64,000 nucleotides of DNA from Eledone cirrhosa. Lineage: Eukaryota. The translations under genes were made by a program, and so were the position numbers. Of this stretch, positions 1 through 64,000 are shown one piece after another. The stretch lies in NCBI GenBank assembly GCA_964016885.1, contig OZ024757.1, positions 9,672,001-9,736,000 of the forward strand, in the 5' to 3' direction. Each line of letters begins with the position of its first letter. The first letter of the stretch is position 1. The notes below the pieces were generated by a model, which saw only the letters and a list, made by a program, of their open reading frames with translations, was not told the DNA's origin and did no database searches.

Positions 1-175
1 AGCACCCAGTCCACACTGTAAATGAGGTTGGCATTAGGAAGGACATCCAGCTGTAGAATAAGCTAAAATCAGTTTTGTACGAACAAGACATGGTCACCTG
101 ACTTGCCCACAACAAGACAACAAGTCTAACCCATGCTAGTGTGGAATAATGGATGTAAACCAGTGATGATGATCT
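1..175 (+). mobile_element. 3' end of an RTE-related SINE/LINE tail
   Basis: agcacccagtccacactgtaaa...ggacatccagctgtagaa module, ending ccatgctagtgtggaataatggatgtaaa...gatgatgat like the other RTE tails in the window. Confidence 0.7.
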
Positions 176-539
176 ACTCTGTCATATATATATTGACATG
201 ATGATTCTGTCATGGAATTACAATAAACACATGCCTGGTTGTGGAATACTCAGCCATAAACATATTATTTGTGGTGTGTTAGTATATGTGTGTGAGTGTA
301 AGTTAGTCTGTGTGGGTGTGTGGTAGAATGAATGTACATACGTGCTGTGTGTCTTCTCTAATATATCAATATGAAGAGAACACTTGACCTTACCTAATCA
401 ATGTTTTGTTCAAAGTCAAGATACAGTTTTGTTTCACAATAAACAACTTTGATAACATTCTATTTAAGTTTTTATCTATATCAATCTGTCATCATCGTCA
501 TCAACAACTTTTAACATACTAGCTGGAGCTTAACTGTCC

Positions 540-1570
540 CAAAAAGCAACCAGTCCACACAGTAAATTGGTCATGTAGGTGTCATGACAAAAGCACCCAG
601 TCCACACTGTGAAGTGGTCATGTAGGTGTCACTAGAAAAATACCCAGTCCACACTGTAAAGTGGTTGTGTAGGTGTCACTACAAAAAGCACCCAGTCCAC
701 CCTGTGAAGTGGTCATGTAGGTGTCACAACAAAAATACCCAGTCCACACTCTAAAGTGGTTGTGTAGGTGACATGACAAAAAGCACTCAGTCTACATTGT
801 AATGTGGTTGTGTAGGTGTCACAACAAAAAGGACCCAGTCCACTCTGTTAAGTGGATGTGTAGGTCTCATGACAAAAAGCACACAGTTCACACTGTAAAG
901 TGGTCATGTATGTGTCATGACGGAGAGTAACCAGTCCACACTGTAAAGTAGTCATGTAGGTGTCACAACAAAAAGTACCCAGTCCACACTGTAAAGTGGT
1001 TGTGTAGGTGTCATGACGAAAAGCACTCAGTCTACATTCTAATGTGGTTGTGTAGGTGTCACAACAAAAAGGACCCAGTCCACTCTGTTAAGTGGATGTG
1101 TAGGTGTCATGACAAAAAGCACACAGTTCACAATGTAAAGTGGTCATGTAGGTGTCATGACGGAGAGTAACCAGTCCACACTGTAAAGTAGTCATGTAGG
1201 TGTCACAACAAAAAGCACCCAGTCCACACTGTAAAGTGGTTGTGTAGGTGTCATGACAAAAAGAACCCAGTCTACATTGTAATGTGATTGTGTAGGTGTC
1301 ATGACAAAAAGGACCTAGTCCACTCTGTAAAGTGGAAGTGTAGGTGTCATAACAAAAAGCACTCAGTCCACACTGTAAAGTGGTCATGTAGGTGTCATGA
1401 CGGAGAGTAACCAGTCCACACTGTAAAGTAGTCATGTAGGTGTCACAACAAAAAGCACCCAGTCCACACTGTAAAGTGGTTGTGTAGGTGTCATGACAAA
1501 AAGAACCCAGTCTACATTGTAATGTGATTGTGTAGGTGTCATGACAAAAAGCACTCAGTCTACACTGTAA
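540..1570. repeat. 48-bp minisatellite (~21 units) with a 240-bp (5 x 48) higher-order repeat
   Basis: Unit aaaagcacccagtccacactgtaaagtggt(c/t)(a/g)tgtaggtgtca(c/t)gac recurs every 48 nt; variant units recur at 240-nt spacing (901/1141/1381; 961/1201/1441). Confidence 0.92.
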
Positions 1571-1928
1571 CAATACAAGGACTTTGCTTCTCCTTTTTAT
1601 TTTTATTTTTCTGCACACATACTTTTTTATTATATACAAAAAATACCTTACCACTACAACCACCATAATACTCTTACTTACCCGCTTAAAATGCTTGTAT
1701 TACACCCTGTCACACAATAATCATATATAAATGGGACACTCTTGCATGCCCCCACGTGTAACTAATGCATACACTAACTACTACATCTGACTAACAAACT
1801 ATCCTCTTGCATTATCTGTGTTAACTGCCGTATGTATTTTAATTTTGTTTTAATTTTAATTTTGATTTGATTTTGAATTTGAATTGCTATACAGAAATAA
1901 TATAGTATAATATATGTCACTCCACTGT

Positions 1929-4160
1929 CAAGCATGTTCTACAACGTGAGGACCAAAAACGTGAGGTGTTCAGGATTGCTAGGCAATGTGTCAAGGAAAA
2001 CAGTCATATTGTCGGGGAGAAGTGTGTACTTAATGATGACAGCGTACTTGCCATCACCGACGCCGATAAGAAGGTAGCTTGGAAGTGTCACTATGAACGG
2101 CTACTAAATGAGGAGAATAAATGGTAGAAAGACAGTCTCCCCCACATCGACCCAATAGAGGGACCAGCAGTGTTAGTCGAGGGTAGTATAATAAGTAAGG
2201 CAATCAAAGATATGAAGACGGGCAAGGCGGCTGGGCCTTCGGAAATAGTTGCCGAGATGCTGAAGGCATCTGGTACGGTGGGACACACCATGGTCACCCG
2301 GATAGTCAACCAAGTCATACAGCATGGGGTTGTTCCGAAGGACTGGCGTAGCAGCATCATCGTTAACTGTTATAAGGGTAAAGGAGATGCCCTAGATAGG
2401 AGTAACTATAGAGGTATTAAATTAATCGACCAGGTCATGAAGGTCACGGAAAAAGTAATAGCGCAACTAATCAGAGAGCGAATTGATCTAGATGAAATGC
2501 AGTTCGGGTTTGTGTCAGGCAAAAGTACCACAGACGCTCTTTTCATTGTACGACAACTACAGGAGAAGTACCTAGCTAAAAGTAAACCCCTATACTTAGC
2601 TTTCGTCGACTTGGAGAAGGCCTTCGACAGAGTCCCCCGTTCCATTATCTGGTGGGCTCTTAGAAAACTAGGTGTTGATGAATGGCTTGTGAGAGCTATA
2701 CAATCCATGTATAAAGATACAGTCAGCAAGGTTAGAATTAACAACGAATATAGTGAAGAGTTTAGTGTAAAAGTTGGTGTTCATCAGGGCTCTGTTCTTA
2801 GCCCCCTACTATTTATTATTGCCCTCCAGGCTATAACAGTGGAGTTCAAGACCGGCTGCCCATGGGAACTCCTATACGCAGATGATCTAACGCTCATAGC
2901 TGAATCAATGGCCGAGCTAGAGAAGAAATTCCAAACATGGAAGCACGGCCTAGAATCAAAAGGCCTTAAAATTAACCTGGCTAAGACTAAAGTTCTAGTT
3001 TGTAAGAAAGAAAATAAGGCGGCGGTCCTCTCCGGGAAGTGGCCATGCGCAGAGTGTAGGAAAGGCGTAGGTAGAAATTCCATTTTGTGTCCCAGATGCA
3101 AAGTTTGGGTGCATAAAATATGTAGTGGGATCACAGGTAAGCTAACTAAGAACATAGATTTTACATGTGGCCGGTGTTCTGGGGCAATAAGTAGCAGCAA
3201 GTGCCCACAAAATACTAGCTCTTTCAACTGCGCAGAGGGTTCTATAGAAATAGTGGACAGCTTCCGTTAACTGGGTGACAAAATCACCAGTGGGGGAGGG
3301 TGCTCTGAAAGTACAGTAGCTAGAGTCAGAACTGGGTGGAAAAAGTTCAGAGAGCTTATACCACTATTAGCCGCTAAAGGGTTCTCCCTAAAAATGAAAG
3401 GCAGGTTGTACGATGCCTGCATACGAACAGCAATGTTGCATGGCAGTGAGACCTGGGCATTGTGTGCAGGGGATATACGCAGACTAGAGAGAAACGAACC
3501 TTGCATGCTCCGCTGGATGTGTAATAGTAACATACGTGAACGACAAAGCATAAACGAACTAAGGAAAAAATTAGAAATAAGAGGGATCAGATGTTGTTTA
3601 CTCAAGAGAAGGCTACGTTGGTATGGTCACGTGATGCGCATGAAGGACGATAGCTGTATAACAAAGTGCAGGGCAATAAAGATAGACGGTAGCCACGGAA
3701 TAGGCAGACCCAGAAAAACCTGGGACGAGCTGATAAACTCCGACCTCACACACTTACAACTCACCAAGACAATGTCACTGGACCGAGACCTTTGGCGGTA
3801 CTCAGTAATAGAGAAGACTGGCCTTACCTAAATACAAAGTAAAACCTACTACACCCCCGTCCCACTACGCCCACCCCCACCCCATCCACACCGCCCCCTT
3901 CTATGTAAAGTTATGTTGGTGCCACACCATCCAGGCCGAAACAAATGAGATCGTGTAGGTGTCACGACAAAAAAACACACAGTCCACGCTGTAATGTGAC
4001 CATGTAGGCAACACGGTAAAAACCTCCCAGTCCACACTGTAAATGTGGTTGGTGTTAGGAAGGGCATCCAGCCGTAGAAAACCTGCCAGACAGTCCTATG
4101 CGAGCAAGACAACCACTCTTGCCTCAAGTGGGAAAACACCCATCCAAACCCATGCAAGCA
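1929..4160 (+). mobile_element. 5'-truncated RTE-clade LINE (subfamily A): RT, PHD-like finger, C-terminus and 3' UTR
   Basis: ORFs 2170-3270 (QFGF, AFVDLEKAFDRV, GVHQGSVLSPLLF, YADD) and 3394-3831 (RRLRWYGHVMRM, GRPRKTW); premature stops near 2125 and 3268. Confidence 0.95.
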
Positions 4161-4333
4161 TTGTGAATTCTATATAACTGCTCTGTAGAACAACTGATGT
4201 TATTACATTGAGCTATTTATCTTACTGGTACTAAGGTAGTAATAAATTATTGACCTTCACTGTTTAGGGTTTAAAATATATATAACTATAAAAGTTTTAG
4301 TATATACATAACCATAAATAGTTTTCTTAATAT

Positions 4334-4336
<3 letters not shown>

Positions 4337-4413
<77 letters not shown>

Positions 4414-4418
4414 ATATA

Positions 4419-4460
<42 letters not shown>

Positions 4461-4501
4461 TATATATGTATATATATGATATATATATATGTATATATAT
4501 G

Positions 4502-4556
<55 letters not shown>

Positions 4557-4561
4557 ATATA

Positions 4562-4601
<40 letters not shown>

Positions 4602-4642
4602 TATATATGTATATATATGATATATATATATGTATATATATG

Positions 4643-4717
<75 letters not shown>
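4337..4717. repeat. (TA)n microsatellite with interruptions
   Basis: Direct reading. Confidence 0.95.
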
Positions 4718-4720
<3 letters not shown>

Positions 4721-5097
4721 AGGCACATGGCTTAGTGTTAGAGCATTGGGCTTGCAATCGAAAGGTTGTGAATTCAATTCTCAGATCGGGTGATGTGTTG
4801 TTTCCTTGAGCAAGACACTTTATTTCACATTGCTCCAGTTTACTCAGCTGTAAAAATGAGATGATAGGACTGGGGTCCCTATCATTCCTATGCAAAGTGG
4901 TCATGGAGGTGCCACGGCCAAAAAGCACCCATTTGACAATTTAAAGAGGACATGTAGGCACCCAGAACTCACTATAAATTAGGTTGGTGTTCGGAAGGGG
5001 ACCCAGCTGTAGAAATCAAGCCAGAATCAGTTCCCGTCCCACCCTTGCAAGCAGGGAAAAGTGGACGTATGATGATGATGATGATGATGATGATGAT
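4718..5097 (+). mobile_element. tRNA-derived SINE (family 1) with an RTE-type 3' tail
   Basis: A-box tggcttagtgttag, B-box-like gaattcaattct, ccttgagcaagacactt body, tail cccgtcccacccttgcaagcagggaaaagtggacgta(tga)n matching the RTE subfamily B end. Confidence 0.85.
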
Positions 5098-5464
5098 ATA
5101 TACATACATATTCATCTATGTATATATAACAAAGAAAGTGTAGTAAGGTATCAGGTGGACTATAACGCACCAGAGTACTCAATATTTAGTGTAGTGAAGT
5201 TGGTGAGTTCGGATCTAGCTGTCAAAATGCCTGGAGCTCAGCCGTCGGGGTCTTGACGCTGTTCCTATATATATATATATATATATATATATCAATGTTA
5301 TATATAAATGCTATATATTTATTTTATTTTGTAGTTTATTTTAAAGATAGTTTCCATTCATTAATATCATTGATATAAAACTCCAGAAGAATACTGGAGA
5401 GTGCTTCGAATCTGTTATAAATAAATAAATTTGTTGAATAATCAACAGATTAAATATACCTTTG

Positions 5465-5492
<28 letters not shown>

Positions 5493-5499
<7 letters not shown>

Positions 5500-5627
5500 T
5501 AAAATAACAGATTAAAGTTTAAGCAAAGAATCGCTGCTTTCACCCTTAACGGGAGTTTCAGAGGGTCCCGTTAAGGGTGAAAGCAGCGATTCTTTGCTTA
5601 AACTTTAATCTGTTATTTTAATAAATA
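5493..5627. repeat. Fold-back palindrome (~62-bp perfect arms, 11-nt spacer) within a TA tract
   Basis: tatttattaaaataacag...cccttaacggga / tcccgttaaggg...ctgttattttaataaata; one arm recurs at ~29918-29980. Confidence 0.9.
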
Positions 5628-5628
5628 A

Positions 5629-5678
<50 letters not shown>

Positions 5679-5693
5679 ATATATATGTATATC

Positions 5694-5897
5694 GAAAGTC
5701 GATCGACTTTTGTCAAATTGGACCAAGGAAACAATGTCTCCGTTGGTCTTTCCAATTGCTAATACTATCTACCTGTCACAACTCCAGGTAGAAGGAGCAA
5801 TGTGAAATAAAGTGTCTTGCTCAAGGACGTAACGCATCGCCTGGTCTGGTCCAGGAATTGAACTCACAACCTCAAGATTGTGAATCCAATTCTCTAA
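5694..5897 (-). mobile_element. tRNA-derived SINE (family 2)
   Basis: Reverse strand reads ggcgtgtgactgactggttagag...gagttcaattcc...ccttgagcaagacactt...gtcgatcgac; homologous to 41615-41822 and 47440-47648. Confidence 0.85.
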
Positions 5898-5917
5898 CCA
5901 GTCAGTCACACGCCTTC

Positions 5918-5961
<44 letters not shown>

Positions 5962-5980
5962 GTGTGTATATATTTATATA

Positions 5981-6064
<84 letters not shown>

Positions 6065-7152
6065 TATATATATGTGTGTGTGTGTATGTATATATATATG
6101 AAACTAAAAGAGGGAGAGAAAGAGATAGTGACTAACAGATTTGAGGTGTAGAAACTCAGTGTGTGTATGTATGTATGTATGTGTGTGTGATAATATTTCT
6201 TCTTTTCTATTCCCTCATTATGGGAGGGGACCAAAGATAATGTCTTCATACACCCCTTCTACAATCCCATTAGTAGCAACCATCTCATACACACTCAGAT
6301 ACTGACACACATATCTTTCAGAATAACACTTCCAAATATAGACTGACACACACATACATATATATATTGATAGACACGATTACACATACATAGGCACACC
6401 CACACATATCTATGATAATGGCACTCCCAAATATAGACATGCTTTAATCCCCCCCACCTTCTCACACAAGATCTTTATATAATAAAACTATTGAAAGGTT
6501 TCCAGTCAGTAATGCGAAAATCACAAACGAATCAACAAGTCGCCTCAAAGACAGAGAAATTTCTGACTAAGGTAAATACTTTTAAATAACTTTTAATTAA
6601 TCTAAAATTACTAACACAATAATTGTATGAAATTCTTAGTAAAATTTAGATATTTCAGTCGACAATTAAAAACAATATCTTTGACATGTCACCACAACAC
6701 AATCTAATAGTGTAATTAATCTAATATAGTGTTAATTACTTGAGTCAATATTATTACTATAAACATTTTAATTATTTTGAAAATACTAAAACATTTAATT
6801 TATGATAAAGTCATCCAATATATATTGAAAATCTCTATACCTATAAATACCCTTTCATTTCCTGCTAATATTATACACAATACAGTAGGAAGTTAAGAAA
6901 TAATAGATTTAAAAAGGGTGGAAATATCGATAAACTCGAAGTAGAACCCAGCGATACCCAGGGGAAAGATTAGTGGATAATATCCTGGTAATTAATAATT
7001 ACAACTCTGTATAAATATATTATACATTACATATTTTTTATATATATATATATCTCTATATATTATATATATATATTATACATCGCCGAGGCTTCCAAAT
7101 TGACTATTTTTCTTATTCCACAATGCTTCAAGCAAACCTGAACACTCTCTTA

Positions 7153-7580
7153 TATTATTATCATTATTATTATTATTATCATTTTACGTCCGCTCTTCCC
7201 TGCTTGCAAGGGTGGGACAGGTCTTTTTCAACACAGCATCTCTCCAATTGTCACAGTCCTTCGTCATCTCCACCGTGAGCTTCAGCTATCTGAGGTCTGT
7301 TCTCACCACCTCTGCCCATATTTTTCGTGGTCTACCTCTACCACGTCTTCCTTAAACTGGCATTTCCTGGCACTTCTTCACCCATCGGTCATCCTAGATG
7401 CGCATCACATGTACATACCACCTCAGTCTCCTCTCCCGTACACTACATTCTATCCCTCTCAGACACAGTTTCTCTCTCAACACATTCATGCTGGGTCGTT
7501 CACACACGTTGACATTGCACATCCAACGGAGCCTGCTTGCCTCATTTCTCTCCAGCCGTCGCATATCCTCTGCAGTTGCA
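7153..7580 (-). mobile_element. RTE LINE 3' fragment (subfamily B)
   Basis: RRLERNEASRLRWMCNV...ERRLRWY translation plus 3' tail. Confidence 0.9.
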
Positions 7581-7586
7581 GATATA

Positions 7587-7770
7587 TATAGGAAAAGAGT
7601 CAGGTCCCCGACGGCTGAGCTCCAGCTGTTCTGATCTAGCTGTTGAAATAGCCGGAGTTCAGCTGTCGGGGACCTGACACTTTTCCTATTACCCACTGTA
7701 CTACACTAAGTATTGAGTACTTTGGTGCGTTATAGTCCACCTGGTTCCTTACCACACTTCCTTCGTTATA
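7587..7770. repeat. Fold-back island: inverted repeat 7587-7689 plus unpaired extension
   Basis: ataggaaaagagtcaggtccccgacggctgagctcc / ggagttcagctgtcggggacctgacacttttcctat; related sequence at 5128-5268. Confidence 0.8.
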
Positions 7771-7784
7771 TATATATATATATA

Positions 7785-7820
<36 letters not shown>

Positions 7821-7899
7821 TATATATATATATATATATATATTGTATATATATATATATATATATATATAAATGTATATTGCATATATTTTTATATAT

Positions 7900-7934
<35 letters not shown>

Positions 7935-7959
7935 GTATATTGCATATATTTTTATATAT

Positions 7960-7996
<37 letters not shown>

Positions 7997-8132
7997 GTAT
8001 ATTGCATATATTTTTATATATATTGTATATATATATATATATATATATAAATGTATATTGCATATATTTTTATATATATATATATATATATTGTGTATAT
8101 ATATATATATATATATAAATGTATATTGCATA

Positions 8133-8163
<31 letters not shown>

Positions 8164-8220
8164 TGTATATATATATATATATAAATGTATATTGCATATA
8201 TTTATATATATATATATATT
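7770..8220. repeat. TA-based minisatellite (~60-bp unit containing aaatgtatattgcatatattttt)
   Basis: Direct reading, about 7 copies. Confidence 0.85.
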
Positions 8221-8459
8221 GAACGGATGAGTATTTTAAACTTTATTTTATCATGAGTTAAGGCTTTATTGATTCTTCCCTGGATTTCACTAAATTCTGT
8301 GGAGGAATCTATTTCCTGATTCTCTTTCAGTTGAGTTTCAATTATTTTTTCCCACATCTTACGTTAACTATTTTTCCCATCTTGACTCTATAGTCACTTA
8401 TATATTATGGAATACTGTTGGCTTCTTGCTACAATGTTTTCTATACCTTTCATTTATAT

Positions 8460-9666
8460 ATATTTATATATATATAGTTACGTGTATATATATATATATA
8501 TATATATAATGTATATATATAGTTATATATAGTTATATATATATATATATATATAGTTATATATAGTTATATATAGTTATATATAGTTATATATAGTTAT
8601 ATATATATATATATAGTTATATATATAGTTATATATAGTTATATATATATATATATATAGTTATATATAGTTATATATATATATATATAGTTATATATAG
8701 TTATATATAGTTATATATAGTTATATATAGTTATATATAGTTATATATATATATATATAGTTATATATATAGTTATATATAGTTATATATAGTTATATAT
8801 ATATATATATATAGTTATATATAGTTATATATATATATATAGTTATATATAGTTATATATATATATATATAGTTATATATAGTTATATATATATATATAT
8901 AGTTATATATAGTTATATATATAGTTATATATAGTTATATATAGTTATATATATATAGTTATATATAGTTATATATATATATATAGTTATATATAGTTAT
9001 ATATATATATATATAGTTATATATATATATATATAGTTATATATAGTTATATATATATATATATAGTTATATATAGTTATATATATATATATATAGTTAT
9101 ATATAGTTATATATATATATATATATATAGTTATATATATATATATATATAGTTATATATAGTTATATATATATATATATATATAGTTATATATATATAT
9201 ATATATATATAGTTATATATATATATATATATATAGTTATATATATATATATATATATAGTTATATATATATATATATATATAGTTATATATATATATAT
9301 ATATATATAGTTATATATATATATATATATATAGTTATATATATATATATATATATAGTTATATATATATATATATATATATAGTTATATATATATATAT
9401 AGTTATATATATATATATATATATAGTTATATATAGTTATATATATAGTTATATATAGTTATATATATAGTTATATATAGTTATATATATATATATATAG
9501 TTATATATAGTTATATATATAGTTATATATAGTTATATATATAGTTATATATAGTTATATATATAGTTATATATAGTTATATATATATATATATATAGTT
9601 ATATATATATATATATATATAGTTATATATATATATATATATAGTTATATATATATATATATATAG

Positions 9667-9703
<37 letters not shown>

Positions 9704-9788
9704 TATATATATATATATATAGTTATATATATATATATATATATAGTTATATATATATATATATATATATATAGTTATATATATATAG

Positions 9789-9823
<35 letters not shown>

Positions 9824-9835
9824 TATATATATAGT

Positions 9836-9867
<32 letters not shown>

Positions 9868-9879
9868 TATATATATAGT

Positions 9880-9911
<32 letters not shown>

Positions 9912-10000
9912 TATATATATATATATATATAGTTATATATATATAGTTATATATATATAGTTATATATATATATATATATATATAGTTATATATATATAG

Positions 10001-10099
<99 letters not shown>

Positions 10100-10112
10100 T
10101 ATATATATATAG

Positions 10113-10159
<47 letters not shown>

Positions 10160-10175
10160 TATATATATATATAGT

Positions 10176-10213
<38 letters not shown>

Positions 10214-10261
10214 ATATATAGTTATATATATATATATAGTTATATAGTTATATATATATAT

Positions 10262-10296
<35 letters not shown>

Positions 10297-10594
10297 TATA
10301 GTTATATATATATATATATATATAGTTATATATATATATATATATAGTTATATAGTTATATATATATATATATATATATATAGTTATATATATATATATA
10401 TATAGTTATATATATATATATATATAGTTATATATATATATATATATAGTTATATAGTTATATATATATATATATATATATAGTTATATATATATATATA
10501 TATAGTTATATATATATATATAGTTATATATATATATATATATAGTTATATATATATATATATATATAGTTATATATATATATATATATATAGT

Positions 10595-10641
<47 letters not shown>

Positions 10642-10938
10642 GTTATATATATATATATATATATAGTTATATATATATATATATATATAGTTATATATAT
10701 ATATATATATATAGTTATATATATATATATATATATAGTTATATATATATATATATATATAGTTATATATATATATATATATATAGTTATATATATATAT
10801 ATATATATAGTTATATATATATATATATATATATAGTTATATATATATATATATATATATAGTTATATATATATATATATATATATAGTTATATATATAT
10901 ATATATATATAGTATATATATATATATATATATATAGT

Positions 10939-11003
<65 letters not shown>

Positions 11004-11081
11004 TATATATATAAGATATATATATATAGATATATATATATAGATATATATATAGATATATATATATATATATATATATAT

Positions 11082-11116
<35 letters not shown>
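8460..11116. repeat. Long compound microsatellite, (TA)n interrupted by AGTT
   Basis: Direct reading. Confidence 0.95.
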
Positions 11117-11316
11117 NNNNNNNNNNNNNNNNNNNNNNNNNNNNNNNNNNNNNNNNNNNNNNNNNNNNNNNNNNNNNNNNNNNNNNNNNNNNNNNNNNNN
11201 NNNNNNNNNNNNNNNNNNNNNNNNNNNNNNNNNNNNNNNNNNNNNNNNNNNNNNNNNNNNNNNNNNNNNNNNNNNNNNNNNNNNNNNNNNNNNNNNNNNN
11301 NNNNNNNNNNNNNNNN
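11117..11316. other. Assembly gap (200 N)
   Basis: Run of N. Confidence 1.
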
Positions 11317-11383
11317 ATACTCACCGTTTGATTTGGAAAAACTTAAAATGCTCACATATATATGTGTATGTAATTATCTATGC

Positions 11384-11435
<52 letters not shown>

Positions 11436-11447
11436 ATTTATCTAAGC

Positions 11448-11485
<38 letters not shown>

Positions 11486-11736
11486 TTATATATGTATTTA
11501 TCTATGTATTTATCTATATGCATGGATATATATATATATGTATTTATCTATGCATGTATGAATATATAAAATATATATATATATATATATGTAAGTATTT
11601 ATATATGCATGTATAAATATATATGTATTTATCTCTGCATGTATGCATACATGTATATATATATAGATATATATATGTATTATCTATACATGTATGTATA
11701 TATATATATACATATATATGTATTTATCTATACATG

Positions 11737-11781
<45 letters not shown>

Positions 11782-11794
11782 TTATCTATACATG

Positions 11795-11849
<55 letters not shown>

Positions 11850-11862
11850 TTATCTATACATG

Positions 11863-11914
<52 letters not shown>

Positions 11915-11980
11915 AGTATTTATCTATACATGTATATATATATATATATATATATGTATATAAGTATTTATCTATACATG

Positions 11981-12016
<36 letters not shown>

Positions 12017-12018
<2 letters not shown>

Positions 12019-12664
12019 TAAAGTGACCAGTGAAAAACTCGGTACATCTACATATGTATACGTGTGTGTATTCATATGCATACTAGTATTTCAGTATACA
12101 TATGTGGATGTACATTTTTAACTTAATTGTTTAAGCGTCAGTCATACAAAAGTGAGTTACAAACGAAACGAAATTTAATTTCGTTTCGTTATTTGTTTTT
12201 ATCGTCTCCGTTGAACCGGTACGTACTCACGCTCTATGCAAATTAGTCTGCCCACTACTAATTTTCATAGAAAAAGCATATAACGATATGTGCTTTTACG
12301 ATTCTCTAGAAAGGCCGGAAGATAGGTAAATATTGCTGATGAGATGTAACAACATCGAAACTAGTTCAATATTCCTTGTCTGGCTTTCTGGAGAATAGAG
12401 GAAAGGTGTTTCCTCAAAAACCAGTATGACTCTAAAAACCGGTTTGTCTGTGTGTTTACATACAGAATAGCTGGACACTCACAGTAAAGTGACCAGTGAA
12501 AAACTCGGTACATCTACATATGTATACGTGTGTGTATTCATATGCATACTAGTATTTCAGTATACATATGTGGATGTACATTTTTAACTTAATTGTTTAA
12601 GCGTCAGTCATACAAAAGTGAGTTACAAACGAAACGAATTTAATTTCGTTTCGTTATTTGTTTT

Positions 12665-12667
<3 letters not shown>
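12017..12667 (+). mobile_element. Non-coding partial-tandem element (466-bp period, ~186-bp direct repeat) carrying a hammerhead ribozyme; Penelope pLTR or retrozyme-like
   Basis: 12017-12202 is repeated at 12483-12667; the hammerhead lies between the copies; the element is embedded in a TA tract. Confidence 0.75.
12329..12373 (+). ncRNA. Minimal type-I hammerhead ribozyme
   Basis: AATATTG-CTGATGA-GATGT-aaca-ACATC-GAAA-CTAG-TT-CAATATT: 7-bp stem I, intact core, 5-bp stem II, palindromic mini stem III, GUU cleavage triplet. Confidence 0.9.
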
Positions 12668-12695
<28 letters not shown>

Positions 12696-12767
12696 ATATA
12701 TATATGTATTTATCTATGTATTTATCTATGCATTTATATATATATATATATGTATTTATCTATGCAT

Positions 12768-12813
<46 letters not shown>

Positions 12814-13309
12814 CTATGTATTTATCTATATGCATGGATATATATATACATATATATTTATCTATGCATGTATGAATATATATATATATATATGTGTATG
12901 TATTTATCTATGCATGTATGAATATATAAAATATATATATATATATGTATGTATTTATCTATGCATGTATATATATATAAAATATATACATAAATATATA
13001 TATATATATATGTATTTATCTATGCATGTGTGCATACATATATATATATATGTATTTATCTATACATGTATCTATATATATATATATACATATATAAGTA
13101 TTTATCTATACATGTATGTATATATATATATATACATATATATGTATTTATCTATACATGTATGTATATATATATATATATATATGTATATACGTATTTA
13201 TCTATACATGTATGTATATATAAAATATTGTCATGTTTACAAAAATATTTTTCTAATATCGTGTTTAATATTTTATATTGTCGTCTGCTTCTCTTCTCAC
13301 GTGGTTACT

Positions 13310-13579
13310 TACTCTCTCACCCTCTCTCTCTTTCCCCTCTCATACAACCCCTTCTTTCTCTTTCTTTCCCCTCTCACACAGCCTCTTCTTTCTTTCTCTT
13401 TTTGCCAGTCCCTTCTCTCTCTCTCTCTCCCTCTTCCTTTTTTGTCTCTTTCTTTCTGTCTCTGTTTCCCTCCTATAGACATTCTCTCTCTCTCTTTCTG
13501 CTCTCACTCAGCCTTCTCTCTCTCTCTCTATTTCCCCTCTCACACAGTCTTCTCTCTCTCTCTTTCCCCTCTCACACAG

Positions 13580-13626
<47 letters not shown>

Positions 13627-13700
13627 CTCTCACACAGCATTCTCTCTTTATTTCCCCTCTCACACAGCCTTCTCTCTCTATCTATCTATCTCTCTCTCTG
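13310..13700. repeat. CT-rich minisatellite (tttcccctctcacacagccttctctctc units)
   Basis: Direct reading. Confidence 0.8.
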
Positions 13701-14348
13701 GAGATTTTTTAACACAAAGTCACACAAGGATTAGAAAAATGGCGATAATCACTTTGAAAGTAACAATTATGCAATAAATAGTTGTTATTGCCACGTCTCG
13801 TATCCTCCTTTGGCAATGTGTAAAATGTTAGCGAGATCGAGTGAACAATACACAAGTTATAATACTTTACAGACGGGACTTATATAGTAGATGTAGCAAA
13901 ATGCGTAGATTACGATTCTTGAGACGAGATTAAAATATACGATTATGGGATATTTTAAGAAGACGAGTAGATGTTTGAGTAGATTTAGCTGCTTTTTCTA
14001 GCATATTTAGTTATACTTTGAAGCACATTTTTTTTGTTACTATTATATTAAAAGTTATCTGGTTACGTTATTTGACTGGTATTTCTAGCATTTTACAAGG
14101 ACCACGCGTGTGTTTTATTTAAGGAAGATCTAGTTGTTATTTCTGATATTTTCTTCATCAAGTTAGTTGCTATTTCCTGCATCCTCTTGAAGACAAGGAA
14201 TAATAATGAATTAGCTGCTGTTTCTAGTAGGTTCTATGGAAGTGATGAGCGTGGGAGGGAGGTTTGACTGCTATTTTTAGCAGGTTCTAAGGCATTGAGG
14301 TTTATGTTTTACGAGAGATTTGGCTGTTATTTCTAACATGTTATAATG

Positions 14349-14390
<42 letters not shown>

Positions 14391-14638
14391 AAGATATACA
14401 GAGAGAGGGAGTATAAGATATAGAGAGAGGGGACAACCGCCGATGTTTACGTTGAGAAAACCTAATAAAATGTTATAAATGGGTTTATAAAGAACAGAAT
14501 GAGATAAACAAGACAAAGTTAGATAAAATAAGCAGCTGTAAGGATATTATACGATATATTTATAATATTTTAATATATTTTTCCTGGTCGTCTGCTGCCA
14601 TTGATAGAGAGAGGAGTGGTGGGAGTAGAGACCGATAC

Positions 14639-16623
14639 ACAGCTGTTAAGAGAGAAGCTAGACGTCAGGTGTACTTAGCACGCACGGAGGCTGAGAGTAG
14701 GAGGTTTGCCAATGTTCTGTGATGGGAAGATCAGAGGCGTGCGTTGTTCCACATTGCAAGGCAGTGTGTCAGTGTAAATCGGGATGTTGTTGGAGATAAG
14801 TGTGTCCGGAATGATGACGGTGTACTTAGTGTTACGACTTATCAAAATTAGGAGGCCTGGAAATGTCATTATGAGAGGCTGATGAATGTGGAGAATGAAT
14901 GGGAGAGAGGGAAACTATCCCCAGTAAACCCGACAGAGGGACCAGCTATTGAGATTGGCCAATATAGGGTACAAGAGGCAATTAAGGAAATGAAAAATGG
15001 TAAGGCAGCTGGACCGTCCGGGATAGTTGCTGAGATGCTGAAGGCATCAGGAAAAGTAGGCACTAAACTGGTTGTACACATCATCAATCAAGCTATATAT
15101 GGTGGTGTCATACCCAAAGACTGGTGCTGCAGTATTCTCATAAATTGGTACAAAGGTAAAGGGGATGCTCTGTAGAGGAGCAATTATATGGGCATAAAGC
15201 TGATGGATCAGGTTATGAAAGTGGCAGAGAGAATATTAGTGCAACTAATTAGAGAAAGGGTCAAATTAGATGAGATGCAGTTTGGTTTTGTGCCTCAGAA
15301 AAGTACAACATGCCCTCTTCTTAGTGAGACAACTACAAGAGAGGTTCTTAGAGAAGAATAAGTCACTATACTTAGCTTTTGTTGACTTAGAGAAGGCCTT
15401 TGATAGGGTACCCCAATCTGTCATTTGGTGGTCCCTAAGGAAACTAGGTGTAGAGGAATGGCTTCTGAGGACAGTGCAAGCTGTGTTCAGGGGGTGCTGT
15501 CAGTAAATTGAGGGTAGGAATGGAGTCTAGTGAGGAGTTCCAGATACAAGTAGGTGTACATCAGTGTTCGGTCCTCAGCCCGCTCTTGTTTATTATAGTC
15601 CTCCAAGCCATAACAGAGGAGTTTAAGACTGGATACCCATGGGAACTTCTCTATGCTGATGATCTGGTTCTTATAGCAGAATCAGTAGAGGAGCTAGAGA
15701 ATAAAATCTGGCTATGGAAACAGCAGTTGGAAGCAAGAGGACTGAGAGTGAACATAGAAGGACAGAGAGGACAATACTCTGATTACATCAGGGAAATGGC
15801 CATGTTCGATATGTAGAAAAGGAACTGGCATAAACTCTATAAAATCTACGTAATGCGGATCTTGGGTACACAAGAGATGTAGTGGGATAGCAGGTAAACT
15901 AACAGGTATGGAAAACTATGTATGCAGTAGATGTACAAGGAAAGTTGACTGTAGTGATCACAGTGATAGACACATTTTTCCAATGCATATGGCTCTATAG
16001 AAGTGGTTGAATAGCTTCCGGTACCTAGGTGATCAGATTAGCATGGGAGGAGAGTGTTCCGAGGCCATAGTATCTAGAATAAGGACGGGTTGGAAGAAGT
16101 TTAGGGAGCTGCTTCCTCTGTTCACAAATAAGGGTTTCTCCCTGCATACGAAAGGCCGGTTATATGATGCCTGTGTGAGATGTGCAATGCTGCATGGTAG
16201 TGAGACATGGACAGCAAGTACAGAGAATATGTGATGGCTGCAGAGAAATGAAGCGAGCATGCTCTGTTGGATGTGCAATGTCAATATGCGTGAACGACCA
16301 AGCATAGACGAGTTGAGAAAGAAACTGGATATAAGAGGGATAAGTTGTGTGCGGGAGAGAAGACTGAGATGGTATGGACATGTGATGAACATGGAGGATG
16401 ACCACTGGGTAAAGAAGTGCCAAGAAATCCCGGTAGAAAGAAGACACAATAGAGGAAGACCACGAAAAACATGGGTGGAGGTGGTGAGAGCAGACCTCAG
16501 ATCACTGAAACACACGGAGGAGATGACGAAGGACCGTGACAAGTGGAGTGATGCTGTGCTGAATAGGACCCGTCCCACGCTTGCAAGCAGAGAAAAGCGG
16601 TTATAAAATGATGATGATGATGA
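14639..16623 (+). mobile_element. 5'-truncated, decayed RTE LINE (subfamily B)
   Basis: Fragmented ORFs 14882-16606 with KAAGPSGIVAEMLKA, AFVDLEKAFD, YADD and RRLRWYGHV; (GAT)n tail. Confidence 0.93.
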
Positions 16624-16764
16624 CTAAAGCTAGTGCATGGATCAAATATAAATTTAAGAATGTAAAAATACATCTTCAAAATATATTTTTAATATATTTA
16701 TAATAAAAAGTTCAACTACATCTTTCAGTCTTAAGTATATAATCTGTTATACTTCAAATGTAAT

Positions 16765-16930
16765 AATTGTTTCTACTTTTGGCACAAGGCCAGCAATTAC
16801 CCCAGTGCGTTACTGGTAATTTATTTTATCAAAGGCAAATTATCCTCGGCAGGATTTCAAACCAGACCGTAAAGGGCCGTAACTCTGTGCTGCAAGCATG
16901 GTGTCCGACCTTCTACCAATCCACTGCCCT
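16765..16930 (-). mobile_element. tRNA-derived SINE (family 3)
   Basis: Homologous to 23921-24106 (cccagtgcgttactggta, aaaggcaaa, ccaatccactgcc). Confidence 0.8.
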
Positions 16931-17224
16931 AGTCAAGGTGTAATAATAACAATAATAAATATTAGGGCTAATGATTATACAACTAGAGAATTATTTTTAA
17001 AATTATTAATAATAATTTTACAATAATATATTAGCAAATACAATAAAATAATTAATCAATGTAGAGTAAAAAGCTGAATATTATTAAAATTTATAAAAAA
17101 ATTAATACAAAAAATGTTATTAATAAATTATATTTCACCTCTGTATTATATTTGTTGTTTTACATTGAGCTATTGTCATACTTGTAATTGGATAATATTT
17201 AATATTACTGACATTATATATATG

Positions 17225-17519
17225 TATATATCCAGGGAGTGTAACACGGAGTTACTGTAGGTTCACCTGGGTGAGCACTCCATCTTTAGGTTCACATCTG
17301 TAGTGAAGTGTAGAGCTAGACAGAGTGTAATAGAATAATACAAGGACAAAAGGTTACACCTTCATTACTTTTATTAGTTGGTGACACGTGTTTCGTTATT
17401 GATCAGCTCAAGGTTTGATCTGTATTGATACAGATCAAACCTTGAGCTGATCAATAGTGAAACATGTGTCACCAACCAACAAATGTAATGAAGCAGTAAC
17501 CATTCGTCCTTGTATTATT
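17225..17519 (-). mobile_element. Fold-back stub: palindrome 17334-17519 plus a one-sided tail, with the 3' half of a hammerhead in each arm; probable Penelope-like end
   Basis: About 90-bp arms around 17426; arms read GAAAC-ACGT-GTC (minus) and GAAAC-ATGT-GTC (plus, 17459-17470). Confidence 0.65.
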
Positions 17520-17544
17520 ATGTATGTATATATATTAACACAAT

Positions 17545-20500
17545 TCATCATCATCGTTTAACGTCCATCTTCCACGCTAGCATGGGTTAGATGGGAAATG
17601 ATCGGGTGACCATGTCTCGCTCGTATAGGACTGTATCTGGCAGGTTTTCTACAGCTGGATGCCCTTCCTAACACCAACCACATTTCCAGTGTGGACTGGG
17701 ACCCTTTTCGTGATGACACCTACACGACCTCTTTAGTTTGGACTGGATGTTGTGGTACCAACATAACTTTACAGAGACAGGGTGGTGTTGGTGGGAGTGG
17801 GAGGATGGAGTAGGGGTTGTGGGTTGGGGTGTATATTTGGTTAGGAGGGGCCTACTGACTGTAGGTTAACTTTACACATAGGGAAGGCAGGTCTTCTCTG
17901 TTACTGTGTGGCACCATAGATCTCGATCCAGTGACATTGTCTAAGAGAGGTGTAAGTGTGCAAGGTTGGATTTTATGTCGTCCCAGGTTTTTCTGGGTCT
18001 ACCTACTCCATAACTTCCATCAATTTTGATCACCCTGCACTTTTTTATAAAGCTGTCATCTTTCATGCGCATCACATGACCATACCAACGTAATCTTCAC
18101 TCAAGTAAACAGCATCTGATCCCTCTTATTCCTAATTCTCACTTAGTTCCTTTATGTTTTGCCCTTCATGTATCTTACAATTACACATCCAACAGATCAT
18201 GCATGCCTCATTCCTTTCCAATCTGTGCAGGTCCTCTGCACACAATGCCCATGTCTCACTGCCATGTAACATTGCTGTTTGTATACAGGCATCATACAAC
18301 CTGCCTTTCATTTTTAGAGAGAAACTTTTTGTGTCTAGCAGCGGTATAAGCTCTCTGAACTTTCTCCATCCCGTTCTAAGTCTCGCTCCTACACTTTCAG
18401 AGCACCCTCCACCACTGCTGATTTTGTCACCCAGGCAATGGAAAGTGTCCACTATTTCTATAGAACCATCTGGGCAGTAGAAGGTGCTAGTATCCTGTGG
18501 GTACTTGCTGCTTATTTCACATGAGCATCGGCCACATATAAAATCTACATTCTTAGATAGCTTACCTGTGATCTCACTACATCTTTTATGTATCCATAGT
18601 TTGCATTTGGGACATAGAATGGAATTTCTACCTACTCCTTTCCTACAAACAGAACATGGCACCAGTGCCCTATTTTCTTTTCTACATACTAGACCTTTAG
18701 TCTTAGACAAGTTAACTTTAAGGCCTTTTGATTCAAGGCCATGCCTCCATTTCTAGAATTTCTTCTGTAGTTCAGCCATAGATTCGGCTAGGAGAGTTAG
18801 ATCATCTGCATATAAAAGTTCCCATGGGCAGCTAATCTTAAAGCCCTCTATTATAGCCTGAAGGGCAATAATAAACAGGAGGAATCTAAGGATGGGGCCT
18901 TGCTGAACACCTACTTTTACACTAAATTCTTCACTATATTCATTGTTAATTCTAACCTTGCTGACTGTTTCTTTATACATGGCTTGTAGAGCTCTCACAA
19001 GCCATTCATCTACTCCTACATGTCTAAGGGCCCACCAGATAATGGAGCGGGTGTGACTGTCAAAGGCTTTCTACAAGTCAACAAAAGCTAAGTATAAGGG
19101 GTTTACTTTTATCTTGCTACTTCTCCTATAGTTGCTGTACAAGGAAAAAAAGCATCTGTGGTACATTTACCTGGCACGAACCCAAACTGCATTTCATCTA
19201 GATCTATTTGGTCTCTGATTAGTTGTGCTATAACTCTTTCTGTGACCTTCATGACCTGGTCAACTACCTTAATGCCTCTATAGTTTCCATTATCTAGGGC
19301 ATCTCCTTTACCCTTGTAGCAGTTAACGATGATACTTCTATGCCAGTCATCTGGTATGACCCCATTCTGTATTACTTGGTTTACTATCTGGGTGTCCATA
19401 GTATGTTCCACCATTCCAGATGCTTTCAACATCTCAACAACTATCTCCAAATCCCAGCTGCCTTGCCCGTCTTCATATCTTTGATTGCCTTACTTACTAT
19501 ACTACCATTAACTTGCACTGCTGGTCCCTCTATTGGATCGATTTGGGGCAGACTATCTTTTTCCCATTTATTCTCCTCATTTAGTAGCCTCTCGTAGTGA
19601 CACTTCCAAGCTACCTTCTTATCAGTATCAGTGAGGGCAAGTACACCATCATCATTACAGACACACTTCTCCCCAACAATATCATGGTTTTCCTTGACAC
19701 TTTCTTTTGCGATCCTGAACACCTAACGTTGTAGAACATGCTTGAACTTTCTATTCTCCGCTTCCCTTCTTGCAGAGTACACTTGTCTCCTAGCTTCTCT
19801 CCTGGCCACATGATAGTGTTCTCTACTTCCCCCATACTTTCCAAGCCTTCTTTCTGGCCTTGATTGACTCCTCCACTTCCAAGTTACTCTCCACCTGCCT
19901 TTAGGTCTGCTCCAGCCACAGATTTCATCTGTCGCCTGCAGCAGGTTAACTTTCAAGAAGTCCCACTGTTCCTCTATATTGCACGTCTCTAATTGCTCTT
20001 CCTTATTGTCAAAGGCATCAACAAGCTTTTAAATTTGTCACTGGCTATGGGGTCCTTCAACTTCCATACTCTTCTCCTCAAGGTAGGCCTCCTCTGTCGT
20101 CGAGTACCTCTATTCCTGACTGTGAGGTAACTAACTACTAGGCTATGTTGGGAGGTGCATTCTTCACGGGGGAGGGATTTAGTGTTTACAACAGACACAG
20201 TCACACCTTCTAGTAAGGATATAATATATCTGGCTGGCATATTCCCCTGATCTACAGGTGATCAAGTGGTTTTCTCATTTTTGAAGTTTGTGTTACAGAT
20301 AGTTAGGTTATTAGTGTCACAAAATTCCAGGATCCTGAAGCCTTCCTCATTTCTAGTACCAAACCCATAGCCTCCATGGATTCCATCATAGCCATCACTA
20401 TGTTGTCCAACGTGACCTTTTAGGTCACCAGCAATAATTATGCAGTCACTGAGGTTTATTTGGGAGGAAGTGAACATTAGCAAATCATAGAACCTGTCTT

Positions 20501-20720
20501 TTATAACATCAAGTAGACCAGATTGGGGTGCATAAGTGGATATTATTGTCATTGTTGTTCTATTTAGAACTAGTCTTATTTTAATTATTCTGTTGTTAAC
20601 TCTATTTATGGCAATTACCTTATCTACCCATTTCTCTGCTAACATAATTCCTACACCACCCAGCCCTATGTCATTTCCCACCCAGAGAGGTTTATAGCAT
20701 TGTTTTTACCCACACACCCC
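17545..20720 (-). mobile_element. Nearly full-length decayed RTE LINE (subfamily C): APE endonuclease, RT and 3' UTR
   Basis: 20262-20681 GVGIML...YAPQSG...IIAGDLKGHVG (APE); RT fragments 18132-19956; (GAT)n tail near 17545. Confidence 0.93.
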
Positions 20721-21519
20721 TCCACCTACTCTCTTGAACATATAACTACTGTATATATATATATATGATTTCTATATATATATATATTACATACATACAC
20801 TATATATAATGTTGGTCAAAGAATGGCTGAAACAGATTGACACCAATGATGTCACAGCTCTTCATTTAATGTCCAATCTGATGAGTTCCACTCCACTTGC
20901 TAAGATCTGGGATGTTGAGATTTGTTACACAAATATCACTAAAACTAAGATACTGGGTTGGTATAACTACATGGTTTGTATGTGGTGTGGTGTGGAATGA
21001 TGTGTCTGTTGTGGTTTGGTATGTGGTGTATTGTGGTGTTTTGATGTGGTGTGTGTGTGCAGAGTGATGTGTTGTTGTGTGTGTGTAGTGTATTGGAGAA
21101 ATTTTACAAACAGCACGTAGAAGGGGTGTGTGAGGAGTCTAACCCCTACAACCCTCTCAGGAATGGGTGAAGAAAAAGAGAAGAAGATTGTAAAGTATTT
21201 TCAAATGTGAATTATTTTTTAAAAAGTCATAATTTGAATTCTCATGAAAGTACCATCAACAAATATTAAAGTTATAAAATTGTTTTTATTTACACATAAA
21301 TGTAGATATTTTGTCATAAATATAAACATAAACCAGTTAAGGTTTATAAAATAAACACATTGATCTTGTTTATTTAATGATGTAGTTATAAGGGTGCCAC
21401 TGTGGACATTTGAAGCTTGGTGGAACCCTTCACTCACCAGGTTGGAACAGATGATTTCTTCCAGAGAAGGAGAGAGAATGAGAGAGAGGAAGTGAGAAAG
21501 AAATATAGAGAGGATGAAC

Positions 21520-21850
21520 AGACCCCAGTGGTAGACTGGTACTTTTTTGTTATCAACCTTGAATGGATGAAAGGCAAAGTTGACCTCAGCAGGATTTAAA
21601 CTCAGAGAGCAGAGAACCAGAACAAATATGGCAGAAAGCATTCTATCTATTGTTTTATAGACTTTAAATAACTGTTTCTACTTTTAACTCAACCCCAGTG
21701 CATTACTGGTACTTTATTTTACTGAACCTGTGAGGAAGAAAGGTAAAGCTAACCTCAGTAGGATTTTAACACAGAATGTAAAGGGATGTAACTATATGAC
21801 ACAAAGCATATCGTCTGACACTCTACTGATTCTGCCAATCCACCACCCTC
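21520..21850 (-). mobile_element. Two adjacent decayed SINE family 3 copies
   Basis: Repeated ccccagtg...actggtact...aaaggcaaagttgacctc motif; head ctgccaatccaccacc. Confidence 0.7.
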
Positions 21851-22004
21851 AACAATGAAATGAAGTGTCTCTATAAGAAACCTTAATGACAAATAATATG
21901 AAGGGGTTCTTTCTACAGAGTGTATTTGTGGATTACAATACAAAACCTCTGAGAATGATTTCTAACATATTTCACCATAATAAATGTTCATTAATATATA
22001 TTGT

Positions 22005-22235
22005 TTTTATTATTATTATTATTTATTAGGTCAGGTGGATTTGCCAGAACAATTCTACTCTCCTTCTTTAGATGTCACAATCTTCCATGGCATTCCTGAG
22101 ATCATTAATCTCCAGCTGGACATCCTGAGACATCTGATCTATGTAGGTCAATCTCGGTCATCCCACTAGGGTCTTACTATGTTTAGGTATCCACCACAGG
22201 AACCAGCTCATCAGGTCATCTTACTCTCAGTAGCA
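22005..22235 (-). mobile_element. Old RTEX/RTE-like LINE 3' end with an inverted 5' piece
   Basis: Minus strand G*PRLTYIDQMSQDVQLEINDLRNAMED...RRRV followed by a (TAA)n tail; plus strand FRYPPQEPAHQVIL adjacent. Confidence 0.5.
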
Positions 22236-22369
22236 ATATCCAGCATATATTGTCCTCCGCTCCCTAGTTATTGTGGTAATCTTCAATATATGGGAGTATA
22301 TTTCTTCCACTTGAGTGAGGTATATATACACACAGACATATATATATATGTTGAGATGTATAAGAGAAG

Positions 22370-22990
22370 GATTGCATATTTGGCATGAATAAGGTTTCTC
22401 TCCATTATGTGTTCTATATCGTTTCAAGACACAGTTCAAGGCAAAATATTTTCCACATGTTTCACAGTGGAAGGGTTTCTCTCCAGTGTGAATTGTCATA
22501 TGTCTTTTCAAGTCACCACTCAACAAAAAAGATTTCCCACATATGGTAGGGTTTTTCCCACAATGGTAGGGTTTTTCTCCAGTATGACTCCACATGTGGA
22601 TGACAAGATTAGAATTATAAGTAAAATATTCCTCACATATTTTACAGTGGAAGGGTTTTTGTCCAGTGTGTATTCTTTTGTGTTCTACAAGGTTAGAACT
22701 ACGACAAAAAGATTTACGACATATTTCAGATGAATAAGGTTTATCTCCTGTGTGTATTCTTTTCTGATCTCCAAGATGGACCTTCTGAGAGAAAGATTTC
22801 CCACATATTTCACATGAAAAAGTTTTTTCCCCTGCGTGTATTCCTTTGTGTTTTACAAAATTAGCACAATGTGAACAAGATTTTCCAGATTTCACATTGG
22901 AAGGGTTTTTCACCAGTGTGTGTTCTTTTGTGAACTCCAAGATAGGTCTTCTGAGAAAGACATTTCCCACATATTTGACAGTAGTAAGAA
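22370..22990 (-). pseudogene. Degenerate C2H2 zinc-finger array (~7 fingers)
   Basis: HTGEKPFHCETCGK-type linkers with lost Cys/His, frameshifts and an insertion (CGKNPTICGK). Confidence 0.85.
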
Positions 22991-23696
22991 ATGTAGATAT
23001 CGTTAATATATGCTATGTAGTCTAATATACAAAGGGTCCATAAAAGACTGCAGAACTCCGCTTTCTTCTTCTACAAAGTTGTAATGTAGCATTTAGTTGG
23101 TACAAGTAATAAGATATATGACAGCCCAAGACTGATTTTCGCCGAAGAAAATTCAAGCATATATTATATAATTCAATCAGAGGGGGGGGGGGATAGAAAG
23201 ATGTTTGTGTGTGTAGAAATATGTGTGTGTGTAGAAATATGTGTAAGTGTTGTAATAAATCAAGATATTTCACTTCAGATAGAAAAGTTCACAATGTTTG
23301 TGTTGTGGTGGAAAAGGAAATAATACGACTTTAGTTCTCAAGACCAAATATAAAGTCAAGAAAAGTTAGTACAAACTAAATGATCACTGATTTCTGATTA
23401 AAATAATATTTTCCTGTCCTGTAAAATGTTGAACAACCACTTCAATATTTAATAATACAGGAGATAAAACATCAACTATAAGGTAAATAAGTCACCTTAT
23501 GTTATTTACAAACATTAACGTCCACCTTAATATGAAATAATCACCATAAAAGATAAAATTAGATGAGGTTTAAGTTGTAACAATGGAGCTGATATAAATG
23601 GTAATATTTCACCGTCCAGTTGACACCGGTGTCATGACTTAAAAGTCCCCCACATAATTTAATACATTCAGAAACAACTTCCGTTATATGAACTAG

Positions 23697-23830
23697 CAGA
23701 AAACCACCCGAAGGTAGCATGTGTAGTGTGTATATTGATATTATACGCAGGTATATATGATACATATATATATACCTGCGTATAATATCAATATACACAC
23801 TACATATGCTACCTTCGGGTGGTTTTCTGA
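23697..23830. repeat. Local inverted duplication (~60-bp arms)
   Basis: cagaaaaccacccgaaggtagcat...cgcaggtatata / tatatacctgcg...atgctaccttcgggtggttttctg. Confidence 0.9.
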
Positions 23831-23920
23831 TAGCATGTGTATATTGATATTATACGCAAGTATATATATATACATGTAGATATGATACATCAAATAAAAT
23901 CGTAATTGACAATATATAAT

Positions 23921-24106
23921 TGTTTCTACGTTAGGCACAAGACGAGCAAAAACCCAGTGTATTACTGGTACTTTATTTTATCGACCCCGTAAGGATGAAA
24001 GGCAAAGTTAACATCGGCGGGATTTGAACTCAGAATGGCAAGGACCGTAACTCTGTGCGTCAAAGCATGGCGTCCGACCCTCTACCAATACTGCCAATCC
24101 ACCGCC
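23921..24106 (-). mobile_element. SINE family 3 with 15-bp target-site duplication
   Basis: TSD ttgacaatatataat at 23906-23920 and 24107-24121; head ggcggtggattggcag; B-box gagttcaaatcc. Confidence 0.92.
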
Positions 24107-24627
24107 TTGACAATATATAATACACAGAAATTGAACGAAGACTGTGTTACACTGTCTTATGTAATCAGTAACGTAATCCATGATACATTAAAAAAGACGA
24201 TATTATATATAAACTGCATTAGGAGAAAATTAGTGACAGAAAATTAATAGTTTATTGAAGTGATGGCCAACCGGAAGTGTTGGCATTTCAGAAATTTTAA
24301 AGAAGTGAATTTTTAAACAAACAAAATATATTTAATCAACAGCCCCGAAATTTAGTAGATAAATTATGTAATATTCATTCATTATTTATTCAAAGTAATC
24401 TAACTTATTTTATTAATGGGATAAACAATTAGAAACTGTACGCAGTCCCGCGCTCCTTCTTTTATTATAGTTTAGATTCATACGTTCAATAGATATGCTA
24501 GTACTTTATTCAGATTTGAATAAATAACGTTATTAATTTTATATAACTGTTCATATTAAACCAAAACACATTATTAAAGCTAATAAAATATTTAAGTAAT
24601 GGAAAAAAACGAATCAAACAACGAAAA

Positions 24628-24812
24628 TAATTGTTTCTACTTTTGGCACAAGGCCAGCAATTATTCTAGTGTATTACTGGTACTTTATTTTATCGACCTC
24701 GTAAGGATCAAAGGCAAAGTTAACCTCAGTGGGATTTGAACTCAGACCATAAAGGTAGGTAACTCTATGCTACAAAGTTTGGCGTCCGACGCTCTACCGA
24801 TACTGCCAATCC
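24628..24812 (-). mobile_element. SINE family 3
   Basis: Homologous to 23921-24106; flanked by caacgaaaataat on both sides (TSD-like). Confidence 0.85.
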
Positions 24813-25587
24813 AACGAAAATAATGGGAGAGGGCCAGACTTTATATTTCAGTCTGAGCTGTGATTCAGGCCAACCCTACAGACAAAATGACAAAGGTGTT
24901 ACCACAGAGAATAGCCAGAGACACCCACTACAACATCCACCCCACCTCATGGGACTACTTCCACAATTGGGCTGCTGTCTTTCTAATTTTGAGAAGGAAA
25001 TCAGCAGTGTGGGGACAAAGAAGAAGTGATGAGTCAGGCCCCGGTATTTAACTATCGTCCTCTTCTCTCTATTGCAGGTAGTAAAGCCAGGGTTTGTGGC
25101 TGCAGGGAAAATGTTGGAGGCAGAGAATGATACAACCCATGCTAAACCTCCAACTAAAGCTGATACTTGTCTTTTTCAACTGTGGAGATTAGAGACATGT
25201 GGAATGATGTGTCTTGCTTAAGGACACAATGTACCTCCCTAACTGACAATTGAAAACATGATATTACCATATGATGTATAACTTCACTATACAATATATA
25301 TGTGTTTGTATACATATATATAGTATATATTTGTGTATACATTGTCTTATTCCATGAGAGTAACTTGGTCAGTCTATGAACTTCTCATCCGACCCTTCTA
25401 TATGTATATACATGTTTGTCAGTGTGTGTGTACATATGTATATAGAATATTGTCACAACTACTATATACACCATATATACACTATATATAATATTGTCCA
25501 ATATATATAGACTATATGTCATGTTGTCCAAGGGAAAGGCTGATATAGATCAGCACCAGTGACATTACAACTATTATATACACTATA

Positions 25588-26398
25588 CATCATCATCATC
25601 ATTATCATTTAACGTCTACCTTCCACGCTAGCATGGGTTAGACGGGAATTGTCCTACTTGAGGCAAAATTGATGGGGTGACAGTGTCTCGCTCGTATAGG
25701 ACTGTATCTGGCAGGTTTTCTAAGGCTGGATGCCCTTTCTAACACCAACCACATTTCCAGTATGGTCTGGGAACCATTTCGTGATGACACCTACACTACC
25801 TCTTTAGGTTGGACTGGATGTTGTAGTACCAACATAACTTTACAGAGACAGGGAGGATGCAGTAGGGGTGGTGGGTTGGATGTAAATTTGGTTAGGAGGG
25901 GCCTACTGACTGTAGGTTAACTTTGCACATAGGGAAGGCACGTCTTCTCTATTACTGTGTGGCACCATATATCTCAATCCAGTGACATTGTCTTAGAGAG
26001 GTGTAAGTGTGCAAGGTTGGATTTTATGTCATCTCAGGTTTTTTCTGGGTCTACCTACTCCGTAACTTCCATCAAATTTGATCACCCTGCACTTTTTTAT
26101 AAAGCTGTCATCTTTCATGCGCATCAAATGACCATACCAACGTAATCTTCTCTCAAGTAAACAGCATCTGATCCCTCTTATTCCTAATTCTCACTTAGTT
26201 CATTTATGTTTTGCCGTTCATGTATATTACAATTACACGTCCAACAGAGCATGCATGCTTCGTTCCTTTCCAATCTGCGCAGGTCCTCTGCACACAATGC
26301 CCATGTCTCACTGCCATGTAAGATTGCTGTTCGTATGCATGCAACATACAACCTGCCTTTCATTTTTAGAGAAACTTTTTGTGTCCAGCAGCGGTATT
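25588..26398 (-). mobile_element. RTE LINE 3' fragment (subfamily C)
   Basis: Near-colinear with 17545-18345. Confidence 0.9.
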
Positions 26399-26429
26399 AG
26401 CTCATTGTGACATGTGAGAGAAAGCACTC

Positions 26430-28835
26430 TCTTTGAATGTTACATTAACTACACACAAACATATACATACAGCTGGGAAGCCATATCACTTTGATATATT
26501 TGGTAAATCTTTCTCTAAATGTTGTGGCTTCACTAGACACTAACATATACAGGAGAGGAACTATATCACTGTGATGTCTGTGGTACCTCACTCTCTAAAT
26601 GTTGTGACTTCACTACACACTAACATATACAGGTGAGGAACCATATCACTGTGATGTCTGTGGTACCTCACTCTCTAAATGTTGTGGCATCACTACACAC
26701 TAACATATACAGGAGAGGAACTATATCACTGTGATGTCTGTGGTACCTCACTCTCCATATGTTGTGGCTTCACTAGACACTAACATATACAGGAGAGGAA
26801 CCATATCACTGTGATGTCTGTGGTACCTCACTCTCTAAATTCTGTGGCTTCACTAGACACTAACATATACAGGAGAGGAACCATATCACTGTGATGTCTG
26901 TGGTACCTCACTCTCTAAATATTGTGGCTTCACTAGACACTAACATATACAGGAGAGGAACCATATCACTGTGATGTCTGTGGTACCTCACTCTCTAAAT
27001 TCTGTGGCTTCACTAGACACTAACATATACAGGAGAGGAACCATATCACTGTGATGTCTGTGGTACCTCACTCTCTAAATATTGTGGCTTCACTAGACAC
27101 TAACATATACAGGAGAGGAACCATATCATTGTGATGTCTGTGGTACCTCACTCTCTAAATATTGTGGCTTCACTACACACTAACATATACAGGTGAGGAA
27201 CCATATCACTGTGATGTCTGTGGTACCTCACTCTCTAAATGTTGTGGCTTCACTACACACTAACATATACAGGAGAGGAACTATATCACTGTGATGTCTG
27301 TGGTACCTCACTCTCTAAATGTTGTGGCATCACTACACACTAACATATACAGGAGAGGAACTATATCACTGTGATGTCTGTGGTACCTCACTCTCTAAAT
27401 GTTGTGGCTTCACTACACACTAACATATACAGGTGAGGAACCATATCACTGTGATGTCTGTGGTACCTCACTCTCTAAATGTTATGGCTTTACTACACAC
27501 TAACATATACAGGTGAGGAACCATATCACTGTGATGTCTGTGGTACCTCACTCTCTAAATGTTGTGGCATCACTACACACTAACATATACAGGAGAGGAA
27601 CTATATCACTGTGATATCTGTGGTACCTCACTCTCTAAATGTTGTGGCTTCACTAGACACTAACATATACAGGTGAGGAACCATATCACTGTGGTGTCTG
27701 TGGTACCTCACTCTCTAAATGTTGTGGCTTCACTACACACTAACATATACAGGAGAGGAACCATATCACTGTGGTGTCTGTGGTACCTCACTCTCTAAAT
27801 GTTGTGGCTTCACTACACACTAACATATACAGGAGAGGAACTATATCACTGTGATGTCTGTGGTACCTCACTCTCTAAATGTTGTGGCTTCACTACACAT
27901 TAACATATACAGGAGAGGAACCATATCACTGTGGTGTCTGTGGTACCTCACTCTCTAAATGTTGTGGCTTCACTACACACTAACATATACAGGAGAGGAA
28001 CTATATCACTGTGATATCTGTGGTACCTCACTCTCTAAATGTTGTGGCTTCACTAGACACTAACATATACAGGTGAGGAACCATATCACTGTGATGTCTG
28101 TGGTACCTCACTCTCTAAATTCTGTGGCTTCACTACACACTAACATATACAGGAGAAGAACTATATCACTGTGATGTCTGTGGTACCTCACTCTCTAAAT
28201 TCTGTGGCTTCACTACACACTAACATATACAGGAGAGGACCCATATCACTGTGATGTCTGTGGTACCTCACTCTCTAAATGTTGTGACTTTACTACACAC
28301 TAACATATACAGGTGAGGAACCATATCACTGTGATGTCTGTGGTACCTCACTCTCTAAATGTTGTGGCTTTACTACACACTAACATATACAGGAGAGGAC
28401 CCATATCACTGTGATGTCTGTGGTACCTCACTCTCTAAATGTTGTGGCTTCACTACACACTAACATATACAGGAGAGGACCCATATCACTGTGATGTCTG
28501 TGGTACCTCACTCTCTAAATGTTGTGACTTTACTACACACTAACATATACAGGTGAGGAACCATATCACTGTGATATCTGTGGTACCTCACTCTCTAAAT
28601 GTTGTGGCTTTACTACACACCAACATATACAGGAGAGGAACTATATCACTGTGATGTCTGTGGTACCTCACTCTCTAAATGTTGTGGCTTCACTAGACAC
28701 TAACATATACAAGAGAGGAACCATATCACTATGATGTCTGTGGTACCTCACTCTCTAAATGTTGTGGCTTTACTACACACTAACATATACAGGAGAGGAA
28801 CTATATCACTGTGATGTCTCTGGTACCTCACTCTA
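26430..28835 (+). repeat. 80-bp tandem satellite (~29 units) derived from a C2H2 zinc-finger codon repeat
   Basis: Unit taacatatacaggagaggaaccatatcactgtgatgtctgtggtacctcactctctaaatgttgtggcttcactacacac reads YTGEEPYHCDVCGTSLSKCCGFTTH*; exact 80-nt period from 26541 to 28781. Confidence 0.95.
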
Positions 28836-28989
28836 TAAAATTTGTTTGCCTTTAAGAAACCACTGGTAAATGAAATAATTGCCTTATGTTGTTTATTAAA
28901 TAACTATTAAGCTCTGTTACCTACATAGAGCACTCTTTTTTCCTGGACTTTTCCGACGGAATTACTTCACATATATATATATATATATA

Positions 28990-29395
28990 TAAACGGAAAA
29001 AATGAAACGAAATTTCATTTCTCACTCTTAGTACGGCTGTTACTTAAATATAAGTATGTATACGTACATACATATATGTATACAGACGTACAGTAGTATG
29101 TATATATATATACATACATGCACACATAAATATATGTACATATGGATTCACCAAACATTCATTACAATGCTCGGTGTGTTTGTAAACAAACATCCCGAAT
29201 TAAGCCGTAGTGTCCAGCAACCATCGTTGCTCGTTTGTTCAACACTGACAAAGGAACGCTGTACTAGTTTCAAGCTTGTTAGCTATACCTTCCTGCCGAT
29301 ATGCAAATTGGGCTACTCAGCCGTTAATATGCATAAGGAAATTATATACTTTTGGACGTTCAACCATCTGGTAGGAAGGTATACGTTGCAATTTG
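28990..29395 (-). mobile_element. Diverged, rearranged relative of the 12017-12667 hammerhead element
   Basis: Minus strand agct-aaca-agctt-GAAA-CTAG-TA-cagcgttcctttgtc...gctggacact, and a similar gaaacgaaattt end. Confidence 0.6.
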
Positions 29396-29549
29396 TATAT
29401 AATAGGGGTTAATTTGAAGCAGAAAATGTTGGGGACCACTTAAGACAACAAATCGTCTTTTTTATTTGATAACAATTATTATTATTATCATATATATATA
29501 TATTTTAGTCTTCAAATTTATTATTATTACTATATATATATATATATAT

Positions 29550-29803
29550 AGTACAAATGAGGTCGTGTAGGTGTCACGACAAAAAAACACACCTTCCACG
29601 CTGTAATGTGGCCGTGTAGGTAACACGGTAAAAACCTCCCAGTTCCACACTGTAAATGTGGTTGGTGTTAGGAAGGGTATTCAGCCGTAGAAAACCCGCC
29701 AGACAGTCCTATGTGAGCAAGACAACCACTCTTACCTCAAGTGGGAAAACTCCTGTTCAAACCCATGCAAGCGTGGAATATGGACGTTAAACGATGATGA
29801 TGA
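29550..29803 (+). mobile_element. RTE subfamily A 3' UTR fragment
   Basis: Matches 3940-4160 and ends ggacgttaaacgatgatgatga. Confidence 0.88.
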
Positions 29804-30100
29804 TAGTAATAATAATAATTTTGAAGACTAAAATCCAAAGAGAGCTCGATAAGGATAAATATATATCAAATATATAAGAACGGTAGATCAAATATTTATT
29901 AAAATTTTTTCGAAAGATCCCGTTAAGGGTGAAAGCAGCGATTCTTTGCTTAAACTTTAATCTGTAATTTTAATAAATATATATATATATATATATATGC
30001 AAAGGTTATATTTAATTTGTTGGGATTCAACAAGCTTAAACATTTTCATAACTGATATAAAGCACTCAACACTTAGTGGTGTAACTACACAATATATTAA

Positions 30101-30254
30101 TAAATGGAAACTATATTTATAAAACCATATTTATTTTATTATACATATTTCAAGGGCCACTATGTCTTTTAGAGAAGAAGAGATCCTAAAGAATGTGGCC
30201 CTTGAAATATGTATAATAAAATATATATGGTTTTATAAATATAGTTTCCATTTA
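30101..30254. repeat. Fold-back palindrome (~60-bp arms) in a TA-rich island
   Basis: taaatggaaactatatttataaaaccatat...ttcaagggccac / gtggcccttgaa...atatggttttataaatatagtttccattta. Confidence 0.88.
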
Positions 30255-30261
30255 GTAATAT

Positions 30262-30302
<41 letters not shown>

Positions 30303-30813
30303 ATATACACATATATATGTATATATATGTGTGTGTGTGTACCCCTCATTCCGTTTTCAAAAATACACTCGTTGAACCACGTCATCCCCGTGGCAACACG
30401 TGGTTCAAATGCAACACGTGGTCCAAATCATTCGCAGATTTGCATTTGCTGTGTAAACGCAGATGGTTATCTTCTTCTCCTTTGGTGAACATCCAAGTAT
30501 TTAACTGCTGTGATTTACGGATTAATAAGTGAAATATATTTCTTACTTAAAGAAATATATACAAAGGAGATTAATCATTTTAAGTGGTATCTATATTTGA
30601 AGTTCTAGTTAAACTTTAATTAGTTACCTACCTAGTTATGTGTGCCTACATTCTTTACAAATTATACCCTGTGATTGTTTCATGTATTTATTATATATAT
30701 ATGTCAATCTATTTCTAGTTGATATGTAATGCTCGGATCTAATCTTTGAGCTTATTCTACGGTCGATATGGCGCATGTCTCTCAGACATGACAACCTTTA
30801 ATTTTAATTTTGG

Positions 30814-30854
<41 letters not shown>

Positions 30855-30897
30855 TATATACATATAACATATGTATATATACATATATACATATAAC

Positions 30898-30931
<34 letters not shown>

Positions 30932-30933
<2 letters not shown>

Positions 30934-31046
30934 GAGGTTGGTGTTAGGAAGGGCATCCAGCTGTAGAAATCAAGCCAGAATCAGTTCCTGTCCTACCCCT
31001 GCAAACAGGGAAAAACGGACGTAAAAGGATGATGATGATTATGATG

Positions 31047-31050
<4 letters not shown>
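30932..31050 (+). mobile_element. SINE family 1 3' fragment
   Basis: gaggttggtgttaggaagggcatccagctgtagaaatcaagccagaatc...ggacgtaaaaggatgatg. Confidence 0.8.
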
Positions 31051-31092
<42 letters not shown>

Positions 31093-31096
<4 letters not shown>

Positions 31097-33393
31097 TCAT
31101 CATCATCATCAACGTTTAACGTCCGTGTTCCACGCTTGCATGGGTTTGGACAGGGGTAGTCCCACTTGAGGCAAGAGTGATTGTCTTGCTCGCATAGGAC
31201 TGTCTGGCAGGTTTTCTACAGTTGGATGCCCTTCCTAACACCAACCACATTTACAGTGTGGGTCTGGGAGGTTTTTACCGTGTTGCCTACATGGCCACAT
31301 TACAGCGTGGACTGTGTGTTTTTTGTCGTGACACCTACACGATCTCATTTGTTTCGGCCTGGATGGTGTGGGGGTGGTGGTGGTGGGACGGGGGAGTATT
31401 TTGTTAGAGATGCCTACTGGCTGTAGTAGGTTTTACTATGTATTTAGGTAAGGCGTGTCTTCTCTGTTACTGAGTACCGCCAAAGGTCTCGGTCCAGTGA
31501 CATTGTCTTGGAGAGGTGTAAGTGTGTGAGGTCGGAGTTTATCAGCTCGTCCCAGGTTTTTCTAGGTCTGCCTATTCCGTGGCTACCGTCTATCTTTATT
31601 GCCCTGCACTTTGTTATACAGCTATCGACTTTCATGCGCATCACGTGCCCATACCAACGTAGCCTTCTCTCGAGTAAACAACATCTGATTCCTCTTATTT
31701 CTAATTTTTTCCTTAGTTCGTTTATGCTTTGCCGTTCACGTATATTACTGTTACACATCCAGCGGAGCATGCAAGCTTCGTTCCTCTCTAGTCTGCGTAT
31801 ATCCTCTGCACACAATGCCCAGGTTCACTGCCATGCAACATTGCTGTTCGTATGCAGGCATCGTACAACCTGCCATACATTTTTAGGGAGAACCCTTTAG
31901 CAGCTAATAGTGGTATAAGCTCTCTGAACTTTTTCCAACCAGTTCTGACTCTAGCTACTGTACTTTCAGAGCTCCCTCCCCCACTGCTGATTTTATCACC
32001 CAGGTAACGGAAGCTGTCCACTATTTCTATAGAACTCTCTGCGCAATTGAAAGAGCTAGTATTTTGTGGGCACTTGCTGCTACTTATTGCACCAGAGCAC
32101 CGGCCACATGTAAAATCTATGTTCTTAGTTAGCTTACCTGTGATCCCACTACATCTTTTATGCACCCATACTTTGCATTTAGGACATAAAATGGAGTTTC
32201 TACCTACGCCTTTCCTACACACCGAGCACGACCATTTCCCAGAAGGGACCGCCGCCTTATTTTCTTTCCTACAAACTAGAACTTTAGTCTTAGCCAGGTT
32301 AATTTTAAGTCCTTTTGATTCTAGGCCGTGCTTCCATTATTTGGAATTTCTTCTCTAGCTCGGCCATTTATTCCGCTACGAGTGTCAGGTCGTCTGTGTA
32401 TAGGAGTTCCCATGGGCAGCCGGTCTTGAACTCCTCTGTTATAGCCTGAAGGGCAATAATAAATAGTAGGGGGCTGAGAACAGAGCCCTGATGGACGCCA
32501 ACTTTTACGCTAAACTCTTCACTATATTCCTTGTTAAGTCTAACCTTGCTGACTGTTTCTTTATACATGGCTTGTATAGCTCTCACAAGCCATTCGTCAA
32601 CGCCTAGTTTTCTAAGAGCCCATCAGATAATGGAGCGGGGGACTCTGTCGAAGGCTTTCTCCAAGTCGACAAAAGCTAAGTAGAGGGGTTTACCTTTAGC
32701 TAGGTACTTCTCCTGTAGTTGTCGTACAATGAAAAGAGCGTCTGTGGTACTTTTGCCTGACACAAACCCGAACTGCATTTCATCTAGGTCAATTCTCTCT
32801 CTGATTAGTTGTGCTATTACTTTTTCCGTGACCTTCATGACCTGGTCGATTAATTTAATGCCTCTATAGTTACTCCTATCTAGGGCGTCTCCTTTACCCT
32901 TATAAGAGTTAACGATGATGCTGCTATGCCAGTCCTCCGGAACAACCCCATTCTGTACGACTTGGTTAACTATGCGGGTGACCATGGTGTGTCCCACCGT
33001 GCCAGATGCCTTCAGCATCTCAGCAACTATTTCCGAAGGCCCAGCCGCCTTACCCGTCTTCATATCCTTGATTGCTTTACTTATTATACTCCCCTCGACT
33101 AACACTGCTGGTCCCTCTATTGGGTCGATATGGGGGAGACTGTCTTTCTCCCATTTATTCTCCTCATTTAGTAGCCTTTCATAGTGACACTTCCAAGCTA
33201 CCTTCTTATCAGCGTCGGTGATGGCAAGTATGCCATCATCGTTAAGTACACACTTCTCCCCGACAATATCACGGTTTTCCTTGACGCATTGCCTAGCAAT
33301 CCTGAACACCTCACGTTTTTGGTCCTCGCGTTGTAGAACATGCTTGAACTTTCTTTCCTCAGCTTCCCTTCTTGCTAAGTACACTTGTCTCCT
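31093..33393 (-). mobile_element. 5'-truncated RTE LINE (subfamily A)
   Basis: ORFs 32623-33384, 32368-32586, 31788-32222 and 31444-31815 are RT to C-terminus; (GAT)n tail. Confidence 0.95.
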
Positions 33394-33414
33394 ATGTATA
33401 TATATATATATATA

Positions 33415-33690
33415 AAAAGATGAAATAGAAAATTCAACTGGAGTCTTATTTTTTATAAAAATATATATATTTATTTGGTTCCTTTACCGGTTTCACAGTT
33501 CTTCTGCTTTTCAAAAGTAGAGTTGAGATGGGGGGTCTGTGGTTTTTCTCACATGAGAAAAACCACAGACCCTCCATCTTAACTCTACTTTTGAAAAGCA
33601 GAAGAACTGCGAAACCGGTAAAGGAGCCAAATAAATATATATATATTTTTTTAAATAAGACTCCAGTTGCATTTTCGATTTCATCTTTTT
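33415..33690. mobile_element. Fold-back element (~135-bp arms, 4-nt loop) with a complete minimal hammerhead in each arm
   Basis: Centre ggtttttctc-acat-gagaaaaacc at 33541-33564; arms pair out to aaaaagatgaaat / atttcatcttttt. Confidence 0.8.
33585..33626 (+). ncRNA. Minimal type-I hammerhead ribozyme, U3:A8 core variant
   Basis: CTACTT-TTGAAAA-GCAG-aagaa-CTGC-GAAA-CCGG-TA-AAGGAG; mirror copy on minus strand ~33478-33520. Confidence 0.7.
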
Positions 33691-34665
33691 TTCTTTATAC
33701 TTTCACTCGTGTAGGACACCTCGGTTATTTTTCATTTTGTAAAAAAAAACTCACTTTCTAATATATATATATATATATATATATGTAGGAGGTGAGTTTT
33801 ATTGTAGTACAATAAAGCAATGCAGATATCGGATAAGAAGCACTCTACAGTTTGTAGGACTGTAGTATACATAATATATAAGATATGTTGATTTAAAACT
33901 GCACTATCCACAAGTGTTTTTTAACCTTCATATCATGTCTTCCTATTTTTTCTGATGAAAACACAAATATTATTGCATGATGATGTTTGTTTTTGAAATG
34001 CGCATAATAAAATACATGGAACTCTTTTAACCATCTTTTGATCTTATATATTATATATATATATATAGTTAAAAGAATAGAGGTCTAACACACAAGTTAT
34101 TATATATTGGTAAACGGAATAGAAAATGCTGACAAATTGTTCACAGTTGAAAAATGGTTTAATTAGGAATAAAAGAGTATAATAATTGTATGGGTTAGTA
34201 TTCAGTTGTGGTTTTAAGTTTTTAAGTTTTTACCGGTTGCGCATTTCTAAATGCTTTTCAAAAATAATTTTGAGATAGAGTGTCCGTGCTGTTTATATAG
34301 TAAAGCACTTTACTATTAGGATTATATATATCTATATATGTTGCCTTGGCTGCTATTTCTAGCGCTAAAATTAAAACCGGAAGTGGACAAGATGAAAAGG
34401 TTAGCTAAAGTTCAGTCTCAACTTTTTAAACAATAGATTTTTTTTATGTCAACAAACGGTGAATATTTGGCAAGAAAGATAACTCTTGTCTTACTTAAAG
34501 CCGGAAATTGAGTTAAAAATTTTGCGGGACAGCATGTTTATATAAACCTTCTTATTTGGTCTTGATAACTGGCATTTGACTGCTATTTCTAGCATATATT
34601 AATAGACACTTTAGAAATAGCAGCCAAAAGTCAGCTAACAACACTATAGGAAACACCAGAAAGAA

Positions 34666-34972
34666 GGACTCATGCACACACACACATATATATATAAATG
34701 TACATGAGTGTGTGTGTGTGTATATATATACATGTACACACAAACAGATATATGTGTGTGCGTTTATATATATATATATACACATACACACGCACAAATA
34801 TATTAATATATGTGCGTATATATATATATAATATATGTATGTATGCATGTGTGTGTATATATGTGTATGTGTACGTATTCATACATACATATATATGTGT
34901 ATATATATATATATATATATGCATATATATGTATATATATATATGCATATATATATATGTATATACATATAC

Positions 34973-35019
<47 letters not shown>

Positions 35020-35070
35020 GTATATGTGTGTATATGTATATATATGTATATATATATATACAGTATATGT

Positions 35071-35104
<34 letters not shown>

Positions 35105-35303
35105 ACAGTACATGTCTGTATATATATGTATATGTGTGTGTGAATATTTATATACAACCCCACCCCCACACACACATATATATATATATTAAGTATTTCC
35201 GTCGGAAAGGTACAGGAACAAAGAGTGCTCTATGTAGGCTACAGAGCTTATTACTGTAGCCTACATAGAGCACTCTTTGTTCCTGTACCTTTCTGACGGA
35301 AAT

Positions 35304-35347
<44 letters not shown>

Positions 35348-35739
35348 GGGGGGGGTTGTATATAAATATTCACACACACATATACATATATATACATATA
35401 CTGTATATATATATACATATACATACATATATAGATATATATATATATATGTATATGTATATACATATATATATACATATATATGTATATATATATATAC
35501 ACATATATATGCATGTATGAATACGTACACATACACATATATACACACACATGCATACATACATATATTATATATATATATACGCACATATATTAATATA
35601 TTTGTGCGTGTGTGTGTATATATATATATAGAAACGCACACACAGATCTCTGTGTGTGTGTACATGTATATATATATATATACACACACACACACTCATG
35701 TACATTTATATATATATATGTGTGTGTGTGCATGGGTCC
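34666..35739. repeat. ~1.07-kb inverted duplication (palindrome) with a 9-nt spacer
   Basis: Centre ...tatgtaggctacag-agcttatta-ctgtagcctacata... at 35245-35253; unique landmarks mirror out to ggactcatgcacac / gtgtgcatgggtcc. Confidence 0.9.
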
Positions 35740-35916
35740 AACCAATCTAAACTATAATAAAGGAAGGTCTGCGGGAGTGCGTAAGGTTTATTGTTTTTTA
35801 TCCCGTTAGTAAAATAAGTTGGATTACTTTGAATAAATAATGAATGAATATTATATAATTTATCTACTAAATTTCGTAAAAATAAAGAATTTAAAATTGA
35901 CTTCTTTTCAAAGTTG

Positions 35917-36195
35917 CACTTCCGGTATACCACCACCACTACCATATATATAGAGAGAGTGTGATGTCAACACTTCCGGTATATCATTGCCACCACCACT
36001 TCAACTACCATATATATAGAAAGAGAGAGTGTGATGTCAACACTTCCGGTATATCATTGCCACCACCACTTCAACTACCATATATATAGAAAGAGAGAGT
36101 GTGATGTCAACACTTCTGGTATATCATTGCCACCACCACTTCAACTACCATATATATAGAAATAGAGAGTGTGTGATGTCAACACTTCCGGTGGC
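35917..36195 (-). promoter_or_regulatory. 70-bp tandem repeat (~4 units), each with an ETS-type ACCGGAAGTG motif; putative promoter
   Basis: cacttccggt at 35917, 35971, 36041 and 36183 (cacttctggt at 36111); the paralog has a single copy near 24270. Function is inferred. Confidence 0.45.
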
Positions 36196-36859
36196 AATCA
36201 CTTAAATAAACATACTAATTTTCTCCTAATGCAGTTTATATATAATATCGTCTTTTTTAATGTATCATGGATTACGTTACTGATTACATAAGACAGTGTA
36301 ACACAGTCTTCGTTCAATTTCTGTGTATTATATATTGTCAATTACGATTTTATTTGATGTATCATATCTACATGTATATATATACCTGCATATAATAACA
36401 ATATACACACTACACATGCTAGCAGAAAGTAATAATAATATTAATATATATATATATATCAATGCTTGTGTGGACCTCTCAAAATTCGTTGGATTTTCAC
36501 CCCGAAACTGGATACCAACCCTGAGTACAGCTGAACTGGAAATCTTTTGTATCGTTGAAATTTTCTTTGCTTCATATATATATATTATATATACTTGTCC
36601 GCCATTGCAAGGCGCCATAAATTCAAAATTTTGAAGAGAGAGGAAAGGAGACAAGTGATCTATGAACTTGTACATCTCACTGACCCCCGCCACCACAATA
36701 ACAATAACGTCTACACTCGCTCCCCACCATCACCACAGTACTCATTATTCTATCTAAGGTGGCTGACCTGTTCCCTGTTGACATACTGCTGACTCTTTTG
36801 ATGTATGCATGTGTATATACATATATATATGTGTGTGTATATGTATGGATGCGACCAGA

Positions 36860-37440
36860 TTTCAACACAGCAACAACTACAACAACAGCAGCAGCAACAC
36901 CAACAACAACAACAACAGCAACAACACCATTGTCTGTGTTGAATGTGTGTGTATGTATGTATGTGTATATATGCGACAGCAATAACAGCATCAACACCAT
37001 TGTCTGCAGCAACAGCAGCAGTGAAATGAAGAACAACAACAACAGCGACAACAACTACAATAACAACTACAGCACCAACAACTGCCACCACCATCGCTGA
37101 CCATCCACCACCACCACCACCACCACACTGACACCATCCACCACCGCCATTACCAGCGTAAAGCAAACAATTATTATTATTATTATATACAAGCTGAACT
37201 GGACTGGGAAAGGTCAACAGTTGACATGATATTGATTTTGTATCAGTCCTGCCCATAATATATATATGTGTGTGTTTGTGAGTGGTGTGTGTGATTGTAT
37301 GCATGAATGAGTGTTGGTATGTGAGTGGCGTGTGTGTGGTTGTGGTTTGTATGCATGAGTGTTGGTGTGTGAGTGTTGGTGCATGAGTGTTGGTGTGTGA
37401 GTGAGTGTTGGTGTGTGAGTGTGTGTGTGTGTCGTGTCAA
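36860..37440. repeat. CAA/CAG/CAC triplet and GT-rich low-complexity tract
   Basis: Direct reading. Confidence 0.8.
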
Positions 37441-37474
37441 TAAGTTTTTTTTTTTTTTTTTTTTTTTAATGACC

Positions 37475-40400
37475 ATGCTGTAAAATGGAGGGGTAGAGAG
37501 GGTCCTTGAGTCTAGTAAGACATCCTCTCTAGTGCTGGTGGCACAAATAAAAGCACCCAGTCCATGCTGTAAAGTGGCGCTGGTGTTAGGAAGGGCATCC
37601 AACCAGTGTATCAATGCCTAAACGCTTATCAGCACAGCAACAAATAGGAACAACAATAAAATATGAAGACGTCGCACCTCAGAGTTGCAACACTTAATGT
37701 TGGCACTCTCAGAGGTAGATCTGCTGAAATAGCGGAGATGCTGGAGAGAAAGCAGGTGGATGTGTGCTGCGTGCAAGAGGTGAGATGGGGAGGTGCCTCT
37801 GCGAGACTAGTCGTAGGCAAACGTCTTAGCTATAAGCTATTCTGGGTAGGTAAGGATGATGGGTTAGGGGGAGTAGGCATTTTCCTGGCTGAGAAATGGA
37901 TCAATAAGACAATAGAGGTAGTTCGAGTTAGTAATCGAATATTTAAGCTTAGATTAGTTGTAGGTAGGAGACTACTGACAATCATCTCGGTCTATGCTCC
38001 CCAAGCAGGCCTAGGCAAAGATGAGAAAGACTGCTTTTATGAGCAACTTTTACAAACAACCGCAATGACAGAAGACGGAGACATCGTTATGCTAGCAGGA
38101 GACTTCAATGGTCATGTTGGACAGCTCCAGGATGGTTACACTGGGGTACATGGTGGGCACGGTTACGGTTCAAGAAATGAAGAAGGAGTGAGACTTCTTG
38201 AATTTTGTGATGCAGGTACATTGACTATTTGCAACACAACTTCCAGAAACCTGCCAATCACCTAATAACCTACAAATCTGGTGAGCACATAAGCCAGATT
38301 GACTTCTTACTAGTTAGGCAGCGGGACAGGCAGATGGTGTCAAATACCAAGGCATACCCTGGGGAAGAATGTACCCCACAGCATAGGTTATTTGTTAGTG
38401 ATATCTCAGTAAGCAAGAGATGGAATGAGACATATAGGAAGGTGTGGAGAAGAAAGGTCTGGAAGCTAAAAGGCCTTTCACTAAAATACAAATTTAGGAA
38501 AGCCCTTCAAGATGTATATGACGAAAAAGAAGACGATTTAGAGACGTATGACATAGATAATAACTGGAATTTCTCACGTGACAACTTGCTGCAGGCTACT
38601 GATGAAACTTGTGGCTGGAGCAGAGCTCCAACCAGACAGAGAGTGACCTGGTGGTGGAACAGCACAGTAGATAAGGCTATTAAAGAAAAAAGACTAGCAT
38701 GGAAGGCTTGGAAAAAGGGTGGAATTAGGGAAGAATATACAGCCACTAAGAGAGAAGCTAGACGTCAGGTGTACATAGCACGCAGGGAGGCAGAGAGTAG
38801 GAGGTTTGCCAATGTTCTGCGATGGGAAGATCAGAGGCGTGCGGTGTTCCACATTGCAAGGCAGTGTGTCAATGCAAATCAGGATTTTGTTGAAGATAAA
38901 TGTGTCCGGGATGATGCCGGTGTACTTAGTGTCACGAATGATCAGAAAAAGGAGGCCTGGAAATGTCATTATGAGAGACTGATGAATGTGGAGAACAAAT
39001 GGGAGAGAGAGAAATTACCCTTGGTAGATCCGACAGAGGGACCAGCTATTGAGATTGACGAATATAGGGTCCAAGAGGCGATTAGGGAAATGAAAAATGG
39101 TAAGGCTGCCGGACCATCGGGAATAGTTGCTGAGATGCTGAAGGCATCAGGGGACGTAGGCACTAAACTGGTTGCACGCATCATCAATCAGGCTATATAT
39201 GGTGGTGTCATACCCAAAGACTGGTGCAGCAGTATTCTCATAAATTGCTACAAAGGTAAAGGGGATGCTCTGGAGAGGAGCAATTATAGGGGTATAAAAC
39301 TGATAGATCAGGTTATGAAAGTGGCAGAAAGGATTTTAGCACAACTAATTAGATAAAGGGTCAAACTAGATGAGATGCAGTTTGGTTTTGTGCCTGGGAA
39401 GAGTACAACAGATGCCTTCTTCTTGGTGAGACAATTGCAAGAGAGGTTCTTAGAGAAGAATAAGCCACTATACTTAGCCTTTGTTGACCTAGAGAAGGCC
39501 TTTGATAGGGTACCCCGATCTGTCATCTGGTGGTCCCTAAGGAAGCTAGGTGTTGAGGAATGGCTTGTGAGGACAGTGCAAACTTTGTACAGAGGTACTC
39601 TCAGTAAAGTCAGGGTAGGAATGGAGTTTAGTGAGGAATTCCAGATACAAGTAGGAGTACATCAGGGTTCGGTCCTCAGCCCGCTCTTGTTCATTATAGT
39701 CCTCCAAGCCATAACAGAGGAGTTTAAGACTGGCTGTCCATGGGAACTTCTCTATGCTGACGATCTGGTTCTTATAGCAGAATCAGTAGAGGAGCTAGAG
39801 AATAAATTCTGGCTATGGAAACAGCAGTTGGAAGCAAGAGGACTGAGAGTGAACCTAGCTGAGACAAAAGTGTTGATGAGTAGAAAAGAGGACAAAACCC
39901 TCATTCCGTCAGGGAAATGGCCATGTTCGATATTCAGAAAAGGAACTGGCATAAATTCTATAAAATGCGCACAATGCAGATCCTGGGTACACAAGAGATG
40001 TAGCGGGATAGCAGGCAAACTAACAGGTAGGGAGAAATACGTATGCAGTAGATGTACAGGGAAATTAGACAGTAGAAGTCGCAGTGATAGACACATTTTT
40101 CAAATGCAGGAGGGTGCTATAGAAGTGGTGGATAGCTCCCGGTACCTAGGAGATCAGATTAGCATGGGATGAGGGTATTCCGAGGCCATAGTGTCGAGAA
40201 TAAGGACGGGTTGGAAGAAGTTTAGGGAGCTGCTTCCTCTGCTGACGAAGAAGGGTTTCTCCCTGCGTACGAAAGGCCGGTTGTATGATGCCTGTGTGAG
40301 GAGCGCGATGCTGCATGGTAGTGAGACATGGGCAGCAACTGCAGAGGATATGTGACGGCTGGAGAGAAATGAGACAAGCATGCTCCGTTGGATGTGCAGT

Positions 40401-40747
40401 GTAAATGTGCGTGAACGACTCAGCATGAATGTGTTGAGAGAGAAAGTGTGTCTGAGAGGGATAGAGTGTAGTGTACGGGAGAGGAGACTGAGGTGGTATG
40501 GATATGTGATGCGCATGGAGGATGACCGATGGGTGAAGAAGTGCCAGAAAATGCCAGTTGAAGGAAGACGTGGTAGAGGTTGACCACAAAAAACATAGGC
40601 GGAGGTGGTGAGAACAGACCTCAGATGATTGAAGCTCACGGTGGAGATGACGAAGGACCGTGACGAGTGGAGAGATGCTGTGCTGAATAAGACCCGTCCC
40701 ACCCTTGCAAGCAGGGAAAAGCGGACGTAAAATGATGATGATGATAT
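37475..40747 (+). mobile_element. Essentially full-length but inactivated RTE LINE (subfamily B): 5' UTR, APE endonuclease, RT, PHD-like finger, tail
   Basis: 37663 MKTSHLRVATLNVGTLRG...VQEVRW...AGDFNGHVG; 38229-39356; 39375-40172 with YADD; frameshift near 38245 and several stops; (GAT)n tail. Confidence 0.95.
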
Positions 40748-40749
40748 AT

Positions 40750-41022
40750 CATCATCATCATCATCGTTTAACGTCCGTGTTCCACATATATATATCATCA
40801 TCATCACTGTTTTACGTCCGTTCTTCTATGCTAGCATGGGTTAGACGGGTTCTCCTGTTGTGGGCAGTGTCCGGTTGGCTGACCTTGTCTTGCTCATATG
40901 GGAACTGATTCTGCCTTGATTTCTACAGCTGGATACCCTTCCGAACACCAACCTTATTTACAGTGAGAGATGGGTACTTTTCTTCCGTGGTGCCTACATG
41001 TCCATTTTATAGTGTGGGTTGA
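40750..41022 (-). mobile_element. RTE/SINE 3'-tail fragments, tail-to-tail with the preceding LINE
   Basis: catcatcatcgtttaacgtcc; ttctacagctggataccctt. Confidence 0.8.
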
Positions 41023-41143
41023 TATACATATAATATATCTATATAATATATATATATTATATATAATATATATATATAACATATATATATATATAATATA
41101 TATAACCTATATATATATATAATATAATATATCTATATATATC

Positions 41144-41612
41144 TGAGAGACAGAGTGAGCATCAGAGGAATCAAATGCTGTGTGCAGGAGAGGTGGTTGC
41201 ATTGGTATGGACATGTTATGCGTATGAAAGATGACAGCTGCATAAAAAGGTGCAGAGCACTAGAAGTCGATGGAAGCCGCGGAGTGGGGAGACCCAAGAT
41301 GACCTGGGATGAGGAGATAAAAGCCGACCTTACCCAATTACACCTCTCAAAGGCGATGACACACAACCGTGACCTCTGGTGTCACGCAGTAATACAGAGT
41401 ACCCGACCAGCCATGGGTACATGCTGAAGCATATAGACAATATGCCCCTTCACTCCCCACTGCAAGGTGGTCGTGGAGGTGCCACGGAAAAAAAGCACCC
41501 AGCCCACACTGTAAAGTGGACGTGTAGGCGCCACGATAAAGCACCCAGCACTCACTGTAAATGAGGTTGGTGTTAGGAAGGGCATCCAGCTGTAGAAATC
41601 AAACCAAATCAG
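41144..41612 (+). mobile_element. RTE LINE 3' fragment (subfamily D)
   Basis: SIRGIKCCVQERWLHWYGHVMRM...GRPKMTW followed by 3' UTR with 48-bp-type units. Confidence 0.88.
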
Positions 41613-41614
41613 TT

Positions 41615-41822
41615 CCTTAGTGGTTAGAGCATTGGGCTTGTAATTGAAAGGTTGTGAGTTCAATTCTCGGACCGGGTGATGTGTTATGTCCTTGAGCAAG
41701 ACACTTTATTTCACGTTGCTCCTTCTACCTGGAGTTGTGACCAATAGATAGTATTAGCAATTGGAAAGACCAATGGAAACATTGTTTCTTCAGTCCAATT
41801 TGACGAAAGTCGATCGACTGAC
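41615..41822 (+). mobile_element. SINE family 2
   Basis: cttagtggttagagcattggg...gagttcaattct...ccttgagcaagacactt...gtcgatcgact. Confidence 0.85.
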
Positions 41823-41989
41823 TATATATATATATATATATATATATTATACATATATATATATATATATGTGTTACTTGCTGTATCTGCTAGAAAGACC
41901 CAGATAATATGAGATGTTCTCCCGGATGTATCATATACTGCAAATCTATGCAGATGTATACACATAAATATACACTTGTAATTATACAC

Positions 41990-42520
41990 ACATAGAAGTG
42001 GTTGATAGCTTCTGTGACTTAATTAGCAGTGGAGGATGACTGTATAACACCTGCCAATAAAATATGATGCTACATGGTAGTGAAACAAGGGCTGTGACAG
42101 CAGAAAAAAAGTGTAGACTGGAGAGGAATGAAGCAACCATGCTTCATTGGATATGCCATTTAAGTGTGAGAGAAAGGCAGAGCTTAGACAAGTTGAGGGA
42201 GAAGCTGGGTTTAAGAGGGATCTTAAGAGATGTGTAAGAGAGAAGACTGCATTGGTACGGACATGTGATACACATGGATAATGACAGCTGGGTGAAGAAG
42301 TGCCAGGACATCCCAGTAGAAGGAAGCCATAGTAGAGGTAGACCAAGAAAGACCTGGACAGAGGTTGTGTGAACTGACTTCAAATGACTGACTCTCACAG
42401 AGGAGATGACAAAGGAACACGACAAGTTCAAAGATGCCATGTTGAGAAGGACATGTCCAACCCAAGGAAGCATGGAAAAACAGACATAAAAACAGTGATG
42501 ATGTTGATGAAGATGACGTA
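41990..42520 (+). mobile_element. Old RTE LINE 3' fragment
   Basis: Degenerate match to the RRLHWYGHV / GRPRKTW region and tail. Confidence 0.8.
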
Positions 42521-42568
42521 CATATACACACATACATAATAAATAAATCAAATACAGATATGCACAGT

Positions 42569-42914
42569 GGAGGCACATGGCTTAGTCGTTAGAGCATTGG
42601 CCTTGCAATCGAAAGGTTGTGAGATCAATTCTCAGACCGTGTGATGTGTTGTTTCCTTTAGCAAGACACTTTATTTGACTTTGCTCCAGTTTACTCAGCT
42701 GTAGAAATGAGATGATAGGGACTGGGGTTCATATCATTCCACTGAAAAGTCGCGTGGAGGTGCCACGGCAAAAAAGCACCCAGCACTCTCTGTAAATGAG
42801 GTTGGTGTTAGGAAGGGCATCCAGCTGTTGAAATGAAGCCAGAATCAGTTCAGTCCCACCCTTGCATGCAGGGAAAAGCGGACGTTAAATGATGATGATG
42901 ATGATGATGATGAT
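42569..42914 (+). mobile_element. SINE family 1
   Basis: Colinear with 4718-5097; gatatgcaca repeated at both flanks. Confidence 0.88.
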
Positions 42915-43082
42915 ATGCACAAACTTATATACAAACATATACATGGACACAAATTTCTACACACATACATTCACATACATATAACGTATGTCAATTCTGA
43001 ACAATACAGTTTAGTCAGCACAAGTCTTGGTTACAACTTCTACAAATAAAATGAAAGGAGAATAATTTCTTAGTAAAACAGT

Positions 43083-43088
43083 TTTATT
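43083..43088 (-). promoter_or_regulatory. Candidate poly(A) signal AATAAA of the zinc-finger gene
   Basis: tttatt on plus strand, downstream of the degenerate 3' fingers. Confidence 0.35.
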
Positions 43089-43184
43089 CAAGATATTAAC
43101 AACATTGGTGGCACTATTTTAGGTGAGTGACATGGTTTTTATCTTGTCTAATTGTGTTTGTGTTGCATCAAGTAACCTTTACAA

Positions 43185-43635
43185 GTGAATTATTTATCAC
43201 AGACACCACAGTGATATGGTTCCTCTCCTGTATATGTTAGTGTGTAGTGAAGCCACAACATTTAGAGAAGGATTTATCACAGTGATATGGTTCCTCTCCT
43301 GTATATGTTAGTGTGTAGGGAAGCCACAACATTTAGAGAATTATTTACCACAGACATCACAGGGATATGGTTCCTCTCCTGTATATGTTAGTGCCTAGTG
43401 AAGCCACAACATTTAGAGAATTATTTACCACAGACATCACAGTGATATAATTCCTCTCCTATATGTTAGTGTGTAGTGAAGCCACATTTACAGAATTATT
43501 TACCACAGACATCACAGTGATATAGTTCCTCTCCTATATGTTAGTGTGTAGTGAAGCCACAACATTTAGAGAATTATTTACCACAGACATCACAGTGATA
43601 TAGTTCCTCTCCTTATGTTAGTGTGTAGTGAAACC
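43185..43635 (-). repeat. About 5-6 copies of the ~80-bp finger-derived repeat in the putative 3' UTR of the ZNF gene
   Basis: gtgatatggttcctctcctgtatatgttagtgtgtagtgaagccacaacatttagaga is the reverse complement of the 26.5-28.8 kb unit. Confidence 0.9.
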
Positions 43636-43654
43636 AAAAATAAAAATGATTTAC

Positions 43655-43797
43655 ATGGGTGGAGGTGGCGAGAGCAGACCTTTGAAGCTCACGGTGCAGA
43701 TGACGAAGGACCATGACAAGTGAAGAGATGCTTTGCTGAATAGGACCCATCCCACCCTTGCACGCAGGGAAAAGCGGACGTAAAATGATGATGATGA
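43655..43797 (+). mobile_element. RTE subfamily B extreme 3' fragment
   Basis: catgggtggaggtggcgagagcagacc...gggaaaagcggacgtaaaatgatgatg. Confidence 0.85.
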
Positions 43798-44016
43798 TAT
43801 GGTTTCCCTCATCTATGCATACATTTAGTTAAATTGCTCCATTAAAAGATATATTTTCCAAACATATCAAAGTGATATGGCTTCCCACCTGTATATGTTT
43901 GTGTGAAGTTAATGTAACATTGAAAGAGAAGGATTTACCATAGATATTACACTGATATATATTTGTATTCTCATTAATTCACAATTTTGCGAGGATTTAT
44001 CACTGATGTCAATGCG

Positions 44017-45789
44017 TTAAGATTTCTCCTCTGCATGTATGAGATTGTGAGTAGTTAGGCTACTTTTCCCAGAGAATGATATACCACAGATACCACAGTG
44101 ATATGGCTTGTCTCCTGTATGTATACGTTTGTGGCTAGTTAAGGTACTACCTTCAGAGAATGATTTACCACAGATATCACAGTGGTATGGCTTGTCTCCT
44201 GTATGGGTACGTTTATGGCTAGTTAAGTGACCACTTTCAGAGAATGATTTACCACAGATATCACAGTGATATGGTTTGTCACCTGTATGGGTACGTATGT
44301 GTCTCGTTAAGTGACTATTTTGAGGGAATGATTTACCACAGATATCACAGTGGTATGGCTTGTCTCCTGTATGTATACGTTTGTGGCTAGTTAAGGAACT
44401 ACTCCGAGAGAATGATTTACCACAGATATCACAGTGGTATGGCTTGTCTCCTGTATGGGTACGTTTGTGTCTAGTTAGGGTACTACTATCAGAGAATGAT
44501 TTACCACAGATATCACAGTGATATGGCTTGTCTCCTGTATGTATGCATTTGTGTCTAGTTAAGGTACTACTATTAGAGAATGATTCACCACAGATATCAC
44601 ATTGATATGGCTTGTCTGCCGTATGGGTACGTTTGTGTTTAGTTAAGGTACTACTTAATGAGAATGATTTTCCACAGATACCACAGTGATATGGCTTATC
44701 TCCTGTATGTATACGTTTGTGTTTAGTTATGGTATTACGTTCAGAGAATGATTTACCACAGATATCACAGTGATATGGCTTTTCTCCTGTATGGGTACAT
44801 TTGTGTCTCGTTAAGTGACTACTTTCAGAGAATGATTTACCACAGATATCACAGTGATATGGCTTGTCACCTGTATGGGTACGTTTGTGGATATTTAAGG
44901 TATTACTTACAGAGAAAGATTTACCACAGATATCACAGTGATATGGCTTGTCTCCTGTATGTATATGTTTGTGTCTCGTTAAGTGACTACTTTGAGGGAA
45001 TGATTTACCACAGATATCACAGTGATATGGCTTGTCTCCTGTATGTATACGTTTGTGTCTAGTTAATGCGTTACTTTCAGAGAATGATTTACCACAGATA
45101 TCACAGTGATATGGCTTGTCTCCTGTATGTATACGTTTGTGTCTAGTTAAGGCGATACTTTCAGAGAATGGTTTACCACAGATATCACAGTGATATGGCT
45201 TGTCACCTGTATGGGTACGTATGTGTCTCGTTAAGTGACTACTTTGAGGGAATGATTTACCACAGATATCACAGTGGTAAAGCTTGTCTCCTGTATGTAT
45301 ACGTTTGTGGTTAGTTAAAGAACTACTCCGAGAGAATGATTTACCACAGATATCACAGTGGTATGGCTTGTCTCCTGTATGGGTACGTTTGTGTCTAGTT
45401 AGGTTACTACTATCAGAAAATGATTTACCACAGATATCACAGTGATATGGCTTGACTCCTGTATGTATACGTTTGTGTCTAGTTAAGGTACTACTATTAG
45501 AGAATGATTCACCACAGATATCACAGTGATATGGCTTGTCTCCTGTATGGGTACGTTTGTGGTTAGTTAAGGTACTACTTAATGAGAATGATATACCACA
45601 GATATCACAGTGATATGGCTTATTTCCTGTATGTATACATTTGTGTTTAGTTATGGTATTATGTTCAGAGAATGATTTACCACAGATATCACAGTGATAT
45701 GGCTTGTCTCCTGTATGGGTACATATGTGTCTCGTTAAGTTACTACTTACTGAGAAAGATTTACCACATATATCACAGTGATATGACAT
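44017..45789 (-). CDS. Poly-C2H2 zinc-finger protein ORF (21 fingers from the internal ATG; frame stays open to 46212, 26 fingers)
   Basis: 590-aa ORF of tandem 28-aa [10 protein letters not shown]...H-x3-HTGDKP units; no effector domain visible. Confidence 0.85.
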
Positions 45790-46454
<665 letters not shown>

Positions 46455-47219
46455 AATAATTTCATCTCCAACAGAATATACTTGTAATATTTTTTACATT
46501 ATATTCCTAAAAAATATATCTTCTATATTTCCCTCAACTGTGATTTCAGTTAATAGTCTTCAAATGATGATAAATAGAGGTGATGTATCCGAGATTGAAA
46601 ATAATAATTTATCCCAATGTCATCTGGTATTCTGAAATAAGAAAGAAACAGTATGAGATAATACAGAATACTTAAGAAGCAGAAATAGATTTAACAGTGG
46701 AAATTTTATATTTCTATATTGGTAAACTGTAGATATCAACTTTCCTGTCCAGAGTAATTCTCTCCAATGCAAACAGTAGTATTCCAGCATGCTCTATAAA
46801 TGTTATCCTTCTATCTCTAGAGAAGTCTGCTCTATGGCAGTTTAGTGAAAAATTCATTCTGATAGGACTCTCTAACATAGCTATTATCTCCTCTGCTGGT
46901 GACATGTCAACACCAGTTTAACTTCCATCTTTTTATTAGTAGGAGTCAATTGTTCCTCTACATCTTTTTCTTACTTCTTTTCTATCTGGGAGAAATCAGC
47001 TGTGTTTAGACCAGGAGTTATGAGTCTATATGAATCCATACAATATCAGATTTCACTTGAAGTTTTATTCAGATCTCAATTCTGTTCAAACGAGAGAGGT
47101 GATGGGCTCCATCAGGTTTTTAAATATGCCTGAGAAATACTGTATGTCACTTAGAGTACCCCTACAACTCCACTAGTGTTTCATTTGTTGAGGACTAGAT
47201 CTGGGTTAGCCAGCCAATT

Positions 47220-47880
47220 ATCAGTAGAAGGGAAAACAGAGCCCTGATCCCCTCAGAAAAATCGCCTTGCTCTGTGTGCTAGAAAGGTGTAGGTAGAAAT
47301 TCCATTCTCTGTCCAAAATACAAACAATGGGTACACAAGAGATGTAGTGGGATCTCAGGTAAGTTAGCTAAGAATATACGTTTTACATGTGGCCATTGCA
47401 CAGGAGCAGTAAGCAGCAAACATTCACAGGAAGCAACGAGTGACTTTCGTCAAATTGGACCGAGGAAACAATGTTTCCATTGGTCTTTCCAATTGCTAAT
47501 ACTATCTGTCAGTCACAACTCCAGGTAGAAGGAGCAATGTGAAATAAAATGTCTTCCTCAAGGACATAACGCATCACCCGGTCAGTGAATCGAACTCACA
47601 ACCTCACGATTGCGAATCCAATTCTCTAACCACTCAGCCACACGCCTTCACAGGAAACAAGCCCTAACAAACTGTTGGCGGGTCACATAGAAGAGGTAGA
47701 CAGCTTCTGTTACCTGGGTGATGATATCATCAGTGGAGGGGGGGGGGGGGTTCTGAAAGTAGAGCAGCCTGAGTGAACATGGAATGGAAATGGTTCAGGA
47801 TGCTACTACCATGGCAACTTACTGTAGGCTTTTTCCTCAAAACAAAGGGCAGGTTGAATAATGCGTGTATACGAACAGTT
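47220..47880 (+). mobile_element. Decayed RTE fragment (PHD region) interrupted by a minus-strand family 2 SINE at 47440-47648
   Basis: Degenerate PCSVC..KGVGRNSILCPK..WVHKRCSG; SINE flanked by cacaggaagcaa / cacaggaaacaa. Confidence 0.8.
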
Positions 47881-47882
47881 TA

Positions 47883-47929
<47 letters not shown>

Positions 47930-47934
<5 letters not shown>

Positions 47935-49235
47935 CGTTTCTGAATTTGTTTAGCAAGATTCTTTATCTGAAATCGTGTGTTGAAACCGATATTGTTATAC
48001 TTTGGGAGGGTCATGTTGCCAATAAGAAACACACGCACCAGTTGCTTTCACTTCAATTTATTATATATTTATAAATTTATAAATCTACAAACTTATAAGT
48101 TTCTGGTTGGTTGGTTGGTTCCACAACCAGATAGTTGTTTATATATAGTCATAGTCCTTTCGTCACACACTCTGTGACCTCTTCAGTGACTGGGGATTCC
48201 TTTCTTTGTTTCTGTGCCTTTCCTTTCTTTGTTTCTGTGCCTTTCCTTTCTTCTGTCCTACGCTATTTTGTTTCTGTGTGTGTGTTGTGTGCTCAGTTTG
48301 CACATGCGCCACATCCGGGTGTCTGTGTGTGTTTGTGTTCATTTATCTATTTGTTTATTTATTTATTTATTTATTGTTGGTTGGTTGTTTGTTCTATGTG
48401 TGTGTGTGTTTTCATTTTGTCCTTAATTGTAAGTTGTGATGTTGCTGTTCCACTCATATTTTCTATTTAATTTTGGTTGTAATTCTTTTATGCTTACTGC
48501 CTCTGTAATTTGCCTAAACATTGCATCTTTTCTGTGTGTGGATTCTATTTTTATTTCTATGTTCTCTAATTTACCCTCGTGTTCTATCTTAGCATGTTGG
48601 TAGAGTACAGATGATTCTTTATTATCTTGAAGGTCTCGCCAGTGTTCATTTATCCGTTCCCCTATACTACGAGCTGTCTCACCTATGTACACTATTTTTT
48701 GCTTCTACCTTGTCCTTCAGTACATCTTATGCTATACACTACATTTCTAGTTTTACAGTTAATATGGGGGCTTATTTTACAGGTTATAGATTTCTTATCT
48801 ATGTATGAGGGTCTTTGGAACGGGTATGTCTTGCTAATAAGTGTTTTTACGGAGGTACCTGGTCTTTCTACTATCTTAATATTGAGTTTATGTTTATTTA
48901 GGGCCCTTCTAAATTTGTAGGCTAGTTCGCCTCTAGGGGTTGTATTGATGAACATTACACTCTGGTATTTGTTGCTATCATACCATGAGTTTATTCTATT
49001 GGCCTTGTTCCTAGTTCTTTCTATTCTATTCCAAAATTTGCTCTTATACAAGGGGCAGGTCCCATTTATGTCATTACTTACCATTTTTTCCAATTTATAA
49101 ATTTATAAATATATTTATAAATATATTTATAAATATATTTATAAATAAATTTATAAATATATAATAAGTTGAAGTGAAAGCAACTGGTGCGTGTGTTTCT
49201 TATTGGCAACATGACCCTCCCAAAGTATAACAATA
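47930..49235 (-). mobile_element. 5'-truncated Penelope-like element: linker, GIY-YIG endonuclease, pLTR with hammerhead-like motif, inverted 5' copy of the 3' end
   Basis: NCKTRNVVYSIRC...YIGETARSIGERINEH...RQITEAVSI..LQPKLN; ~47990-48085 is inverted at ~49140-49235; flanked by TA tracts. Confidence 0.88.
48147..48192 (-). ncRNA. Hammerhead-like motif in the Penelope pLTR
   Basis: AGTCA-CTGAAGA-g-GTCACA-gagtg-TGTGAC-GAAA-GGAC-TA-TGACT (one extra nt before stem II). Confidence 0.7.
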
Positions 49236-49281
49236 TATATATATTTATATATATATAATTGTGTGTATATATATATACATT

Positions 49282-49745
49282 AAGACAATGTCACTGGACT
49301 GAGATCTTTGGCGCTACTCAGTAATACAGAAGATCCGCCTTGCCTATGTACGAAGCGAAACCTACAGTCAGTAGGCACTTCTTAACCAAATATACACCCC
49401 CATCCCACTATCCAACCCCCACCCCCATCAACACCACCCTATCTCTGTAAAGTTATGTTGGTACCACAACATCCAGTCCTAAATAAATGAGATCGTGTAG
49501 GTGTCACGACAAAAAAACACACAGTCCACGCTGTAATGTGGCCGTGTAGGTAACATGGTAAAAACCTCCCAGTCCACACTGTAAACGTGGTTGGTGTTAG
49601 GAAGGATATCCAGCCATAGAAAACCCGCCATCTAGTCCTATAGAAGTGAGATACGGTCACCCGACCAATCTTGCCTCAAGTGGGACAATTCCCATCTAGA
49701 CCCATGCCAGCGTGGAAGGTAGACTTTAAACGATGATGATGATGA
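49282..49745 (+). mobile_element. RTE subfamily A/C 3' UTR fragment
   Basis: aagacaatgtcactggac... through to (GAT)n tail. Confidence 0.88.
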
Positions 49746-49801
49746 CAAGCAATATATATAATCTAAGTAGAATGGTATAATGAAAGCATATAATGTAGGT
49801 A

Positions 49802-51283
49802 CAGCAGTATTCTTATAAATTGCTACAAAGGTAAAGGGGATGCTCTAGAGAGGAGCAATTAGAGGGGCATAAAGCTGATGGATCAGGTTATGAAAGTGGC
49901 AGAGAGAATATTAGCGCAGCTGATTAGAGAAAGGGTCAATTTAGATGAGATGCAGTTTGGTTTTGTGCTTCGGTAAAAGTACAACAGAAACCCTCTTCAT
50001 AGTGAGGCAACTACAAGAGAGGTTCTTAGAGAAGAATAAGTCACTATACATATCTTTTGTTGACCTAGAGAGGGCCTTTGATAGGGTACCCTGATCTGTC
50101 ATCTGGTGGTCCCTAAGGAAACTAGGTGTAGAGGAATGCCTTGTGAGGACAGTGCTAGCTATGTACAGGGGTGCTGTCAGTAAAGTGAGGGTAGGAATGG
50201 AGTTTAGTGAGGAATTCCAGATACAAGTAGGTGTACGTCAAGGTTCGGTCCTCAGCCCACTCTTGTTCGTTATAGGCCTAAAAGCCATAACAGAGGAGTT
50301 TAAGACTGGATGCCCATGGGAACTTCTCTATGCTGATGATCTGGTTCTTATAGCAGAATCAGTGAATCAGTAGAGGGGTTAGAGAATAAATTCTGGCTAT
50401 GGAAATAGCAGTTGGAATCAAGAGGCCTGAGAGTGAACATAGCTTAAACAAAAGTGTTGATGAGTAGAAAAGAGGACAAAACTCTGATTCCATCATGGAA
50501 ATGGCCATGTTCGATATGTGGGAAAGGAACTGGCATAAATTCCATAAAATGTACGCAATGTAGATGTTGGGTACACAAGAGATGTAGTGGGATAGCAGGC
50601 AAACCAACAGGTAGGGATAACTATGTATGCAGTAGATGTATAGGGAAAGTTGGCAGTAGTAATCGCAGTGATAAACACATTTTTCAAATACAGGTGGGTT
50701 CTAGAGATGTGGTTGATAGCTTCCGGTACCTAGGTGATCAGATTATCATGGGAGGGGTGTTCCGAGGCCATAGTATCTAGAATAAGGACGAGTTGGAAGA
50801 AGTTTAGGGAGCTGCTTTCTCTGTTGACAAAGAAGGGTTTGTCTCTGCATACGAAAGGATGGTTATATGATGCCGATGTGCGATGCTGCATGAGAGTAAG
50901 ACATGGGCAGCAACTGCAAATGATATGTGACGGCTGGAGAGAAGCAAGCATGCTCCATTGGATGTGCAATGTCAATGTGTGTGAACGACCAAGCATAGAC
51001 GAGTTGAGAAAGAAACTGGGTATTAGAGGGATAAGTTGTGGTGTGCAGGAGAGAAGACTGAGATGGTATGGACATGTGACCACTGGGTAAAGAAGTGCCA
51101 AATAATCCCAGAAGTAGGAAGACGCATAAGAGGTAGACCATGTAAAACATGGGCGGAGGTGGTGAGAGAAGACCTCAGATCGCTGAAACTCACCGAGGAG
51201 CTGACAAGTGGAGAGTTGCTGTGCTGAATAGGACCCGTCCCACCCTTGCAAGCAGGGAAAAGCAGACGTAAAATGATGATGAC
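49802..51283 (+). mobile_element. 5'-truncated decayed RTE LINE (subfamily B)
   Basis: GVRQGSVLSPLLF, YADD, WPCSICGKGTGINSIKCTQCRCWVHKRC; tail. Confidence 0.92.
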
Positions 51284-51444
51284 ATTGTATTAAAGTATTA
51301 AAGATAACATTGTTAGAACTCATCGCAGCCTTGAAGAGATGGTTTCAACAAGATTGGGTGATGAAAGTTATAGTTTTTGTAGTAGGATCTCTCATCACAT
51401 AAGGTTCCTTCAAAGATTCTTCTAGAGTTACAGAGTCATTTATA

Positions 51445-51745
51445 TATATGTGTGTGTTTTGAACAATGAAAGTAAAACTAGAGACAAAGATATGTTCTTA
51501 ATTAGTTAATTGTTTTACGATCATTTCAGAGGTTTGATTGATCATGGTAGATTGATATATTGACAAACAGGTAGTTGTTATGTCACTAACTATTTCTAGT
51601 TTCAAAATCCCTGATCAATCACACCGTATCAATATATTGATTTACCATGATCAATCAACCCTCTGAAACGATTGTAAAACAATGAACCATATCTCAGACT
51701 TTTGTTTTATTTTCAATGTTCAATACCCACAAACACACATATATA
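51445..51745. repeat. Old, diverged fold-back element with a hammerhead-like 3' half
   Basis: attgttttacgatcatttcagaggtttgattgatcatggta / taccatgatcaatcaaccctctgaaacgattgtaaaacaat. Confidence 0.75.
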
Positions 51746-51774
51746 ATTGACAATTTCTTTGGAATAATAGATAA

Positions 51775-53360
51775 GACTTGTGGCTGGAACAAAGTACCAG
51801 CCAGACAGAGGGTGACCTAGTGGTGAAACAGCACAGTAGATAGAGCTATTAACCCTGTAGCATTTACATTACTCTATATTTACTATTATATTTTCATGGT
51901 AAAGTCTTTATCTCACATAATATTGAATCTATGAGACTTTGATATTACTTATTTTGAGGACAATACATTAACATCAATATGAGCAGCGAGTTACAGCTGG
52001 TTTGAACAGAAAGAAGTGAGAGAATTCTGGCTGGATATGGCCAGTTTAAATGCTAAAGGGTTAAAGACAAGTGACAGGCATGGAAAGACTGGAAAAATAG
52101 GGGCGTCAGACCAGGACCAGGTAGCTAAGAGAGAAGCTAGAAGACAGGTATACATAACACAGAGAGAGGCTGAAAAAAGAAAGTTTGCCAATGTCTTGAG
52201 ACATGAGAATCAGAGGTGTGAAGTGTTCCACATTGCAAGACAGGGAAAGGTGTGTTAGAAATGACATTGGTACACTTAGCACCACAGAAAGAGGCCTGGA
52301 AATGTTACTATGAGAGATTGATGAATGTAGAGAATAAATTAAGAAGCAATCTTAGACTTTTGTTTTATGTTCATTGTTCAACACACATACAATTGACATC
52401 CTCTTTGGAATTACTGATGAAACTTGTTAGTGACACAACTACAAGAGAGGTTCCTAGCCAAGATTAAGCTGCAATATTTAGCTTTTATAGATCTAGAAAA
52501 GGCCTTTGACAGAGTACCTTACTCTATTATCTGGTGGTCCTTCAGAAAATTAGGTGGAGAATGGCTTTTGAGAGCAGTGAAAGCCATGTACAGAGGAGCT
52601 GTCAGTAAAGCGAGAGTAGGAAGGGAGTTTAGGGAAGAATTCAATGTACAGGTAGGTGTTCATCATGGTTCAGTTCACAACCCACTGCTGTTCATCATAG
52701 TTCTCCAGGCCATAACCAATGGGTTTAAGACTGGCTGTTCACGGGAAACAGTCTATGTGAATGATATGGTCCTTATAGCTGAATCCATAAAAGAACTAGA
52801 GAATAAGTGACCCTACTGCATATGTAGGAAAGAAGTAGGCATAAACTGTACACAATGATAGCTTCCGGTATCTAGGTAACCTAATTCGGAGCAGAGGAGG
52901 GTGCCTCGTAAGAGAGGATAGGATTGAAGTTTAGAGAGCTACTTCCACTGTTGGCAAATAAAGTTTCTCCCTACGTACAAAAATCTTGGCTGTACAATGC
53001 TTGTGTGTAAAGTGCAATATTGCATGGAAGTGAAATATGGGCAGTAACTGCAGAAGACATGCATAAGCTGGAGAGAAATGGAGCAACCATGCTTCATTGG
53101 GTGTGCAATGTAAATGTGAGAGGAAGGCAGAGCTTGGATAAAATGAGGAAGTAATTGGTAATCACTGGTCAAAGAAGTGCCACGGAAAACCAGAGAAGGG
53201 AAGCCATACTAGAGGGAGACGAGGGTAGATGTGGTGAGAGCTGATCTCAAATTGCTGAGACTCACAGATGACGAAGGAACAAGCGAGTGGGGAGATGTGC
53301 TTAAAAGGACCCATCCAACCCATGCCAGGATTGAAAAACGGACGTAAAACTATGACGATG
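51775..53360 (+). mobile_element. Old, internally deleted RTE LINE with an unrelated insert (~51850-52063)
   Basis: KREARRQVY, AFIDLEKAFDRV, GVHHGSV fragments; tail ggacgtaaaactatgacgatg. Confidence 0.85.
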
Positions 53361-53471
53361 GTGTAGATGAAAGGTTCTCGATGGGGGGCGTTTCAGAACT
53401 CCAGTGGTGTGTTTGGGAGCAATGTCGCGTTAGGGGGGCGTTTGGAGCTGGGGGAGGGGGCTAGGGGGCGC

Positions 53472-53628
53472 TGGGTTTTTCCATTTTTAGGATCTCAATT
53501 ACCGGACATGCCTGCACACCTGCGGTCAGACTATAGTTATGTTGTCTGCAGATGTGAGCAGCTGTGCAGGCATGTCCGGTAATTGAGACGTTAACCGGTA
53601 ATTGAGATACTAAAAATGGAAAAACCCA
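53472..53628. repeat. MITE-like hairpin nested in the hAT element
   Basis: tgggtttttccatttttag...attaccggacatgcctgcaca / tgtgcaggcatgtccggtaat...ctaaaaatggaaaaaccca. Confidence 0.8.
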
Positions 53629-53794
53629 CAGTCACCTGGGTCAAAGACACTTTGAGCGCAGACAGTTAGAATCTTGTCTGAAATTATTGACTCAACCGTA
53701 ACGAGTTAACACTATGTAGATCTATTTTATTCCCTATTGTATAAATAATATTACAAATAGAAAAAAGAAAAGAAAAAAACAGAAGCGAGTAGAA

Positions 53795-54199
53795 CACACA
53801 TCTAGGACCACATACAACACATAATCAGATAATACGCACATCTAGGACCACATACAACACATAATCAGATAATACACACATCTAGGACCACATACAACAC
53901 ATAATCAGATAATACACACATCTAGCACCACATACAACACATAATCAGATAATACACACATCTAGGACCACATACAACACATCATCAGATAATACACACA
54001 TCTAGGACCACATACAACACATAATCAGATAATACACACATCTAGGACCACATACAACACATAATCAGATAATACACACATCTAGCACCACATACAACAC
54101 ATAATCAGATAATACACACATCTAGGACCACATACAACACATAATCAGATAATGCACACATCTAGGACCACATACAACACATAATCAGATAATACACAC
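53795..54199. repeat. 40-bp minisatellite (~10 units)
   Basis: tctaggaccacatacaacacataatcagataatacacaca. Confidence 0.95.
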
Positions 54200-54427
54200 G
54201 TGTTTGGAATATTGTTAATCAATTTTTTAGTAAACTACTGATATAAAAATCAGTAGTATATTGAAAAAGTGAAAAAATACGGTGGCGGAGGGGGGGGGGG
54301 GGGCGTTTCACGAATTCGAGGGACAAAAAGGGGGCGTTTGGCCTAAATGGGTTGAGAACCTGTGGTGTAGATGAAGTAAATTAAATCAAGATAGATTTAG
54401 ACTAAAACGAACAAAACTTCCCTGAAA

Positions 54428-54750
54428 CAACAACAAGGTACAGCTAAATATAAACTATATTTTATAATGTAAGGTAGTGAACCACATAATTAAATAGACG
54501 GAGGTAATTTAAATAATAAATATATCTTTAATTTACTTAAAGCAATAACAAGGTATAGCTAAATATAAACTATATTTAATAATGTAAGGTAGTGAACCAC
54601 ATAATTAAATAGACGGAGGTAATTTAAATAATAAATATATCTTTAATTTACTTAAAGCAATAACAAGGTACAGCTAAATATAAACTATATTTTATAATGT
54701 AAGGTAGTGAACAAGATAATTAAATAGACAGAGGTAATTAAATAATAAAG
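54428..54750. repeat. 115-bp tandem repeat (~2.8 units)
   Basis: caaggta at 54434, 54549 and 54664. Confidence 0.92.
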
Positions 54751-54886
54751 ACAGTCATGATAACAATATATTTTATATCACATGTAACAGTGGAATCTGG
54801 TTAATTACTGGATCGTTTTACGGTTCACATAATTATATTATTTACACACATTAATATAGACATTAAGTAAATCTTTGTCAACTTAC

Positions 54887-55440
54887 CTCCTTCACATATA
54901 ATCAATGTGTTGTGTTGTTAGTTGTTACTAAACAACCAAAGAAATAATCTCTTTGTTATCAAATTAGAAGTTTCAATGTTATCAGCTTTATTTCACGACA
55001 TTAACGTTGGTGTATCTTCTTCATATTTAGTCATAAATTGATATCTTGTCAGAATGAAGTAGTGAGGCTGACTTTATGTCTTTAGCTACAGATTTGATAG
55101 GAAATATATATATATTAGGTTGATATGTGGTCTAAAATATATATATTGTCTATAAATGACTGATAGCAGATGTTCTGGTGAAATAGTAGTTTTACTACTA
55201 CAGATTGTAATGGAACTCTTAGTAGACACAATTGTAAAGTAAGAATAGATATGACAGTGTAAGGCTGATGTCGGGGAATTAAAATTGTGTGTGTGTATAT
55301 ATATATATAATTGTTACACAAGATATAATTAGATTAAGACAGCAGGTACTTGATGTCGTTGGAAATGAATTAACTCCCTTACCGGTGTCATTAGTTGAAA
55401 GTCCCTGATATAATTTAATACATCCAGACAGTTCCAATCG
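54887..55440 (-). other. Candidate non-coding 5' exons of the ZNF gene (~55383-55440 and ~54887-55085)
   Basis: Donor-like ccg|gtaagg (55382) and ag|gtaagt (54886); acceptor-like tctgtag| (55086); homology to the region upstream of the ZNF pseudogene (23610-23670). Inference only. Confidence 0.35.
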
Positions 55441-55834
55441 TATTTAATCGATAGTAAATGAAAAGGTATCACTCAGTAAAATATCAATTATATATCTACG
55501 TAGTATCTGTAACTGCTAGAAATAGCAGTGAAATTATCCATTATAGACTTTTCTTTATTTAAACTCTTACGTTTAGTAAATGTTTGTGTTGAGAATGTGT
55601 GTATTTGTGTATTGTATCACGGAAGTCACCATTGAAGATGTTAAAAGCAATGTTGTGGAAAATAGCATCGTGCGACTTTGTAATTGTTTATATATAATTT
55701 ATTTACAGATTACAAAGGTTAGAAGAATGTCTCTTCAGAGGATAGTTAATGTTATCGATAAAAAGGTTATAAAGATTTAAAGACGTACGGTCAACTGGCT
55801 GAGGCGTTAGCCAGACCTGTAGTGATATCTGTTG

Positions 55835-56000
55835 CTACATATTGTCTATGCTTGAGGAACGAAAGCAAGAGATGTTTACCTTCACAGTGTCGAGCTGCAA
55901 GAGAGAGAGTTTCGAATCTCCGCGGGAATTTTTCCTTCTGAGCTGGGTTGAGATACATTTTCCTACGCTGGTAGCAATTGGTTGAACTGATCCAAACAAC
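55835..56000 (-). mobile_element. Possible old Penelope-like ORF remnant
   Basis: ATSVGK...DSKL...TVKVNISC resembles the Penelope-type post-RT motif TNIGK.F...H.L...N.NTVKVSYSC (recognised from memory). Confidence 0.35.
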
Positions 56001-56126
56001 GCACAGAGAATGTATCCATGAGCCCTCTGAATGAAGGTCACTACAATACCCTCTATTTAGTCTGCAAGACGATATATATGATTGAATCAGCAGGAAAAAG
56101 GCTTAAAGAGAGGACATCAATGAATA

Positions 56127-58655
56127 TCATCATCATCATCGTTTAACGTCCATATTCCACGCTTGCATGGGTTTGGACGGGAGTTTTCCCACTTGAGGCA
56201 AGAGTGTTTGTCTTGTTCGCATAGGACTGTCTGGCGGATTTTCTACGGCTGGATGCCCTTCCTAACACCAACCACATTTACAGTGTAGAACTGGCAGGTT
56301 TTTACCGTGTTACCTACACGGCCACATTACAGCATGGACTGTGTTTTTTGTCGTGAGACCTACACGACCTCATTTGTTTCGGCCTGGATGTTGTGGTACC
56401 AACATAACTTTACATGGAAAGAGGTGAAGTGGATAGGGTGTGGGTATATTTTGTTAGAGGTGTCTACTGACTGTAGTAGGTTTTACTTTGTATTTAGGTA
56501 AGGCGGGTCTTCTCTATTACTGTGTAGCGCCAAAGATCTCGGTCCAGAGACATTGTCTTGGAGAGGTGTAAGTGTGTGAGGTCGGAATTTATCAAGTCGT
56601 CCCAGGTTTTTCTGGATCTGCCTACTCCGTGGCTACCGCCTATTTTTATTGCCCTGCACTTGTTTATACAGCTGTCGTCTTTCATGCGCATCACGTGACC
56701 ATACCAACGTAGTCTTCTCTCGAGTAAACAACATCTGATCCCTCTTATTCCTAATTTCTCCCTTAGTTTGTTTATGCTTTGCCGTTCACGTATATTACTA
56801 TTACACATTCAGCGGAGCATGCAAGCTTCGTTCCTCTCTAGTCTGCGTATATCCTCTGCACACAATGCCCAGGTCTCACGGCCATGCAACATATATGTTC
56901 GTATGCAGGCATCATACAGCCTACCTTTCATTTTTAAGGAGAACCCTTTAGCGGCTAATAGTGGTATAAGCTCTCTGAACTTTTTCCATCCAGTTCTGAC
57001 TCTAGCTACTGTACTTTCAGAGCACCCTCCCCTACTGCTGATTTTGTCACCCAGGTAACGGAAGCTGTCCACTATTTCTATAGAACCATCTGTGCAATCG
57101 AATGAGCTAGTATTCCGTGGGCACTTGCTGCTACTTATTGCACCAGAGCACCGGCCACATATAAAAGCAATGTTCTTAGTTAGCTTACTTGTGAACCCCC
57201 TACATCTTTTATGCACCCATACTTTGCATTTGGGACATAAAATGGAGTTTCTAGCTACTCCTTTCCTACACACTGAGCATGGCCATTTCCCGGATAGGAC
57301 CGGCGCCCTATTTTCCTTCCTACAAACTAGAACTTTAGTCTTAGACAGGTTAATTTTAAGGCCTTTTGATTCTAGGCCATGCTTCCATGTTTGGAATTTC
57401 TTCTCTAGTTCGGCCATTGATTCAGCTATGAGCGTTAGATCATCTGCGTATAGGAGTTCCCATGGGCAGCCGGTCTTGAACTCCACTGTTATAGCCTGAA
57501 GGGCAATAATAAATAGTAGGGGGATAATAACGGAGCCCTGATGAACACCAACTTTTACGCTAAACTCTTCACTATATTCGTTGTTAATTCTAACCTTGCT
57601 GACTGTTTCTTTATACATGGCTTGTATAGCTCTCACAAGCCATTCATCAACACCTAGTTTTCTAAGAGCCCACCAGATAATGGAACGGGGGACTCTGTCG
57701 AAGGCTTTCTCCAAGTCGACAAAACCTAAGTATAGGGGTTTACTTTTAGCTAGGTACTTCTCCTGTAGTTGTCGTACAATGAAAAGAGCGTCTGTGGTAC
57801 TTTTGCCAGACACAAACCCGAACTGCATTTCATCTAGATCAATTCTCTCTCTGATTAGTTGCACTATTACTTTTTCTGTGACCTTCATGACCTGGTCGAT
57901 TAATTTAATGCCTCTATTGTTACTCCTATCTAGGGCATCTCCTTTACCCTTATAACAGTTAATGATGATGCTGCTACGCCAGTCCTTCGGAACAACCCCA
58001 TTCTGTATGACTTGGTATAATATCCGTGTGACCATGGTGTGTCCCACCGTTCCAAGGCTTTCAGCATTTCAGCAACTATTTCCGAAAGCCCAGCCGCCTT
58101 ACCCGTCTTCATATCTTTGATTGCCTTACTTATTATACTACCTTCGACTAACACTGCTGTTCCCTCTATTGGGTCGATGTGGGGGAAACTGTCTTTCTCC
58201 CATTTATTATCCTCATTTAGTAGCCTTTCGTAGTGACACTTCCAAGCTACCTTCTTATCAGCATCAGTGATGGCAAGTACGCCATCATCATTAAGTACAC
58301 ACTTCTCCCCGAAAATATCACGGTTTTCCTTGACACATTGCCTAGCAATCCTGAACACCTCACGTTTTTGATCCTCGCGTTGTAGAACATCTTTGAACTT
58401 TCTTTCCTCTGCTTCCCTTCTTGCGAAGTACACATGTCTCCTAGCTTCCCTCCTGGCCACCAGATAGTGTTCTATACTTCTCCCATCCCGCCATGCTTTC
58501 CAAGCCTGCTTTTTGGCCTTAATTGACTCCTCCACCTTACTGTTCCACCACCATGTTACTCTCCTCCTGCCTATAGATCTGCTCCAGACACAGATTTCAT
58601 CTGCTGCCATCTGCAAGTTTGCTTTCAGGAATTCCCATTGTTCCTCTATATTGTA
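56127..58655 (-). mobile_element. 5'-truncated RTE LINE (subfamily A)
   Basis: ORFs 57930-58799 (part), 56809-58047 (YADD, PHD-like) and 56494-56808; (GAT)n tail. Confidence 0.95.
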
Positions 58656-58766
58656 CATATATATGTATATATATATATGAATATAGATGTATATATATAT
58701 ATGTATATATATATGTATGTATATATATGTATATATATATGTATGTATATATGATATATATATGTA

Positions 58767-59626
58767 CATGTGTGGACGATATTTGGTCGCAATTTTCAAC
58801 TGCTAATTTTATGCAAATTTTTTTTACTCCGATGTCACTCTTGTCCTCATAAAAACAGTGACTATATTTCCATTATTTATTTTCAGAATAATTGATTATG
58901 AATAATTTTGAACCTCCAAATTTGTGGCAGAGACACGGAGTTCTTCTTGGAATCTGCGCCGAGAGGACAAATAAGACCAGAAGTTAACTCCCAGAACAAC
59001 ATGTGGCTCGCTGTCTCATCCAAAGACGTGCCCAGAGTCATACATATAAAGTTTCCACCGACAACATTGGTCTTAGGTGTCGTCATGCCACCTGACTGCT
59101 TCCCTGAGGGTCTCAAGCTGAACACCGATGGCTACATTCGCGTTCTGAGCGAGGTAGTAAAGCCCTTGATGGACCAGGTAGCTGCAGGTAGGCCGTACGT
59201 GTGGCAGCAAGACTCAGCGCCCTGCCATACCAGCCGAATGATCCAAGCCTAGCTGACAGAGAACTTCGTTGACCTCACCTCCCCTGACATCTGGCCGCCC
59301 AGCTAGTCTGATTGCAATCCTCTCGACTTCTTTGTGTGGGGCGCAGTGAAACAAGACACCAACAGATCTAGCTGCAATACAAAAGACGATCTGAAGGCCA
59401 GGATCACAAGTGCCTTTAGGGGCCTAAGTCAGGGGACAGTGACGAAGGCCTGTAGCCGGTTTCGAGGCCGTCATCAAAGCCAATGGCAGGTTTATCAAGT
59501 GAGATTGAAAGAACAAGTCATGAAGACAAACTGACCAAAGTTTGATAAATAAATCTTAAAAAACAAAACTACTGTGTTATTCTTTCCTAGACAGTAATCT
59601 TGCGAATAATTATCGTCCGCACCCTG
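58767..59626 (+). mobile_element. Internally deleted Tc1/mariner element, DD37D (maT) type
   Basis: TA flanks; TIRs catgtgtggacgatatttggtcgcaa / ttgcgaataattatcgtccgcaccctg; WQQDSAPCH...WPPS*SDCNPLDFFVW with 37 residues between the two Asp. Confidence 0.85.
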
Positions 59627-59656
59627 TATGTATACATATATAATATATGATATATA

Positions 59657-59687
<31 letters not shown>

Positions 59688-61111
59688 AAAAGGGGATGAT
59701 CTGGAGAGGAGCAATTATAGGGGTATAAAACTGATGTATCGGGTTATGAAAGTGGCAGAAAGGATATTAACACAACTAATTAGAGAAAGGGTCAAACTAG
59801 ATGAGATGCAGTTTGGTTTTGTGCCTGGGAAGAGTACAACAGATGCCCTCTTCTTGGTGAGACAATTGCAAGAGAGGTTCTTAGAGAAGAATAAGTGACT
59901 ATCCGTAGCCTTTGTTGACCTAGAGAAAGCCTTTGATAGGGACTCCCAATCTGTCATCTGGTGGTCCCTAAGGAAACTAGGTGTTGAGGAATGGCTTGTG
60001 AGGACAGTGCAAACTATGTACAGAGGTGTTGTCAGTAAAGTCATGGTAGGAATGGAGTTTAGTGAGGAATTCCAGATATAAGTAGGAGTACATCAAGGTT
60101 CGGTCCTCAGCCTGTTCTCGTTCATTATAGTCCTCCAAGCCATAACAGAGGAGTTTAAGGCTGGATGTGCATGGGAACTTCTCTATGCTGACGATCTGGT
60201 TCTTATAGCAGAATCAGTAGAGGAGCTAGAGAATAAATTCTGGCTATGGAAACAGCAGTTGGAATCAAGAGAACTGAGGGTGAACCTAGCTAAGACAAAA
60301 GTGTTGATGAGTATAAAAGAGGACAAACTCTGATTCCGTCAGGGAAATGGCCATGTTCGATATACAGAAAAGAACTGGCATAAATTCTATAAAATGCACA
60401 CAATGCAGATCCTGGGTACACAAGAGATGTAGCAGGATAGCAGGCAAACTAACATGTATGCAGTAGATGTACAGGGAAATTAGACAGTAGAAGTCGCATT
60501 AATAGACACATTTTTCAAATGCAGGAAGGCGCTATAGAAGTGTTGGTTAGCTTCCGGTATGTAGGAGATCAGATTAGCATGGGATGAGGGTGTTCCGAGG
60601 CCATAGTGTCGAGAATAAGGACGGGTTGGAAGAAGTTTAGGGAGCTGCTTCCTCTGCTGACGAAGAAGGATTTCTCCCTGCGTACGAAAGGCCGGTTGTA
60701 TGATGCCTGTGTGAGGAGCGCGATGCTGCATGGTAGTGAGACATGGGCAGCAACTGCAGAGGATATGTGACAGCTGGAGAGAAATGAGGCTAGCATGCTC
60801 CGTTGGATGTGCAGTGTAAATGTGCGTGAACGACTCAGCATGAATGTGTTGAGAGAGAAACTGTGTCTGAGACGGATAGAATTTAGTGTACGGGAGAGGA
60901 GACTGAGGTGGTATGGATATGTGATACGCATGGAGGATGACCGATGGGTGAAGAAGTGCCAGGAAATGCCAGTTGAAGGAAGACGTGGTAGAGGTAGACC
61001 ACGAAAAACATGGGCGGAGGTGGTGAGAACAGACCTCAGATGATTGAAGCTCACGGTGGAGATGACAAAGGACCGTGACAAGAGGAGAGATGCTGTGCTG
61101 AATAAGACCCG
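59688..61111 (+). mobile_element. Decayed RTE LINE (subfamily B), RT to C-terminus
   Basis: Colinear with 39258-40695; many stops. Confidence 0.92.
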
Positions 61112-61226
61112 ATTCTGGCTTGATTTCTACAGCTGGATGCCCTTCCTAACACCAACCTTATTTACACTGAGAGCTGGGTACTTTTCTTCCGTGGTGCCTA
61201 CATGTCCACTTTATAGTATGGGTTGA
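61112..61226 (-). mobile_element. SINE/RTE tail fragment
   Basis: Near-identical to 40907-41022. Confidence 0.8.
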
Positions 61227-61307
61227 TATATATATAATATATATATATTATATATAATATATATATTTAACATATATATATATATATATAATATATATAT
61301 TTCATAT

Positions 61308-64000
61308 ACGAAGAGCAGGAGAAATCGTAGAAATGCTAGAGCGAAAGGAAATTGATGTATGCTGTGTGCAAGAGACTAGATGGAGAGGAGAGTCTGCCAG
61401 AGTCCTGGGAGGAAAAAGTGGGTGCTACAAATTTTTCTGGGTGGGAAATGACGATGGGATGGGTGGTGTAGGTATACTACTAGCTGACAAGTGGGTAGAT
61501 AAAGTAATCTCAGTGTACAGGGTAAATGCAAGAATCATTAAACTCAGACTAGTCCTGAATAAAACAATTACCACAATAATATCAGCTTACGCACCCCAAT
61601 CGGGGCTGCCAGACGAACTTAAGGATAGGTTTTACGAGTCCCTAATGCACACTACTGCTCTAACAGACGACAATGACTTCCTAATCATCGCAGGAGATTT
61701 TAAAGGACACGTAGGTAAACACTCCGACGGCTTCAATAGAGTACATGGAGGCCATGGGGTTGGCACAAGAAATGAGGAAGGATTCAGACTTCTAGAATTC
61801 TGCAACGCCAATGACATGTCGATATGTAACACAAACTTTAAAAAACCTGACAACCACCTGATCACCTATAGATCAGGGGAGCACTCCAGTCAGATAGATT
61901 TTATCCTCATCAGAGGACGTGACAGATGGACGGTCGTAAACACAAAAGCCTTCCCTATTGAGGAATGTACATCCCAACATAGCTTAGTTGTCAGCGACCT
62001 CATGGTCAGAACTAGACGAACCTGGAAACAGAGGCCAACCTGGAGAAGAAAGATCTGGAAGCTGAAAGTCCCCTCAACCAGTAACAGATTTAAAGATATT
62101 TTACTCAACGCCTACGACAGTAAAGAAGAACAGATACAGACATTTAATGTAGAAGAGAACTGGGAGTTCCTAAAAAATAAATTACTAGAGGCGACGGATG
62201 AGATCTGTGCCTGGAGTAAGACCTCAAGCAGGAGGAGAGTGACTTGGTGGTGGAACAATAAGGTAGATGAAGCAGTTAAGGCCAAGAGACAGGCATGGAA
62301 AGAATGGAAGAACGGGGGGAGCAGGGTACATTACATAGAGACCAAGAGGGAAGCTAGGCGACAAGTATACTTAGCTAGGATGGAAGCAGAGGATAGAAAA
62401 TTCAAGCATGTTTTGCAACGTGAGGACCAGAAACAGGAGGTATTCAAGATTGCGAGGCAGTGTGTCAGAGATAGTTGTGATGTTATTGGAGAGAAGTGTA
62501 TCCGGAATGATAAAGGTGAGCTTGCCCTCACAAGTGCTGAGAAGAAAGATGCATGGAAGAATCATTATGATAGATTACTAAATGAGGAGAATGCATGGGA
62601 AGAAGAGACCCTATCCCAAGTAGACCCTATAGAGGGACCAGCAGTACAAGTCAGCAGCAATGTACTAAGTAAGGCAATCGAAGATATGAAGATGGGGAAG
62701 GCAACCGGTCCATCGGGTATAGCTGCCGAGATGCTGAAGGCATCTGGGTCTGTAGGTCACACTATAACCACACGTATTGTTAACCAGGTAATACTAAAAG
62801 GTGTCATACCAAAAGATTGGTGCAGTAGCATCATTGTCAACTGCTACAAAGGTAAAGGCGATGCACTAGATAGAGGAAACTATAGAGGTATAAAGTTGAT
62901 GGACCAGATCATGAAAGTAACAGAAAGAGTTATAGCACAGTTGATTAGGGACCGGGTGGAAATAGACGAGATGCAATTTGGGTTTGTACCAGGAAGAGGC
63001 ACCAGTGATGCCCTTTTCCTTGTGAGGCAATTACAGGAAAAGTACCTAGCTAAAAGTAAGCCACTCTACTTGGCATTTGTCGACCTTGAGAAAGCCTTTG
63101 ACAGAGTTCCACCTGCTGTAATCTGGTGGGCTCTTAGAAAACTAGGAGTAGATGAATGAGTATAGCGAGGAATTTAACGTATAGGTTGGGGTCCACCAGG
63201 GCTCTGTTCTTAGCCCCTTCCTGTTCATCATATTCCTGCAGGCAATAATGGAGAAGTTTTAGACCGGATGCCCAAGGGAACTCCTGTATGCTGATGACCT
63301 CACACTCATAGCTGAATCTATGGTAGAACTAGAGAATAAATTCCAAACTTGGAAGCAGGGACTAGAAAGAAAGCGTCTCAAAGTCAACATGACAAAAACT
63401 AAGGTCCTTGTAAGTAGATGAGAAAACAGAACCCAGATCCCCTCAGGGAAATGGCCTTGCTCAGTATGTAGGAAAGGTGTAGGTAGGAACTCCATTCTCT
63501 GCCCCAAATGCAAACAAGGGGTACACAAGAGATGTAGCGGGATCTCAGGAAGCTTAATTAAGAATGTAGGCTTCACATGCAGCAGCTGTGCTGAGACAGC
63601 AAGCAGCAAACAGCCACAGGAAACAAGTACCACCAATCTCTGGGAGGGCTCTGTAGAAACAGTAGACAGCTTCTGCTACCTAGGTGACCAAATTAGCAGC
63701 GGAGGTAGGTGTCCAGAAAGTACAATAACTAGGGTAAGAACGGGATGGAAGAAGTTTAGGGAACTACTGCCACTGCTAGCTGCAAAAGGCTTCTCCCTCA
63801 GAATGAAAGGCAGACTGTATGATGCGTGTATCCGAACAGCAATGTTGCATGGTAGTGAGACCTGGGCGCTGAAGGTGGAAGACTTACGTAGATTAGAGAG
63901 AAACAAAGCCTGCATGCTCCGATGGATGTGTAACAGTAATATACGTGAACGACAAAGCATAAATGAATTGAGAGAGAGACTGAGCATAAGAGGAATCAAA
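61308..64000 (+). mobile_element. RTE LINE (subfamily D): APE endonuclease and RT, internal deletion near 63158, runs off the window
   Basis: 608-aa ORF 61333-63159 (VQETRW, YAPQSG, AGDFKGHVG, QIDFIL, QFGF, AFVDLEKAFD), then YADD and the PHD-like finger. Confidence 0.95.

Follow-up and report, generated by a model that had tools for sequence, protein, structure and literature searches.

A 651-bp insertion carrying a hammerhead ribozyme motif lies in a TA microsatellite within a 64,000-nucleotide stretch of Eledone cirrhosa DNA (the window), which raises the question of what kind of element it is and how it was copied into this site. An earlier note proposed a young non-autonomous ribozyme retroelement that a Penelope reverse transcriptase (RT) had possibly copied off an RNA in circular or multimeric form, and weighed a retrozyme against the pLTR of a Penelope-like element (PLE). 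The proposal fits all of the evidence gathered here, and the choice falls on a retrozyme, as the inserts are ORF-less and form arrays. We consider it probable that the insertion belongs to an ORF-less 466-bp hammerhead retrozyme that relies on a Penelope-like RT/GIY-YIG protein to copy it in trans, with priming at two sites of a predicted circular RNA. Two-site priming of the Penelope type, taking a circular and a linear multimeric template together, can be proposed with high confidence. The features of the locus are as follows.

12017..12667, + strand: entire insertion, a single 5'-truncated arm of 1.4 units with its end at site B
12017..12482, + strand: 466-bp unit (u1 = 12017), ORF-less and strongly folded
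12017..12202, + strand: apparent direct repeat, copy 1 (u1-u186)
12483..12667, + strand: apparent direct repeat, copy 2, shorter by 1 nt
12329..12373, + strand: hammerhead core, type I, cut predicted after U12366 (u350); stems I and II with compensatory changes
12301..12396, + strand: extended stem I flanking the hammerhead, from fold prediction
12236..12243, + strand: ATGCAAAT octamer, putative internal promoter element, preserved in 14 of the 15 copies aligned from the two families
12594..12599, + strand: site A (u112-117), fixed 3' end of one arm family-wide and probable RT start; internal twin at 12128-12133
12665..12667, + strand: site B (u184-186), fixed 3' end of the other arm, end of the window copy and probable RT start; internal twin at 12200-12202
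12600..12667, + strand: "tail" of ~70 nt between A and B, predicted to form a hairpin of 13 bp
11387..12016, no strand: left target flank, (TA)n-rich
12668..13222, no strand: right target flank, (TA)n-rich

The hammerhead reported by the earlier note at 12329-12373 was found as described, with CUGAUGA at 12336, GAAA at 12357, ACUAGU at helix III, a 7-bp stem I and a 5-bp stem II; the claimed extension of stem I appears at ~12301-12396 in the predicted fold. The best Rfam match was HH9 at 12318-12389 (E 1.5e-7), whose 36.5 bits fall short of the gathering score of 52, and nothing in the entire 64-kb window reached the gathering level. Our own hammerhead descriptor gave one match in the window and none in 100 Markov simulations of it. 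The assignment to type I was correct; the description as a minimal, PLE-type motif was not, as the hammerhead is of the canonical type with a weak helix III. A minimal hammerhead is defined in the accessible text of PMC4209133 by a long helix II, a short helix I and an extra base following position 9; here, helix II has 5 bp, helix I has 7 bp and is extended, and the extra base after position 9 is absent. The triplet of the window copy is GUU, which was present in 116 of 201 unit passes, with GUC in 85.

Helix III is effectively one A-U pair, with the palindrome CUAG closing it. Its formation in a monomer was computed to cost ~6 kcal/mol, and two ACUAGU strands were computed to pair at -4.8. 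Because helix III is costly in the monomer and the ACUAGU strands pair, cleavage is predicted to be dimer-dependent, like that of the axolotl motif. Across 15 copies of both families in the genome, 90.8% of the cells in the hammerhead stems were paired, compared with 27-46% in slid controls, and 6 of the 13 pairs were altered on both sides, although this covariation is mostly one family-to-family divergence and represents few independent events. As compensatory change keeps the stems both within and between the families, self-cleavage seems to be under selection.

The direct repeats of 186 and 185 bp are real, forming a 186-nt alignment with one 1-nt indel at a period of 466. Rather than terminal repeats, they are what results when a cDNA of 651 nt overlaps itself on a unit of 466 nt. 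The unit has a GC content of 35.6% and, as had been claimed, lacks an ORF (in a tandem trimer, no stop-free frame exceeds 60 codons), and the permuted monomer 12117-12582 has a fold z of -11.9 against shuffles. The window copy is a B arm alone, or has at most a 5-nt A stub, and because it carries a single hammerhead it would be unable to release a monomer alone. The octamer ATGCAAAT is constant in 14 of the 15 aligned copies while its predicted pairing partner varies, and this conservation makes an internal snRNA-type promoter possible. An octamer is used by the promoter of newt satellite 2. An snRNA-type promoter is described for that satellite in the accessible text of PMC2220036.

The TA-microsatellite setting was also borne out, with the insert lying between (TA)n-rich flanks. 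The flanks are alike over ~600 bp, far more weakly than the element's own repeats; this likeness was rejected as a target-site duplication and read as older minisatellite structure. Minisatellite variants occur in the same order at 11355-12016 and 12668-13220, as though the element sat at the seam of an older duplication of 600 bp. No PLE ORF was present among the 17 window ORFs scanned, which were LINE-type or C2H2 zinc-finger, and LINE RT/endonuclease ORFs are common within the window. Arrays of C2H2 zinc fingers (84-bp period) and related 80-bp arrays, the latter resembling frame-breaking derivatives of the former, were observed at 44020-46212 (- strand), 22230-23012 (- strand), 26448-28839 and 43207-43636, and pieces of a LINE with an RT followed by a PHD finger were observed at 2128-3270, 37660-40172, 56812-58068 and 18135-18752.

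A search for other genomic copies, whose absence would have counted against the earlier reading, revealed thousands. Counted genome-wide by exact patterns in the 3.0-Gb assembly, two 26-nt variants of the hammerhead core gave 2,643 + 5,251 = 7,894 matches (reversed control, 0); what distinguishes the variants is a paired swap in stem II, A-U in one and U-A in the other. The unit was also present in four contig runs, of which three had a head-to-tail joint and all four had the paired swap, although these are uninformative on circles. The genome contains a further retrozyme family (~63% alike) of matching layout, which ends at homologous A and B sites. The loci of this second family (L171:7960-9840, L172, L178:5570-6660, L050, L054 and L062) have a period of ~490-510 bp, a GUA triplet, a U-U at the base of stem II and (TA)n ends of the A and B kinds.

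The insertion junctions carry the main evidence. Among the loci listed from 20 that had been chosen by hammerhead and not by flank, we found two fixed 3' ends, A and B, both of which run into (TA)n, with A ~70 nt upstream of B. Exact B junctions numbered 2,334 genome-wide (control, 0) and A junctions 1,216 on the + strand, where matches were not double-counted (control, 28); the A and B totals are similar, at ~2,300-2,400 each. Every insertion sample was drawn from the initial 118 Mb of contig C1. The 101 insertions picked by a B end comprised 93 plus 8 added later, with L064 (overlap) and L082 (duplicate) excluded from the first set. In 81 of the 101, the other end was formed by an inverted arm or stub that terminates at A (66 A arms, 11 A stubs and 4 long arrays resolved to A), and the remainder ran straight into TA (9), adjoined other sequence (8) or were unassigned (3). 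A second retrozyme B end was found in none of the 101. All 81 two-ended inserts were A+B, whereas an independent and equal choice of sites would give one third B+B, for which (2/3)^81 = 5e-15. When 20 loci were selected by an A end that had no listed B partner, 12 of them still had a B-type junction at the other end; the rest comprised one three-part A+A insertion (L189), one ambiguous locus (L193), five truncated or interrupted loci and one that runs off. The same pairing was present in four of these 20 loci, the micro-insertions L181, L183, L185 and L199, in which an A stub of ~11-17 nt and a B stub of ~10 nt make up ~25 nt in total. Fixed terminal repeats were absent from the parsed insertions, and a target-site duplication, which in animal non-LTR retrozymes exceeds 4 bp when present, is unreadable because both insert ends lie in (TA)n. 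The inverted copy with a tail at one end is the Penelope insertion signature.

Some loci showed further arrangements. A short two-arm insert of an autonomous PLE was observed as well, at L179. Inverted copies of unique flank (38, 3 and ~5 nt) lie across the TA run at L083, L105 and L034, as if a nicked (TA)n end had folded back prior to RNA copying; L083, which had been considered a chimera, is better read as such an inverted copy of its own flank.

The lengths of the arms bear on the template. A cleaved linear monomer would permit at most ~300 nt from B and ~230 nt from A, and the arms have median lengths near 530 nt. The cleavage site was crossed by 67 of 87 B arms and 48 of 59 A arms, and it was crossed twice by 30 and 21 of them, respectively. 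Within a locus, the distance between the A and B arms had a median of 0.9%, compared with 6% to other loci (51 loci), and mixed diagnostic-site tests amounted to 81 of 4,582. All 17 whole units at C1:30.83 Mb were identical across both arms, and the 20 units at C1:56.39 Mb comprised three sequences (13, 6 and 1). Private alleles fixed in both arms, found at 8 of 51 loci compared with 4 of 51 in a nearest-neighbour control, were not discriminating. Because arms continue past the cleavage site and near-clonality extends across both of them, the template was either a circle or a multimer left uncleaved. The near-clonal arrays agree with rolling synthesis on a circle; they agree as well with a transcript from an array of uniform units. 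Several long arrays with interspersed shared variants reflect later duplication, and one arm continues for more than 17 kb.

The 5' ends of the arms were variable. In a map from which six loci were omitted (N gap, run-off or spurious TA extension), 1 of 154 ends fell at the cut site (u349-353), where 1.7 were expected, and none of 30 further arms ended there. A candidate hot spot at u206-213, considered as a transcript start or RT collision, held 10 of the 154 ends (corrected p ~0.08) and was rejected when 0 of 30 new arms ended in it. A peak was also present at u141-154, where a palindromic hairpin biases the ends of BLAST alignments.

The resident PLEs were examined by a GIY-YIG search of the host genome, which contains many such elements; 150 of 10,595 candidates were scored, and 50 stretches around GIY-YIG elements fell into four protein clusters. 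The elements examined have an RT followed by GIY-YIG, a CxxxxCxxC motif in the linker, as in Neptune/Nematis, and minimal hammerheads. The Neptune-type elements target (TA)n and have two ends ~40-62 nt apart as judged by eye, and in one Neptune-type family all four inverted copies seen had one end of each kind. On these features, the driver protein is likely Neptune-type. Attempts to identify the driver by tail homology gave no detectable match: when the ~70-nt tail was compared with the sampled PLE 3' regions, the best non-retrozyme score was 47 and the shuffle maximum was 42. At L070 and L097, the unit is joined without TA to one Neptune-type group, the partner at L070 being a PLE ORF fragment, and at L037 it is joined without TA to another element; each of these joints keeps an 11-39-nt piece, a trace that hints at template switching, although a subsequent deletion between neighbouring elements could also have produced it. 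The resident elements also included a young Neptune-type group with a 938-aa open frame (L161:4809-7622, - strand, and L162, L166, L170 and L172), whose 3' repeat holds a minimal hammerhead reading UUGAAAA (U3-A8 replacing C3-G8) with a CCGG palindrome. The hammerhead of another PLE group reads UUGAUAA. At L057, an RT-GIY-YIG-like frame of 797 aa represents another PLE type, and a separate TA-flanked inverted element has a tail of ~125 nt.

These junctions and arms could also have arisen by two-site Penelope priming on an uncleaved linear multimer transcribed from existing arrays, in which case the hammerhead and circles would be irrelevant to insertion. A GUU triplet slows hammerhead cleavage, and its frequency here, together with the weak helix III and its monomer cost of ~6 kcal/mol, would favour such a template. 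A rate for GUU was looked for in PMC1636495 and not found. Arrays of 10-12 homogeneous units are present that could have served as sources, cleavage failed in 8 of 9 Xenopus dimers according to the accessible text of a preprint (10.64898/2026.07.22.740005), and uncut linear RNA was the main substrate of the anole PLE in vitro, according to the accessible part of PMC11167929. The compensatory changes that keep the hammerhead stems, within and between families, argue in the opposite direction, as do the lack of a transcript-start pile-up of 5' ends, with the hint at u206-213 unrepeated, and the accumulation of coral, mussel and axolotl retrozymes as circles (PMC7229834, in the portion available). 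We regard the linear template as rather unlikely, with these points on both sides taken together.

Far less probable, in our judgement, is that the unit serves as pLTR to an autonomous PLE outside the sample and that the copies are truncated ends of that element, even though the scored candidates are a small part of the GIY-YIG search, L070 joins the unit to a PLE ORF fragment and Xenopus retrozymes resemble pLTRs (24 of 57 families match Repbase TEs, and 21 of the 22 TEs are PLEs, in the accessible text of 10.64898/2026.07.22.740005). All 81 two-ended inserts consist of unit sequence between TA flanks, with arms that repeat the unit without entering coding sequence, and none of these 81, a partial sample, contained an RT + GIY-YIG ORF; the unit served as a 3' repeat in 0 of the 50 GIY-YIG stretches, whose hammerheads are minimal and different. 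We find it just as hard to credit that the ribozyme is a passenger of a satellite spread at the DNA level (by unequal exchange or extrachromosomal circles) or of LINE twin priming. Secondary duplication in the long arrays and the LINE RT/endonuclease ORFs in the window would agree with such an origin; however, spread at the DNA level would not yield two fixed strand-specific ends with variable opposite ends, and poly(A) and 3'-terminal priming are absent. The arms of L1 twin priming are not known to overlap in sequence, whereas the two arms here do.

For the hammerhead retrozyme copied in trans by a Penelope-like protein, the following course can be proposed. Arrays would be transcribed, perhaps from an internal snRNA-type promoter, and the hammerheads are predicted to cut as dimers via the ACUAGU palindrome, with the monomers ligated to circles. 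A Neptune-type PLE protein would then nick both (TA)n strands, and one DNA 3' end would start at A and the other at B, using a few bases of TA microhomology, a scheme in which the pattern is genomic and the chemistry is conjectural. Each cDNA would pass the cleavage site, often for more than one round, to a variable stop, and the two would be joined head to head, which is the observed pattern. Long arrays would be enlarged later by tandem duplication, as shown for some of them. As a tentative extension, which we put forward as possible, a PLE RT/endonuclease dimer may work on one circular ribozyme RNA, with one start per end of the double-strand-cut (TA)n and rolling in both directions, such that mirror arrays of up to ~20 identical units arise in one step.

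What is new are the junctions tying a hammerhead retrozyme to PLE-type priming; the family itself is of an expected repeat kind. A partial literature search returned no description of junctions of such a kind for a retrozyme, or of a cephalopod retrozyme. The mobilisation of animal retrozymes by PLEs has so far been argued from co-occurrence or pLTR likeness (accessible texts of PMC7229834 and 10.64898/2026.07.22.740005), and junction-level support is added here. If the tentative extension is true, the 466-nt retrozyme would be a minimal substrate exposing the origin of PLE tails and inversions. Its thousands of insertions record priming and integration, which were left open in the literature examined. 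The near-strict rule of one site per end, which holds even in 25-nt micro-insertions, constrains the PLE mechanism beyond a single in vitro study. With a small RNA, defined start sites and target, and near-intact resident PLE ORFs, a direct test is possible.

We compared the family with known systems, each as presented in the accessible parts of the sources cited. The non-autonomous MRC1-like elements of Chlamys (PMC8557442) are likewise non-coding PLE passengers with multicopy head-to-tail insertions; they are without a canonical hammerhead and have a 3' end that resembles the driver, in contrast to the retrozyme 3' end, which has no detectable driver likeness. The hammerhead of newt/axolotl satellite 2 (HHR_Amex1) shares the 1-bp helix III, the palindromic tetraloop and a possible snRNA-type internal promoter, and the axolotl motif cleaves poorly as a monomer and well as a dimer (PMC7229834). 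The Eledone unit differs in being longer, in having GUU in many copies and in a promoter suggested by the conserved octamer only.

Animal non-LTR retrozymes (PMC7229834; Li, Clavereau & Pollet 2026) share with the family a type I hammerhead per unit, a low GC content (<45-50%), ORF-less tandems, thousands of copies ranging from monomers to long arrays, a highly self-paired predicted RNA and PLEs in the genome. At 466 bp, the unit slightly exceeds the 150-450 bp given in PMC7229834 (Cervera & de la Pena 2020) and falls within the 51-972 bp of the preprint. Many Xenopus retrozyme families have a pLTR homologue, whereas none was found for the 466-bp unit among the sampled elements. Judged by its sequence, the 466-bp family has the characters of animal non-LTR retrozymes and lacks those of pLTRs (PMC4209133). 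Junctions are not described in the accessible retrozyme texts (PMC7229834; the preprint), whereas the present insertions have fixed ends at two sites, arms in mirror arrangement and a strict restriction to (TA)n targets.

At their junctions, the insertions resemble those of EN+ PLEs, namely Neptune/Nematis and the anole Poseidon PAc (PMC8557442, PMC11167929). The retrozyme differs from these elements in being ORF-less, in having a tail of ~70 nt and not 30-40, and in its canonical rather than minimal hammerhead. Its starts are nearly always one per DNA end, which the in vitro PLE data did not show, as both DNA strands used both starts alike (PMC11167929). In that study, the PLE protein nicked both strands of AT-rich DNA and made cDNA from two internal RNA sites bounding the tail; the two internal RT starts are shared by the retrozyme, together with AT-rich or microsatellite targets (PMC11167929, PMC8557442). 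PMC8557442 attributes to PLEs partial tandems, a 5'-truncated copy in inverted orientation, a one-sided tail and a bias towards microsatellites, and the retrozyme shares these traits as well.
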